Assembly (NCBI GenBank): GCA_964016885.1
Contig: CAXHJY010000023.1
Location: 115,713-179,712 of the forward strand
Direction of reading: 5' to 3'
DNA from: Eledone cirrhosa
Lineage: Eukaryota
Length of the DNA: 64,000 nt
A model generated the notes under the pieces. It searched no databases. It saw nothing but the letters and a program-made list of their open reading frames with translations, and was not told the DNA's origin. Positions 1 through 64,000 of this stretch are shown piece by piece. Position 1 is the first letter of the stretch. Every line of letters starts with the position of its first letter. A program made the position numbers and the translations under genes.

Positions 1-3000
1 ACCGGTTCTTAGAGTCATACTGGTTTTTGAGGAAACACCTTTCCTCTATTCTCCAGAAAGCCAAACAAGGAATATTGGACTAGTTTCGATGTTGTTACAT
101 CTCATCAGCAATATTTACCTATCTTCCGGCTTCTCTAGAGAATCGTGAAAGCACATATCGTTATATGCTTTTTCTATGAAAATTAGTAGTGGGCAGACTA
201 ATTTGCATAGAGCGTGAGTACGTACCGGTTCAACGGAGACGATAAAAACAAATAACGAAACGAAATTAAATTTCGTTTCGTTTGTAACTCACTTTTGTAT
301 GACTGACGCTTAAACAATTAAGTTAAAAATGTACATCCACATATGTATACTGAAATACTAGTATGCATATGAATACACACACGTGTACATATGTAGATGT
401 ACCGAGTTTTCACTGGTCACTTTACTGTGAGTGTCCAGCTATTCTGTATGTAGACACACAGACAAACCGGTTCTTAGAGTCATACTGGTTTTTGAGGAAA
501 CACCTTTCCTCTATTCTCCAGAAAGCCAGACAAGGAATATTGGACTAGTTTCGATGTTGTTACATCTCATCAGCAATATTTACCTATCTTCCGGCTTCTC
601 TAGAGAATCGTGAAAGCACATATCGTTATATGCTTTTTCTATGAAAATTAGTAGTGGGCAGACCAATTTGCATAGAGCGTGAGTACGTACCGGTTCAACG
701 GAGTCGATAAAAACAAATAACGAAACGAAATTAAATTTCGTTTCGTTTGTAACTCACTTTTGTATGACTGACGCTTAAACAATTAAGTTAAAAATGTACA
801 TCCACATATGTATACTGAAATACTAGTATGCATATGAATACACACACGTGTACATATGTAGATGTACCGAGTTTTCACTGGTCACTTTACTGTGAGTGTC
901 CAGCTATTCTGTATGTAGACACACAGACAAACCGGTTCTTAGAGTCATACTGGTTTTTGAGGAAACACCTTTCCTCTATTCTCCAGAAAGCCAGACAAGG
1001 AATATTGGACTAGTTTCGATGTTGTTACATCTCATCAGCAATATTTACCTATCTTCCGGCTTCTCTAGAGAATCGTGAAAGCACATATCGTTATATGCTT
1101 TTTCTATGAAAATTAGTAGTAGGCAGACCAATTTGCATAGAGCGTGAGTACGTACCGGTTCAACGGAGACGATAAAAACAAATAACGAAACGAAATTAAA
1201 TTTCGTTTCGTTTGTAACTCACTTTTGTATGACTGACGCTTAAACAATTAAGTTAAAAATGTACATCCACATATGTATACTGAAATACTAGTATGCATAT
1301 GAATACACACACGTGTACATATGTAGATGTACCGAGTTTTCACTGGTCACTTTACTGTGAGTGTCCAGCTATTCTGTATGTAGACACACAGACAAACCGG
1401 TTCTTAGAGTCATACTGGTTTTTGAGGAAACACCTTTCCTCTATTCTCCAGAAAGCCAGACAAGGAATATTGGACTAGTTTCGATGTTGTTACATCTCAT
1501 CAGCAATATTTACCTATCTTCCGGCTTCTCTAGAGAATCGTGAAAGCACATATCGTTATATGCTTTTTCTATGAAAATTAGTAGTGGGCAGACCAATTTG
1601 CATAGAGCGTGAGTACGTACCGGTTCAACGGAGACGATAAAAACAAATAACGAAACGAAATTAAATTTCGTTTCGTTTGTAACTCACTTTTGTATGACTG
1701 ACGCTTAAACAATTAAGTTAAAAATGTACATCCACATATGTATACTGAAATACTAGTATGCATATGAATACACACACGTGTACATATGTAGATGTACCGA
1801 GTTTTCACTGGTCACTTTACTGTGAGTGTCCAGCTATTCTGTATGTAGACACACAGACAAACCGGTTCTTAGAGTCATACTGGTTTTTGAGGAAACACCT
1901 TTCCTCTATTCTCCAGAAAGCCAGACAAGGAATATTGGACTAGTTTCGATCTTGTTACATCTCATCAGCAATATTTACCTATCTTCCGGCTTCTCTAGAG
2001 AATCGTGAAAGCACATATCGTTATATGCTTTTTCTATGAAAATTAGTAGTGGGCAGACTAATTTGCATAGAGCGTGAGTACGTACCGGTTCAACGGAGAC
2101 GATAAAAACAAATAACGAAACGAAATTAAATTTCGTTTCGTTTGTAACTCACTTTTGTATGACTGACGCTTAAACAATTAAGTTAAAAATGTACATCCAC
2201 ATATGTATACTGAAATACTAGTATGCATATGAATACACACACGTGTACATATGTAGATGTACCGAGTTTTCACTGGTCACTTTACTGTGAGTGTCCAGCT
2301 ATTCTGTATGTAGACACACAGACAAACCGGTTCTTAGAGTCATACTGGTTTTTGAGGAAACACCTTTCCTCTATTCACCAGAAAGCCAGACAAGGAATAT
2401 TGGACTAGTTTCGATGTTGTTACATCTCATCAGCAATATTTACCTATCTTCCGGCTTCTCTAGAGAATCGTGAAAGCACATATCGTTATATGCTTTTTCT
2501 ATGAAAATTAGTAGTGGGCAGACCAATTTGCATAGAGCGTGAGTACGTACCGGTTCAACGGAGACGATAAAAACAAATAACGAAACGAAATTAAATTTCG
2601 TTTCGTTTGTAACTCACTTTTGTATGACTGACGCTTAAACAATTAAGTTAAAAATGTACATCCACATATGTATACTGAAATACTAGTATGCATATGAATA
2701 CACACACGTGTACATATGTAGATGTACCGAGTTTTCACTGGTCACTTTACTGTGAGTGTCCAGCTATTCTGTATGTAGACACACAGACAAACCGGTTCTT
2801 AGAGTCATACTGGTTTTTGAGGAAACACCTTTCCTCTATTCTCCAGAAAGCCAGACAAGGAATATTGGACTAGTTTCGATGTTGTTACATCTCATCAGCA
2901 ATATTTACCTATCTTCCGGCTTCTCTAGAGAATCGTGAAAGCACATATCGTTATATGCTTTTTCTATGAAAATTAGTAGTGGGCAGACCAATTTGCATAG

Positions 3001-3956
3001 AGCGTGAGTACGTACCGGTTCAACGGAGACGATAAAAACAAATAACGAAACGAAATTAAATTTCGTTTCGTTTGTAACTCACTTTTGTATGACTGACGCT
3101 TAAACAATTAAGTTAAAAATGTACATCCACATATGTATACTGAAATACTAGTATGCATATGAATACACACACGTGTACATATGTAGATGTACCGAGTTTT
3201 CACTGGTCACTTTACTGTGAGTGTCCAGCTATTCTGTATGTAGACACACAGACAAACCGGTTCTTAGAGTCATACTGGTTTTTGAGGAAACACCTTTCCT
3301 CTATTCTCCAGAAAGCCAGACAAGGAATATTGGACTAGTTTCGATGTTGTTACATCTCATCAGCAATATTTACCTATCTTCCGGCTTCTCTAGAGAATCG
3401 TGAAAGCACATATCGTTATATGCTTTTTCTATGAAAATTAGTAGTGGGCAGACCAATTTGCATAGAGCGTGAGTACGTACCGGTTCAACGGAGACGATAA
3501 AAACAAATAACGAAACGAAATTAAATTTCGTTTCGTTTGTAACTCACTTTTGTATGACTGACGCTTAAACAATTAAGTTAAAAATGTACATCCACATATG
3601 TATACTGAAATACTAGTATGCATATGAATACACACACGTGTACATATGTAGATGTACCGAGTTTTCACTGGTCACTTTACTGTGAGTGTCCAGCTATTCT
3701 GTATGTAGACACACAGACAAACCGGTTCTTAGAGTCATACTGGTTTTTGAGGAAACACCTTTCCTCTATTCTCCAGAAAGCCAGACAAGGAATATTGGAC
3801 TAGTTTCGATGTTGTTACATCTCATCAGCAATATTTACCTATCTTCCGGCTTCTCTAGAGAATCGTGAAAGCACATATCGTTATATGCTTTTTCTATGAA
3901 AATTAGTAGTGGGCAGACCAATTTGCATAGAGCGTGAGTACGTACCGGTTCAACGG
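1..3956 (-). repeat. 465-bp tandem array (~8.5 units, continues off the left edge), one hammerhead per unit; retrozyme/Penelope pLTR-like family A
   Basis: Identical ORFs recur at 363, 828, 1293 ... 3618 (period 465). Only scattered SNPs between units. Each unit has AATATTG-CTGATGA-GATGT-AACA-ACATC-GAAA-CTAG-TC-CAATATT on the minus strand. Confidence 0.92.
71..115 (-). ncRNA. Minimal type I hammerhead ribozyme (family A); repeated at 536, 1001, 1466, 1931, 2396, 2861, 3326 and 3791
   Basis: Stem I AATATTG/CAATATT, core CUGAUGA, stem II GATGT/ACATC, GAAA, palindromic mini stem III (ACTAGT), GUC cleavage triplet. The copy at 1931 has a stem II mismatch (position 1951). Confidence 0.88.
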
Positions 3957-4663
3957 TCGAAACTAGTCCAATATTCCTTGTCTGGCTTTCTGGAGAATAG
4001 AGGAAAGGTGTTTCCTCAAAAACCAGTATGACTCTAAGAACCGGTTTGTCTGTGTGTCTACATACAGAATAGCTGGACACTCACAGTAAAGTGACCAGTG
4101 AAAACTCGGTACATCTACATATGTACACGTGTGTGTATTCATATGCATACTAGTATTTCAGTATACATATGTGGATGTACATTTTTAACTTAATTGTTTA
4201 AGCGTCAGTCATACAAAAGTGAGTTACAAACGAAACGAAATTTAATTTCGTTTCGTTATTTGTTTTTATCGTCTCCGTTGAACCGGTACGTACTCACGCT
4301 CTATGCAAATTGGTCTGCCCACTACTAATTTTCATAGAAAAAGCATATAACGATATGTGCTTTCACGATTCTCTAGAGAAGCCGGAAGATAGGTAAATAT
4401 TGCTGATGAGATGTAACAACATCGAAACTAGTCCAATATTCCTTGTCTGGCTTTCTGGAGAATAGAGGAAAGGTGTTTCCTCAAAAACCAGTATGACTCT
4501 AAGAACCGGTTTGTCTGTGTGTCTACATACAGAATAGCTGGACACTCACAGTAAAGTGACCAGTGAAAACTCGGTACATCTACATATGTACACGTGTGTG
4601 TATTCATATGCATACTAGTATTTCAGTATACATATGTGGATGTACATTTTTAACTTAATTGTT
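3957..4663 (+). repeat. Inverted ~1.5 units of the 465-bp repeat (fold-back end of the array)
   Basis: Reverse complement of ~3103-3809. Junction caacgg|tcgaaactagtcc. Ends at taacttaattgtt, abutting a (TA)n tract. Confidence 0.93.
4396..4440 (+). ncRNA. Minimal type I hammerhead ribozyme (family A), predicted cleavage after 4433
   Basis: aatattg CTGATGA gatgt aaca acatc GAAA ctag TC caatatt read directly on the + strand. Confidence 0.88.
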
Positions 4664-5155
<492 letters not shown>

Positions 5156-5279
5156 TAGGAGGTGAGTTTTATTGTAGTACAATAAAGCAATGCAGATATC
5201 GGATAAGAAGCACTCTACAATTTGTAGGACTGGAGAATACATAATATAAGATCAAAAGATGGTTAAAGGAGTTCCATGT

Positions 5280-5348
5280 ATTTTATTATGCGCATTTCAA
5301 AAACAAACATCATCATGCAATAATATTTGTGTTTTCATCAGATAAAAC
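5280..5348 (-). ncRNA. Type I hammerhead ribozyme, family B (left arm)
   Basis: Reverse complement of the 5473-5541 motif. Confidence 0.72.
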
Positions 5349-5472
5349 AGGAGAACATGATATGAAGGCTAAAAAACACATGTGGATAGTGCAGTTGATA
5401 GTGCAGATAGATATGTTGATTTAAAACTGCACTATCCACAAGTGTTTTTTAGCCTTCATATCATGTTCTCCT

Positions 5473-5541
5473 GTTTTATCTGATGAAAACACAAATATTA
5501 TTGCATGATGATGTTTGTTTTTGAAATGCGCATAATAAAAT
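5473..5541 (+). ncRNA. Type I hammerhead ribozyme, family B (right arm)
   Basis: ttttat CTGATGA [long stem II aaacacaaatattat...atgatgtttgtttt] GAAA tgcgca TA ataaaa. Palindromic stem III, AUA triplet. Confidence 0.75.
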
Positions 5542-6294
5542 ACATGGAACTCCTTTAACCATCTTTTTATCTTATATTATACATATATATATATATTTAT
5601 ATAAACATATATATATATATATATAAACATATATATACATATATTTATATAAACATATATATATAGAAACATATATATATATATAAACATATATATATAT
5701 ATATATATACATATATATACATACATATATACACACATTAATTAACACGTTGATATTTGTCTGTATTATTCCGGGCGAATTGAAAAAGAAAGATAGCCAA
5801 AATATCTAAAACGAGCGGTCAATATAAATGACATTTTATTACACGGATTCTACAAAACCGACAACAAGAACAATACTAACAACATGCAGCAACAATATCA
5901 ACAACAAACGAAACAAACAACGAAACAACAACAATAAAACATCAAGTACAAGAATTTCAAAAACATCAACAACAAAACCGCCGTTGTGCAACACAAACAA
6001 CAACAACAACAATACTGAAAGCGACAACCTAGAAAGAAAAATATAATAACAACAACTACTAAACAAACAAATATTGAAACTATAACAAAATCAAACGAAA
6101 AATCGAAATCGACGAGAAAGAGAATGTTAAAATTATTAAGAAATGTCTAAATAAAAGAAATAATGAAAAAGAAGACAATGTTCCGATCAAAATGTCAGAC
6201 GAGACGTGAACAGATTAAGAAGCTTAGTGGGTCTTAATTTGTTGTATGGCTTAAGTGGGGAGGGCTTAAGGGTGGAGAGAATGGTGTGTTTATA

Positions 6295-7000
6295 AGAGAG
6301 AGAGAAAGAGAAAGAGAAGGGAGAGAGAGGGAGAGTGAGAGATTTGTGAGAGGGAGCGAGAGAGAGTTGTGAGAGGGAGAGCAAGAGCTGTGAAAGGGAA
6401 CGAGAGAGATTTGTGAGAGGGAGAGAGTTGAGAGATTTGTGAGAGGGAGAGAGTTGAGAGGGAGCGAGAGAGATTTATGAGAGGGAGAGAGTTGTGAGAG
6501 GGAGTGAGAGAGATATGTAAGAAGGAGAGAGTTGTGAGAGGGAGTGAGAGAGATGTGTGTAAGGGAGAGAGCTGTGAGAGGTAGTGAGAGAGATGTGTAA
6601 GAAGGAGAGAGTTGTGAGGGGGAGTGGGAGAGAGTTGTGAGAGGGAGTGAGAGAGATTTATGAGAGCGAGAGAGCTGTGAGAGGGAGTGAGAGAGATTTG
6701 TGAGAGGGAGAGAGCTGAGAGAGATTTGTGAGAGGGAGAGAGCTGTGAGAGGGAGAGAGCTGTGAGAGGGAGAGAGCTGTGAGAGGGAGAGAGCTGTGGG
6801 ATGGAGCGAGAGAGAGTTATGAGAGGGTGTGAGAGAGATTTGTAAGAGGGAGAGAGTTGTAAGAGAGAGAGAGAGACATTTATGAGAGGAAGAGAGCTGT
6901 GAGAGGGAGAGAGAGAGATTTATGAGAGGGAGAGAGTTGGGAGAGGGAGTGAGAGAGATTTATGAGAGGGAGAGAGTTGTGAGAGGGAGTGAAAGAGATC
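6295..7000. repeat. GA-rich degenerate satellite (gagagggagagagttgt-like)
   Basis: Purine-rich repeated motifs. Confidence 0.85.
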
Positions 7001-7213
7001 TGTCCGACGCCAAAAACAAGATGGCGTAGGACAGAACAAAGGAGAGGCACAAAACAAAGAGAAAAATCCCCAGTCACTGAAAAGGTCACAGGATGTGTCA
7101 CGAAAGAACTTTGACAATATATGAACAACCGTCTGGTTGTGGAACCAACTAACCAAACGGAAATTTATAAATTTATGAATTTAATTTATAATAAGTATTG
7201 GTAACATCTACAT

Positions 7214-7400
7214 CTCAGGCGGGTAAAATTCCCCGAGATCCATGGACGAGTTCTCTCAAGCGGTCTCTGTCCCTCATTATCGTTGCTATCTCCTGCGTCT
7301 CCAACAGACCAGTGTCTATCCTTAGGGCATCAACATACGTTAACCTTGGTCTTCCTCTTCTAGCGTGTCCATGTAGGGGCTCCCACCATGACCATCCGAA
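7214..7400 (-). mobile_element. 3' fragment of an RTE-clade LINE ORF
   Basis: My minus-strand translation WEPLHGHARRGRPRLTYVDALRIDTG...IMRDRDRLR* fits the typical RTE C-terminus (W.P..G.R.RGRP..TY.D...DTG...M.DR). Confidence 0.6.
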
Positions 7401-7602
7401 AGTATAACAATATCGGTTTCAACACATGTTTTCGGATAAATAATCTTGCTAAACAAGTTCAGAAACGATATATATATATATATATATTGTTATGCTTTGG
7501 GAGGGTCATGTTGCCAATAAGAAACACGCGTACCAGTTGCTTTCACTTCAATTTATTATAATACATTTATAAATTTAGGAATTTATAAATTTCCGGTTGG
7601 TT

Positions 7603-7644
<42 letters not shown>

Positions 7645-7649
<5 letters not shown>

Positions 7650-8029
7650 GCACACATATATATATGTACGTATGGATTCACCGAACATTTATTATAATGC
7701 TCGGCGTGTTTGTAAACAAACATCCCTTATTAAGCCGTAGTGTCCAGCAACCATCGTTGCTCGTTTGTTCAACACTGACAAAGGAACGCTGTACTAGTTT
7801 CAAGCTTATTAGGTATCGTCAGCAACGTATACCTTCCTGCCAGATTGTTGAACGTATATACTTACATTATGCACATTAACGGCTGAGTAGCTCAATTTGC
7901 ATATCGAGTGGATTAATCGGCCGGGTGCACCGAAAACGATAAACGCAAAAAATGAAACCAAATTTCATTTCCCACACCTAACCGATTAACCCCCGATTAA
8001 CCCACTCGATATGCAAATTGGGCTACTCA
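7645..8029 (-). mobile_element. Diverged family A relative with hammerhead and terminal fold-back (arms 7884-7920 and 7993-8029)
   Basis: Blocks collinear with the 465-bp unit: agtgtccagc, gacaa-ggaa, actagtttc, caatttgcata, acgataaa, aaatttc. Confidence 0.7.
7783..7833 (-). ncRNA. Hammerhead ribozyme, diverged family A
   Basis: ggtatacgttg CTGACGA tacctaataagctt GAAA ctag TA cagcgttcc. Stem I covaries relative to family A; stem II is weak. Confidence 0.7.
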
Positions 8030-8096
8030 AATTGGGCTAATATATACGATTTATTAACAAATGGAAACTATATTTATAAAACCATATTTATGTCAT

Positions 8097-8151
8097 TATA
8101 CTAATTTCAAGGACACCAAGTTAAATTATGGCGTGCTTTCATTAGATAAAA
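8097..8151 (-). ncRNA. Degenerate hammerhead relic, family C
   Basis: ttttat CTAATGA aagcacgcca...tggtgtcctt GAAA ttag ta. Core G5 is mutated. Flanks are homologous to 37250-37370. Confidence 0.45.
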
Positions 8152-8234
8152 TATAATATAGACCAGTTTTATAAATAAATATTCACCATACCCTTAAAGA
8201 ATGCCAGTATTTCTGTTGGAAACTCTCGGATATA

Positions 8235-8267
8235 TACTTATATATATATATGTATAAATATATACAC

Positions 8268-8337
<70 letters not shown>

Positions 8338-8449
8338 ATACATATATATATATATATGTATACATATATATATATATATATGTATAAATATATACACATA
8401 TATATATACATATATATATATATATATGTATACATATATATATATGTAT

Positions 8450-8485
<36 letters not shown>

Positions 8486-8567
8486 AAATATATACACACA
8501 TATATATGTATACATATATATATATATATATATATATATGTATAAATATATACACACATATATATGT

Positions 8568-8605
<38 letters not shown>

Positions 8606-8661
8606 AAATATATACACACATATATATGTATACATATATATATATATATATATATATATGT

Positions 8662-8698
<37 letters not shown>

Positions 8699-8717
8699 TA
8701 TACACATATATATATAC

Positions 8718-8753
<36 letters not shown>

Positions 8754-8769
8754 GTATAAATATATACAC

Positions 8770-8813
<44 letters not shown>

Positions 8814-8825
8814 AAATATATACAC

Positions 8826-8862
<37 letters not shown>

Positions 8863-8911
8863 TGTATAAATATATACACATATATATATACATATATATA
8901 GGTATATATGT

Positions 8912-8947
<36 letters not shown>

Positions 8948-9005
8948 AAATATATACACATATATATATACATATATATATATATATATGTATAAATATA
9001 TACAC

Positions 9006-9039
<34 letters not shown>

Positions 9040-9055
9040 GTATAAATATATACAC

Positions 9056-9095
<40 letters not shown>

Positions 9096-9101
9096 ATATA
9101 T

Positions 9102-9139
<38 letters not shown>

Positions 9140-9151
9140 AAATATATACAC

Positions 9152-9182
<31 letters not shown>

Positions 9183-9225
9183 AATATATACACATATATA
9201 TATATATTTTTTTTACTATATACAC

Positions 9226-9274
<49 letters not shown>

Positions 9275-9277
9275 CAC

Positions 9278-9311
<34 letters not shown>

Positions 9312-9623
9312 GTATAAATATGTACACATATATATATACATATATATATATATATATGTATAAATATATACACATATATATATACATATATATATATATA
9401 TGTATATATATAAATATATACACATATATATATACATATATATATATATACGTTATTCCGGGTTGAATCGGAGGTAACCGCAGTAAGTAAGGTACTCAAT
9501 ACATAGCAGAGTATAACAGTTTTAATCTCATCTATATTAAAACATATATATATATATATATATATGTATAAATATATACATATATATATACATATATATA
9601 TATATATGTATAAATATATACAC

Positions 9624-9667
<44 letters not shown>

Positions 9668-10191
9668 AAATATATACACATATATATATACATATATATG
9701 TAGAAATATATACATAAATATATACACATATATATATACATATATATGTATAAATATATACACATATATATATACATATATATATACATATATATATATA
9801 CATATATATATACATATATATATACATATATATATATACATATATATATATACATATATATATACATATATATATACATATATATATATACATATATATA
9901 TACATATATATATACATATATATATATACATATATATATATACATATATATATACATATATATACATATATATATACATATATATATATACATATATATA
10001 TACATATATATATATACATATATATATACATATATATATACATATATATATATACATATATATATACATATATATATATATATACATATATATATACATA
10101 TATATATACATATATATGTATAAATATATACACATATATGTATAAATATATACACATATATATATAAATATATACACATATATATATATAC

Positions 10192-10222
<31 letters not shown>

Positions 10223-10243
10223 CACACATATATATATATACAC

Positions 10244-10274
<31 letters not shown>

Positions 10275-10503
10275 AATACACATATATATATATATATATA
10301 TACACATATATATACACATATACACATATATATATACACATATATATATATATATATATACATATATATATACATATATATATAAATATATACACATATA
10401 TATATACATATATATATAAATATATACATATATATATATACATATATATATATGTATAAATATATACACATATATATATATACATATATATAAATATATA
10501 CAC

Positions 10504-10536
<33 letters not shown>

Positions 10537-10751
10537 AATATATACATATATATATAAATATATACATATAAATATATACATTTATATATATAAATATATA
10601 CATATATATATATATAAATATATACATATATATATATATAAATATATACATATATATATATATAAATATATGTGTAAATATATATATATAAATATATACA
10701 TATATATATATATAAATATATACATATATATATATATATAAATATATACAC

Positions 10752-10789
<38 letters not shown>

Positions 10790-10983
10790 ATATATATAAA
10801 TATATACACATATATATATACATATATATATAAATATATACACATATATATATACATATATATATATATATACATATATATATACATATATATATATATA
10901 TAAATATATACACATATATATATACATATATATATATATACATATATATATACATATATATATATATATAAATATATACACAC

Positions 10984-11016
<33 letters not shown>

Positions 11017-11097
11017 AATATATACATATATATAAATATATACATATATATAAATATATACATATATATAAATATATACATATATATATACATATAC

Positions 11098-11129
<32 letters not shown>

Positions 11130-12507
11130 GAATATATACACATATATATATATATAAATATATACACATATATATATATAAATATATACACATATATATA
11201 TATATATATAAATATATACACATATATATATACACATATATATATATACTTTATATATATATATATATATATATATACTTATATATATATATACTTATAT
11301 ATATATATAAGTATATATATACACATATATGTACTTATATATATATATACTTATATATATATATAAGTATATATATACACATATATATATAAATATATAT
11401 ATATACATATATATATACATATATATACATATATAAATATATACACATATATATATATGCATATATAAATATATACACATATATAAATATATACACATAT
11501 ATATATACATATATAAATATATACACATATATAAATATATACACATATATATATATATATATAAATATATACACATATATATATACATATATAAATATAT
11601 ACACATATAAATATATACACATATATATATACATATATAAATATATACACATATATATATACATATATAAATATATACACATATATATATACATATATAT
11701 ATACATATATATATACATATATAAATATATACACATATATATATATACATATATATATACATATACATATATATATATACACACATATATATACACATAT
11801 ATATACACATATATATATACATATATATATATACACATATATATATACACATATATATATACACATATATATACATATATATATATATACACATATATAT
11901 ACACATATATAAACACATATATATACACGTATATATACACATATATATATACACACACACATATATATATACATATATACATATATTTATAAATATATAT
12001 ATATAAATATATACATATATACATATATATATACATATATACACATATATATAAATATATATATATAAATATATACATATATATATATATACATATATAT
12101 ATACATATATACACATATATATATACATATATTTATAAATATATATATATAAATATATACATATATATATACATATATTTATAAATATATACATATATAT
12201 ATACATATATTTATAAATATATATATATAAATATATACATATATATATACATATATACATATATATATACATATATACATATATATATACATATATTTAT
12301 AAATATATATATACATATAAATATATACATATATACATATAAATATATACATATTATATATACATATATACATATAAATATATACATATATATACATATA
12401 TATATATACATATATTTATAAATATATATATATATATAAATATATACATATATATATACATATATACATATATATATACATATATACATATATATACATA
12501 TATATAC

Positions 12508-12540
<33 letters not shown>

Positions 12541-12910
12541 CATATATATACATATATTTATAAATATATACATATATATATACATATATATATAAAAATA
12601 TATACATATATATACATATATATATATAAAAATATATACATATATATATACATATATATATAAAAATATATACATATATATATACATACATATATATAAA
12701 TATATACATATATATATACATACATATACATATATATACATATATATATACATACATATATATATACACATATATATATACATACATATATATATACATA
12801 TATACATATATATATACATATATACATATATATATACATACATATATATATACATATATATATACATATATATATATATACATACATATATACATATATA
12901 TATACATACA
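8235..12910. repeat. ~4.7-kb TA-rich compound microsatellite (unique 90-bp island at 9451-9543)
   Basis: TATATA/TACA/TAAA variants; the long YI-repeat ORFs are artefacts. Confidence 0.95.
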
Positions 12911-13203
12911 TAAAAACAAATAACGAAACGAAATTAAATTTCGTTTCGTTTGTAACTCACTTTTGTATGACTGACGCTTAAACAATTAAGTTAAAAATGT
13001 ACATCCACATATGTATACTGAAATACTAATATGCATATGAATACACACACGTGTACATATGTAGATGTACCGAGTTTTTAACTGGACACTTTACTGTGAG
13101 TGTCCAGCTATTCTGTATGTAAACACACAGACAAACCGGTTTTTAGAGTCATACTGGTTTTCGAGGAAACACCTTTCCTCTATTCACCAGAAAGCCAGAC
13201 AGG

Positions 13204-13248
13204 AATATTGGACTAGTTTCGATGTTGTTACATCTCATCAGCAATATT
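13204..13248 (-). ncRNA. Hammerhead ribozyme, family A
   Basis: Identical to the array motif. Confidence 0.85.
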
Positions 13249-13413
13249 TACCTATCTTCCGGCCTTTCTAGAGAATCGTAAAAGCACATATCGTTATATG
13301 CTTTTTCTATGAAAATTGCCCACTACTAATTTTCTGCCACTACTAATTTTCATAGAAAAAGCATATAACGATATGTGCTTTTACGATTCTCTAGAAAGGC
13401 CGGAAGATAGGTA

Positions 13414-13458
13414 AATATTGCTGATGAGATGTAACAACATCGAAACTAGTCCAATATT
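13414..13458 (+). ncRNA. Hammerhead ribozyme, family A
   Basis: aatattg CTGATGA gatgtaacaacatc GAAA ctag TC caatatt. Confidence 0.85.
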
Positions 13459-13707
13459 CCTGTCTGGCTTTCTGGAGAATAGAGGAAAGGTGTTTCCTCG
13501 AAAACCAGTATGACTCTAAAAACCGGTTTGTCTGTGTGTTTACATACAGAATAGCTGGACACTCACAGTAAAGTGTTCAGTGAAAAACTCGGTACATCTA
13601 CATATGTACACGTGTGTGTATTCATATGCATACTAGTATTTCAGTATACATATGTGGATGTACATTTTTAACTTAATTGTTTATACATACATATATATAT
13701 ACATACA

Positions 13708-13771
<64 letters not shown>

Positions 13772-14685
13772 CATATATATATATACATACATATATACAT
13801 ATATATATACATACATATATATATACATATATATATACATACATATATATATACATACATATATATATGTATATATATATACTTATATACATATATATAT
13901 GTATATATATATACATATATACATATATATATGTATATATATATATACATATATATGTACATATATATATATATCTAAGTATGTATATAGCCATGCTTAC
14001 TAACATATATATATATTTACACCCACCCAAATACATATGCACACTGATAAATACATTCATACACAAAAGTGTTTTTCTCTTTCTCTATACAGTACACATA
14101 TTCAGCCTGTCTTTTTTTCCTCAAGATTCTCTTTATCTTCTCTCCCTTCCATTTATATTCTCTTAATTTCTTCTTTTTAAATTTTTTCTCTTCATTTTAT
14201 TTTATTTTATTCCATATTTTTATTTATTTTTTTTACATCAAATCTAACGATGTCTGAAAAATCAACTATTGGCTTTATTCAATAGATCTACGACAGCGAA
14301 TCGTATTTTCCATCGACACAGATACACAATGTAATATATGTCTATAGACGTTTATTTACTGACTTCAATTACTTCTGCTACGAAGGCGGCCATTTTATTT
14401 TCTTATTTGTTTTAGCTTTTTCCTCTATCTTTACATTCATTATTTAGTTATTTTATAATATTTTTGTACATTTGTTTGTTTTTATGTTGTTTTTTTAAAG
14501 GAGGAGGGTTTGAAATTTGTTCTTCATATTTTTAATCAATTCCTTTTCGTCTACGTTATAGTTTTATATTATATATATGTTGTTATATATTTTCATTGGT
14601 TTTCGATTTGCCTTCTCTGCGTGTTTGTTTGTTTTTGTTTTTTTGTTTTTTCGTCAATATCACTATTTGCTGAAGCCCCCCCGCC

Positions 14686-14748
<63 letters not shown>

Positions 14749-14817
14749 TATGTGTGTGTGTGTACATATGGATATATAATATACAAACACACACACACAC
14801 ATACATATGCACACACA

Positions 14818-14870
<53 letters not shown>

Positions 14871-15177
14871 ATAGATATATATAAAGTGTATGTGTGATTG
14901 TTTATATGTGCAAATATGTGGAATGCAATATACAATGAATTAATAGTCGAATTTTCTCTACAATAAACAATTCAGTAAATCTGGCCAGGCTTGTAGTAAT
15001 GTTTAGCTAGAAACTGCTGATGAGTAGCGATGGTTAGGGAATGGTTTCTATGAGCTTTATTATTGGAAAATACATTTTGCTTTTTGGTTTGTAATACGTT
15101 ACACGAGCATAGCAGAGTTGCAATTACACACTCGTAGCTGTTTATACACATTCAAATGCTGGTATATACAAGTACAC

Positions 15178-15216
<39 letters not shown>

Positions 15217-15299
15217 ACACACAGACATCACACACAGGCGCACACACAGACACCAAACACACCAGGCGTACCACACAGACACATATATTTATATAAAGT

Positions 15300-15369
15300 G
15301 TGTATATATATATATATATTATATATGTGCATATATGTATATATATATATATATATATAATATATTTGC

Positions 15370-15400
<31 letters not shown>

Positions 15401-15541
15401 TTGCATATATATATATACAATATTTCTATATATATATATATATTTGCATATATATATATATATACAATATTTCTATATATATATATATATTTGCATATAT
15501 ATACAATATTTCTATATATATTTGCATATATCTATATACAA

Positions 15542-15630
<89 letters not shown>

Positions 15631-15687
15631 GATATTTATATATATATATATATATATATTTGCATATATATATATATATATATACAA

Positions 15688-15735
<48 letters not shown>

Positions 15736-15803
15736 CATATATATATATATATATATACAATATTTTTATATATATATATATATTTGCATATATATATATA
15801 CAA

Positions 15804-15854
<51 letters not shown>

Positions 15855-15870
15855 GCATATATATTTATAT
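15300..15870. repeat. (TA)n microsatellite punctuated by TTTGCA/CAATATTT
   Basis: Low-complexity tract with periodic interruptions. Confidence 0.9.
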
Positions 15871-15964
15871 AGAGAGAGATGTTAAGAAAAAGATAAATAT
15901 ATATAGATACGAAGTTATATTGATTGATGAATAGATAATAGATAGGCAGCTACAGGTAATTAGA

Positions 15965-18735
15965 TATGTTCCTTTATCAGCCAAAAGGGCACATACGTAG
16001 GAGACAAATACAAATGGGGAGTTTACATACAGGTATATGAAAATAAAACTATTAATAAAATACCAAATAACGATTGAAATCCACAATAGTGGGAGGCATT
16101 CCACAGGAGTTGTACACACCCCGAAAAAAATGTACAACCCTCATCTCCAGGAGCACCAAGAGTGAGTACTCCCCTCCTCTCTTTCTCTTTTTCCTCAACC
16201 TACAGGCTTATATAGAGAGAAGGCCCAACCACTCGGGCCATCTTTGCCACATTCAACCGCCTTTTATAAAATTTGCTGGGCTACAGCAACTCTCACTCCA
16301 TCCTGAATCTTCTTCCAAAATGATAATTGAAAAAACGAATCAGTTGTTCGCCAGAGAGAAAGGTGTCTGACCTCGGCCCTTTTAACCTCGTCTACCATAT
16401 AACCTCGTTCACCATAGCCATAACACATAGGAAAACCGCCTCTCCTTCGTTTTTGAAGGAGGGTGGCGGTTTTATCATGACAATGGTCTCGCGGGTTAAC
16501 TGGATTGGTCACACCCGCGACAATAATTGTTCTACATAGCCCCACAGGACTGTAACGCCCGGGAAGCGTACAAATGCGTGCGCGACGCTTTCCTCGTCGC
16601 GCACGTATCTCGGGCAGATCTTTTACGAAGGGTCCCTGCTTCGTGTCTGTTAAGCTTGTCTCGAATGGTAGACCTCCTCGGTAGCACTGCCAGGCCAGGG
16701 ACTTTGGGAAGTTGTCCATCGTTCCCGGGCGGAAGGTTGTACCGAACAGACATCCTCTTCGCCCAGAGTTTCTCTGAGCACGTCGTTGCACTGGCTGCGG
16801 ACCACCCCTCTTTAGAATGACGAAGTGGAGTCTCCACTGGTCGCCGGGTCCGCCTGCCAGAGGGCTGTGGGCGTCTGAGCACATTCGATGTGCCAGTCAC
16901 CCGTTTTCCTCGGTCTCTGCTTGACCCACCACTGCAGCTCGGTCAGCGAGACCAGTCGTGGGAATGCTCGCATCGCGAACGGGGCCCACACCGGTTGTCC
17001 GGTGAGGAATACGTGGAGGTGCCGCTGCCTGAGCGCGTGTTTGCGCATCGTCAGCCACGGCATCGCCAGCCTTCCTTTTGAAGGGTGTTGGCAACAGGTG
17101 GATCTTCTCACCAAAGTAGCCCGCTTCTTCCAAAGAATTAGAAGAGCGCGCGCTCCATTTTGATGAGCGTTTTGGCTGGACAAGGCACGACGGTCAAGCG
17201 GTAGTATATGACCGGCGCTATAAAGTGTTCTCCACCTCCGCTCGACCTTTCAAGGATAGTTTCCACTCAGCCTACATCACGGTGAGCGTAAACACCTTGG
17301 ACGTCACCTCGTTCCAATTCTTTTCCACCTCGAAGTGCGGACCAAAGCAGACCTCGAGCAGCTTTATCGGTCCTTCCGTCCAGCGTCCAAGACGCCATCG
17401 GAAGGCATCGGTTTGCCTCTCCACGTTCCGAGTTGCAAACCGACGGATTTGTCCCGGTTCAGCTTCGCTCCTGTGAACCTTTCGTATTCCTTCAGTAAGG
17501 TGCCGACCTCCCCGATTTGCTAGGTGCTCTAGACCATTACTGTTATGTCACCTTGACCCTTGAGCAGATGTTGCTGCTGTGCATTGCAACAATCCAGCCC
17601 CTGAACACGGGTGGTTCCGAAGCCTGCCGCCTGGAGCCCCACATCCATGTAACGATGGTCAACCCTATCGAAAGCCTTAGACTGATCCAAGTTTATCGGG
17701 GTCCCACCGAAGCCAGATTTACACCCTACCCTCTCTATTATGTATCGCATAAGGTGGAGTGTGTCGTGTATGGACCTGTTCGGGATTGCGCATGTCTGCG
17801 CTTCTCCCACCAGGTTTTCGACGACAAGCCCCAGCCTCTTTGCCAACACCTTGGCCAAAATCTGTAACTGTGTTTTGCAGAGTTATGGGCCGGAAGTTGC
17901 CTATGACACCCCCTTATTCTCGTCCTTCCTGACTAAGGTGACCAGACTTGGTCACAGAACTGGGAATTATCCCGTTCTGCTGCCAATTGCAGTAGACCGC
18001 TTCCAGGAGACCGGAGAACAAGTCTGGCATTGCTACGTAAAATTCGTAGGGTAGACCATCGAGACCTGGAGATTTGAGTTTGCCGCATTGGCTCAGCGCG
18101 TCCCCTATCTCAGCGGCCGAAATCGGCCTTTCGCAGAACTTCGCCTCGCTGTCCGAGAGTCGCGGTAGGCCGCCGAGGCATGGACTGAAATCCATAGCCC
18201 CTCCCGGCGTGCCGCTCTGCCCGAACATTTGAGCAAAGTGCCGCTGAAAAACCGCGCACATCTGCTTCGACTCACGCATCCGTCTTGGTCCTTCAAAGAC
18301 CGAATCGTGGACATGTTGCCACTTTTCGCCTCCTTCACTCGAGCCCAGCTAACAGCTTTGGTTCTCTCGTTTCCCAGTGTACGTATTTTGCTTCTGACAA
18401 CAACGCAGCCTTCAAGCTCTGCGTTGAAGAACTGGTCCAAGCCCGTTCTCGTCGCAAGCACTCTGGCTACGTTGCCACTCCTAAGTGCCTCTTCTACTTT
18501 ATCCACCAGTTCCCTTTCGGTCTTATTTCTATCTAACATTAATTCTTTACTAAAACCTATCGAGTCTAATCTAACTGCCCTCTTGAGAGAGTACCACCAT
18601 CTGTTGTTGACAATGGCCCCGTCAAGTGGTACTTAACTAAAGTGCTAATCCGTCTACTGTAGGCTTTGCATGTCGGTAACGACAAGATCATCTTCCAGTA
18701 ACCGGGTCCCTGTCTGTGGATTTTGTTAAGGTTGA
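15965..18735 (-). mobile_element. Decayed Tx1/L1-clade non-LTR retrotransposon (ORF2 RT pseudogene plus 3' UTR)
   Basis: Frameshifted ORFs contain GPGYWK, KSPGLDGLPYEFY, MAKVLAKRL and LDQSKAFDRVDH. The YADD region appears deleted. GC-rich relative to flanks. Confidence 0.85.
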
Positions 18736-18868
18736 CTAAGCAGCTCAGTAATTTAATTAGATAGATAAATAATTAGATGATTAATTAGATGGTATATATA
18801 TATATATATAACTAATCATATAATTATATAAACCGATAGATAGATAGATAGATAGATAGAAGGATATA

Positions 18869-19120
18869 TTTCTTTATTTGCCACAAGGGCGCACAAGAAA
18901 AGGGGCAATACAAGGACATATGCCATAGATTTTACATACAATCGTGTAAAAAAAAATGTTTAAACGAATTCAACAATCGAAATCCCCAATAGGGGGAGGC
19001 GTTACAAATGATTTGTTTAATATCCCGTAGATAGAACAACCCTCAACTCCAAGTGCGTGTTGTGCAAGTGCTCCTTTCCTCCTTTTGCTCTCATCTTCAA
19101 CCTACAGGTTTATATAGATA
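18869..19120 (-). mobile_element. Second, 5'-truncated 3'-UTR fragment of the Tx1-like family within (GATA)n
   Basis: Homologous to 15968-16220 (ctttat..gcca.aagggc.ca, acaaccctca.ctcca, tcaacctacagg.ttatataga). Confidence 0.65.
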
Positions 19121-19679
19121 GATAGAAGGATAGATAGATAGATAGAGAGATAGATGTGTAGGTTTAAACGCAAAACAGTTTCTTTTTATTGACACTCACC
19201 CGGAAAGATATTACAGTGAAATATCTTTAATTTATAAGAGTTTGGTGTCCAGAAAATAATAAACAGGTAGCCTGATAGTTTCCTTTTAAACAAAGGCAGT
19301 AAATCTATTTCCCACGTATGTTAACTCAATAAAAGAAATTGGTATTTCATTTAGTCTGTCCGACTTTAAAGGTCACTGGGTGTTGATAATGCGACAATTT
19401 CAAAGGTTTCACTACAAATAAATATGGGATTAGATAAAAAGCAAATGTTTCCTCCAGGCTTGTTGATTAAAATAAGATAGAACTAGCTGTATTCTAAAGT
19501 ATGTCTGAGGTACCTAAACTCATTAAATTGGAGCTTATCCCGGTATCCGCGACGTTTATCGAGTGTGAGGACAAAAGTCCCACCTATTCAGGACTCCAGT
19601 TCTTCTTAGGGTTTTCTAGTATTCATTCTATACGCAAATGAGCACAAGTTTCGGCGTCTGAAGGCACGTAGTCGAGATG

Positions 19680-20270
<591 letters not shown>

Positions 20271-21141
20271 ATGTATGTAAAAGGTAAACAGAAATAACAA
20301 CAACTAAGAGACGAAGTTTAAAGAATAGAGTCCACACAGCTTCAGTCGTTTTCGCACTCACTCAATAATCAATTAAGTTCGTGTTGATAAAATTCTAGTG
20401 ACACTGACGTCACATCAAAGGGAAGATAAGCCAGGCCTGACCATGGAACACACGTTGGCAATTGATTTAAATTAAAATAATATAAGCATTCCAAAAAGCA
20501 CTCTACCAGGGTGCTTTCATAAAGAATTGTCAGGATAGCAAATGATCAGTAAATTGAACTAGAATAAACAAAGTGAGAAAGTTCAACTTACAATTTATAT
20601 GTAGTATCGTCCTGTGAGAGATAAAATAATTAAGAGAATAAGCTTAAAGTATAGATTAGAAACAGCTTCAATCGTTTCATCACTTACACAATAATACAAT
20701 TAATTTCGTATTAATAAAATTCAAACACAACTAGTTAGATTGCACAGATGCATTGATCAGAAAAGTCGACTTCGTGTAGGTAAGATAATTGAGAGACAAG
20801 GACCGATGTATCTCTCTCTTATATATACATACGTGTGTATGAATGTATATAGATAGATAGATACATTGATAATGAAAGACTTGATTGCCATCACAAATTC
20901 AAGAATACAAGGAAAGTAAATGTAACACTCAACAACTTGATAAAATTAATTTATCTATAAACACACACACACACACACACACATATTAGAATTGGTGTTC
21001 TGAAATAGCGATATATATATGAATGTATATATAGTGTATTTTGCAATACACTGTATGCCTAATGAAAAGCATGTCGAAGACCTTACGCTATTGGTTTAGA
21101 GTAGTGACAGTCTCACTTACTTTAAATTTTCAGCAAACAGG

Positions 21142-21203
21142 GGAGATAAAGCTGACAGAGCTCTGTTTCGTACTGATTGGTACTTATCAAAGCCAAGTAC
21201 TCC
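21142..21203 (-). ncRNA. Type I hammerhead with U3-A8 variant core
   Basis: ggagtacttggct TTGATAA gtac caatca gtac GAAA cagagctctg TC agctttatctcc. Confidence 0.72.
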
Positions 21204-21333
21204 ATCTGCTATTTCAGAGCACCAATTCTAATTTTCAATTTCTGCCTGACCGGCAACCGATCTGTATAATCAGTTCCTGATTATTACTAGAATTCTATAA
21301 GAATCAAACATTCATGATTTTCAGCAAACAGGC

Positions 21334-21395
21334 GGAGTACTTGACTTTGATAAGTACCAATCAGTCCGAAACAGAGTTATGTCAGCTTTATCTCC
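21334..21395 (+). ncRNA. Second (mutated) copy of the U3-A8 hammerhead
   Basis: TTGATAA gtac caatca gtcc GAAA cagagttatg TC agct. Several stem mismatches. Confidence 0.55.
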
Positions 21396-21508
21396 CCTGT
21401 TTGCTGAAAATGTAAAGTAAGTGAGACTGTCACTACTCTAAAAAAAATAGCGTAGGGTCTTCGAAATGCTTTTAATTAAGCATACAGTGTATTGCAAAAT
21501 ACACTATA

Positions 21509-21593
<85 letters not shown>

Positions 21594-22206
21594 ATGTACT
21601 AAACAACATAAGATAATTAATTCATTTACCAGTGGTTTCTTAAAGACAGATATTTATATCTGTCTTCAGTCGTCAGAATGAATAACATGGAATGTTTATT
21701 AAATATGGATTTGAAAACAATGAAAGTAAGGCTGAAATTTAAAAAAAACGGGCAAAAACTGAGGGGAAAATAATATATAAATAAATATACAGAACATAAA
21801 CATACATACACTCAAACACACGTTTATACTTAATAGTACGTAGGCGTATACATTCTCACATAAGTGTATGTGCGTCTACATGGAAATACGAATACACATA
21901 TAAACGTGTGATCTTTTGCTCACACATACGCACTCACAGGTGCACACTCACACAGATACTCAATATACGTATTTATATATATTCATACATACATACATAC
22001 ATATATATATTTGATTAAAATGTACTTTTATTCTATGCTATACATTATTGATCAGTCATTTCTATGTATATTTCTTTACATCAATTTCATGGTATTTCTT
22101 CATATATTTACTTTGACATAATTACTCGCCTCTTCGTATAACTGCACCTCCATTGTTGATATTGCGACCATAGATATGTAGCTACTTTAGTTTCAATTCA
22201 GATCTA

Positions 22207-22315
22207 ATAATTGTTTCTACTTTTGGCACCAGGCCAGCAATTACCCCAGTGCATTACTGGTACTTTATTTTATCGATACCGTAAGGATGAAAGGCTAAGT
22301 TAACCTCAGTGGGAT
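22207..22315 (-). mobile_element. SINE family 1, 3' half
   Basis: taattgtttctacttttggcac...aggatgaaaggctaagttaacctc. Confidence 0.8.
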
Positions 22316-22327
22316 TAATATATATAA

Positions 22328-22510
22328 TAATTGTTTCTACTTTTGGCACAAGGCCAGCAATTACCCCAGTGCATTACTGGTACCTTATTTTATCGACCCC
22401 GTAAGGATGAAAGTCAAAGTTAACCTCGGCGGGATTTGAACTCAGATCGTAAAGGGAGGTAACTCTATGCTTCAAAGCTTGGCGCCCGACATTCTACCGA
22501 TACTGCCAAT
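22328..22510 (-). mobile_element. tRNA-derived SINE family 1 (octopus-type), full length
   Basis: A-box-like TGGCAGTATCGGTAG, B-box GAGTTCAAATCC, body gttaactttgcctttcatcc, tail gtagaaacaatta. Confidence 0.85.
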
Positions 22511-22695
22511 GGATTGGCAATATCGGTAGAGGGTCGGTCACCATGTTTTGCAGCAAAGAGTTACGGCCCGTTACGGTATGAGTTCAAACTCCGCCGAGGT
22601 TAACTTTGCCTTTCATCCTTACGGGGTCGATAAAATAAAGTACCAGTAATACACTGGGATAATTGCTGGCCTTGTGCCAAAAAGTAGAAACAATT
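22511..22695 (+). mobile_element. tRNA-derived SINE family 1, head-to-head with the previous copy
   Basis: Same motifs on the + strand. Confidence 0.85.
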
Positions 22696-22826
22696 CAGAG
22701 CTAATAATACAAAGGATAACAGCTCTAGCTGCAAACTGTTGATAAAAACAGTAGCAAATTAATGCGAACATTATAGCAAGATATATAGATATGTAATAGC
22801 TTCACACACATACACGCACATACACG

Positions 22827-22879
<53 letters not shown>

Positions 22880-23107
22880 CTATATATATGTATACATACA
22901 TCATTTATATATTATTATCAATATATATATATATGTAAAAAAAACATGTTCACTTAATGATTTTTAAATAATTAAAATATACACTGACATGTATATAATG
23001 TGAAATGAAATTGGATGGCCCATATATATACGTGTGTGTATGTATATATATATATATATAAATGCGTATGCTTGTATACATATACATATATGTATCTGTG
23101 TGTGTGT

Positions 23108-23164
<57 letters not shown>

Positions 23165-23184
23165 GGTGTCTGTGATCTCTATAC

Positions 23185-23530
23185 AACCGCACGACTACCA
23201 GCACCACCGTTTCCCAACCTTACCACCACCACCACCACCAGACCTCGCATCCACCCGACTACGAGTACCAGCATTTCCCAACCTTACCACCACCACTACC
23301 ACCACCAGGACCGCATCCACCCGACTACGAGCACCAGCATTTCCCAACCTTACCACCACCATCATCATGATCGCATCCACCGACTACGAGCACCAGCGTT
23401 TCCCAACCTTACCACCACCACCACTACCACCCGACTACGAGCACCACCGTTTCCCAACCTTGCCAACACGACCACCACAACCTAAACCGCATCCACCCGA
23501 CTACGAGTACCACCGTTTCCCAACTATCAC
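23185..23530. repeat. ~55-65-bp C-rich minisatellite (cgactacgagcaccagcatttcccaaccttaccacc)
   Basis: About 6 imperfect units. Confidence 0.85.
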
Positions 23531-23964
23531 GTAAATTGGGTTGTATCAAGGATCAGCGGGGTTTAGGAGTTTCCAAAAATTTAATGAGATTTGCGAGTAT
23601 TAATAATTAAATAAACAATAATCAATAATCAAATAGTTGTCCCAACAGGTATAATGATCAAGGATACGTATCAATGTCCTTCATAATCAAACACACCTAA
23701 CAATATCAACAATCTGTGCTATTTGTCTATGGTAAGAATCACTGACACTGATAAAACAGCTGTCGGTTACACAGTGGGCGATCAACGATTAGTCACACTG
23801 GGTGTCAAGAATCAGTGACCCCAGCTGTATCAATGATAATATACACAGTATTGTGTCACACCAGCCTACATCAGCAATCAATAACAATTTGTTGCATCGA
23901 AGATCGGTGACACTGGGATGGATCAACGATTAATCATGCCGGGCTGTACCAAAGCGAGGACCCA

Positions 23965-24260
23965 TGGCTTCAGGGTTAGGATGCTTAACACAGGATAATA
24001 TTACCGGTTTGATTCCTGGACAGGATGCAGCTTTGTGTTCTTGAGAAAAACACTTTACCTCACCTTACTTCACCTCAGCTAAGACTAACAACACTTTACT
24101 TCACCTCAGCTAAGATTAAGTATCAGCAGTAGCCAGGGAGTTAAACCTGCGATAGACCTGGGTTATATCCAGGAAGAGACCTGTACTCTCAGTCGCTCGA
24201 CGCCATGAAAACTGGGATAAACATGAGCCTGATAAGTCTCCGAGTTCAAGACAGACTTTC
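23965..24260 (+). mobile_element. SINE family 2 (tRNA-like head; tail carries a permuted hammerhead-like motif)
   Basis: ggtttgattcc B-box-like, ttgtgttcttgagaaaaacacttta, aacctgcgatagac. Homologous to 50056-50310. Confidence 0.55.
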
Positions 24261-24269
24261 CCTGAATAA

Positions 24270-24720
24270 TGTGGCTGTGCTCTACCAAAGATCAGCGACA
24301 TCTGACTGAGTCAGGAATCAGTAACACCCAGATGTAACAACAATAATCTGGCTGTGCTCTACCAAAGATCAGCGACATCTGACTGAGTCAGGAATCAGTG
24401 AAACAGATGTAACAATACTAATCTGGCTGTGCTCTACCAAAGATCAGCGACATCTGACTGAGTCAGGAATCAGTGAAACAGATGTAACAATACTAATCTG
24501 GCTGTGCTGTACCAAACATCAGCGACATCTGACTGAGTCAGGAATCAGTGAAACAGATGTAACAATACTAATCTGGCTGTGCTATACCAAACATCAGCGA
24601 CATCTGACTGAGTCAGGAATCAGTGAAACAGATGTAACAATACTAATCTGGCTGTGCTGTACCAAAGATCAGCTACATCTGACTGAGTCAGGAATCATTG
24701 ACAGACAGATGTAACAACAA
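24270..24720. repeat. 75-bp tandem repeat, ~6 copies
   Basis: atctggctgtgct recurs at 24421, 24496, 24571 and 24646. Confidence 0.9.
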
Positions 24721-24789
24721 TTAGTAAAAATGTGTTACGTTTGTCATGAGTGATACTAAAATGAAGCAAGAATTAGTGTCATTGGGGTG

Positions 24790-25265
24790 CATATTTGAGG
24801 GGTCAGGGTGTAATTTCAGGGAGATTGGGCTGTATATTTCAGGAGGCAGGGTGTGATTTCAGGGAGAAAGGGTTAGAGTATGATTCAGTGAGATTGGGCT
24901 GTATATTTCAGAGGGCTAGGTATGATATCAGGCAGATTGGGCTGTACATTTCAGGGGTCAGGGTATGATTTCAGGGAGGTTGGTGCGTATATTTCAGAGA
25001 GCCGGGTATGATTTCAGGGAGATTGATGAGTATATTTCAGAGGGCAGGGTATAATTTCAGGGAGATTGGGGTGTATATTTCTGGGGCAGGGTATGGTTTC
25101 AGGGAGATTGGTGAGTATATTTCAGAGGGCAGGGTATGATTTCAGCGGGTAGGTTATGATGTCAGGGAGATTGGGCTGTATATTTCAGGGGGCAGGTTAT
25201 GATTTCAGGGAGACTGGTGAGTATATTTCAGGGGGTAGGGTGTGATTTCAGGGAGATTGGCTGGT
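24790..25265. repeat. ~38-bp G-rich minisatellite (tttcagggagattgggctgtata-tttcagggggcagggtatga)
   Basis: About 12 degenerate units. Confidence 0.85.
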
Positions 25266-25780
25266 ACGTTTCACAGCGCCTGGGACCAGATATTGTTTGT
25301 AAGCCACCAAAAAAATATATATTATTTCATATTACTAAGAGTTAAATAAGATGAATAGTTTGTTTATATACTTATATACTTATATATTTATGTCTGTTTT
25401 TTTTTTGTATGTATGTGTATATATATATAGCGAGAGAAAGAGAGAGAGATTAATATATATATATATATGTGTGTGCAGGCGAGAATATTTATAAATATAT
25501 GCATATATAGTCTTTAAGACTATACAGAGCATTTGAAGATTTTCCAAATTGAAGGATGAGTATTTTAAACTTTATTTTATCATGAGTTAAGGCTCTATTG
25601 ATCTTTCCCTGGATTTCACTCAATTCTGTGGATGAATCTATATCCTGATTCTCTTTGAGATGAGTTTGAATTATTTTTCCCACATCTTACGTTAACTATT
25701 TTTCCCATTTTGACGCTAAAGTCACTTATATGTTATGGAATACTGTTGGCTTCTTGCTACAATATTTTTCTATACCTTTC

Positions 25781-25829
<49 letters not shown>

Positions 25830-25830
<1 letters not shown>

Positions 25831-26293
25831 GACCTGTCAAAGGGCAAAGGAGCTCTTAAGAGTCAATGGCCATCCAAAATCACCGGGAGAGATGACCCTT
25901 TAGCCTTTGTCAAGGCAGAATTCTAGGAGAAGGAAAACTCTGATATAACACCTGCAACTCTGATGGTATCCAATGATGTTGACTTGTTCTTCTTTTTGGT
26001 AAATATCATCTTGGTTAAGAGAGTGGGACTGGCTTTGTGCAGTGCCTTTGCTCACTATAAAAGCTTCACGGCACAGGCATTGCTTTATATCTGGAGATCT
26101 CTCTGCACTTGTCGTCACAGGGTACCATGGGCCCAGCACTATGTGTCAATATTTGTCACAAGTGTAGTGTTTGTACCAGAGTTTTCAAGTTGCTGGTTGG
26201 ACTAAAAAGTCACACTCGTTCAGCGCATCGGTAGGGGTTCTCCTATATGGATATAAAGTAGTGGCCGTACTCGAAAACGAGTTGGCAGCCACC
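25830..26293 (+). mobile_element. Unclassified insertion in (TATG)n, possibly derived from an RTE 5' UTR
   Basis: Bounded by TATG repeats on both sides. Contains ctaggagaaggaaaactctga, which I recall resembling RTE leader sequences (unverified). Confidence 0.35.
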
Positions 26294-26560
26294 ATGTATG
26301 TATGTATGTATGTATGTATGTATGTGTGTGTGTGTGTATATATATGTGTGTGTGGGTGTGTGTGTATTTGTGTGTGGGTGTGTGTGTATGTGTGTATGCA
26401 TGTGTGTGTGCATGTATGCGTGTGTGTGTATGTGAGTATGTCTGTATGTGTGTATGTGTGTGTTTGTGAGTATGCCTGTGTGTTTGTCAATGTGTGTTCA
26501 TGTGAGTGTGCCTGTGAGTGTGCCTGTGTTTATATGTGTGTGTGTATGTGTGTATGTGTG

Positions 26561-26592
<32 letters not shown>

Positions 26593-27944
26593 CTGCATGT
26601 GGTTGCGCATCAGTATATCTTCATTAAACATTTTTAGAAACAAATATACAAATCAATTTAACTAATGAAGAATTACATTTCCTTCAAATCCGTCTTTTTC
26701 TTTCTTTCCCGCCAATTCTCCAGAGACAAACATCATAATTCAAAGACGTCTGTTTATTAATTCTATCATGCGAATACAGATGAAGATAAACATCTCTTTC
26801 TCTCTCTCTCTCCCTCTCCAACATTCTTCTCTCTCGTCTCTGTCTCTCTTCCCCTTTCTCTCTCTCTCCAACTTTCATATCTCTCCTCACTCTCTGTCTC
26901 TCTTTCTCTCTCTCTCCAACTTTCATATCTCTCCTCACTCTCTGTCTCTCTTTCTCTCTCTCTCTCTCCAACTTTCATATATCTCCTCACTCTCTGTCTC
27001 TGTCTCTGTTCCACACTGTTGTATTTCGTCACTCTCTCTCTCTCCTCTCTATCCCCTTTCTATCTCTCTATCTATCTCTTGCTCTCTCTCTCTCTCTCTC
27101 CAACTTCCATATCTCTCCTCACTCTGTCTCTCTATCTATCTATCTCTCTCCTACAATCACACCTCTCCAGGGCGAGCCTCACAAATCCCAACCCATTTCT
27201 CGAATTGCACTAAAAACTTTGTCTGTTTCTGTCTCGTTGTTGTTGTTGTTATTATTGTTGTTGTAGTTGATGTTGCCGTTATTGCTGCCGTTCTTATTAC
27301 CATTGTGACAGTTGTTGTTGTTGTTGTTGTATTAATTGTCTTGGTTGTTATGTTTGCTAATGTTGATGTCTTTGTGGTTGTTGTTGTTGTTGTTGTTGTC
27401 GTTGTTTTCTTTCAGAACATATTCCAGTATTTATACGAATGGTAATACAGCTTCTGTTGTTGCTGTTGCTATTATTATTATTGCTGTTGCTGTTCTTAAC
27501 GTTGTTTTAGTCGTTGACGTGGTTGTTGTTGTCGTTAGTGTTGTTGGTCTGGTTATTGTTGTCGTTGCCTTGCTATGTGAAAACATTTAATTGCTCCCCC
27601 TCGTGAATCAAGTGGTTGGGGCGTTGAACCCCTACATTCTATGACGTCAATGTTCACCATTTGTTAACTCTAATAAAAAAAAATATTATGAAAACCTTCC
27701 AATTGACTTAATGTCAGAAACTCAGCTTCGATTTGAAACTATTTAACAATTTTAGACAATGTATAACAGGTTCCTTTCAATCACTCCGTTCCCAGATTTA
27801 AATATCATTGGAGATGCCTTATTAGACTTCTGTTGTTGTAATGGACGCTCTATTATGTACACCTTCTTTCAGGAAGGCATCTAATAATATACATAGTATA
27901 AGGAGAATCAGGGACAGAGATAAATAATTGATTTTGTTATAGTT

Positions 27945-29330
27945 TCTGATCTCTTTGATTCTGCGCTGGATGTTCGTGTTAAGAGGGGGGCTGAGCTGTC
28001 AACTGATCACCATCTAGTTATCTGAAACTTGAGACTATCTAAAGCCAAAAAAAGACGATAAAGCTGACTGCTCCAGGGCGATTTACTGGATAGGGTGGGA
28101 AGCGTTAGTAGATATGGAAGTCAGGACCGGGTATGCAGATACTATTGCATCCAAATTCAGAGAATTCCTTGATCAGACTGAGTACGTTGAGACAGAATGG
28201 AGATTGTTCATCTCAGCGTTTCTGCTTCAGCTGTTAAATACCGGGGAAGAAATAGGCTTCTTGTGACGCCCTATGGCAGGAGGACCCCTTGGTTCAATCA
28301 AGAGTTCAAAGATGACATCCGAGGAAAGAAAGAGGGGAGGCATATAAGCATGGTTTGGAAATAAGTCCTCATTCTTATACTTGTACACGAAGTATCGCAA
28401 GAAAGAGTGTAAATGCGTCCAAAATGAAGACATGGCAGTGCTTTCGTGTTAAGCTGGAATTCTACTTCAGATCAGCAAATAAAGTGTTCTGGCAGACCAT
28501 CCACCGACTTCGTAATAGGAAGTCCTCCTCCATTCCTGCTATCAGGAACGCGTCTGGGGTTCTCCTCTCTTCAGATAGGTGCATCCTTGCGAAATGGAGT
28601 GAATATATTTCTGATCCACTGAACCCGATCATAACAGCATATTCTGATGTATACGAGGTGCATCTGGGAGCGGTGACCAATCCCTCGAAGGCTGAGGTTA
28701 CAAGAGCAGTTACAGAGCTCAAATGTGGCAAGGCCACTGGGGAAGATGAGATCTGGTCCGAGATGTTAAATGATGGTATTCTCTGGCTTTCTGACATATG
28801 CCTGGTGGCTTGGGTCTCTGGAAAAGCACCTACGCAATAGAAATTGGGAGTGATAATTACTATTTTCAAAAAAAAAATGAGACGAGTAATTTTACCAATT
28901 ACAGAGGGATCCTCTTGTTAAGCCTCCCGGGTAAAGTCTATGCTAAGTGTCTGGCAAAGAGATGCAAGGAAAGTATCGAGTCCAAACTAGCTGATGAACC
29001 GTGCGATGTTCGCCCCCGACGCAATATTCACATTGCGGTAGCTCTTGTGATTATTGTCAAGATGTATATTCTTGTTTTGTAGATCTCGAAATGGTCGTGC
29101 AGGAGTATGGGATCGATGGTCAGCTTCCTGATAGAATGATGTCTCAATCGATTGCCCGAGTATTAGTGTTCGGATACATGGTGCTAAATCAAAACTTTCA
29201 ATGTGGGAGTCGCACTCCGCCAACAGTGAGTTATGTCACCTCTCCCGCTCATTATTTTTATGAATATGATTGACATGCACAGCCAGGTTGTTAGGGTTAC
29301 GACCGGCAGGTGTAAAATCAGTCGGCTGGA
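27945..29330 (+). mobile_element. Decayed RTE-clade (Expander/Rex3-like) LINE: APE C-terminus plus RT N-terminal part
   Basis: KRGAELSTDHHLV, SANKVFWQTIHRLR, GKATGEDEI, NYRGILLLSLPGKVYAKCL, CFVDLE, with stops and frameshifts. Confidence 0.85.
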
Positions 29331-29406
29331 ATTAATTGTAGCCATTGTTACTCATTCCTCACTTTACCGTTAATCTATTATCCCCTCCTCTCATATATAT
29401 ATCGCA

Positions 29407-29493
29407 CCCGAACTACACCGATGTCCTGTAATTCAGCGCCGAAACATCGGTTCGGGACACATTTACAGCTGACGATGGAAAATACTTTTTTCC
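29407..29493 (+). ncRNA. Candidate non-circularly permuted hammerhead-like RNA
   Basis: accgatg TC ctgtaa - ttcagcgcc - GAAA catcggt - ttacag CTGACGA - t ggaaaa..ttttcc hairpin. Confidence 0.55.
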
Positions 29494-29569
29494 TTTCTCC
29501 TCCGCTTCCGTGCTAACCACCATCCTAAACCTTGTTTTTAGTAACCACAGAGCTCCTTTCATTTCATAA

Positions 29570-29612
<43 letters not shown>

Positions 29613-30631
29613 GCAAGTTTGAAGAACAGTTAGATAACTTATGCCCAATACTTCTTCACCCTAGTCCGTAGAAATTAACTAGATAAATAATCATTTAAAT
29701 GGAGCTATAAGTTTAAAATGTACCTTCGAAGAAATAATAGATAAATGATATAGACTATTCCCCGCGACGAACAGTCAGATAAAATTTACCCAGTCTTTCC
29801 TCTTAGCCCGTAGAAATTAACTAGACAAATAATCAATTAAACAGAGCTAAGTTAGAAGAAAAAATGCATATAAACTTTACCAAAATTCCTCTAGTCCAGA
29901 CTATCGATAGTTTCGCTCGTACTGTGGATATGTCCAATCTGGGTATTATCCATGAGGTTTAAAGTTTATCAAGAGACTCCCTCAAGTTTGGACTAACATT
30001 TCTACAGTGATCGCCACCAGAAATTAATTCAAATTGGTTAATAATCATCACGTGGCCAGCGGTCAAAGTAGAAGGTTGTGAATGGTAGGTTGGCTGCTAG
30101 AAAGAGCAGTTAGATACCGCCTAATGTTTACTCTACTGAACGGGGTTATATAATAAATTCATAGGGATATATATATATATCTGTCAACCCTCACCTGATT
30201 ATTTGATCCTGTACCAATGCTAATATTTGTTAACGTCGACAATGTTGCCTATATAGCATGCTTCACTGAATCTACATAAATAATATATTTGGAAAGAAAG
30301 AGAACGGCAAAATGTATATAGATAATGACCATAACAATCACGCACCTAGCGACAACTATGATGTCCACCATAATAGGAATAACAGAAATAGGACTAGACG
30401 TAGAAATAAACAGTGGATAGCTGAGCAAAATAAGTACATAGGACATTCTAAATACTCTAAGAAATCTAGAAAAAACAATATTTATGGTTTAATCCAGATT
30501 ACAGTTACACAATCAACAACAATCTACCCTTTATTTTCTTTAATCTAAGTTAAACACTTCCCAAAGCCACATGAATACCACAAAATGTTCAATAGCAAAT
30601 ACTATTAAACTATCATATTCTACCGCAGCAA

Positions 30632-30666
<35 letters not shown>

Positions 30667-31138
30667 TATGTAAATGTTGCCCATGAATAATATATTTGGA
30701 ATGAAAAAGAACGGCAAAATGTTAAATCTTATTATTTAAGAATGAAATCATTTTTTTACAGTTGTTCCTCTTAAAACACCAACAGCAACAACAACAACAT
30801 CGTAAGGAACAACAGCAACAACAATAAGAACAACAACCAACCTAACGACAGCAAATTGTCAACAACAGCAACAACTACTATCACAACAGCAACAACAACA
30901 GCAACAACAACAGCAACAATGACATCATCATCAACTGTAGGAAAAAAAAACTTACACAACAATGGCAACAACATCAACTGTAACATTCTACAACAAAAGC
31001 ACGTGTATCATATTAAAAATGTATCAAACCTTATAAAATACAGTAAAAGAATACATCTCACCACCCTCTCTAACTCTCTCCATCTCAGCCCCCGTCTCTC
31101 ACTTCCCATCTCAGCCCCCCTCTCTCTCTCTCTCACTC

Positions 31139-31191
<53 letters not shown>

Positions 31192-32089
31192 TGTATATAA
31201 ATACATACATATTGCACGCACACACACATATATATGCGTGTGTGTGTGTGTGTGTGTGTCAGTGAGTGTGTGTGTGTCCATATATGTGTGAATATATATA
31301 TATATATATATATATATACCCCCACTCACATTCTGTTTAGTCTACTCCCCCCCCCCCTTTCTTCTATAACTACCCTTCATTTTCTTTTCTTTCACTTTCA
31401 TTAAAACTATTCTTCTTAACTATCAATCTCTATATCCCTCTCTAGGAATTATTCATCCCCTTCTCTCTCTCTCTGTCACCTTTAATTTCTTTCTATCTCA
31501 CACACTCTCCTTTTCTCCCTCTCCTACATTGACTCCATTCATTTCTCTTCCTCTCTTCATCTTTCTTCCAATTTTTGATTTCTAATATTTATTATTTTAT
31601 TCGTGTTTTCTTTTCCTTTCTATAAAAGATAGTTGGTATTTTAATTATAATTGCATCCATATTAATTAAACTCCATGCAGCTTATGTTGGGGAAATTGTA
31701 TGGACAAATAAGAAGGAAGTGAAAGAATAAAGACAAACAAGTACAAGACAAAGTAGAAAGACAACAGCAGCAAAAACAACGACAACAATAAGAAAAACAC
31801 CAACAATGATAAAACTATAAAACGACAACAACGGAAAAATGAATATTATCTAAATATTATATTTTCTTGTGAGAAAGAAATACTGAAAACATGAGATGAA
31901 ATAAAACGTCTTCAATACATACACATATATATATATGTGTGTGTGAGTGTGTGTCTGGATGTGTGTGTGTATGTATGTATGTGTATGTGCAAATAAACTT
32001 TAATTCTTAAATTCTATTGAAAGTCATGATTGTTAGAATATCTTATTGCTTAAGGGCCGGACATACTGTATTTTTAATCTCTTCTCAAT

Positions 32090-32168
32090 ATATATATATA
32101 TATATGTGTGTATATATGTGTGTATATATGTATATATATGTGTATATATATATGTGTATATATGTATA

Positions 32169-32225
<57 letters not shown>

Positions 32226-32238
32226 GTGTATATATATG

Positions 32239-32269
<31 letters not shown>

Positions 32270-32284
32270 GTATATATATATATG

Positions 32285-32331
<47 letters not shown>

Positions 32332-32834
32332 GTATATATATATATGTATATGTATATATATATATGTATATGTATATGTATATATATATGTATATATAGG
32401 TATATTTATATATATGTATATATATATATATGTGTGTATATATATATGTGTATATATATATATATGTGTATATATATATATATATGTGTATATATATATA
32501 GGTATATTTATATATATATATATAGGTATATTTATATATATATATATATAGGTATATTTATATATATGTATATAGGTATAGTTATATATATGTATATATA
32601 TATATGTACATATATATATGTATATATATATATGTATATATATATATGTATATATATATATGTATATATATATATGTATATATATATATGTATATATATA
32701 TATGTATATATATATATGTATATATATATATATGTACATATATATATATGTACATATATATATGTACATATATATATGTACATATATATATGTACATATA
32801 TATATGTACATATATATATGTATATATATATATG

Positions 32835-32866
<32 letters not shown>

Positions 32867-33569
32867 TGTACATATATATATGTACATATATATATGTACA
32901 TATATATATGTACATATATATATATGTACATATATATATGTACATATATGTATATGTACATATATATATGTACATATATGTATATGTACATATATGTATA
33001 TGTACATATACGTATATGTACATATACATATATATATATATATATACATACACACATATATACATACATATATATACATATATGTACATACATAGATATA
33101 CACACATACATATGTATATATATATAAATACATATTTATACATATATATATTTATACATATATATACATATACATATATATACATATATATACATATATA
33201 TATTTATACATATATATATACATATATATATTTATACATATATATACATATATATATTTATACATATATATACATATATATATTTATACATATATATACA
33301 TATATATATTTATACATATATATATACATATATATATTTATGCATATATATATACATATATATATTTATACATATATATATTTATACATATATATATTTA
33401 TACATATTTATACATATATATACATATATATATTTATACATATATATACATATATATATGTATACATATATATACATATATATATGTATACACATATATA
33501 CATATATATATTTATACATATATATACATATATATATTTATACATGTATATATCTATTTATATATATAT

Positions 33570-33619
<50 letters not shown>

Positions 33620-33630
33620 ACATATAGATA
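32090..33630. repeat. TA-rich microsatellite
   Basis: Low complexity. Confidence 0.95.
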
Positions 33631-33960
33631 TGTATATATATTAAATATCTGACTAGGTGCTGGTGTGTGTTTTGTATTATATCTCATACTGTTTGTTTTA
33701 GATTAGTTTCCGATTAATAAACATCTTGTGTAGCCAGTGTTTGTGTTCGATTACTAAAGTCGATAACAACAACAATCATTCAAACAACAACAACAACAAC
33801 AACACCCCAACAACAACAACAAATACAGCATTCGCAACAAATAAATGACAATAATAATCATTACAAATGATAACAATGTAAAGCTACGACCACATTTCAT
33901 AAAAAACTTGTTTATATATACACATATATATCCATATACTTTTATTTATGTATGTATATT

Positions 33961-33992
<32 letters not shown>

Positions 33993-34404
33993 TATGTATA
34001 TATATATATAAAAAATTATTTATATATACACACACACATTATCTATCTACATACATTCACACATGCATAAAAGAATACATACATTCACACATACATACAA
34101 ACATACATTCATACATTCATACAAACATACATATTTACATATATACATATATACATACATACAAATATTCACACCGACATATAAACATACATACATACAT
34201 TCATACATAAATATATATTTACATATATACATATATACATACATACATACAAACATTCACACCGACATATAAACATACATACATACATTCATACATACAT
34301 ACATATTTACATACATATATACATATATACATATATACATACATTCACACCGACATATAAACATACATACATACATTCATACATTTATACATACATACAT
34401 ATTT

Positions 34405-34436
<32 letters not shown>

Positions 34437-34488
34437 TCACACATACATATAAACATACATACACACATACATACATACATACATATTT

Positions 34489-34521
<33 letters not shown>

Positions 34522-34697
34522 TATACACACATAAATATATACATATATACATAGATACATACATAGATATTTACTTGTTAAAATGATGAAATGACGCTAA
34601 TGTACACTTTGAAAATCTTTCCCTTTTGGCGACTTCTTCAGATGTGAATAAGATAAAAAAAAAAGATAATTTGTTCCGATAGCAGAATCACTTTCAA

Positions 34698-34753
<56 letters not shown>

Positions 34754-34906
34754 CTGTGTGTGTGTACGTATGTGTATATATGGATGTATGTATGTGTGTA
34801 CGTATGAATGTATATACTTAAATGTGAATAAATATATATATGTACGATTGAGTCTATACATCTATCTATGTATGCATACTTGTATATATATATATATGTA
34901 TGTAGG

Positions 34907-34937
<31 letters not shown>

Positions 34938-35057
34938 GCATGTATGTATGTAGATATGAATATATGTCTGTTTGTATGAATGCGGCTATAAATGTATGAT
35001 TGTAAGACTATTTTCCTGCATGTATAATCTATATACTTTCGCTTGAATGTAAATAAT

Positions 35058-35088
<31 letters not shown>

Positions 35089-35092
35089 CCAC

Positions 35093-35160
<68 letters not shown>

Positions 35161-35201
35161 GTGGGTGTGTATATGAGTGTGCGAGTGCTTGGCGCTATAC
35201 G

Positions 35202-35233
<32 letters not shown>

Positions 35234-35237
<4 letters not shown>

Positions 35238-35320
35238 AGGTATATGATTTTTAATGCGATGAAATACCAATGATGGTTGGCAAATCACTGATGAGGGACT
35301 AATTTTATAATATGTAACCC
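35234..35320 (+). ncRNA. Candidate non-circularly permuted hammerhead-like RNA
   Basis: ggta TA tgattt - ttaatgcgat - GAAA tacc - aaatca CTGATGA - ggg...ccc. Confidence 0.52.
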
Positions 35321-35357
35321 ATGTGCAACCACGCAGTATTACTCTTTCTTCCCATGT

Positions 35358-35400
<43 letters not shown>

Positions 35401-35479
35401 GATGTCAGACTTGTGGTTTTTGTGCACTAATCTATATTTCGTCATGCTTGTTTTTCTTATATGTATACACCAATGACTG

Positions 35480-36007
35480 CGTCTGTGTATGCGTGTGTGT
35501 GTCTGTGTGTAAATGTGTGTGTCTCTGTCTGTGTGTGTACATGTGTCTCTATATGTCTGTGTATGTGTGTGTACGTGCGTGTCTGTGTGTGTGTACATGT
35601 GTGTAGTTATGTGTCTGTGTACGTGCATGTACGTGTGTGTGCGTGTAGATGCATGTGTATGTATGTGTCTGTATGTGTGTGTACGTGTGTGTACGTGTGT
35701 GTCTGTGTGTGTCTGTGTGTGTCTGTGTGTACGTGTGTGTGTGTGTGTACATGTGTGTCTGTATGTGTCAGTGTATGTGTGTGTACATGTGTGTCTGTAT
35801 TTGTGTGTACGTGTTTGTCTGTGTGTGTGTGTGTGTGTACGTGTGTCTGCATTTGTTTGTGTACGTGTGTGTACGTGTGTGTGTGTATGTGTGTGTGTAT
35901 GTACATGTGTGTCTGTATGTGTCAGTGTATGTGTTTGTACGTGTGAGTCTGTATTTGTGTGTGTACGTGTATCTGTATATGTCTGTGCATGTCTGTATCT
36001 GTGTGTG

Positions 36008-36073
<66 letters not shown>

Positions 36074-36110
36074 CTATGTATGTGTGTGTATGTGTGTATA
36101 CGTGTCTGTC
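35480..36110. repeat. (GT)n-rich compound microsatellite
   Basis: Low complexity. Confidence 0.93.
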
Positions 36111-36454
36111 TCTTTACGTCTGGGTTCCTTTGTGTTCTGTAGAAGATGATGTTACAACGTCTGTCTATGTTTTCATGAAACACACTTCAAAAATTGCATA
36201 GCAAAGGCGTTGAAAATCTCAAGGAAAAATTCCATTGATACAAAGATTAGAGGATTTCTCTACTTTATTGAAGACTTATCCTTAAGTAAAAGTCTGTTTA
36301 CTTGCTTTCTTCAGTCAGGTTCCTTTTATTTTGTATTTTATATATTCCCTCACGGCTTTTTATTATCTGTCTCGTATGCGAATCTCTTGTTAGGATTCTC
36401 CTCAATAGAAAATAACTACACACATATTTTATATGTTAGAAGTAATATCTATGA

Positions 36455-37235
36455 ATATATATATATGTATATACATATATATATATATATATGTTCATAC
36501 ACACACATATATATTTATATTTATAAATATATATATACATTTATATACATATATATATATACATTTATATATTCATACACACACATATATATTTATAAAT
36601 ATATATATACATTTATATACATATACACACACATATATTTATATTTATAAATATATATCTACATTTATATACATATATATATACAATTATATATTCATAC
36701 ACACATATATTTATATTTATAAATATATATATATACTTTTATATACATATATACATACATATACATATACATATATATACATATACATATATATACATAT
36801 ACATATACATATATATACATATACATATATATACATATATATACATATATATATACATATACATATATATATATACATACATATATATACATATATATAT
36901 ACATATACATATACATATATACATATATATATATACATATATATATATACATATACATACATATATATATACATATACATATATACATATATATATATAC
37001 ATATACATACATATATATATACATATACATATATACATATATATATATATATACATATACATATACATATACATATATATACATATATATACATATACAT
37101 ATACATATACATATATATATATACATATATATACATATATATACATATATATACATATACATATATATACATACATTTATATACATATACATATATATAC
37201 ATTTATATACATATACATATACATATATATATACA
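36455..37235. repeat. (TATACA)n-rich microsatellite
   Basis: Low complexity. Confidence 0.93.
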
Positions 37236-37249
37236 ATGATATTGAAGAA

Positions 37250-37425
37250 ATGGAAACTATATTTATTCTATATATTTCAAGTGTAACAAAAATGGTACGC
37301 TATCATCAGATAAAATACGAAGTGAGTTTTATAAATGTTGACATAACCAAAGATAATATACCTTAACAGATAATTCTATCTGATGATAGCGTACGAAAAT
37401 GTGTTACCCTTGAAATATATATATT
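37250..37425. mobile_element. Fold-back relic with two degenerate hammerhead cores, family C
   Basis: Minus copy ~37263-37316 and plus copy ~37373-37425: tat CTGATGA tagcgtac...gttac.ctt GAAA tatata. Confidence 0.5.
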
Positions 37426-37517
37426 CAGAAAAAATCTTGTTGAGTACTCTGATTCAGTTATAAACATTTATATTTGTTGAATTACCAACAAATTGATTAT
37501 CCCTTCTGCTTATCTTT

Positions 37518-37582
<65 letters not shown>

Positions 37583-38029
37583 CATACATACAATGGTGTA
37601 TATGAAAATCTATAAGATGTGTTTATATAAAATAGACACAGGAGAGCCTTGTATCAATTTTTTTTCAACATTTAATCTGCGAACATGTTCCTGTGGTTGA
37701 TGCGTATCCTATCCGATGTTGTTTGTTAATACTATTTGAAAATAATCCTCTGCAGCGAATGTTCGGTACGCCAAATCTATATAGTCTCTTGGTGGTGTTC
37801 ATTTAAGTACCACTGAAATAAATATTCCTGATGAGATATTAACGAATCTTGAGACATCTGTCTAGCATCCTTACCGGCAACTGGGGTAACTGTAACATGT
37901 TCTGAAGACAAATGAGAAAAACATATTTTCATCACAAAATATTTGTTGTTCACAGCGAGTCTCTCTTGTGTATATATTTTCACATACATATTGTGCACTA
38001 CTTCTCATATATATATATATATATATATA

Positions 38030-38127
38030 TACGGCGTCCCCAAAATTGTAAACACACTTTGATTACCTGTACAGGCAATCATAATTAGAATGCAGTTGAC
38101 GAGGGCATACATCTTTTGGGACACCCT

Positions 38128-38130
<3 letters not shown>
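38030..38130. mobile_element. Tc1/mariner-type MITE relic in (TA)n
   Basis: Imperfect TIRs ggcgtccccaaaattgta / tacatcttttgggacaccct with TA flanks. Confidence 0.45.
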
Positions 38131-38174
<44 letters not shown>

Positions 38175-38458
38175 TGTGTGTGTATATGTAAACGTGTGAG
38201 CGTGTATATATGCGTATCTGTATAATGTATAAAATACTAAACTTATTTAGGAGAAAGTTATTCAAGATTGCCACAGGCCTGGATTAATTAAGGCTACATT
38301 GTATTATTTTGTTACGGGATCTTTAATTCATTGAAACAACAACCATCGTCCGTTGTTTACAGCAATGAAGGAGGGACTGGGATAATTTCAGTGAATGAAA
38401 AAAATTGTTATGTTTTGAATTAATATTGTTGGTGAAAAGGACCCATATATCTTTTCTA

Positions 38459-41400
38459 GGAGGTGGGGACTACGCTGTGTAGACAGGTGTTTTGGCAGGA
38501 GGGCACTACGCTGTGTAGACAGGTGTTTTGGGAGGTGGGGACTACGCTGTGTAGACAGGTGTTTTGGGAGGTGGGCACTACGCTGTGTAGACAGGTGTTT
38601 TGGGAGGTGGGCACTACGCTGTGTAGACAGGTGTTTTGGGAGGTGGGGACTACGCTGTGTAGACAGGTGTTTTGGGAGGTGGGCACTACGCTGTGTAGAC
38701 AGGTGTTTTGGGAGGTGGGGACTACGCTGTGTAGACAGGTGTTTTGGGAGGTGGGCACTACGCTGTGTAGACAGGTGTTTTGGGAGGTGGGCACTACGCT
38801 GTGTAGACAGGTGTTTTGGGAGGTGGGGACTACGCTGTGTAGACAGGTGTTTTGGGAGATGGGGACTACGCTGTGTAGACAGGTGTTTTGGGAGGTGGGC
38901 ACTACGCTGTGTAGACAGGTGTTTTGGGAGGTGGGCACTACGCTGTGTAGACAGGTGTTTTGGGAGGTGGGCACTACGCTGTGTAGACAGGTGTTTTGGG
39001 AGGTGGGCACTACGCTGTGTAGACAGGTGTTTTGGGAGGTGGGGACTACGCTGTGTAGACAGGTGTTTTGGGAGGTGGGCACTACGCTGTGTAGACAGGT
39101 GTTTTGGGAGGTGGGGACTACGCTGTGTAGACAGGTGTTTTGGGAGGTGGGCACTACGCTGTGTAGACAGGTGTTTTGGGAGGTGGGCACTACGCTGTGT
39201 AGACAGGTGTTTTGGGAGGTGGGCACTACGCTGTGTAGACAGGTGTTTTGGGAGGTGGGCACTACGCTGTGTAGACAGGTGTTTTGGGAGGTGGGGACTA
39301 CGCTGTGTAGACAGGTGTTTTGGGAGGTGGGCACTACGCTGTGTAGACAGGTGTTTTGGGAGGTGGGGACTACGCTGTGTAGACAGGTGTTTTGGGAGGT
39401 GGGGACTACGCTGTGTAGACAGGTGTTTTGGGAGGTGGGCACTACGCTGTGTAGACAGGTGTTTTGGGAGGTGGGCACTACGCTGTGTAGACAGGTGTTT
39501 TGGGAGGTGGGCACTACGCTGTGTAGACAGGTGTTTTGGGAGGTGGGGACTACGCTGTGTAGACAGGTGTTTTGGGAGGTGGGGACTACGCTGTGTAGAC
39601 AGGTGTTTTGGGAGGTGGGCACTACGCTGTGTAGACAGGTGTTTTGGCAGGAGGGCACTACGCTGTGTAGACAGGTGTTTTGGGAGGTGGGCACTACGCT
39701 GTGTAGACAGGTGTTTTGGGAGGTGGGCACTACGCTGTGTAGACAGGTGTTTTGGGAGGTGGGGACTACGCTGTGTAGACAGGTGTTTTGGGAGGTGGGC
39801 ACTACGCTGTGTAGACAGGTGTTTTGGGAGGTGGGGACTACGCTGTGTAGACAGGTGTTTTGGGAGGTGGGCACTACGCTGTGTAGACAGGTGTTTTGGC
39901 AGGAGGGCACTACGCTGTGTAGACAGGTGTTTTGGAAGGTGGGCACTACGCTGTGTAGACAGGTGTTTTGGGAGGTGGGGACTACGCTGTGTAGACAGGT
40001 GTTTTGGCAGGAGGGCACTACGCTGTGTAGACAGGTGTTTTGGAAGGTGGGCACTACGCTATGTAGACAGGTGTTTTGGCAGGAGGGCACTACGCTGTGT
40101 AGACAGGTGTTTTGGGAGGTGGGCATTACGCTGTGTAGACAGGTGTTTTGGGAGGTGGGCACTACGCTGTGTAGACAGGTGTTTTGGGAGGTGGGCACTA
40201 CGCTGTGTAGACAGGTGTTTTGGGAGGTGGGCACTACGCTGTGTAGACAGGTGTTTTGGGAGGTGGGCACTACGCTGTGTAGACAGGTGTTTTGGGAGGT
40301 GGGGACTACGCTGTGTAGACAGGTGTTTTGGGAGGTGGGCACTACGCTGTGTAGACAGGTGTTTTGGGAGGTGGGGACTACGCTGTGTAGATAGGTGTTT
40401 TGGGAGGTGAGTATTACGCTGTGTAGACAGGTGTTTTGGGAGGTGGGCACTACGCTGTGTAGACAGGTGTTTTGGGAGGTGGGCACTACGCTGTGTAGAC
40501 AGGTGTTTTGGGAGGTGAGTATTACGCTGTGTAGACAGGTGTTTTGGGAGGTGGGCACTACGCTGTGTAGACAGGTGTTTTGGGAGGTGGGCACTACGCT
40601 GTGTAGACAGGTGTTTTGGGAGGTGAGTATTACGCTGTGTAGACAGGTGTTTTGGGAGGAGGGCATTACGCTGTGTAGATAGGTGTTTTGGGAGGTGGGC
40701 ACTACGCTGTGTAGACAGGTGTTTTGGGAGGTGGGCACTACGCTGTGTAGACAGGTGTTTTGGGAGGTGAGTATTACGCTGTGTAGACAGGTGTTTTGGG
40801 AGGTGGGCACTACGCTGTGTAGACAGGTGTTTTGGGAGGTGGGCACTACGCTGTGTAGACAGGTGTTTTGGGAGGTGAGTATTACGCTGTGTAGACAGGT
40901 GTTTTGGGAGGAGGGCATTACGCTGTGTAGATAGGTGTTTTGGGAGGTGGGCACTACGCTGTGTAGACAGGTGTTTTGGGAGGTGGGCACTACGCTGTGT
41001 AGACAGGTGTTTTGGGAGGTGAGTATTACGCTGTGTAGACAGGTGTTTTGGGAGGTGGGCACTACGCTGTGTAGACAGGTGTTTTGGGAGGTGAGTATTA
41101 CGTTGTGTAGACAGGTGTTTTGGGAGGAGGGCATTACGCTGTGTAGATAGGTGTTTTGGGAGGTGGGCACTACGCTGTGTAGACAGGTGTTTTGGGAGGT
41201 GGGCACTACGCTGTGTAGACAGGTGTTTTGGGAGGTGAGTATTACGCTGTGTAGACAGCTGTTTTGGGAGGTGAGTATTACGCTGTGTAGACAGGTGTTT
41301 TGGGAGGTGAGTATTACGCTGTGTAGACAGGTGTTTTGGGAGGTGAGTATTACGCTGTGTAGACAGGTGTTTTGGGAGGTGGGCACTACGCTGTGTAGAC

Positions 41401-44400
41401 AGGTGTTTTGGGAGGTGAGTATTACGTTGTGTAGACAGGTGTTTTGGGAGGTGGGCACTACGCTGTGTAGACAGGTGTTTTGGGAGGTGAGTATTACGCT
41501 GTGTAGACAGGTGTTTTGGGAGGTGGGCACTACGCTGTGTAGACAGGTGTTTTGGGAGGTGGGCATTACGCTGTGTAGATAGGTGTTTTGGGAGGTGGGC
41601 ACTACGCTGTGTAGACAGGTGTTTTGGGAGGTGGGCACTACGCTGTGTAGACAGGTGTTTTGGGAGGTGAGTATTACGCTGTGTAGACAGGTGTTTTGGG
41701 AGGTGGGCACTACGCTGTGTAGACAGGTGTTTTGGGAGGTGAGTATTACGTTGTGTAGACAGGTGTTTTGGGAGGTGGGCACTACGCTGTGTAGACAGGT
41801 GTTTTGGGAGGTGAGTATTACGCTGTGTAGACAGGTGTTTTGGGAGGTGGGCACTACGCTGTGTAGACAGGTGTTTTGGGAGGTGGGCATTACGCTGTGT
41901 AGATAGGTGTTTTGGGAGGTGAGTATTACGCTGTGTAGACAGGTGTTTTGGGAGGTGGGCACTACGCTGTGTAGACAGGTGTTTTGGGAGGTGAGTATTA
42001 CGCTGTGTAGACAGGTGTTTTGGGAGGTGGGCACTACGCTGTGTAGACAGGTGTTTTGGGAGGTGAGTATTACGCTGTGTAGACAGGTGTTTTGGGAGGT
42101 GGGCACTACGCTGTGTAGACAGGTGTTTTGGGAGGTGGGGACTACGCTGTGTAGACAGGTGTTTTGGGAGGTGGGCACTACGCTGTGTAGACAGGTGTTT
42201 TGGGAGGTGGGGACTACGCTGTGTAGACAGGTGTTTTGGCAGGAGGGCACTACGCTGTGTAGACAGGTGTTTTGGGAGGTGGGCACTACGCTGTGTAGAC
42301 AGGTGTTTTGGGAGGTGAGTATTACGCTGTGTAGACAGGTGTTTTGGGAGGTGGGCACTACGCTGTGTAGACAGGTGTTTTGGGAGGTGGGGACTACGCT
42401 GTGTAGACAGGTGTTTTGGCAGGAGGGCACTACGCTGTGTAGACAGGTGTTTTGGGAGGTGGGCACTACGCTGTGTAGACAGGTGTTTTGGGAGGTGGGC
42501 ACTACGCTGTGTAGACAGGTGTTTTGGGAGGTGGGCACTACGCTGTGTAGACAGGTGTTTTGGCAGGAGGGCACTACGCTGTGTAGACAGGTGTTTTGGG
42601 AGGTGGGCACTACGCTGTGTAGACAGGTGTTTTGGCAGGAGGGCACTACGCTGTGTAGACAGGTGTTTTGGGAGGTGGGCACTACGCTGTGTAGACAGGT
42701 GTTTTGGCAGGAGGGCACTACGCTGTGTAGACAGGTGTTTTGGGAGGTGGGCACTACGCTGTGTAGACAGGTGTTTTGGGAGGTGGGCACTACGCTGTGT
42801 AGACAGGTGTTTTGGGAGGTGGGCACTACGCTGTGTAGACAGGTGTTTTGGCAGGAGGGCACTACGCTGTGTAGACAGGTGTTTTGGGAGGTGGGCACTA
42901 CGCTGTGTAGACAGGTGTTTTGGGAGGTGGGGACTACGCTGTGTAGACAGGTGTTTTGGGAGGAGGGCACTACGCTGTGTAGACAGGTGTTTTGGCAGGA
43001 GGGCACTACGCTGTGTAGACAGGTGTTTTGGGAGGTGGGGACTACGCTGTGTAGACAGGTGTTTTGGCAGGAGGGCACTACGCTGTGTAGACAGGTGTTT
43101 TGGGAGGAGGGCACTACGCTGTGTAGACAGGTGTTTTGGCAGGAGGGCACTACGCTGTGTAGACAGGTGTTTTGGGAGGTGGGGACTACGCTGTGTAGAC
43201 AGGTGTTTTGGGAGGTGGGCACTACGCTGTGTAGACAGCTGTTTTGGGAGGTGGGCACTACGCTGTGTAGACAGGTATTTTGGGAGGTGGGGACTACGCT
43301 GTGTAGACAGGTGTTTTGGCAGGAGGGCACTACGCTGTGTAGACAGGTGTTTCGGGAGGTGGGGACTACGCTGTGTAGACAGGTGTTTTGGGAGGTGGGC
43401 ACTACGCTGTGTAGACAGGTGTTTTGGGAGGTGGGGACTACGCTGTGTAGACAGGTGTTTTGGGAGGTGGGCACTACGCTGTGTAGACAGGTGTTTTGGG
43501 AGGTGGGGACTACGCTGTGTAGACAGGTGTTTTGGCAGGAGGGCACTACGCTGTGTAGACAGGTGTTTTGGGAGGTGGGGACTACGCTGTGTAGACAGGT
43601 GTTTTGGGAGGTGGGCACTACGCTGTGTAGACAGGTGTTTTGGGAGGTGGGCACTACGCTGTGTAGACAGGTGTTTTGGGAGGTGGGGACTACGCTGTGT
43701 AGACAGGTGTTTTGGGAGGTGGGCACTACGCTGTGTAGACAGGTGTTTTGGGAGGTGGGGACTACGCTGTGTAGACAGGTGTTTTGGCAGGAGGGCACTA
43801 CGCTGTGTAGACAGGTGTTTTGGGAGGTGGGGACTACGCTGTGTAGACAGGTGTTTTGGGAGGTGGGCACTACGCTGTGTAGACAGGTGTTTTGGGAGGT
43901 GGGCACTACGCTGTGTAGACAGGTGTTTTGGGAGGTGGGGACTACGCTGTGTAGACAGGTATTTTGGGAGGTGGGGACTACGCTGTGTAGACAGGTGTTT
44001 TGGGAGGTGGGGACTACGCTGTGTAGACAGGTGTTTTGGGAGGTGGGGACTACGCTGTGTAGACAGGTGTTTTGGGAGGTGGGCACTACGCTGTGTAGAC
44101 AGGTGTTTTGGCAGGAGGGCACTACGCTGTGTAGACAGGTGTTTTGGGAGGTGGGCACTACGCTGTGTAGACAGGTGTTTTGGGAGCTGGGCACTACGCT
44201 GTGTAGACAGGTGTTTTGGGAGGTGGGCACTACGCTGTGTAGACAGGTGTTTTGGGAGGTGGGCACTACGCTGTGTAGACAGGTGTTTTGGGAGGAGAGT
44301 ATTACGCTGTGTAGACAGGTGTTTTGGGAGGTGGGCATTACGCTGTGTAGACAGGTGTTTTGGGAGGTGGGCATTACGCTGTGTAGACAGGTGTTTTGGG

Positions 44401-45550
44401 AGGTGGGCACTACGCTGTGTAGACAGGTATTTTGGGAGGTGGGGACTACGCTGTGTAGACAGGTGTTTTGGCAGGAGGGCACTACGCTGTGTAGACAGGT
44501 GTTTTGGGAGGTGGGGACTACGCTGTGTAGACAGGTGTTTTGGGAGGTGGGCACTACGCTGTGTAGACAGGTGTTTTGGGAGGTGGGGACTACGCTGTGT
44601 AGACAGGTGTTTTGGGAGGTGGGCACTACGCTGTGTAGACAGGTGTTTTGGGAGGTGGGGACTACGCTGTGTAGACAGGTGTTTTGGCAGGAGGGCACTA
44701 CGCTGTGTAGACAGGTGTTTTGGGAGGTGGGGACTACGCTGTGTAGACAGGTGTTTTGGGAGGTGGGCACTACGCTGTGTAGACAGGTGTTTTGGGAGGT
44801 GGGCACTACGCTGTGTAGACAGGTGTTTTGGGAGGTGGGGACTACGCTGTGTAGACAGGTGTTTTGGGAGGTGGGCACTACGCTGTGTAGACAGGTGTTT
44901 TGGGAGGTGGGGACTACGCTGTGTAGACAGGTGTTTTGGCAGGAGGGCACTACGCTGTGTAGACAGGTGTTTTGGGAGGTGGGGACTACGCTGTGTAGAC
45001 AGGTGTTTTGGGAGGTGGGCACTACGCTGTGTAGACAGGTGTTTTGGGAGGTGGGGACTACGCTGTGTAGACAGGTATTTTGGGAGGTGGGGACTACGCT
45101 GTGTAGACAGGTGTTTTGGGAGGTGGGGACTACGCTGTGTAGACAGGTGTTTTGGGAGGTGGGGACTACGCTGTGTAGACAGGTGTTTTGGGAGGTGGGC
45201 ACTACGCTGTGTAGACAGGTGTTTTGGGAGGTGGGCACTACGCTGTGTAGACAGGTGTTTTGGGAGCTGGGCACTACGCTGTGTAGACAGGTGTTTTGGG
45301 AGGTGGGCACTACGCTGTGTAGACAGGTGTTTTGGGAGGTGGGCACTACGCTGTGTAGACAGGTGTTTTGGGAGGAGAGTATTACGCTGTGTAGACAGGT
45401 GTTTTGGGAGGTGGGCATTACGCTGTGTAGACAGGTGTTTTGGGAGGTGGGCATTACGCTGTGTAGACAGGTGTTTTGGGAGGTGGGCATTACGCTGTGT
45501 AGACAGGTGTTTTGGGAGGTGGGCACTACGCTGTGTAGACAGGTGTTTTG
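38459..45550. repeat. 36-bp minisatellite, ~197 copies (ggaggtgggcactacgctgtgtagacaggtgttttg)
   Basis: Unbroken 36-bp phase over ~7.1 kb with substitution variants only. Confidence 0.97.
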
Positions 45551-45671
45551 ATCTTAATCCATTTTGTCAGTGTAAGAGTCTGACTTTTAGTATAATTTAA
45601 AACGTCTGTTAATTTTCTCTGGATTCTAGAGATACAAACGTTTGCGTACATGTTTCCGTATTCAGTGTGGT

Positions 45672-45885
45672 AGATTGGTAGAATCAGTAGTGCGCCAGAC
45701 ACTATGCTTTGTGGCAGAGAGTTACGTTACATTACGTTCTGAGTTCAAATCTCGCCAAGGTTACCTTTGCCTCTCGTCCTTGCGGGCTCGATAAAGTAAA
45801 GCTCAATTAATGCACTGGGGTAGATTTAATCGGTTTTCACCTCCCCCCAAATTGCTGGATTTCTGTCTAAATTAGAAACAAATTA
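45672..45885 (+). mobile_element. SINE family 1 (older, longer variant)
   Basis: ctgagttcaaatctcgcc, gcactgggg, attagaaacaaatta. Confidence 0.75.
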
Positions 45886-46110
45886 TAACAACTAATAAGA
45901 TCAATTAAATCGACTAAAGCATCGGACCGTCAAATTAATAAATATTAAGCCATCTTCAGAAACCCTTTTATTGGGGGGAAAGGGGACTGCCTATAAATGT
46001 GCAGACAACAGTTATCGGACCAACAGAAACGCCCAGCAATATTCACACATGTTGTGCCTTTATTCCTCTACTTTAAATATTAAATTGATATTATAATTTA
46101 TACAAGTGTA

Positions 46111-46480
46111 TGGCATTATCGGTAGAGTGTCGGACGCCATGCTTTGACGCATTGATTTACGGCCCTTTACGATCTGATTTCAAATCCCGCCGAGGTTAAC
46201 TTTGCCTTTCATCCTTACGGGGTCGATAGAATAAAGTACCAGTAATACACTGGGTATTTGCTGGCCTTGTGCCAAGAGTAGAAACAATTATAATTTTACA
46301 AATGGATTGGCAGTATCGGTAGAGGATCTGACGCCATGCTTTGCAGCATAGAGTTACGGCTCTTTACGGTCTGAATTCAAATCCCGCCGAGGTTAACTTT
46401 ACCTTTCGGCCTTACAGGGTCGATAAAATAAAGTACCAGTAATACTCTGATTAATTGATGTGCCAAAAGTAGAAACGATT
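46111..46480 (+). mobile_element. Two tandem SINE family 1 copies (46111-46290 and 46303-46480)
   Basis: Two head-to-tail full-length copies. Confidence 0.85.
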
Positions 46481-46489
46481 ATAATTTAT

Positions 46490-46700
46490 ACAATAGATAA
46501 TATGTATTTTTACCTTCAACCTTATTTCTGACGTTTAACGCAGTTTTTTTCTTTTTTCTTTTTTTTTTTCTAAATATTCTCTTTATTCTTCTGTAATACT
46601 CCTTTCTAAAAATATCCTTCGTGGTACTATATTGCATCTCATAACATTTGATTAGGGATTCGGTTTTTGTTCTCTGATTTTTGCGTTTAAACACAACTTC
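46490..46700 (-). pseudogene. Short relic of an R4/Dong-like RT C-terminal region
   Basis: KEYYRRIKRIFR...LNVRNKV..NTY resembles the ILKS.LN.RN.I.AINS segment at 51481. Confidence 0.35.
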
Positions 46701-46970
46701 GAGTTTTTAATTATTTTCCAATTAGACAGTTTTTTTATCGTTACACCAATTCTATACATATTTTTGTTAGCAGAAATGAATTCATAAAGAATTTACAAAG
46801 TTACTTATCCAGTTGCCTGTTTTATATAGCTTACATTACCTTTCTAGAGCTAATTATTGTAGGGCGAACCTACCAAATTATGTATTGAGGGTTATTATAC
46901 ATTAAGTATAATTATTTCGAAGCTCAGATAAATGAATATCGTGAAGTGAGAGATATAATGAAGCGACTAA

Positions 46971-47180
46971 GGCGGTGGAGAGGCAGAATCGTGTGTCTGA
47001 CATAATTTGCGGAATATAGTTATGAACTTCTAAGTTCTGAATTCAAATCGCGCCGAGGATATATTTGCATTTCATCCTGTGATCGATAACAAAGCACCAG
47101 TAACGCACTGGGGTCGATTTAAAAGATGTTCCTCATCCCTTCAAATTGCTGGCCTTGTAACATATATAGAAACAATTATT
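46971..47180 (+). mobile_element. SINE family 1 (diverged)
   Basis: ctgaattcaaatcgcgccgagg, gcactggggtcgatt, attgctggccttg. Confidence 0.72.
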
Positions 47181-48425
47181 ACATTATCTTCATCATGCAG
47201 CAATATCGACGTCTTTTTACTCTCTTTGGCATGGAGGGGGTTGATAAATAGGTTTAGTACTGAGGCAATTTTGTTATTATGCAGTGTTTCCAATATCCAG
47301 TTGTGTGTTCTGCTGCCAAACACTGTGCAGTAATCAATCCACTCAATGTTTAGATCATTCTATATCTGTTTTAATATTTGTGATAAGAACAGCCATGTTT
47401 ACCAATAGATGTTCCTCTTTTACATCCATATATCGCGAGAAGAAACTCTTTCTTCTCCGCAAGAAACATTAATATTATAAATTTCCTTATGAGATGCTAG
47501 CATTTTACATACATACATGTACACACACATACATACACACTCACACACACACGTTGTGTGTGTGTGTGTGTGTGAGTGTGTTCGTCAGTTGATATATTTA
47601 TATATATAATTATATATACATATATATATACATATATATATATACATACATATATTTATATACATATATACATATACATACATATATTTATATATACATA
47701 TACATATATATTTATATATACATATACATATATATATTTATATATACATATACATATATATATTTATATATACATATACATACATATATTTATATATACA
47801 TATACATACATATATTTATACATATACATACATATTTATATATAATCATATATATATACATATATACACACGCATATATATGTATAAACATATATTCACA
47901 CACACATACATATATATATATACACACACATACATATATATATATATACACACACATACATATATATACATATATATATACACACACATACATATATATA
48001 AAATATATATATATATATATATACACCCACATACATATACACACACATATACACATACACACACATACACACACATATATATATAAACATATCCAACAAT
48101 AAGCACCCACCCAAATATTTCACTTCTTTATTGTCGGTGAAGAGGTTATTGATCTTCAGTGCTTTCTATGCCGTCGTGCGGTTCGATTTCAGAATCAATA
48201 TTCATTTCCTCTCTGGTAAGCAATCTACTGTCCAGTCTGGTCATTTCAATAATTTAGTTAACGCTCCTGCAATGTTATTTTTTCACTTGCTTTGTCGTTT
48301 AATGAAAAAAAAACCTCCAAACTTTCTGAATTCTGCTAAAACTTCCAGATGCTACTGTTTAGAGATTTGTTTTCTTTTTTCCTACATACCTCTGTAGTTA
48401 TACTTGATAGCTTCATTGTTATTTT

Positions 48426-50040
48426 TTGGCAGTATCGGTAGAGCAACAGACACCATGCTCTGCAGCATCGAGTTATGGTCCTTTACGTTCTGAGTTCAAA
48501 TCTGCCGAGGTTAACTTTGCCTTTCATCCTTTCAGGGTCGATAAAATAAAGTACCAGTTATGCGCTGTTGTAATTGCTGGCCTTGTGCCAAAAATAGAAA
48601 TATTATTACTGTTAAAGATTGGCCGTATCTATACAGTGTCGGGCACCATACTTCGGGGCATAGAGTTACGTCACTTTATGCAATATTGTGCATAAAGGTG
48701 TGCAGCAGTGTTATACAGTAGCGCCAAGGGTGTACAGTTTGTGTGTGCCCCCCCCCTCCATTTCTTCTCTATATTTTTTGTTTTATTGCATTATTTATTC
48801 TCTATAAGGTCAGTGGATTAGCAGTATCGGTAGAGGGTCGGACACCATGCTTTGCAGCATAGAGTTACGTCCCTTTACAATCTGAGTTCAAATCCTGCTG
48901 AGGTTAACTTTGCCTTTCATCCTTACGGGGTCGATAAAATAAAGTACCAGTAACGTACTGGGGTCGATTTAATTGATTTTCCCTTCCCCCTAAATTACTG
49001 GCCTTGTTCCTATGCTAGAAATCATTATTTATTCTCATTTCTCTCTTTTGCTGTTTATTATTTTAACCCTAACTAAAAGGGGGTGCATTGGCAGTATCGG
49101 TAGAGCGTCGGTCAACATGCCCTGTCGTATAGAGTTACGTCCCTTTACATTCTGAGTTCAAATAGGGTTAGCTTTTCCCTTAATCCATTCGGCGTCTATA
49201 AAATGTCAGTAATACACTGGGTTTGATTGTATCGACTTACCCATCCCACCAAAGTGTTGGGCTTGTACCTAAATCCGAAAACATTATTACTGATTGGCAG
49301 TATCGGTAGAGAGTCGGACGCCATGCTTTGCAGCATAGAGTTACGCCCCTTTATGGTGTGAGATCAAATCCCGCCGAGGTTAATTTTGCCTTTCATCCCT
49401 ACGGACTCGATAACATAAAGTACCAGTAATACACTGGAGTAATTGCTGGCCTTGTGCCAAAAGTAGAAACAATTATATATATATATATATATATATATAA
49501 ATGTTTACTTTAATTAATTCTGGGATTAATTTAAAATATTTTATAACAATTTAACGACTTACCTCTGTTCGAGTTGTGTAGATACATTTTCCAGTTCGTG
49601 AAACAACAGAATGAGTCAATTGAGACAAATATGAAATTCATGAGGTAATATCCATATAAATAATTAGCCCAGACATATATGAAATACATGTAACAATGTC
49701 CATTAACATAGTTCAAATAATTTTGAAGAAGCGAACAACAGTTGGAAGAGGTTACTTTTTCCTAGGGGGTATTGTAGATATACATCAGAATGATACATTT
49801 GTTGTTGAAGGTTGTTTAGTACACTCTGGCACAGTAGATTTTATTTTTAGAGAGATTTATTACGTTATTGTTTGGCCATGTCGGTCGACTGGGTGTGTGG
49901 CATATAGTTAGTTACATTTACTTTTCATCCTTACTTAGTCGATAAAAAAGAAACCCAGTAATGCACTGGGGTCGATTTAATCGTCATTTCCATCCAACCC
50001 AAATTGTTGGCCTTGTGCCTAAATAAGAAAAAGTATTACT
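48426..50040 (+). mobile_element. Cluster of same-strand SINE family 1 copies (48426-48607, 48814-49028, 49087-49290, 49291-49475, partial ~49920-50040)
   Basis: Repeated gcagtatcggtagag heads and gtagaaacaatta-type tails. Confidence 0.82.
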
Positions 50041-50055
50041 GTTTAAATAAATGCG

Positions 50056-50310
50056 CATAGCCAAGTGGTAAAGCTGCCGGACTTACGATTATAGTGCCGT
50101 ATGCTGAAATTGTGGACTGGGTTTTATGCCGTGGTATTGAGTAAAATAATTCATTTTACTTTGCTCTGATTAAAATGGGTACCAATAGTAGATGGGAGTT
50201 TAACCCTGCAATGAACTGGCGTCCTGTCCAAGGAAGTCTTGCATTCTAAGTAAGGGAAACCAGGATAAGTGTCGACCTGATGACTCTCCGGCCAAGAGAC
50301 TGATAAAATG
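50056..50310 (+). mobile_element. SINE family 2
   Basis: tagccaagtggtaaa A-box, aaccctgcaatgaactggcgtcctgtcca, gaaaccaggataag..cctgatga. Homologous to 23965-24260. Confidence 0.55.
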
Positions 50311-50344
50311 TAGTTGGATATATGCCCTAATGAATTTCAAGCTG

Positions 50345-51480
50345 CTACCTGAAGATTCGGGTATTCAGGGCAAATCGGAGGTTTCTTGTTTTTCCCAGAG
50401 GTGTTGCATAAAAGAGGGCAGGGCTAACGTTCATTAACCATCCTTGGAAGCTCTTCAAGCTAGTAGCTAGTGCTCCTATGACAATGAGGATGACATTGAT
50501 CTTATGACATTTCCAAATCCTTTTAAGTTCCCTCTTTACATCCTTGTACCGGTTAATTTTCTTCTTTTCCTTTTCTTGCAATCTCGTGTCAATATATCTA
50601 TTATCGAGCAATTTCTTTTCCTTCTCAAAAGCCACCATGTCTGGCCTATTATGTTCTAAATCTTTATCGGTTTGTACCCTGAAATCCCACAGGACCTGTA
50701 CCCGGTCGTTTTCTATCAAGGACTCTGGCTTATCCTCATATCATTTCTCAAAATGAGGTATTTTGTGCAGTTTGCATAAATGTGAGTGAACCTCTTTTCT
50801 TATGATGTCATGCCTCCATCAATTGTTGTGAATCTGGGCTCGGTGTTTACACTCGGATACGATGTGACCCACAGTTTCATCTCTCCCTCCACAAAATCCT
50901 ATAGGGCGGGCTCGCTTCCTCCTTGTCAATATGGTGTTTCATCCACTTCATTCTAAGGGTTTGCTCCTGTGCAGCCAGTAACATTCCATCTGTGGTTTTC
51001 TTGAGGACTCTTTCATTAACCAGACCCATGTCTGCGGATCTCTCAGTACTGTTTTCTTTAAAAAGATGCTATGAAAGGTATTTACGTTCAGGTTGTTCTT
51101 CCTCGTTGCTGATACTTCTTTCTTGGGCATCCCCTGGTCTATTGTCTCCTTTTTCAATACAGTCTTAAACACTGGCTCGTTACTCTCAGACATATTTGTG
51201 TAGACAGCTCTTCTCAATCTGAACACCGTCCTCCACGCTGATAAGACCACTCCACCTTCACATTTCCTTAAGTACATTCTATCAATATAACCTTTCTTAT
51301 GACACATACTATAGGTAGTCATTAATTTCCTTATCTTTCTATCCAGTTCCTTTTGCTCGTTTACATTCCATTTAAGAATTCCCGCACTGTACCTACTAAT
51401 AGACACAGTACAGGAATTTATTGCACTTATGGCATTTCTACTATTTAGCTGTGGTGATTTGAGTATGTTCTTTAATTTCA
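50345..51480 (-). mobile_element. 5'-truncated R4/Dong-like RLE non-LTR retrotransposon pseudogene
   Basis: AINS..SRYSAGILKW, ETVGHIVSEC zinc knuckle, RHD, VLWDFRVQTDKDLEHNRPDMV RLE motif. Abuts a (TAG)n tract at 51481-51545. Confidence 0.8.
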
Positions 51481-51493
51481 TAGTAGTAGTAGC

Positions 51494-51545
<52 letters not shown>

Positions 51546-51992
51546 AGAGTACTGAATTATTGCGGTGTTAAGGTCATAAAACCTCATTCACGTACCATGA
51601 GAAGGGGCAAGAACCCAATCCTCCTACACTCCTGGCTTCCAAATCCGAGGTAAATATGAGTAATCCAATTTTCTGATCAATAAATCACTTAACTAATTTA
51701 AAGAGGTTGTGTATTGCAGAGACTCATATAGTCTTTATGTCTGTAATTCTATTATGAAATGCAGAAGAGACATAACATTTAACAAGAGTTTTATTTTTAT
51801 TACATTAGAGTCCGGTCGACGCACTTCCAAACAATTTCCATCTAACTAATTTATGTCACATGTCAGGAGAGGAATCCAGCTTATGGTTAAATGTCTCCTG
51901 CGATGGGAACGAGCCGAAAACTTCATCAACAGGCGTGTGAACAACTTAAACATTCATCCATTTTGCTAGAAATCAATATAGTTTAAATTAAA

Positions 51993-52172
51993 TAATTGTT
52001 TCTACGTTAGGCACAAGGCCAGCAATTACTCAGTGTATTACTGGTACTTTATTTTATCGACCCCGTAAGGATGAAAGGCAAAGTTAACCTCGGCGGGATT
52101 TGAACTCAGAATGGCAAGGGCCGTAACTCAATGCGTCAAAGCATAGACCAATCTACCAATACTGCCAATCCA
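51993..52172 (-). mobile_element. SINE family 1
   Basis: Full-length reverse copy. Confidence 0.85.
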
Positions 52173-52465
52173 AATTAAAAAATAGTGGATTTTGTCAGTT
52201 GGCAAACGGATCACTTATGGATGGATACAAATAATTTTTGATTGCAGAATATCGCATCTGGCAACTGGCGACTGGCAAACGATGAAGGTAACGATGTCGC
52301 TGTAATCTTGAATATATGGAACAGATTCCCAAACAGCAATTTCTAAGACGCTATCTCAATGAAGTCAACAGTTGGAAATATAAACAAACGATTATCGTTG
52401 TAAACAGAGGAAGAATTCGGAGGTTTTCTCTTGAGGGCATCATGCCAAATGTTGGACGATTTCAA

Positions 52466-54055
<1,590 letters not shown>

Positions 54056-54453
54056 ATAATATAAGATCAAAAGATGGTTAAAGGAGTTCCATGTATTTTA
54101 TTATGCGCATTTCAAAAACAAACACCATCATGCAATAATATTTGTGTTTTCATCAGATAAAACAGGAGAACATGATATGAAGGCTATAAAACACTTGTGG
54201 ATAGTGCAGTTTTAAATCAACAAGTGTTTTTTTAGCCTTCATATCATGTTCTCCTGTTTTATCTGATGAAAACACAAATATTATTGCATGATGATGTTTG
54301 TTTTTGAAATGCGCATAATAAAATACATGGAACTCCATTAACCATCTTTTGATCTTATATTATGTATACTCCAGTCCTACAAACTGTAGAGTGCTTCTTA
54401 TCCGATATCTGCATTGCTTTATTGTACTACAATAAAACTCACCTCCTACATAT
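54056..54453. mobile_element. Second fold-back family B element with hammerheads at 54096-54162 (-) and 54257-54323 (+)
   Basis: Reverse-oriented near-identical copy of 5152-5581 with a different central junction. Confidence 0.8.
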
Positions 54454-54481
54454 ATTTATATATATATATATAAATACATAA

Positions 54482-54528
<47 letters not shown>

Positions 54529-54698
54529 TATAAACATATATATGTATATATATATATATATATGTATATATATGTATATATAGGTATATATATATAGGTA
54601 TATATATTTATATATATGTATATATATATATATATATATGTGTATATATATATATATATATAGATTACATGAATCAAAGTTCTGTTTAAATCATTTAT

Positions 54699-54747
54699 TT
54701 GCTTACAGTTGTTTCATCTAAACCGAGGTTTGGATTCATCGGAGCAA
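54699..54747 (-). ncRNA. Minimal type I hammerhead (core U4C variant or decayed)
   Basis: ttgct CCGATGA atccaaacc tc ggtttagat GAAA caactg TA agcaa. Confidence 0.6.
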
Positions 54748-54794
54748 TTATTCAGTGATTTTTAACATACTTGACCTATATTTATATATATATA

Positions 54795-55055
54795 TAAACG
54801 GAAAAAAATGAAACGAAATTTCATTTCCCACTCTTAGTACGGCTGTTACTTAAATATAAGTATGTACACGTACATACATATATGTATACAGACGTACAGT
54901 AGTATGTATATATATATATATATACATGCACACATATATATATATATGTACGTATGGATTCACCGAATCCATACGTACATATATATATATGTGCATGTAT
55001 GTATAAATGCATACTACTGTACGTCTGTATACATATATGTATGTACGTGTACATA

Positions 55056-55062
<7 letters not shown>
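54795..55062. mobile_element. Diverged family A relative ending in a ~210-bp palindrome (54854-55062)
   Basis: gaaacgaaatt...cact..tagtacggctg..cttaaa..taagt..atgtaca..catatgtatac..tagtatg aligns by eye to the 465-bp unit. Centre ggattc-acc-gaatcc. Confidence 0.6.
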
Positions 55063-55097
<35 letters not shown>

Positions 55098-55132
55098 AGA
55101 ATATGTATGTGTGTGCGTGTGCGCGTGTTTAT

Positions 55133-55243
55133 ATGAAAAGATTCAGGACACCAATGGCTGAGCTTCGGCCGACAATTAAATCTCTTCGGATCTAGTTGTC
55201 GCAACGGCCGAAGCTCAGCCGTGAGGGTCCTGAATCTTTTCAT
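55133..55243. other. GC-rich 111-bp rod-like hairpin
   Basis: atgaaaagattcaggac/gtcctgaatcttttcat, ggctgagcttcggccg/cggccgaagctcagcc, cgacaa/ttgtcg. Confidence 0.75.
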
Positions 55244-55322
55244 TTTCCACCCCCTACTACACCAGGTATCATGTACTCGCGTGGGTTTTGGTCAAACAGG
55301 TATTTTCCCAGACCAGACCCTA

Positions 55323-55420
<98 letters not shown>

Positions 55421-56073
55421 CGAACTAGATTGAAATTAGAAATAGAAACTTTCTCCGTATTTATTGACTAAAGAAATTTTAGCCCGAAATTGGGGTTTAT
55501 ACATATATACATATACATGTGTGTGTATACATATGTATACCTATATATAATATATATATATATATATGTGTGTGTGTATGCGTATATATATATATATGTG
55601 TGTGTGTGTGCGTGTGTGCGTATATATACATATGTATGTGTATGTATGTATATATACATTAGCTTGACGTTACTCGTGATCATGTGTGGACGTATAGATT
55701 TAGAGATTTAGTGTGCGTGCATTACAAATAATAGTTTGTGAATGATAAGGCCAGTAACCTCCCATAGTACTGGTCAGAGATCGCTGCAGTGTGCCTCACG
55801 GCAAGACACTGATAAATTAATATCTTCTATTCATCTACGTGTGTAGCATAGGAAGAAAGACTTGAGTGATTCTACCTTGGAACTGATTAAATATCATATC
55901 TATAAGGATATTTATATTGCCAAACCGTTTTATCACTAACGAATACGGGGTTATGAACACGGAACATTCAAGACTGTGTACATGTAGTCATTACAGACAA
56001 ATATCATTGCTTATATACATGGATGTATATATATTGATATATATATATATATATACATATATTCATATATATA

Positions 56074-56123
<50 letters not shown>

Positions 56124-56301
56124 CATACATATACATATATATATACATATATATGTACAAGCATACAATATGGTTATACATACGTACAGATGCACTTACA
56201 CATAATACCATATCTATCTATCTATTTCTCGATATATAACGCAGACCTCTATTTAAATGAGATATCTAAGCGATTGTGTTTCTATCCTGAGGCTCACACC
56301 A

Positions 56302-56333
<32 letters not shown>

Positions 56334-64000: not shown

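Follow-up and report, generated by a model that had tools for sequence, protein, structure and literature searches.

The window analysed in this study, a stretch of 64,000 nucleotides from the genome of Eledone cirrhosa, carries on its forward strand a copy of a repeat in which the segments of a hammerhead ribozyme core follow one another in an unusual order. Reading from the 5' side, a strand termed b (CCCGA, 29407-29411) precedes the 5' strand of stem III (ACCGATG), which runs directly into U16.1 (29424) and C17 (29425) and was recognised by its letters and by a descriptor scan (29417-29425); the cut is predicted 3' of C17, at 29425. The first strand of stem I follows (strand 1.x, CTGTAA, 29426-29431; descriptor and covariation), its partner being at 29463-29468, and then come a 4-nt linker and strand Y' (11.x, GCGCC, 29436-29440), together covering 29432-29440. 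The block at 29441-29451 comprises G12-A13-A14-A15.1 (GAAA, 29441-29444) and the 3' strand of stem III (29444-29451), after which strand b' (TCGGG, 29452-29456), the partner of strand b, is found. The second strand of stem I (2.x, TTACAG, 29463-29468) and the catalytic loop C3-A9 (CTGACGA, 29469-29475) make up the segment 29463-29475. All the segments claimed for this locus in the initial annotation were recovered at their positions, as were the pairing and mutual crossing of stem I (6 bp) and stem III (8 bp); the CCCGA/TCGGG pairing, which it had taken for a distal part of stem III beyond a bulge, is better read as a helix joining stems I and II.

Upstream of this core a remnant of a further strand, Y, is present (CGCA of GGCGCA, 29403-29406, forward strand), which is the partner of the strand preceding GAAA, in the position of stem II. 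A (TA)n run at 29393-29402 marks the 5' truncation point and stands in place of a strand X, a hairpin V and the first two bases of Y. Downstream of the catalytic loop lies strand X' (UGGAAA, 29476-29481), whose upstream partner X is absent at this locus and present in intact copies, and overlapping it is a GGAAAA/TTTTCC hairpin (29477-29493), a private variant of the window copy. The whole (29403-29572, forward strand) is a 5'-truncated copy of a 769-nt non-coding repeat, family A, consisting of the ribozyme remnant and a tail of about 100 nt to a fixed 3' end, where a (TA)n microsatellite (29572-29607) is the insertion target. Since just 3 bp of Y/Y' are retained, and both X and V are lost, the window copy is likely to be weak or dead, that is, an inactive, 5'-truncated one. 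A second truncated copy, belonging to family B and having other stem sequences, lies at 35236-35360 on the same strand (C17 position 35244, GAAA 35261-35264, CUGAUGA 35288-35294). Directly upstream of the first copy, at about 28,860-29,330 on the forward strand, there is a broken reverse transcriptase fragment, presumably of LINE type judging from its motifs, which is not common to other copies and is unrelated to the repeat element.

The descriptor used for the scan combined U-H, GAAA and CUGANGA with stems I and III in the exact hammerhead register and under strict pairing, and it detected two sites in the window with the order NUH>GAAA>CUGANGA (S>G>C), at 29425 (6+8 bp) and at 35244 (6+5 bp). 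As had been proposed, this order falls outside types I-III: the nested circular order CUGANGA>GAAA>NUH is not found and the stems cross. The proposal of a non-circularly permuted core is likewise borne out, S>G>C being the block order of type SGC in the available text of Eckert et al. 2023 (PMC10085705). For the control against shuffled sequence, the window was subjected to local dinucleotide shuffling and both strands were scanned; no S>G>C match with both stems of at least 5 bp occurred in 2,989 shuffled windows, and 25 with both stems of at least 4 bp were seen. Chance origin is therefore excluded at the stem strength of the window sites. Rfam at gathering scores gave no match in the window, and no ribozyme family was among its 61 weak matches at six loci. 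Two other readings of the locus were considered and rejected. If the GAAA two bases 3' of CUGACGA is taken as a canonical G block, no room is left for stem II and the downstream GUC yields only 2 bp for stems I and III; a UAAUGCG linker suggestive of a twister was not accompanied, on reading, by the other twister letters.

When the 171 bases round the locus were used as a query, 1,006 first-look candidates were obtained from the 3.0-Gb genome, and the 40 of them that were scored were all 93-100% identical. Family A, as sampled at 30 loci, consists of copies which end about 100 nt 3' of CUGACGA, nearly all of them in (TA)n, and which begin at varied points, with head-to-tail repeats in two of the 30 loci. 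Its unit is 769 nt, as given by the head-to-tail spacing in one of these loci (L021), and with 70 aa as the longest ATG-started frame it is regarded as non-coding. The median identity is 97.5% over all pairs among the 30 copies and 93.6% between the window copy and the other 29. Family B, represented by the second window site, gave 807 candidates with units of 525-535 nt. The pattern GCGNNGAAAN{20,26}CTGANGA matched the genome 19,926 times, as compared to 72 times for the reversed control. Tandem units of 470-783 nt were obtained in 12 of 13 same-family spacing sets, and one 888-nt spacing lies between different subfamilies; in all families the motif is positioned 30-110 nt from the fixed 3' end. 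In three sequence runs from one sample, stored as contigs and possibly the assembly's own, the unit is covered and the 769-nt head-to-tail joint is present; no RNA data set was among those listed as containing it. The repeats thus show insertion into (TA)n, a fixed 3' end, 5' truncation and partial tandems, features expected of a non-autonomous element derived from Naiads, a group of Penelope-like elements. In five loci (L080, L209, L223, L224 and L206) the copy begins with an inverted fragment of its own element, the junction lying inside the ribozyme, and these inverted ends resemble those of Penelope-like insertions.

These copies also bear on the earlier suggestion that a local hairpin replaces canonical stem II, one half of which holds: the canonical local stem II is missing, but the hairpin is not its replacement. 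The 6-bp hairpin after CUGACGA (-5.1 kcal/mol) occurs in 1 of 30 family A copies, namely the window copy itself, and most of the others can form merely a 4-bp hairpin of -1.9 kcal/mol, the same strand pairing with X instead. We therefore regard it as hardly credible that a hairpin following A9 stands in for stem II throughout, or that the arrangement is accidental; the folding of the window copy speaks for such a view, and its restriction to a single copy, the shuffled windows and the excess of genomic matches over the control speak against it.

In its intact form the motif is about 110 nt long and reads, from 5' to 3', strand X, hairpin V, strand Y, strand b, a stem III strand, U16.1, H17, a stem I strand, 3-4 nt, strand Y', GAAA with the other stem III strand, strand b', the other stem I strand, CUGANGA and strand X'. 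Strand X pairs with the bases directly after A9 and strand Y with the bases directly before GAAA, V being placed between X and Y. Among the 30 family A copies, X is retained in 22, V in 19 and Y in 23. For a wider comparison, 143 distinct copies were grouped into 21 clusters by their 3' halves, and one natural copy was chosen per cluster by its likeness to its siblings and not by its pairing; after removal of L209 and L068, which lack the upstream CGC, and of L219, which lacks the upstream hairpin, 18 representatives remained, two of them from metagenomes. Seventeen of these (L221 being left out as well) were aligned with MAFFT.

Pairing within representatives was compared with pairing between non-cognate strands. 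The mean numbers of pairs in the 18 representatives (cognate/non-cognate) were 5.72/3.65 for stem I, 4.44/3.71 for stem III, 4.83/4.27 for Y/Y', 5.94/3.04 for b/b' and 4.61/2.73 for X/X', with 2.00/1.85 for an X window shifted by 12 nt; the local stem II stood at 1.22/1.23, which is chance for at least 2 pairs. The second Y pair, occurring as G-C, U-A and A-U, was formed in 16 of the 18 against a comparison value of 0.32. In the alignment of 17, 84.1% of the cells were paired, as opposed to 68.7% after shuffling and 30-46% in slid controls, and two-sided changes were seen at 23 of 33 pairs, including 6 of 6 in stem I and 3 of 5 in stem III, whereas a 4-bp local stem II was paired in 33.8% of cells versus 36.2% after shuffling. 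As regards the covariation raised in the initial annotation, stems I and III do covary across families. Stem I, b/b' and X/X' remain paired when the two main clades are taken separately; at the second Y pair the B clade has U-A as well as A-U, and the A clade has G-C throughout. No variation is seen in the Eledone cirrhosa genome at the central CGC/GCG of Y/Y', GCG being part of the search pattern. The permutation p-values are optimistic because the families are kin. MAFFT misaligned X and V between A- and B-type rows (68.7% for helix 1), and because an unconstrained partner search is non-specific in pyrimidine-rich DNA, the test of X was confined to a set position next to V and accompanied by a shifted control. 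Nested folding, which cannot show both pseudoknots, gave V and X in most representatives and was split between stem I, stem III and Y. Helices X/X', V, b/b', stems I and III and Y/Y' are shown by covariation.

The letters of the catalytic core are those of hammerheads: C3-U-G-A-N-G-A9 lies beside stem I, and G12-A13-A14, A15.1-U16.1 and an H17 other than G are in place. Most search patterns themselves contained GCG, GAAA and CUGANGA, so that the upstream CGC, U16.1/H17 and the copies found without core letters provide the checks which are free of that bias. U16.1, outside the search pattern, is present in 115 of 120 copies, and H17 is G in none of the 120; copies collected without core letters in the search have GAAA in 28 of 30, CUGANGA in 26 of 30 and UH in 29 of 30; and the upstream CGC, outside the collecting pattern, occurs in 101 of 131 copies versus 2 in the control window. 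One feature of the hammerhead class is lacking, namely a stem II built from the strands after A9 and before G12, whose place Y/Y' would take.

The nearest relatives are two of the non-circular hammerheads described by Eckert et al. (PMC10085705), in whose available text no known organism carries one, save for a weak bacterial candidate. Type SGC (HRIMA-1), found there in metatranscriptomes and not in the genomes of known organisms, has in common with our motif the S>G>C order, the crossing stems, all the core letters, a 3-4 nt link between stem I and the 11.x strand, and a helix by which stems I and II are connected at their far ends; in the motif, 2-4 nt precede the six-base Y' window and b/b' is the presumed joining helix. 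The earlier question of whether the locus matches a published type can therefore be answered in part: the block order is that of type SGC, but block C is interrupted. In type SGC the strand after A9 forms stem II, whereas here CUGANGA is not directly followed by its stem II strand; the bases after A9 pair with upstream X, while upstream Y pairs with 11.x. The ends of type SGC are joined in the motif, which opens after A9 instead, and the motif is genomic, with about 20,000 copies. Type CSG, known from two metagenome sequences in the same work, has the same cyclic strand order, but its stem II is uninterrupted and its opening lies where stem III meets the joining helix; blocks in C, S, G order with such a stem II are not found at the window locus. 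All three can be drawn as one circle (b', stem I, CUGANGA, Y, b, stem III, cut site, stem I, Y', GAAA, stem III) which type SGC opens between b and stem III, type CSG between stem III and b', and the motif just after A9, where X/X' and V are additions. Because the X, Y and V helices covary and the local stem II does not, we describe the motif as an SGC/CSG-like hammerhead opened just after A9; it would work like hammerheads of these types but lacks one defining feature of each.

The wiring conflicts with a rule given by Eckert et al. (PMC10085705), who assumed that the CUGANGA block is uninterruptible and by whose account the known hammerhead alignments allow at most 1-2 inserted nt where CUGANGA adjoins its stems; that the motif breaks this rule counts against its reading as a ribozyme. 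A precedent of another kind is the PK hammerhead (PDB 8YDC; Zhan et al. 2024, PMC11300833). In the text available, the place of its helix II is taken by a pseudoknot helix, which has about 4 Watson-Crick pairs and an A:A or G:A cap, and only one 10.1-11.1 pair is formed, so that such a helix together with one pair can replace helix II. Y/Y' of the motif is similar in having 4-6 bp and often ending in A-A or G-A, and the lone pair is seen in B-type families. The two differ in that the partner strand of the PK hammerhead is the loop of a hairpin linked to helix I, whereas the motif has a non-circular order and a strand placed in a proposed four-way junction.

This lone pair, between the base after A9 and the base before G12, covaries and is found in 22 of 30 B-type clusters (14.5 on shuffling); a pair of this sort is missing in the remaining 8, the C family included. 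In none of the 14 A-type clusters, the kind to which the window copy belongs, does it occur, and there C11.1 pairs with a G of strand Y. Family D has a weak Y/Y' (4 bp) and a possible 3-bp local stem II. One may ask, then, whether the motif is simply plain type SGC, its local stem II being very short (1-2 bp, with or without one extra base after A9) and X, V and Y being peripheral elements or a switch outside the active fold. We consider this improbable. The retained lone pair would suit it, family A can form G-C, G-C with one extra U, and an unpaired base after A9 is known in Penelope hammerheads; but a local stem II of at least 2 pairs stays at chance and is lacking in both metagenome copies, L140 and L162, while Y/Y' and X/X' covary here and are re-written yet paired in the published Naiads as far as available, and nematode Naiads with the same strand order have Y joined to A9 as a true stem II.

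The helices kept across families would, on the favoured reading of a hammerhead opened after A9, have the following roles. Y/Y' would take the place of stem II and deliver G12, and X, V, Y and the core would meet in a four-way junction at the stem II base; as the lone 10.1-11.1 pair remains in B-type families, their branch point would lie one pair further out. Helix b/b' would tie the far ends of stems I and II in the manner of the 'I' helix of type SGC. The core may be expected to fold as in other hammerheads (C3-G8, A9-G12, G12 as base and the 2'-OH of G8 as acid), with the cut, by the same analogy, after H17.

Such a fold requires two crossing helices in one loop of about 20 nt, and this is among the reasons for asking whether stem I and Y/Y' form between two molecules or tandem units, as in minimal Penelope hammerheads. 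The units are indeed often tandem, and Penelope and salamander hammerheads work as dimers. Dimeric hammerheads, however, have a short palindromic stem III, whereas that of the family representatives is 4-8 bp and not palindromic, and type SGC, whose loop takes the same path, cleaves during transcription (PMC10085705, available text). A dimer is in our judgement very improbable.

Beyond the Eledone cirrhosa genome a single fixed-spacing pattern was used, which detects one spacing only. With it, 2 of 47 metagenome matches (L140 and L162) had real stems, against none of 35 prokaryote matches, and viral contigs gave no match. Both metagenome copies show the full X-V-Y architecture with unrelated stem sequences. 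In L140 a reverse transcriptase, read in the same sense as the motif, has its stop about 260 nt upstream of it. This reverse transcriptase shows 88% identity to the C-terminal 246 residues of P0002; in the latter, which is 915 aa long, GIY-YIG occupies 53-119, CxC lies at 354 and DKA at 487. N-terminal GIY-YIG, CxC and DKA are the Naiad marks given by Craig et al. 2021 (PMC8557442, as available). The L140 reverse transcriptase showed no relative in viral contigs and no Pfam family. The second metagenome copy (L162, 952-1063) has no reverse transcriptase in the 1,650 bases covered.

According to the available text of Craig et al. (PMC8557442), Naiads favour (TA)n and are without canonical hammerheads, some of them hold 'core' or 'half-core' strings which fit no descriptor, and it was argued from this absence that hammerheads may merely parasitise Penelope-like elements. 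We read the portion of their File S5 available to us by eye round CTGATGA, CTGACGA, CTGAAGA and CTGAGGA, a procedure which misses strings split across lines. The full architecture was seen at the 3' end of 9 of 54 Naiad consensus sequences, those of Amil, Aacu, Anas, 2_Movir, Plae, Obim, Ovul, one Clytia family and, as assigned by file order, EuTe; in the Bfor Naiad it is partial, stem I being 2 bp long. Type CSG, its stem II unbroken, was found, again by eye, in 6 of the 54, all nematode (1, 2 and 3_Nbra and three placed by file order alone), and the DNA-only CSG examples might themselves come from Naiads. Since Naiad Y/Y' strands are re-written yet paired (e.g. GGCUCC/GGAGCC, GACACC/GGUGUC, GGGGAG/UUCCCC), Y/Y' covaries at depth as well. 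The remaining Naiads in that portion, including several from spiders, an ostracod, crab and bivalves, had other or no recognisable arrangements; further hammerhead-core arrangements appear in arthropod Naiads (File S5 parts 16-19), one apparently S>G>C with a long insertion. In the openly accessible papers covered, no permuted hammerhead is described in Naiads and none is opened after A9. The motif is likely to be the overlooked ribozyme of Naiads.

The repeats have their RNA architecture in common with L140 and nine published Naiads (within the available part of File S5), but no Naiad open reading frame joined to the motif was found in the Eledone cirrhosa genome. Like Naiads (PMC8557442, available text), the repeat inserts into (TA)n, is truncated at the 5' end and forms tandem copies; Naiads, on the other hand, are coding and have one open reading frame, which the 769-nt non-coding repeat lacks. 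The Naiad-like reverse transcriptases found are all decayed (apart from the query, the best copies have 55-78% identity to it and mostly contain stops), and none of 22 such loci has the motif within 1.5 kb downstream; no motif is attached to the best 30 GIY-YIG loci or to 7 longer stretches of elements with a C-terminal nuclease, and two old copies resembling the cephalopod Naiad ribozyme have no reverse transcriptase beside them. The repeat families are young, as judged by their 97.5% identity, although the Naiad-like reverse transcriptases are decayed. Candidates for the mobilising enzyme are an unfound or lost Naiad, or another element acting in trans. A young and intact Penelope-like family does exist (L298-L301; open reading frame 2799-5129 in L298), with a 777-aa frame, C-terminal GIY-YIG, an overlapping upstream frame and a microsatellite-filled 3' region ending in (TA)n; the descriptor found no hammerhead in it, and it has no sequence in common with the repeats outside microsatellites and separate insertions.

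The organisation of the repeats recalls non-LTR retrozymes, which in the available texts (Cervera and de la Pena 2020, PMC7229834; Li et al. 2026, 10.64898/2026.07.22.740005) are dispersed, short, non-coding tandem units with one hammerhead each, tied to Penelope-like elements. The units here are likewise short, non-coding and tandem, and each has one hammerhead. Retrozymes are, however, defined by type I hammerheads, with which both papers are concerned and which the repeats do not have; circular RNA has been shown for retrozymes. The window holds elements of the ordinary kind too. Canonical type I hammerheads occur at 1-3956 (minus strand), at 4403 (plus) and at 13211-13451 (inverted pair), the first of these being a tandem array of a 465-nt unit (8.5 copies, 99% alike) with one type I hammerhead per unit and a short palindromic stem III, an ordinary non-LTR retrozyme missed by Rfam at gathering scores. 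Two more type I hammerhead-like families are found at 5287-5534 and 54102-54317 (inverted pairs) and at 7792-7822 (minus strand); one of the two has a long stem II region, and relatives occur in L115 and L297 too. A 36-nt satellite (197 copies, 95% matches, strongly G-skewed) occupies 38459-45550.

Taking the evidence together, we think it quite likely, from what the sequences tell, that the locus represents a rearranged hammerhead, probably self-cleaving in its intact copies, on short non-coding tandem repeats likely derived from Naiad Penelope-like retrotransposons. The ribozyme may serve to cut tandem or read-through transcripts into unit lengths, and these could possibly be closed to circles as in retrozymes. 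Reverse transcription would start 30-110 nt downstream of A9 at the (TA)n target and run back across the cut site, which would account for the fixed 3' end, the random 5' ends and the tandem copies. Because insertions begin downstream of the cut site and cross it, they require a template that has stayed uncut or has been ligated again. A Poseidon element is known to initiate internally, and hammerhead cleavage is dispensable for its insertion in vitro.

The same facts may be turned into another account, in which the motif no longer cleaves and is kept as a structure recognised by the Naiad protein for starting reverse transcription. Its constant distance from the fixed 3' end in all families, the uncut site contained in insertions and the Poseidon result would all agree with this, as would the lack of a clear pile-up of 5' ends at the cut site: among the 27 distinct loci listed, 4 have their 5' end there, a count confounded by the element's own TATA, and about a dozen have it in a TA-like linker. 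What makes this account very unlikely is the catalytic pattern of conservation, in which C3-A9, G12-A14 and U16.1 are fixed while N7 and H17 are free, H17 never being G, and which holds from ctenophore to cephalopod Naiads, as far as these are available, while all the helices change. A hammerhead that still cuts in its intact copies remains our preferred reading.

More broadly, we consider it fairly probable that Naiads across animals carry active non-circularly permuted hammerheads. The elements of cnidarians, acanthocephalans, crustaceans and cephalopods would have a seventh wiring, which opens after A9 and has its four-way junction at stem II, those of nematodes would have type CSG, and Eledone cirrhosa would carry about 20,000 copies, spread over at least a dozen non-coding 'Naiad retrozyme' families. 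If this is true, these families are invisible to type I searches, the seeming want of a hammerhead in Naiads is explained, a host and a function are found for the non-circular permutations, and the CUGANGA block tolerates being split. If the motif cleaves, animal genomes would commonly contain non-circular hammerheads, and there would be a wiring which the six-permutation scheme does not cover; the natural steps (a continuous stem II, the lone pair and a full exchange of strands) would show how wirings interconvert. RNA design would also gain a new scaffold in a hammerhead whose helix at A9 is free. Both the parasitism view of Craig et al. 2021 and the intact-block view of Eckert et al. 2023 would then change.

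Follow-up and report, generated by a model that had tools for sequence, protein, structure and literature searches.

Eckert et al. (2023; PMC10085705) enumerated six possible orders of the hammerhead building blocks, taking CUGANGA and stem II to be inseparable, and found non-circular forms in environmental sequence only, plus one weak bacterial candidate. Type SGC (HRIMA-1 and its variants; Eckert, Friedrich, Weinberg and Weinberg, 2023) comes only from metatranscriptomes, and the descriptor in the consulted parts of that paper places stem II right after CUGANGA(U), with a G-C as the first pair and at least two pairs more. Type CSG is represented by two unique soil metagenome sequences for which cleavage was shown (PMC10085705). 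According to the consulted parts of the respective sources, the type I hammerheads of Penelope-like elements and non-LTR retrozymes are circular permutations (C-G-S) and often stand in tandem (PMC7229834; Li et al., 2026, preprint). Naiads are Penelope-like elements with an N-terminal GIY-YIG domain and (TA)n targets; the parts consulted of the paper describing them (Craig et al., 2021, PMC8557442) state that they have no canonical hammerhead and thrive so, with 'HHR_core' and 'HHR_half_core' appearing as notes only, and hypothesise that the hammerheads of other Penelope-like elements process tandem transcripts. Neither permuted hammerheads in Naiads nor a form opened between A9 and position 10.1 was described in the literature searched, which included few subscription journals and preprint supplements, and the consulted parts of Forgia (2023) hold nothing on extra helices.

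We analysed a 64,000-nucleotide stretch of Eledone cirrhosa DNA, hereafter the window. A sequence scan located a complete invariant hammerhead core (CUGANGA, GAAA and UH) on the forward strand at 35.24-35.29 kb, with U35243-A35244, GAAA at 35261 and CUGAUGA at 35288, so that the cleavage site comes first, GAAA second and CUGAUGA last, which is the non-circular order S-G-C. Stem I joins strand 1.x (35245-35250) to strand 2.x (35282-35287) through six Watson-Crick pairs, and stem III joins strand 16.x (35239-35243), which ends in U16.1, to strand 15.x (35264-35268) through four Watson-Crick pairs plus an A-U; strand 15.x directly follows GAAA (G12-A15.1), the two together spanning 35261-35268. 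Both stems lie next to the core, as in the hammerhead class, and CUGAUGA (C3-A9) occupies 35288-35294. By analogy with known hammerheads, full-length copies are predicted to cut after 35244, in the AUA triplet at 35242-35244; the same triplet is found in two of the metagenome loci described below (L080 and L086). The S-G-C order with stems I and III matched twice in the window, here and at 29.4 kb, and never in 900 local dinucleotide shuffles (one match at a looser stringency). The core words, the two stems and their order agree with the permuted hammerhead proposed in the first-pass annotation of this DNA, which had also extended stem III by att/aat beyond a bulge. We rejected that extension as a microsatellite coincidence, since those bases belong to the flanking (AT)n, and the contigs of the repeat family described below carry other letters upstream of 35236/35237, where the family alignment begins. 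Nested minimum-free-energy folding misses the structure (z +1.4), as expected because the order is pseudoknotted, a case in which such folding is uninformative. The Rfam hammerhead families (types I-III) gave no match at gathering score in the window or in 20 metagenome loci. Other GAAA...CUGANGA matches in the window belong to type I repeats, an RT-like coding remnant or a SINE-like stretch, and failed the stem test.

The locus resembles type SGC in its linear S-G-C order, its pseudoknotted stems I and III and the short linker by which stem I is joined to stem II. It differs in source (animal genomic repeats instead of metatranscriptomes) and in stem II: type SGC pairs right after CUGAUGA(U), whereas the canonical pairing of the bases before GAAA with those after CUGAUGA amounts to a single G.U pair at 35.2 kb, two pairs at 29.4 kb and zero to one in seven metagenome loci, so the block order of type SGC is present and its stem II is not. 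With type CSG it shares the cyclic order C-II-S-G; the difference is that in our form the break falls within block C, separating A9 from 10.1, which gives the family the linear order II-S-G-C instead of C-S-G with stem II contiguous to A9. The core also sits in a short, high-copy animal retro-repeat, as do the type I hammerheads in the consulted parts of PMC7229834 and of the Li et al. (2026) preprint; unlike those, the 35.2 kb copy is solitary, non-circular and not of type I, and the tandem type I units of non-LTR retrozymes are not found in it. We therefore place the 35.2 kb form outside types I-III, SGC and CSG, with a predicted hammerhead-like way of working, cleavage included.

To define the repeat, we aligned public contigs to positions 35224-35376 at 80% likeness and obtained 1,082 contigs from run X1 and 54 from X5, both from one organism, and 21 from X4 and one from X6, from two other organisms. 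The repeat is present in high copy number, and the copy at 35.2 kb is clipped at its 5' end and set in (TA)n: the family contigs delimit the copy, inferred to be a Naiad-type 3' tail, at 35236-35362 (forward strand), an (AT)n tract without family depth replaces the 5' part of the element at 35204-35235 and is likely the insertion target, and a (TA)n tract occupies the 3' end at 35364-35399. The alignment and the loose ends of the contigs start at 35236/35237, the upstream letters differ from those of the window copy, and the loose ends run into (AT)n; both flanks are (TA)n at 35.2 kb as well as at 29.4 kb. Summed family depth is highest over GAAA, where it reaches 621,724, and the long single pieces listed have a depth of 6-26; the peak value is not a copy number, and on a rough reading the family would comprise tens of thousands of copies. 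Changes carried by at least 3% of the contigs spare the invariant core, and within CUGANGA only position 7 varies (35292, 51 contigs). In the stems, C35267T keeps a G.U pair in stem III and A35283G a U.G pair in stem I, while C35281A would extend stem I, whose strand 2.x is compatible with both of its changes, and A35269T would extend stem III; the wobble-keeping argument is weakened by C>T and A>G being the commonest changes anyway. No change is listed at 35236-35266, and edge effects in the alignment of short contigs may account for part of this gap. Family-specific DNA patterns had no match in the metagenome, viral or prokaryote collections. The first-pass annotation had allowed for a truncated type I hammerhead, recognizable by a GAAA after the ccc in homologous copies. 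The family contigs cover 35321-35340 and no such change is listed there; the copy is indeed truncated, in that it lost its 5' leader, and is not a truncated normal type I hammerhead.

The leader was read from 30-letter loose-end consensi of run X1 (16 and 20 contigs, agreement 0.83 and 0.79), and also from X4 and X5. In the majority form, the loose-end TCGCA is complementary to 35255-35259 (five Watson-Crick pairs); one of the two loose-end forms of organism B (2 contigs) reads ATCGCA and pairs with 35260 too (six pairs). In the majority loose end, a C.U mismatch instead of G-C occupies position 10.1-11.1, and one organism B form has A-U there. Adjoining TCGCA on its 3' side, the last six letters of the consensus are complementary to 35275-35280, which would be the 3' strand of a stem III extension whose partner lay in the lost 5' part. 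The stem II strand 11.x (35255-35260) is thus predicted to pair with an upstream leader that is absent from the window copy, where the best Watson-Crick partner in the 60 nt upstream is 2 bp long; with this and the single canonical G.U, stem II next to G12 is not formed in the 35.2 kb copy. The ggg...ccc hairpin (35295-35320) listed in the first-pass annotation is likely not stem II: it folds weakly (-1.1 kcal/mol), forms no pairs with the bases preceding GAAA and is likely an accessory helix after A9, as hairpins after A9 in three metagenome loci (L025, L064 and L143) suggest. The leader pairs with the 35.2 kb stem II strand at -6.6/-7.3 versus -5.2 for the downstream cgca, a modest margin of 1-2 kcal, and in full-length copies stem II would most likely use the lost leader and neither ggg...ccc nor the 3' cgca. 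We predict that the 35.2 kb copy, which lost both its leader and the strand that would complete the stem III extension, is inactive and does not cut. It is probable that the locus is a clipped (TA)n repeat copy, likely the 3' tail of a Naiad-type Penelope-like element, whose full-length copies would be hammerheads wired II-S-G-C.

The second locus, at 29403-29572 (forward strand), was found by the stem scan between (AT)n tracts and is a divergent copy of the same architecture, with a stem I of 6 bp, a stem III of 7 bp plus A-U and an intact stem III extension helix (29407-29412/29451-29456). The common block order claimed for the two loci holds, and the distance between U16.1 and C3 is 45 nt in each. 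The linker between stem I and GAAA, said to be of equal length, measures 10 nt at 35.2 kb and 9 nt at 29.4 kb. In a global alignment the two loci score little better than shuffled sequences, 12 of 500 of which do as well. The distal pairings tgcg/cgca and agcg/cgct, which had been read as covarying, can form (-5.2 and -4.6); they lie on opposite sides of a GTGC-AACCAC anchor, so they do not covary at one position. This anchor, GTGC(T/A)AACCAC at 35323-35332 and 29510-29520, could pair with the linker GCG or the leader GCAC and is a candidate switch or tertiary contact. A search pattern joining both loci gave seven viral matches, all without the stems, and was discarded.

The 29.4 kb locus also brings in a different account of stem II, in which the element would be of type SGC with an insertion, the partner lying 3' of CUGAUGA behind a hairpin, and clipped copies could still fold. 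Suitable strands exist, at 35.2 kb gtgca (35323-35327) or cgca (35332-35335) and at 29.4 kb gtgct, near the distal pairing of the first-pass annotation and, at both loci, within or by the common GTGC(T/A)AACCAC, where the last pair would swap A-U for U-A. At 29.4 kb the U-GG after A9 fits the SGC descriptor in the consulted parts of Eckert et al. (2023), and pairing with the 3' strand (5 bp, -6.7) is better than with the locus's own leader (3 bp, -3.7). At 35.2 kb, by contrast, pairing with the 3' partner amounts to 4 bp (-3.4 or -5.2) and leaves a gap of 2 nt before GAAA. The metagenome loci described next bear on this account from both sides: partners 25-30 nt behind A9 do exist in L064, L025 and L143, against which, in the seven loci with the S-G-C order, the 60 nt that follow A9 offer a Watson-Crick partner of 1-4 bp at best and the leader provides 4-6 bp. 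Taken together, we regard an SGC element with an insertion as improbable, and keep the leader as the predicted source of stem II.

We searched metagenomes with a degenerate pattern for the Naiad reverse transcriptase (RT), which gave at least 120 loci; long flanks were obtained for 80, and 33 loci extend at least 1,250 nt past the motif. With a fixed descriptor, seven of the 33 carry S-G-C in the sense 3' UTR (L024, L026, L041, L047, L052, L080 and L086) and two carry C-S-G in the sense strand (L085 and L090, with one and the same sequence), leaving 24 tails without a hammerhead. The same descriptor found nothing in 62 kb of the ORF side, 0.075 matches per shuffled set, and a single antisense S-G-C match among the 33 loci, in L047, approximately 865 nt behind the stop and with no obvious leader partner. 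The RT stretches of the seven S-G-C loci are 23-57% identical, which marks these loci as distinct families. In them canonical stem II is practically absent, as noted above, and a leader stem II of 4-6 Watson-Crick pairs is anchored at 11.1, beginning with G10.1-C11.1 in six of the seven; the shuffle p values range from 0.006 to 0.24 (Fisher 3.7e-4), three of the seven not being significant singly. Across these loci, the two window copies and L073, which looser limits brought to light, every stem column shows two to five pair types; because this table presupposes the structure, it shows turnover and is no independent test. A GIY-YIG domain lies N-terminal to the RT in L026, L080, L085 and L029, several scores being below the Pfam cut-off, and L047 matched neither domain. 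In L029, much as in a pseudo-LTR, the motif precedes the ORF and stands at the 5' end.

Complete contiguous CSG hammerheads were found in the Naiad 3' UTRs of L085/L090, L150 and L169. In L064, L143 and, by eye, L025 (3' of the RT ORF), the CSG form has hairpins of approximately 25-30 nt between A9 and a 6-bp stem II; the sequence of stem II differs among the three, and stem III there has 2-3 bp plus A-U. Each of these loci carries two small hairpins. A viroid hammerhead tolerates single extra bases after A9. A second set of 37 loci, from contaminated prokaryote assemblies, is highly redundant and holds many decayed copies; 27 were long enough, eight of them tandem copies of one element, and these 27 yielded two contiguous CSG hammerheads and no four-part II-S-G-C. 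Searches of viral contigs by RT motif and by protein found no relative. Four further loci (L031, L043, L069 and L099), as well as bivalve and hemichordate Naiad consensi, share another conserved 3' UTR motif that is not a hammerhead and has no Rfam match, and L035 holds a decayed copy similar to the Acropora Naiad motif, in which GGAA has replaced GAAA.

The Naiad-type loci also bear on whether the 35.2 kb match arose by chance, or is the remnant of an ordinary type I or III hammerhead that lost its second half, as the presence of ordinary type I hammerhead repeats in the window might suggest. The locus has no sequence match to those repeats, the family has no GAAA after the ccc, none of the 900 shuffles reproduced the arrangement, and the same order recurs behind unrelated Naiad-type ORFs. 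The family, shuffle and Naiad-locus results refute both versions, and we consider them very improbable. A selected permuted hammerhead fold, as first proposed from the stems of two loci, is now supported by the shuffles, the family variants and the Naiad-type loci, a stronger basis than the original one.

We then examined the published Naiad 3' ends by eye and without statistics, taking the last 330-400 nt of the 53 consensi in File S5 of PMC8557442, from which motifs farther upstream would be missed. Within this part of the source, six of the 53 consensi have an intact leader-S-G-C (Obim, Ovul, Amil, Anas, 3_Chem and 2_Movir), representing four lineages (octopus, Acropora, Clytia and Morbakka), with a stem II of 4-6 bp that joins the leader to the bases preceding GAAA. 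The leader-S-G-C is imperfect at a further three ends (Aacu, Bfor and Esco), and six nematode Naiad ends have a complete contiguous CSG. In Naiad_Obim and Naiad_Ovul the motif is preceded by the 12-mer ACTTATTTTAGT; the X1 loose end starts with this 12-mer too, at almost the same distance. The 35.2 kb family resembles the Naiads described in the consulted parts of Craig et al. (2021) in its (TA)n target and its very high copy number and, as read by eye, in this 12-mer and a motif position as in the Octopus Naiads; it differs from Naiad_Obim and Naiad_Ovul in that the window copy has no ORF and other stem sequences. No GIY-YIG plus RT ORF was present at 35.2 kb or elsewhere in the window among the 141 frames scanned, and the contig ends and window frames linked no Naiad ORF to the family. 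From these sequence likenesses, the family is likely a Naiad derivative, namely a 3' tail. A 16-mer of the coral Naiad motif had 13 viral matches without the rest of the motif and was set aside.

In our model, four strands of the full-length RNA would come together in a normal hammerhead core with all three helices formed, and the leader would supply 10.x: the strand that normally follows A9 would come from approximately 60 nt upstream, and the chain would be open between A9 and 10.1. II-S-G-C would then be the cyclic order of type CSG cut at the A9/10.1 link. A plausible route leads from contiguous CSG, through hairpins inserted after A9 as in L025, L064 and L143, to the opened form; those hairpin-inserted forms suggest that the link tolerates opening. 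The opened form may combine the II-S-G of one tandem copy with the C of its neighbour downstream, Naiad-type elements being known to make partial tandems, and its job may be to cut the tandem transcript of the element after UH (35244), as proposed for other Penelope-like elements. We lean, somewhat less firmly than for the locus itself, towards a general model in which Naiads across animals carry non-circular hammerheads, including a seventh, core-opened wiring (II-S-G-C, with A9 and 10.1 unlinked) that would be self-cleaving, be present in tens of thousands of copies in one genome and derive from CSG via hairpin insertion and tandem duplication.

The fold may also be real and hammerhead-derived and no longer cut in this non-coding family, acting as a signal by which the Naiad protein recognizes the RNA, or simply being carried along. 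This would agree with the C.U at 10.1-11.1 in the majority loose end, with the AT-rich stems and their lack of MFE support, and with the high proportion of Naiad tails without a hammerhead (24 of 33), and a few master copies would suffice for the high copy number. An invariant core in which only N7 is free speaks against it, as do the A-U at 10.1-11.1 in one organism B form and the axolotl hammerhead, which, according to the consulted parts of Cervera and de la Pena (2020, PMC7229834), has a U.U at the base of helix II and is still 22% cut in one hour. We judge a non-cutting fold unlikely and retain the prediction that full-length copies cleave. If they do, non-circular hammerheads would be abundant in animal genomes, so that the statement of Eckert et al. 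(2023; PMC10085705) on their occurrence would need amending, as would that of Craig et al. (2021; PMC8557442), in the parts consulted, that Naiads lack canonical hammerheads. Moreover, the core link A9/10.1, thought to be fixed, would be dispensable, and three forms within one retroelement clade would make visible a path by which permutations arise. The sequences for testing are already at hand in the consulted part of the published consensi and in the loci listed here.

The window as a whole is AT-rich, and microsatellites and transposon remnants abound in it; among the best 150 of 796 matches, an E-value Rfam scan showed type I hammerheads elsewhere together with microsatellite noise. Tandem 465-bp units span 55-4456 and end in an inverted copy; every unit contains a type I hammerhead that is HH9-like (E 2.5e-6) and scores under the gathering threshold. 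An inverted pair at 13.3 kb (13235-13500) is related to these units, and the arrangement is retrozyme- or pseudo-LTR-like. Two copies of another repeat (5156-5580 and 54056-54448) bear type I hammerheads in inverted arms, with a palindromic stem III. We take 27700-29300 (forward strand) to be a broken LINE-like RT region, without a Pfam match, and 50190-50290 (forward strand) is presumably a SINE-like stretch. On the reverse strand lie an RT fragment at 17532-17882 (RVT_1, E 1e-5) and a Pif1 helicase fragment at 57824-58390 (E 4.6e-9).
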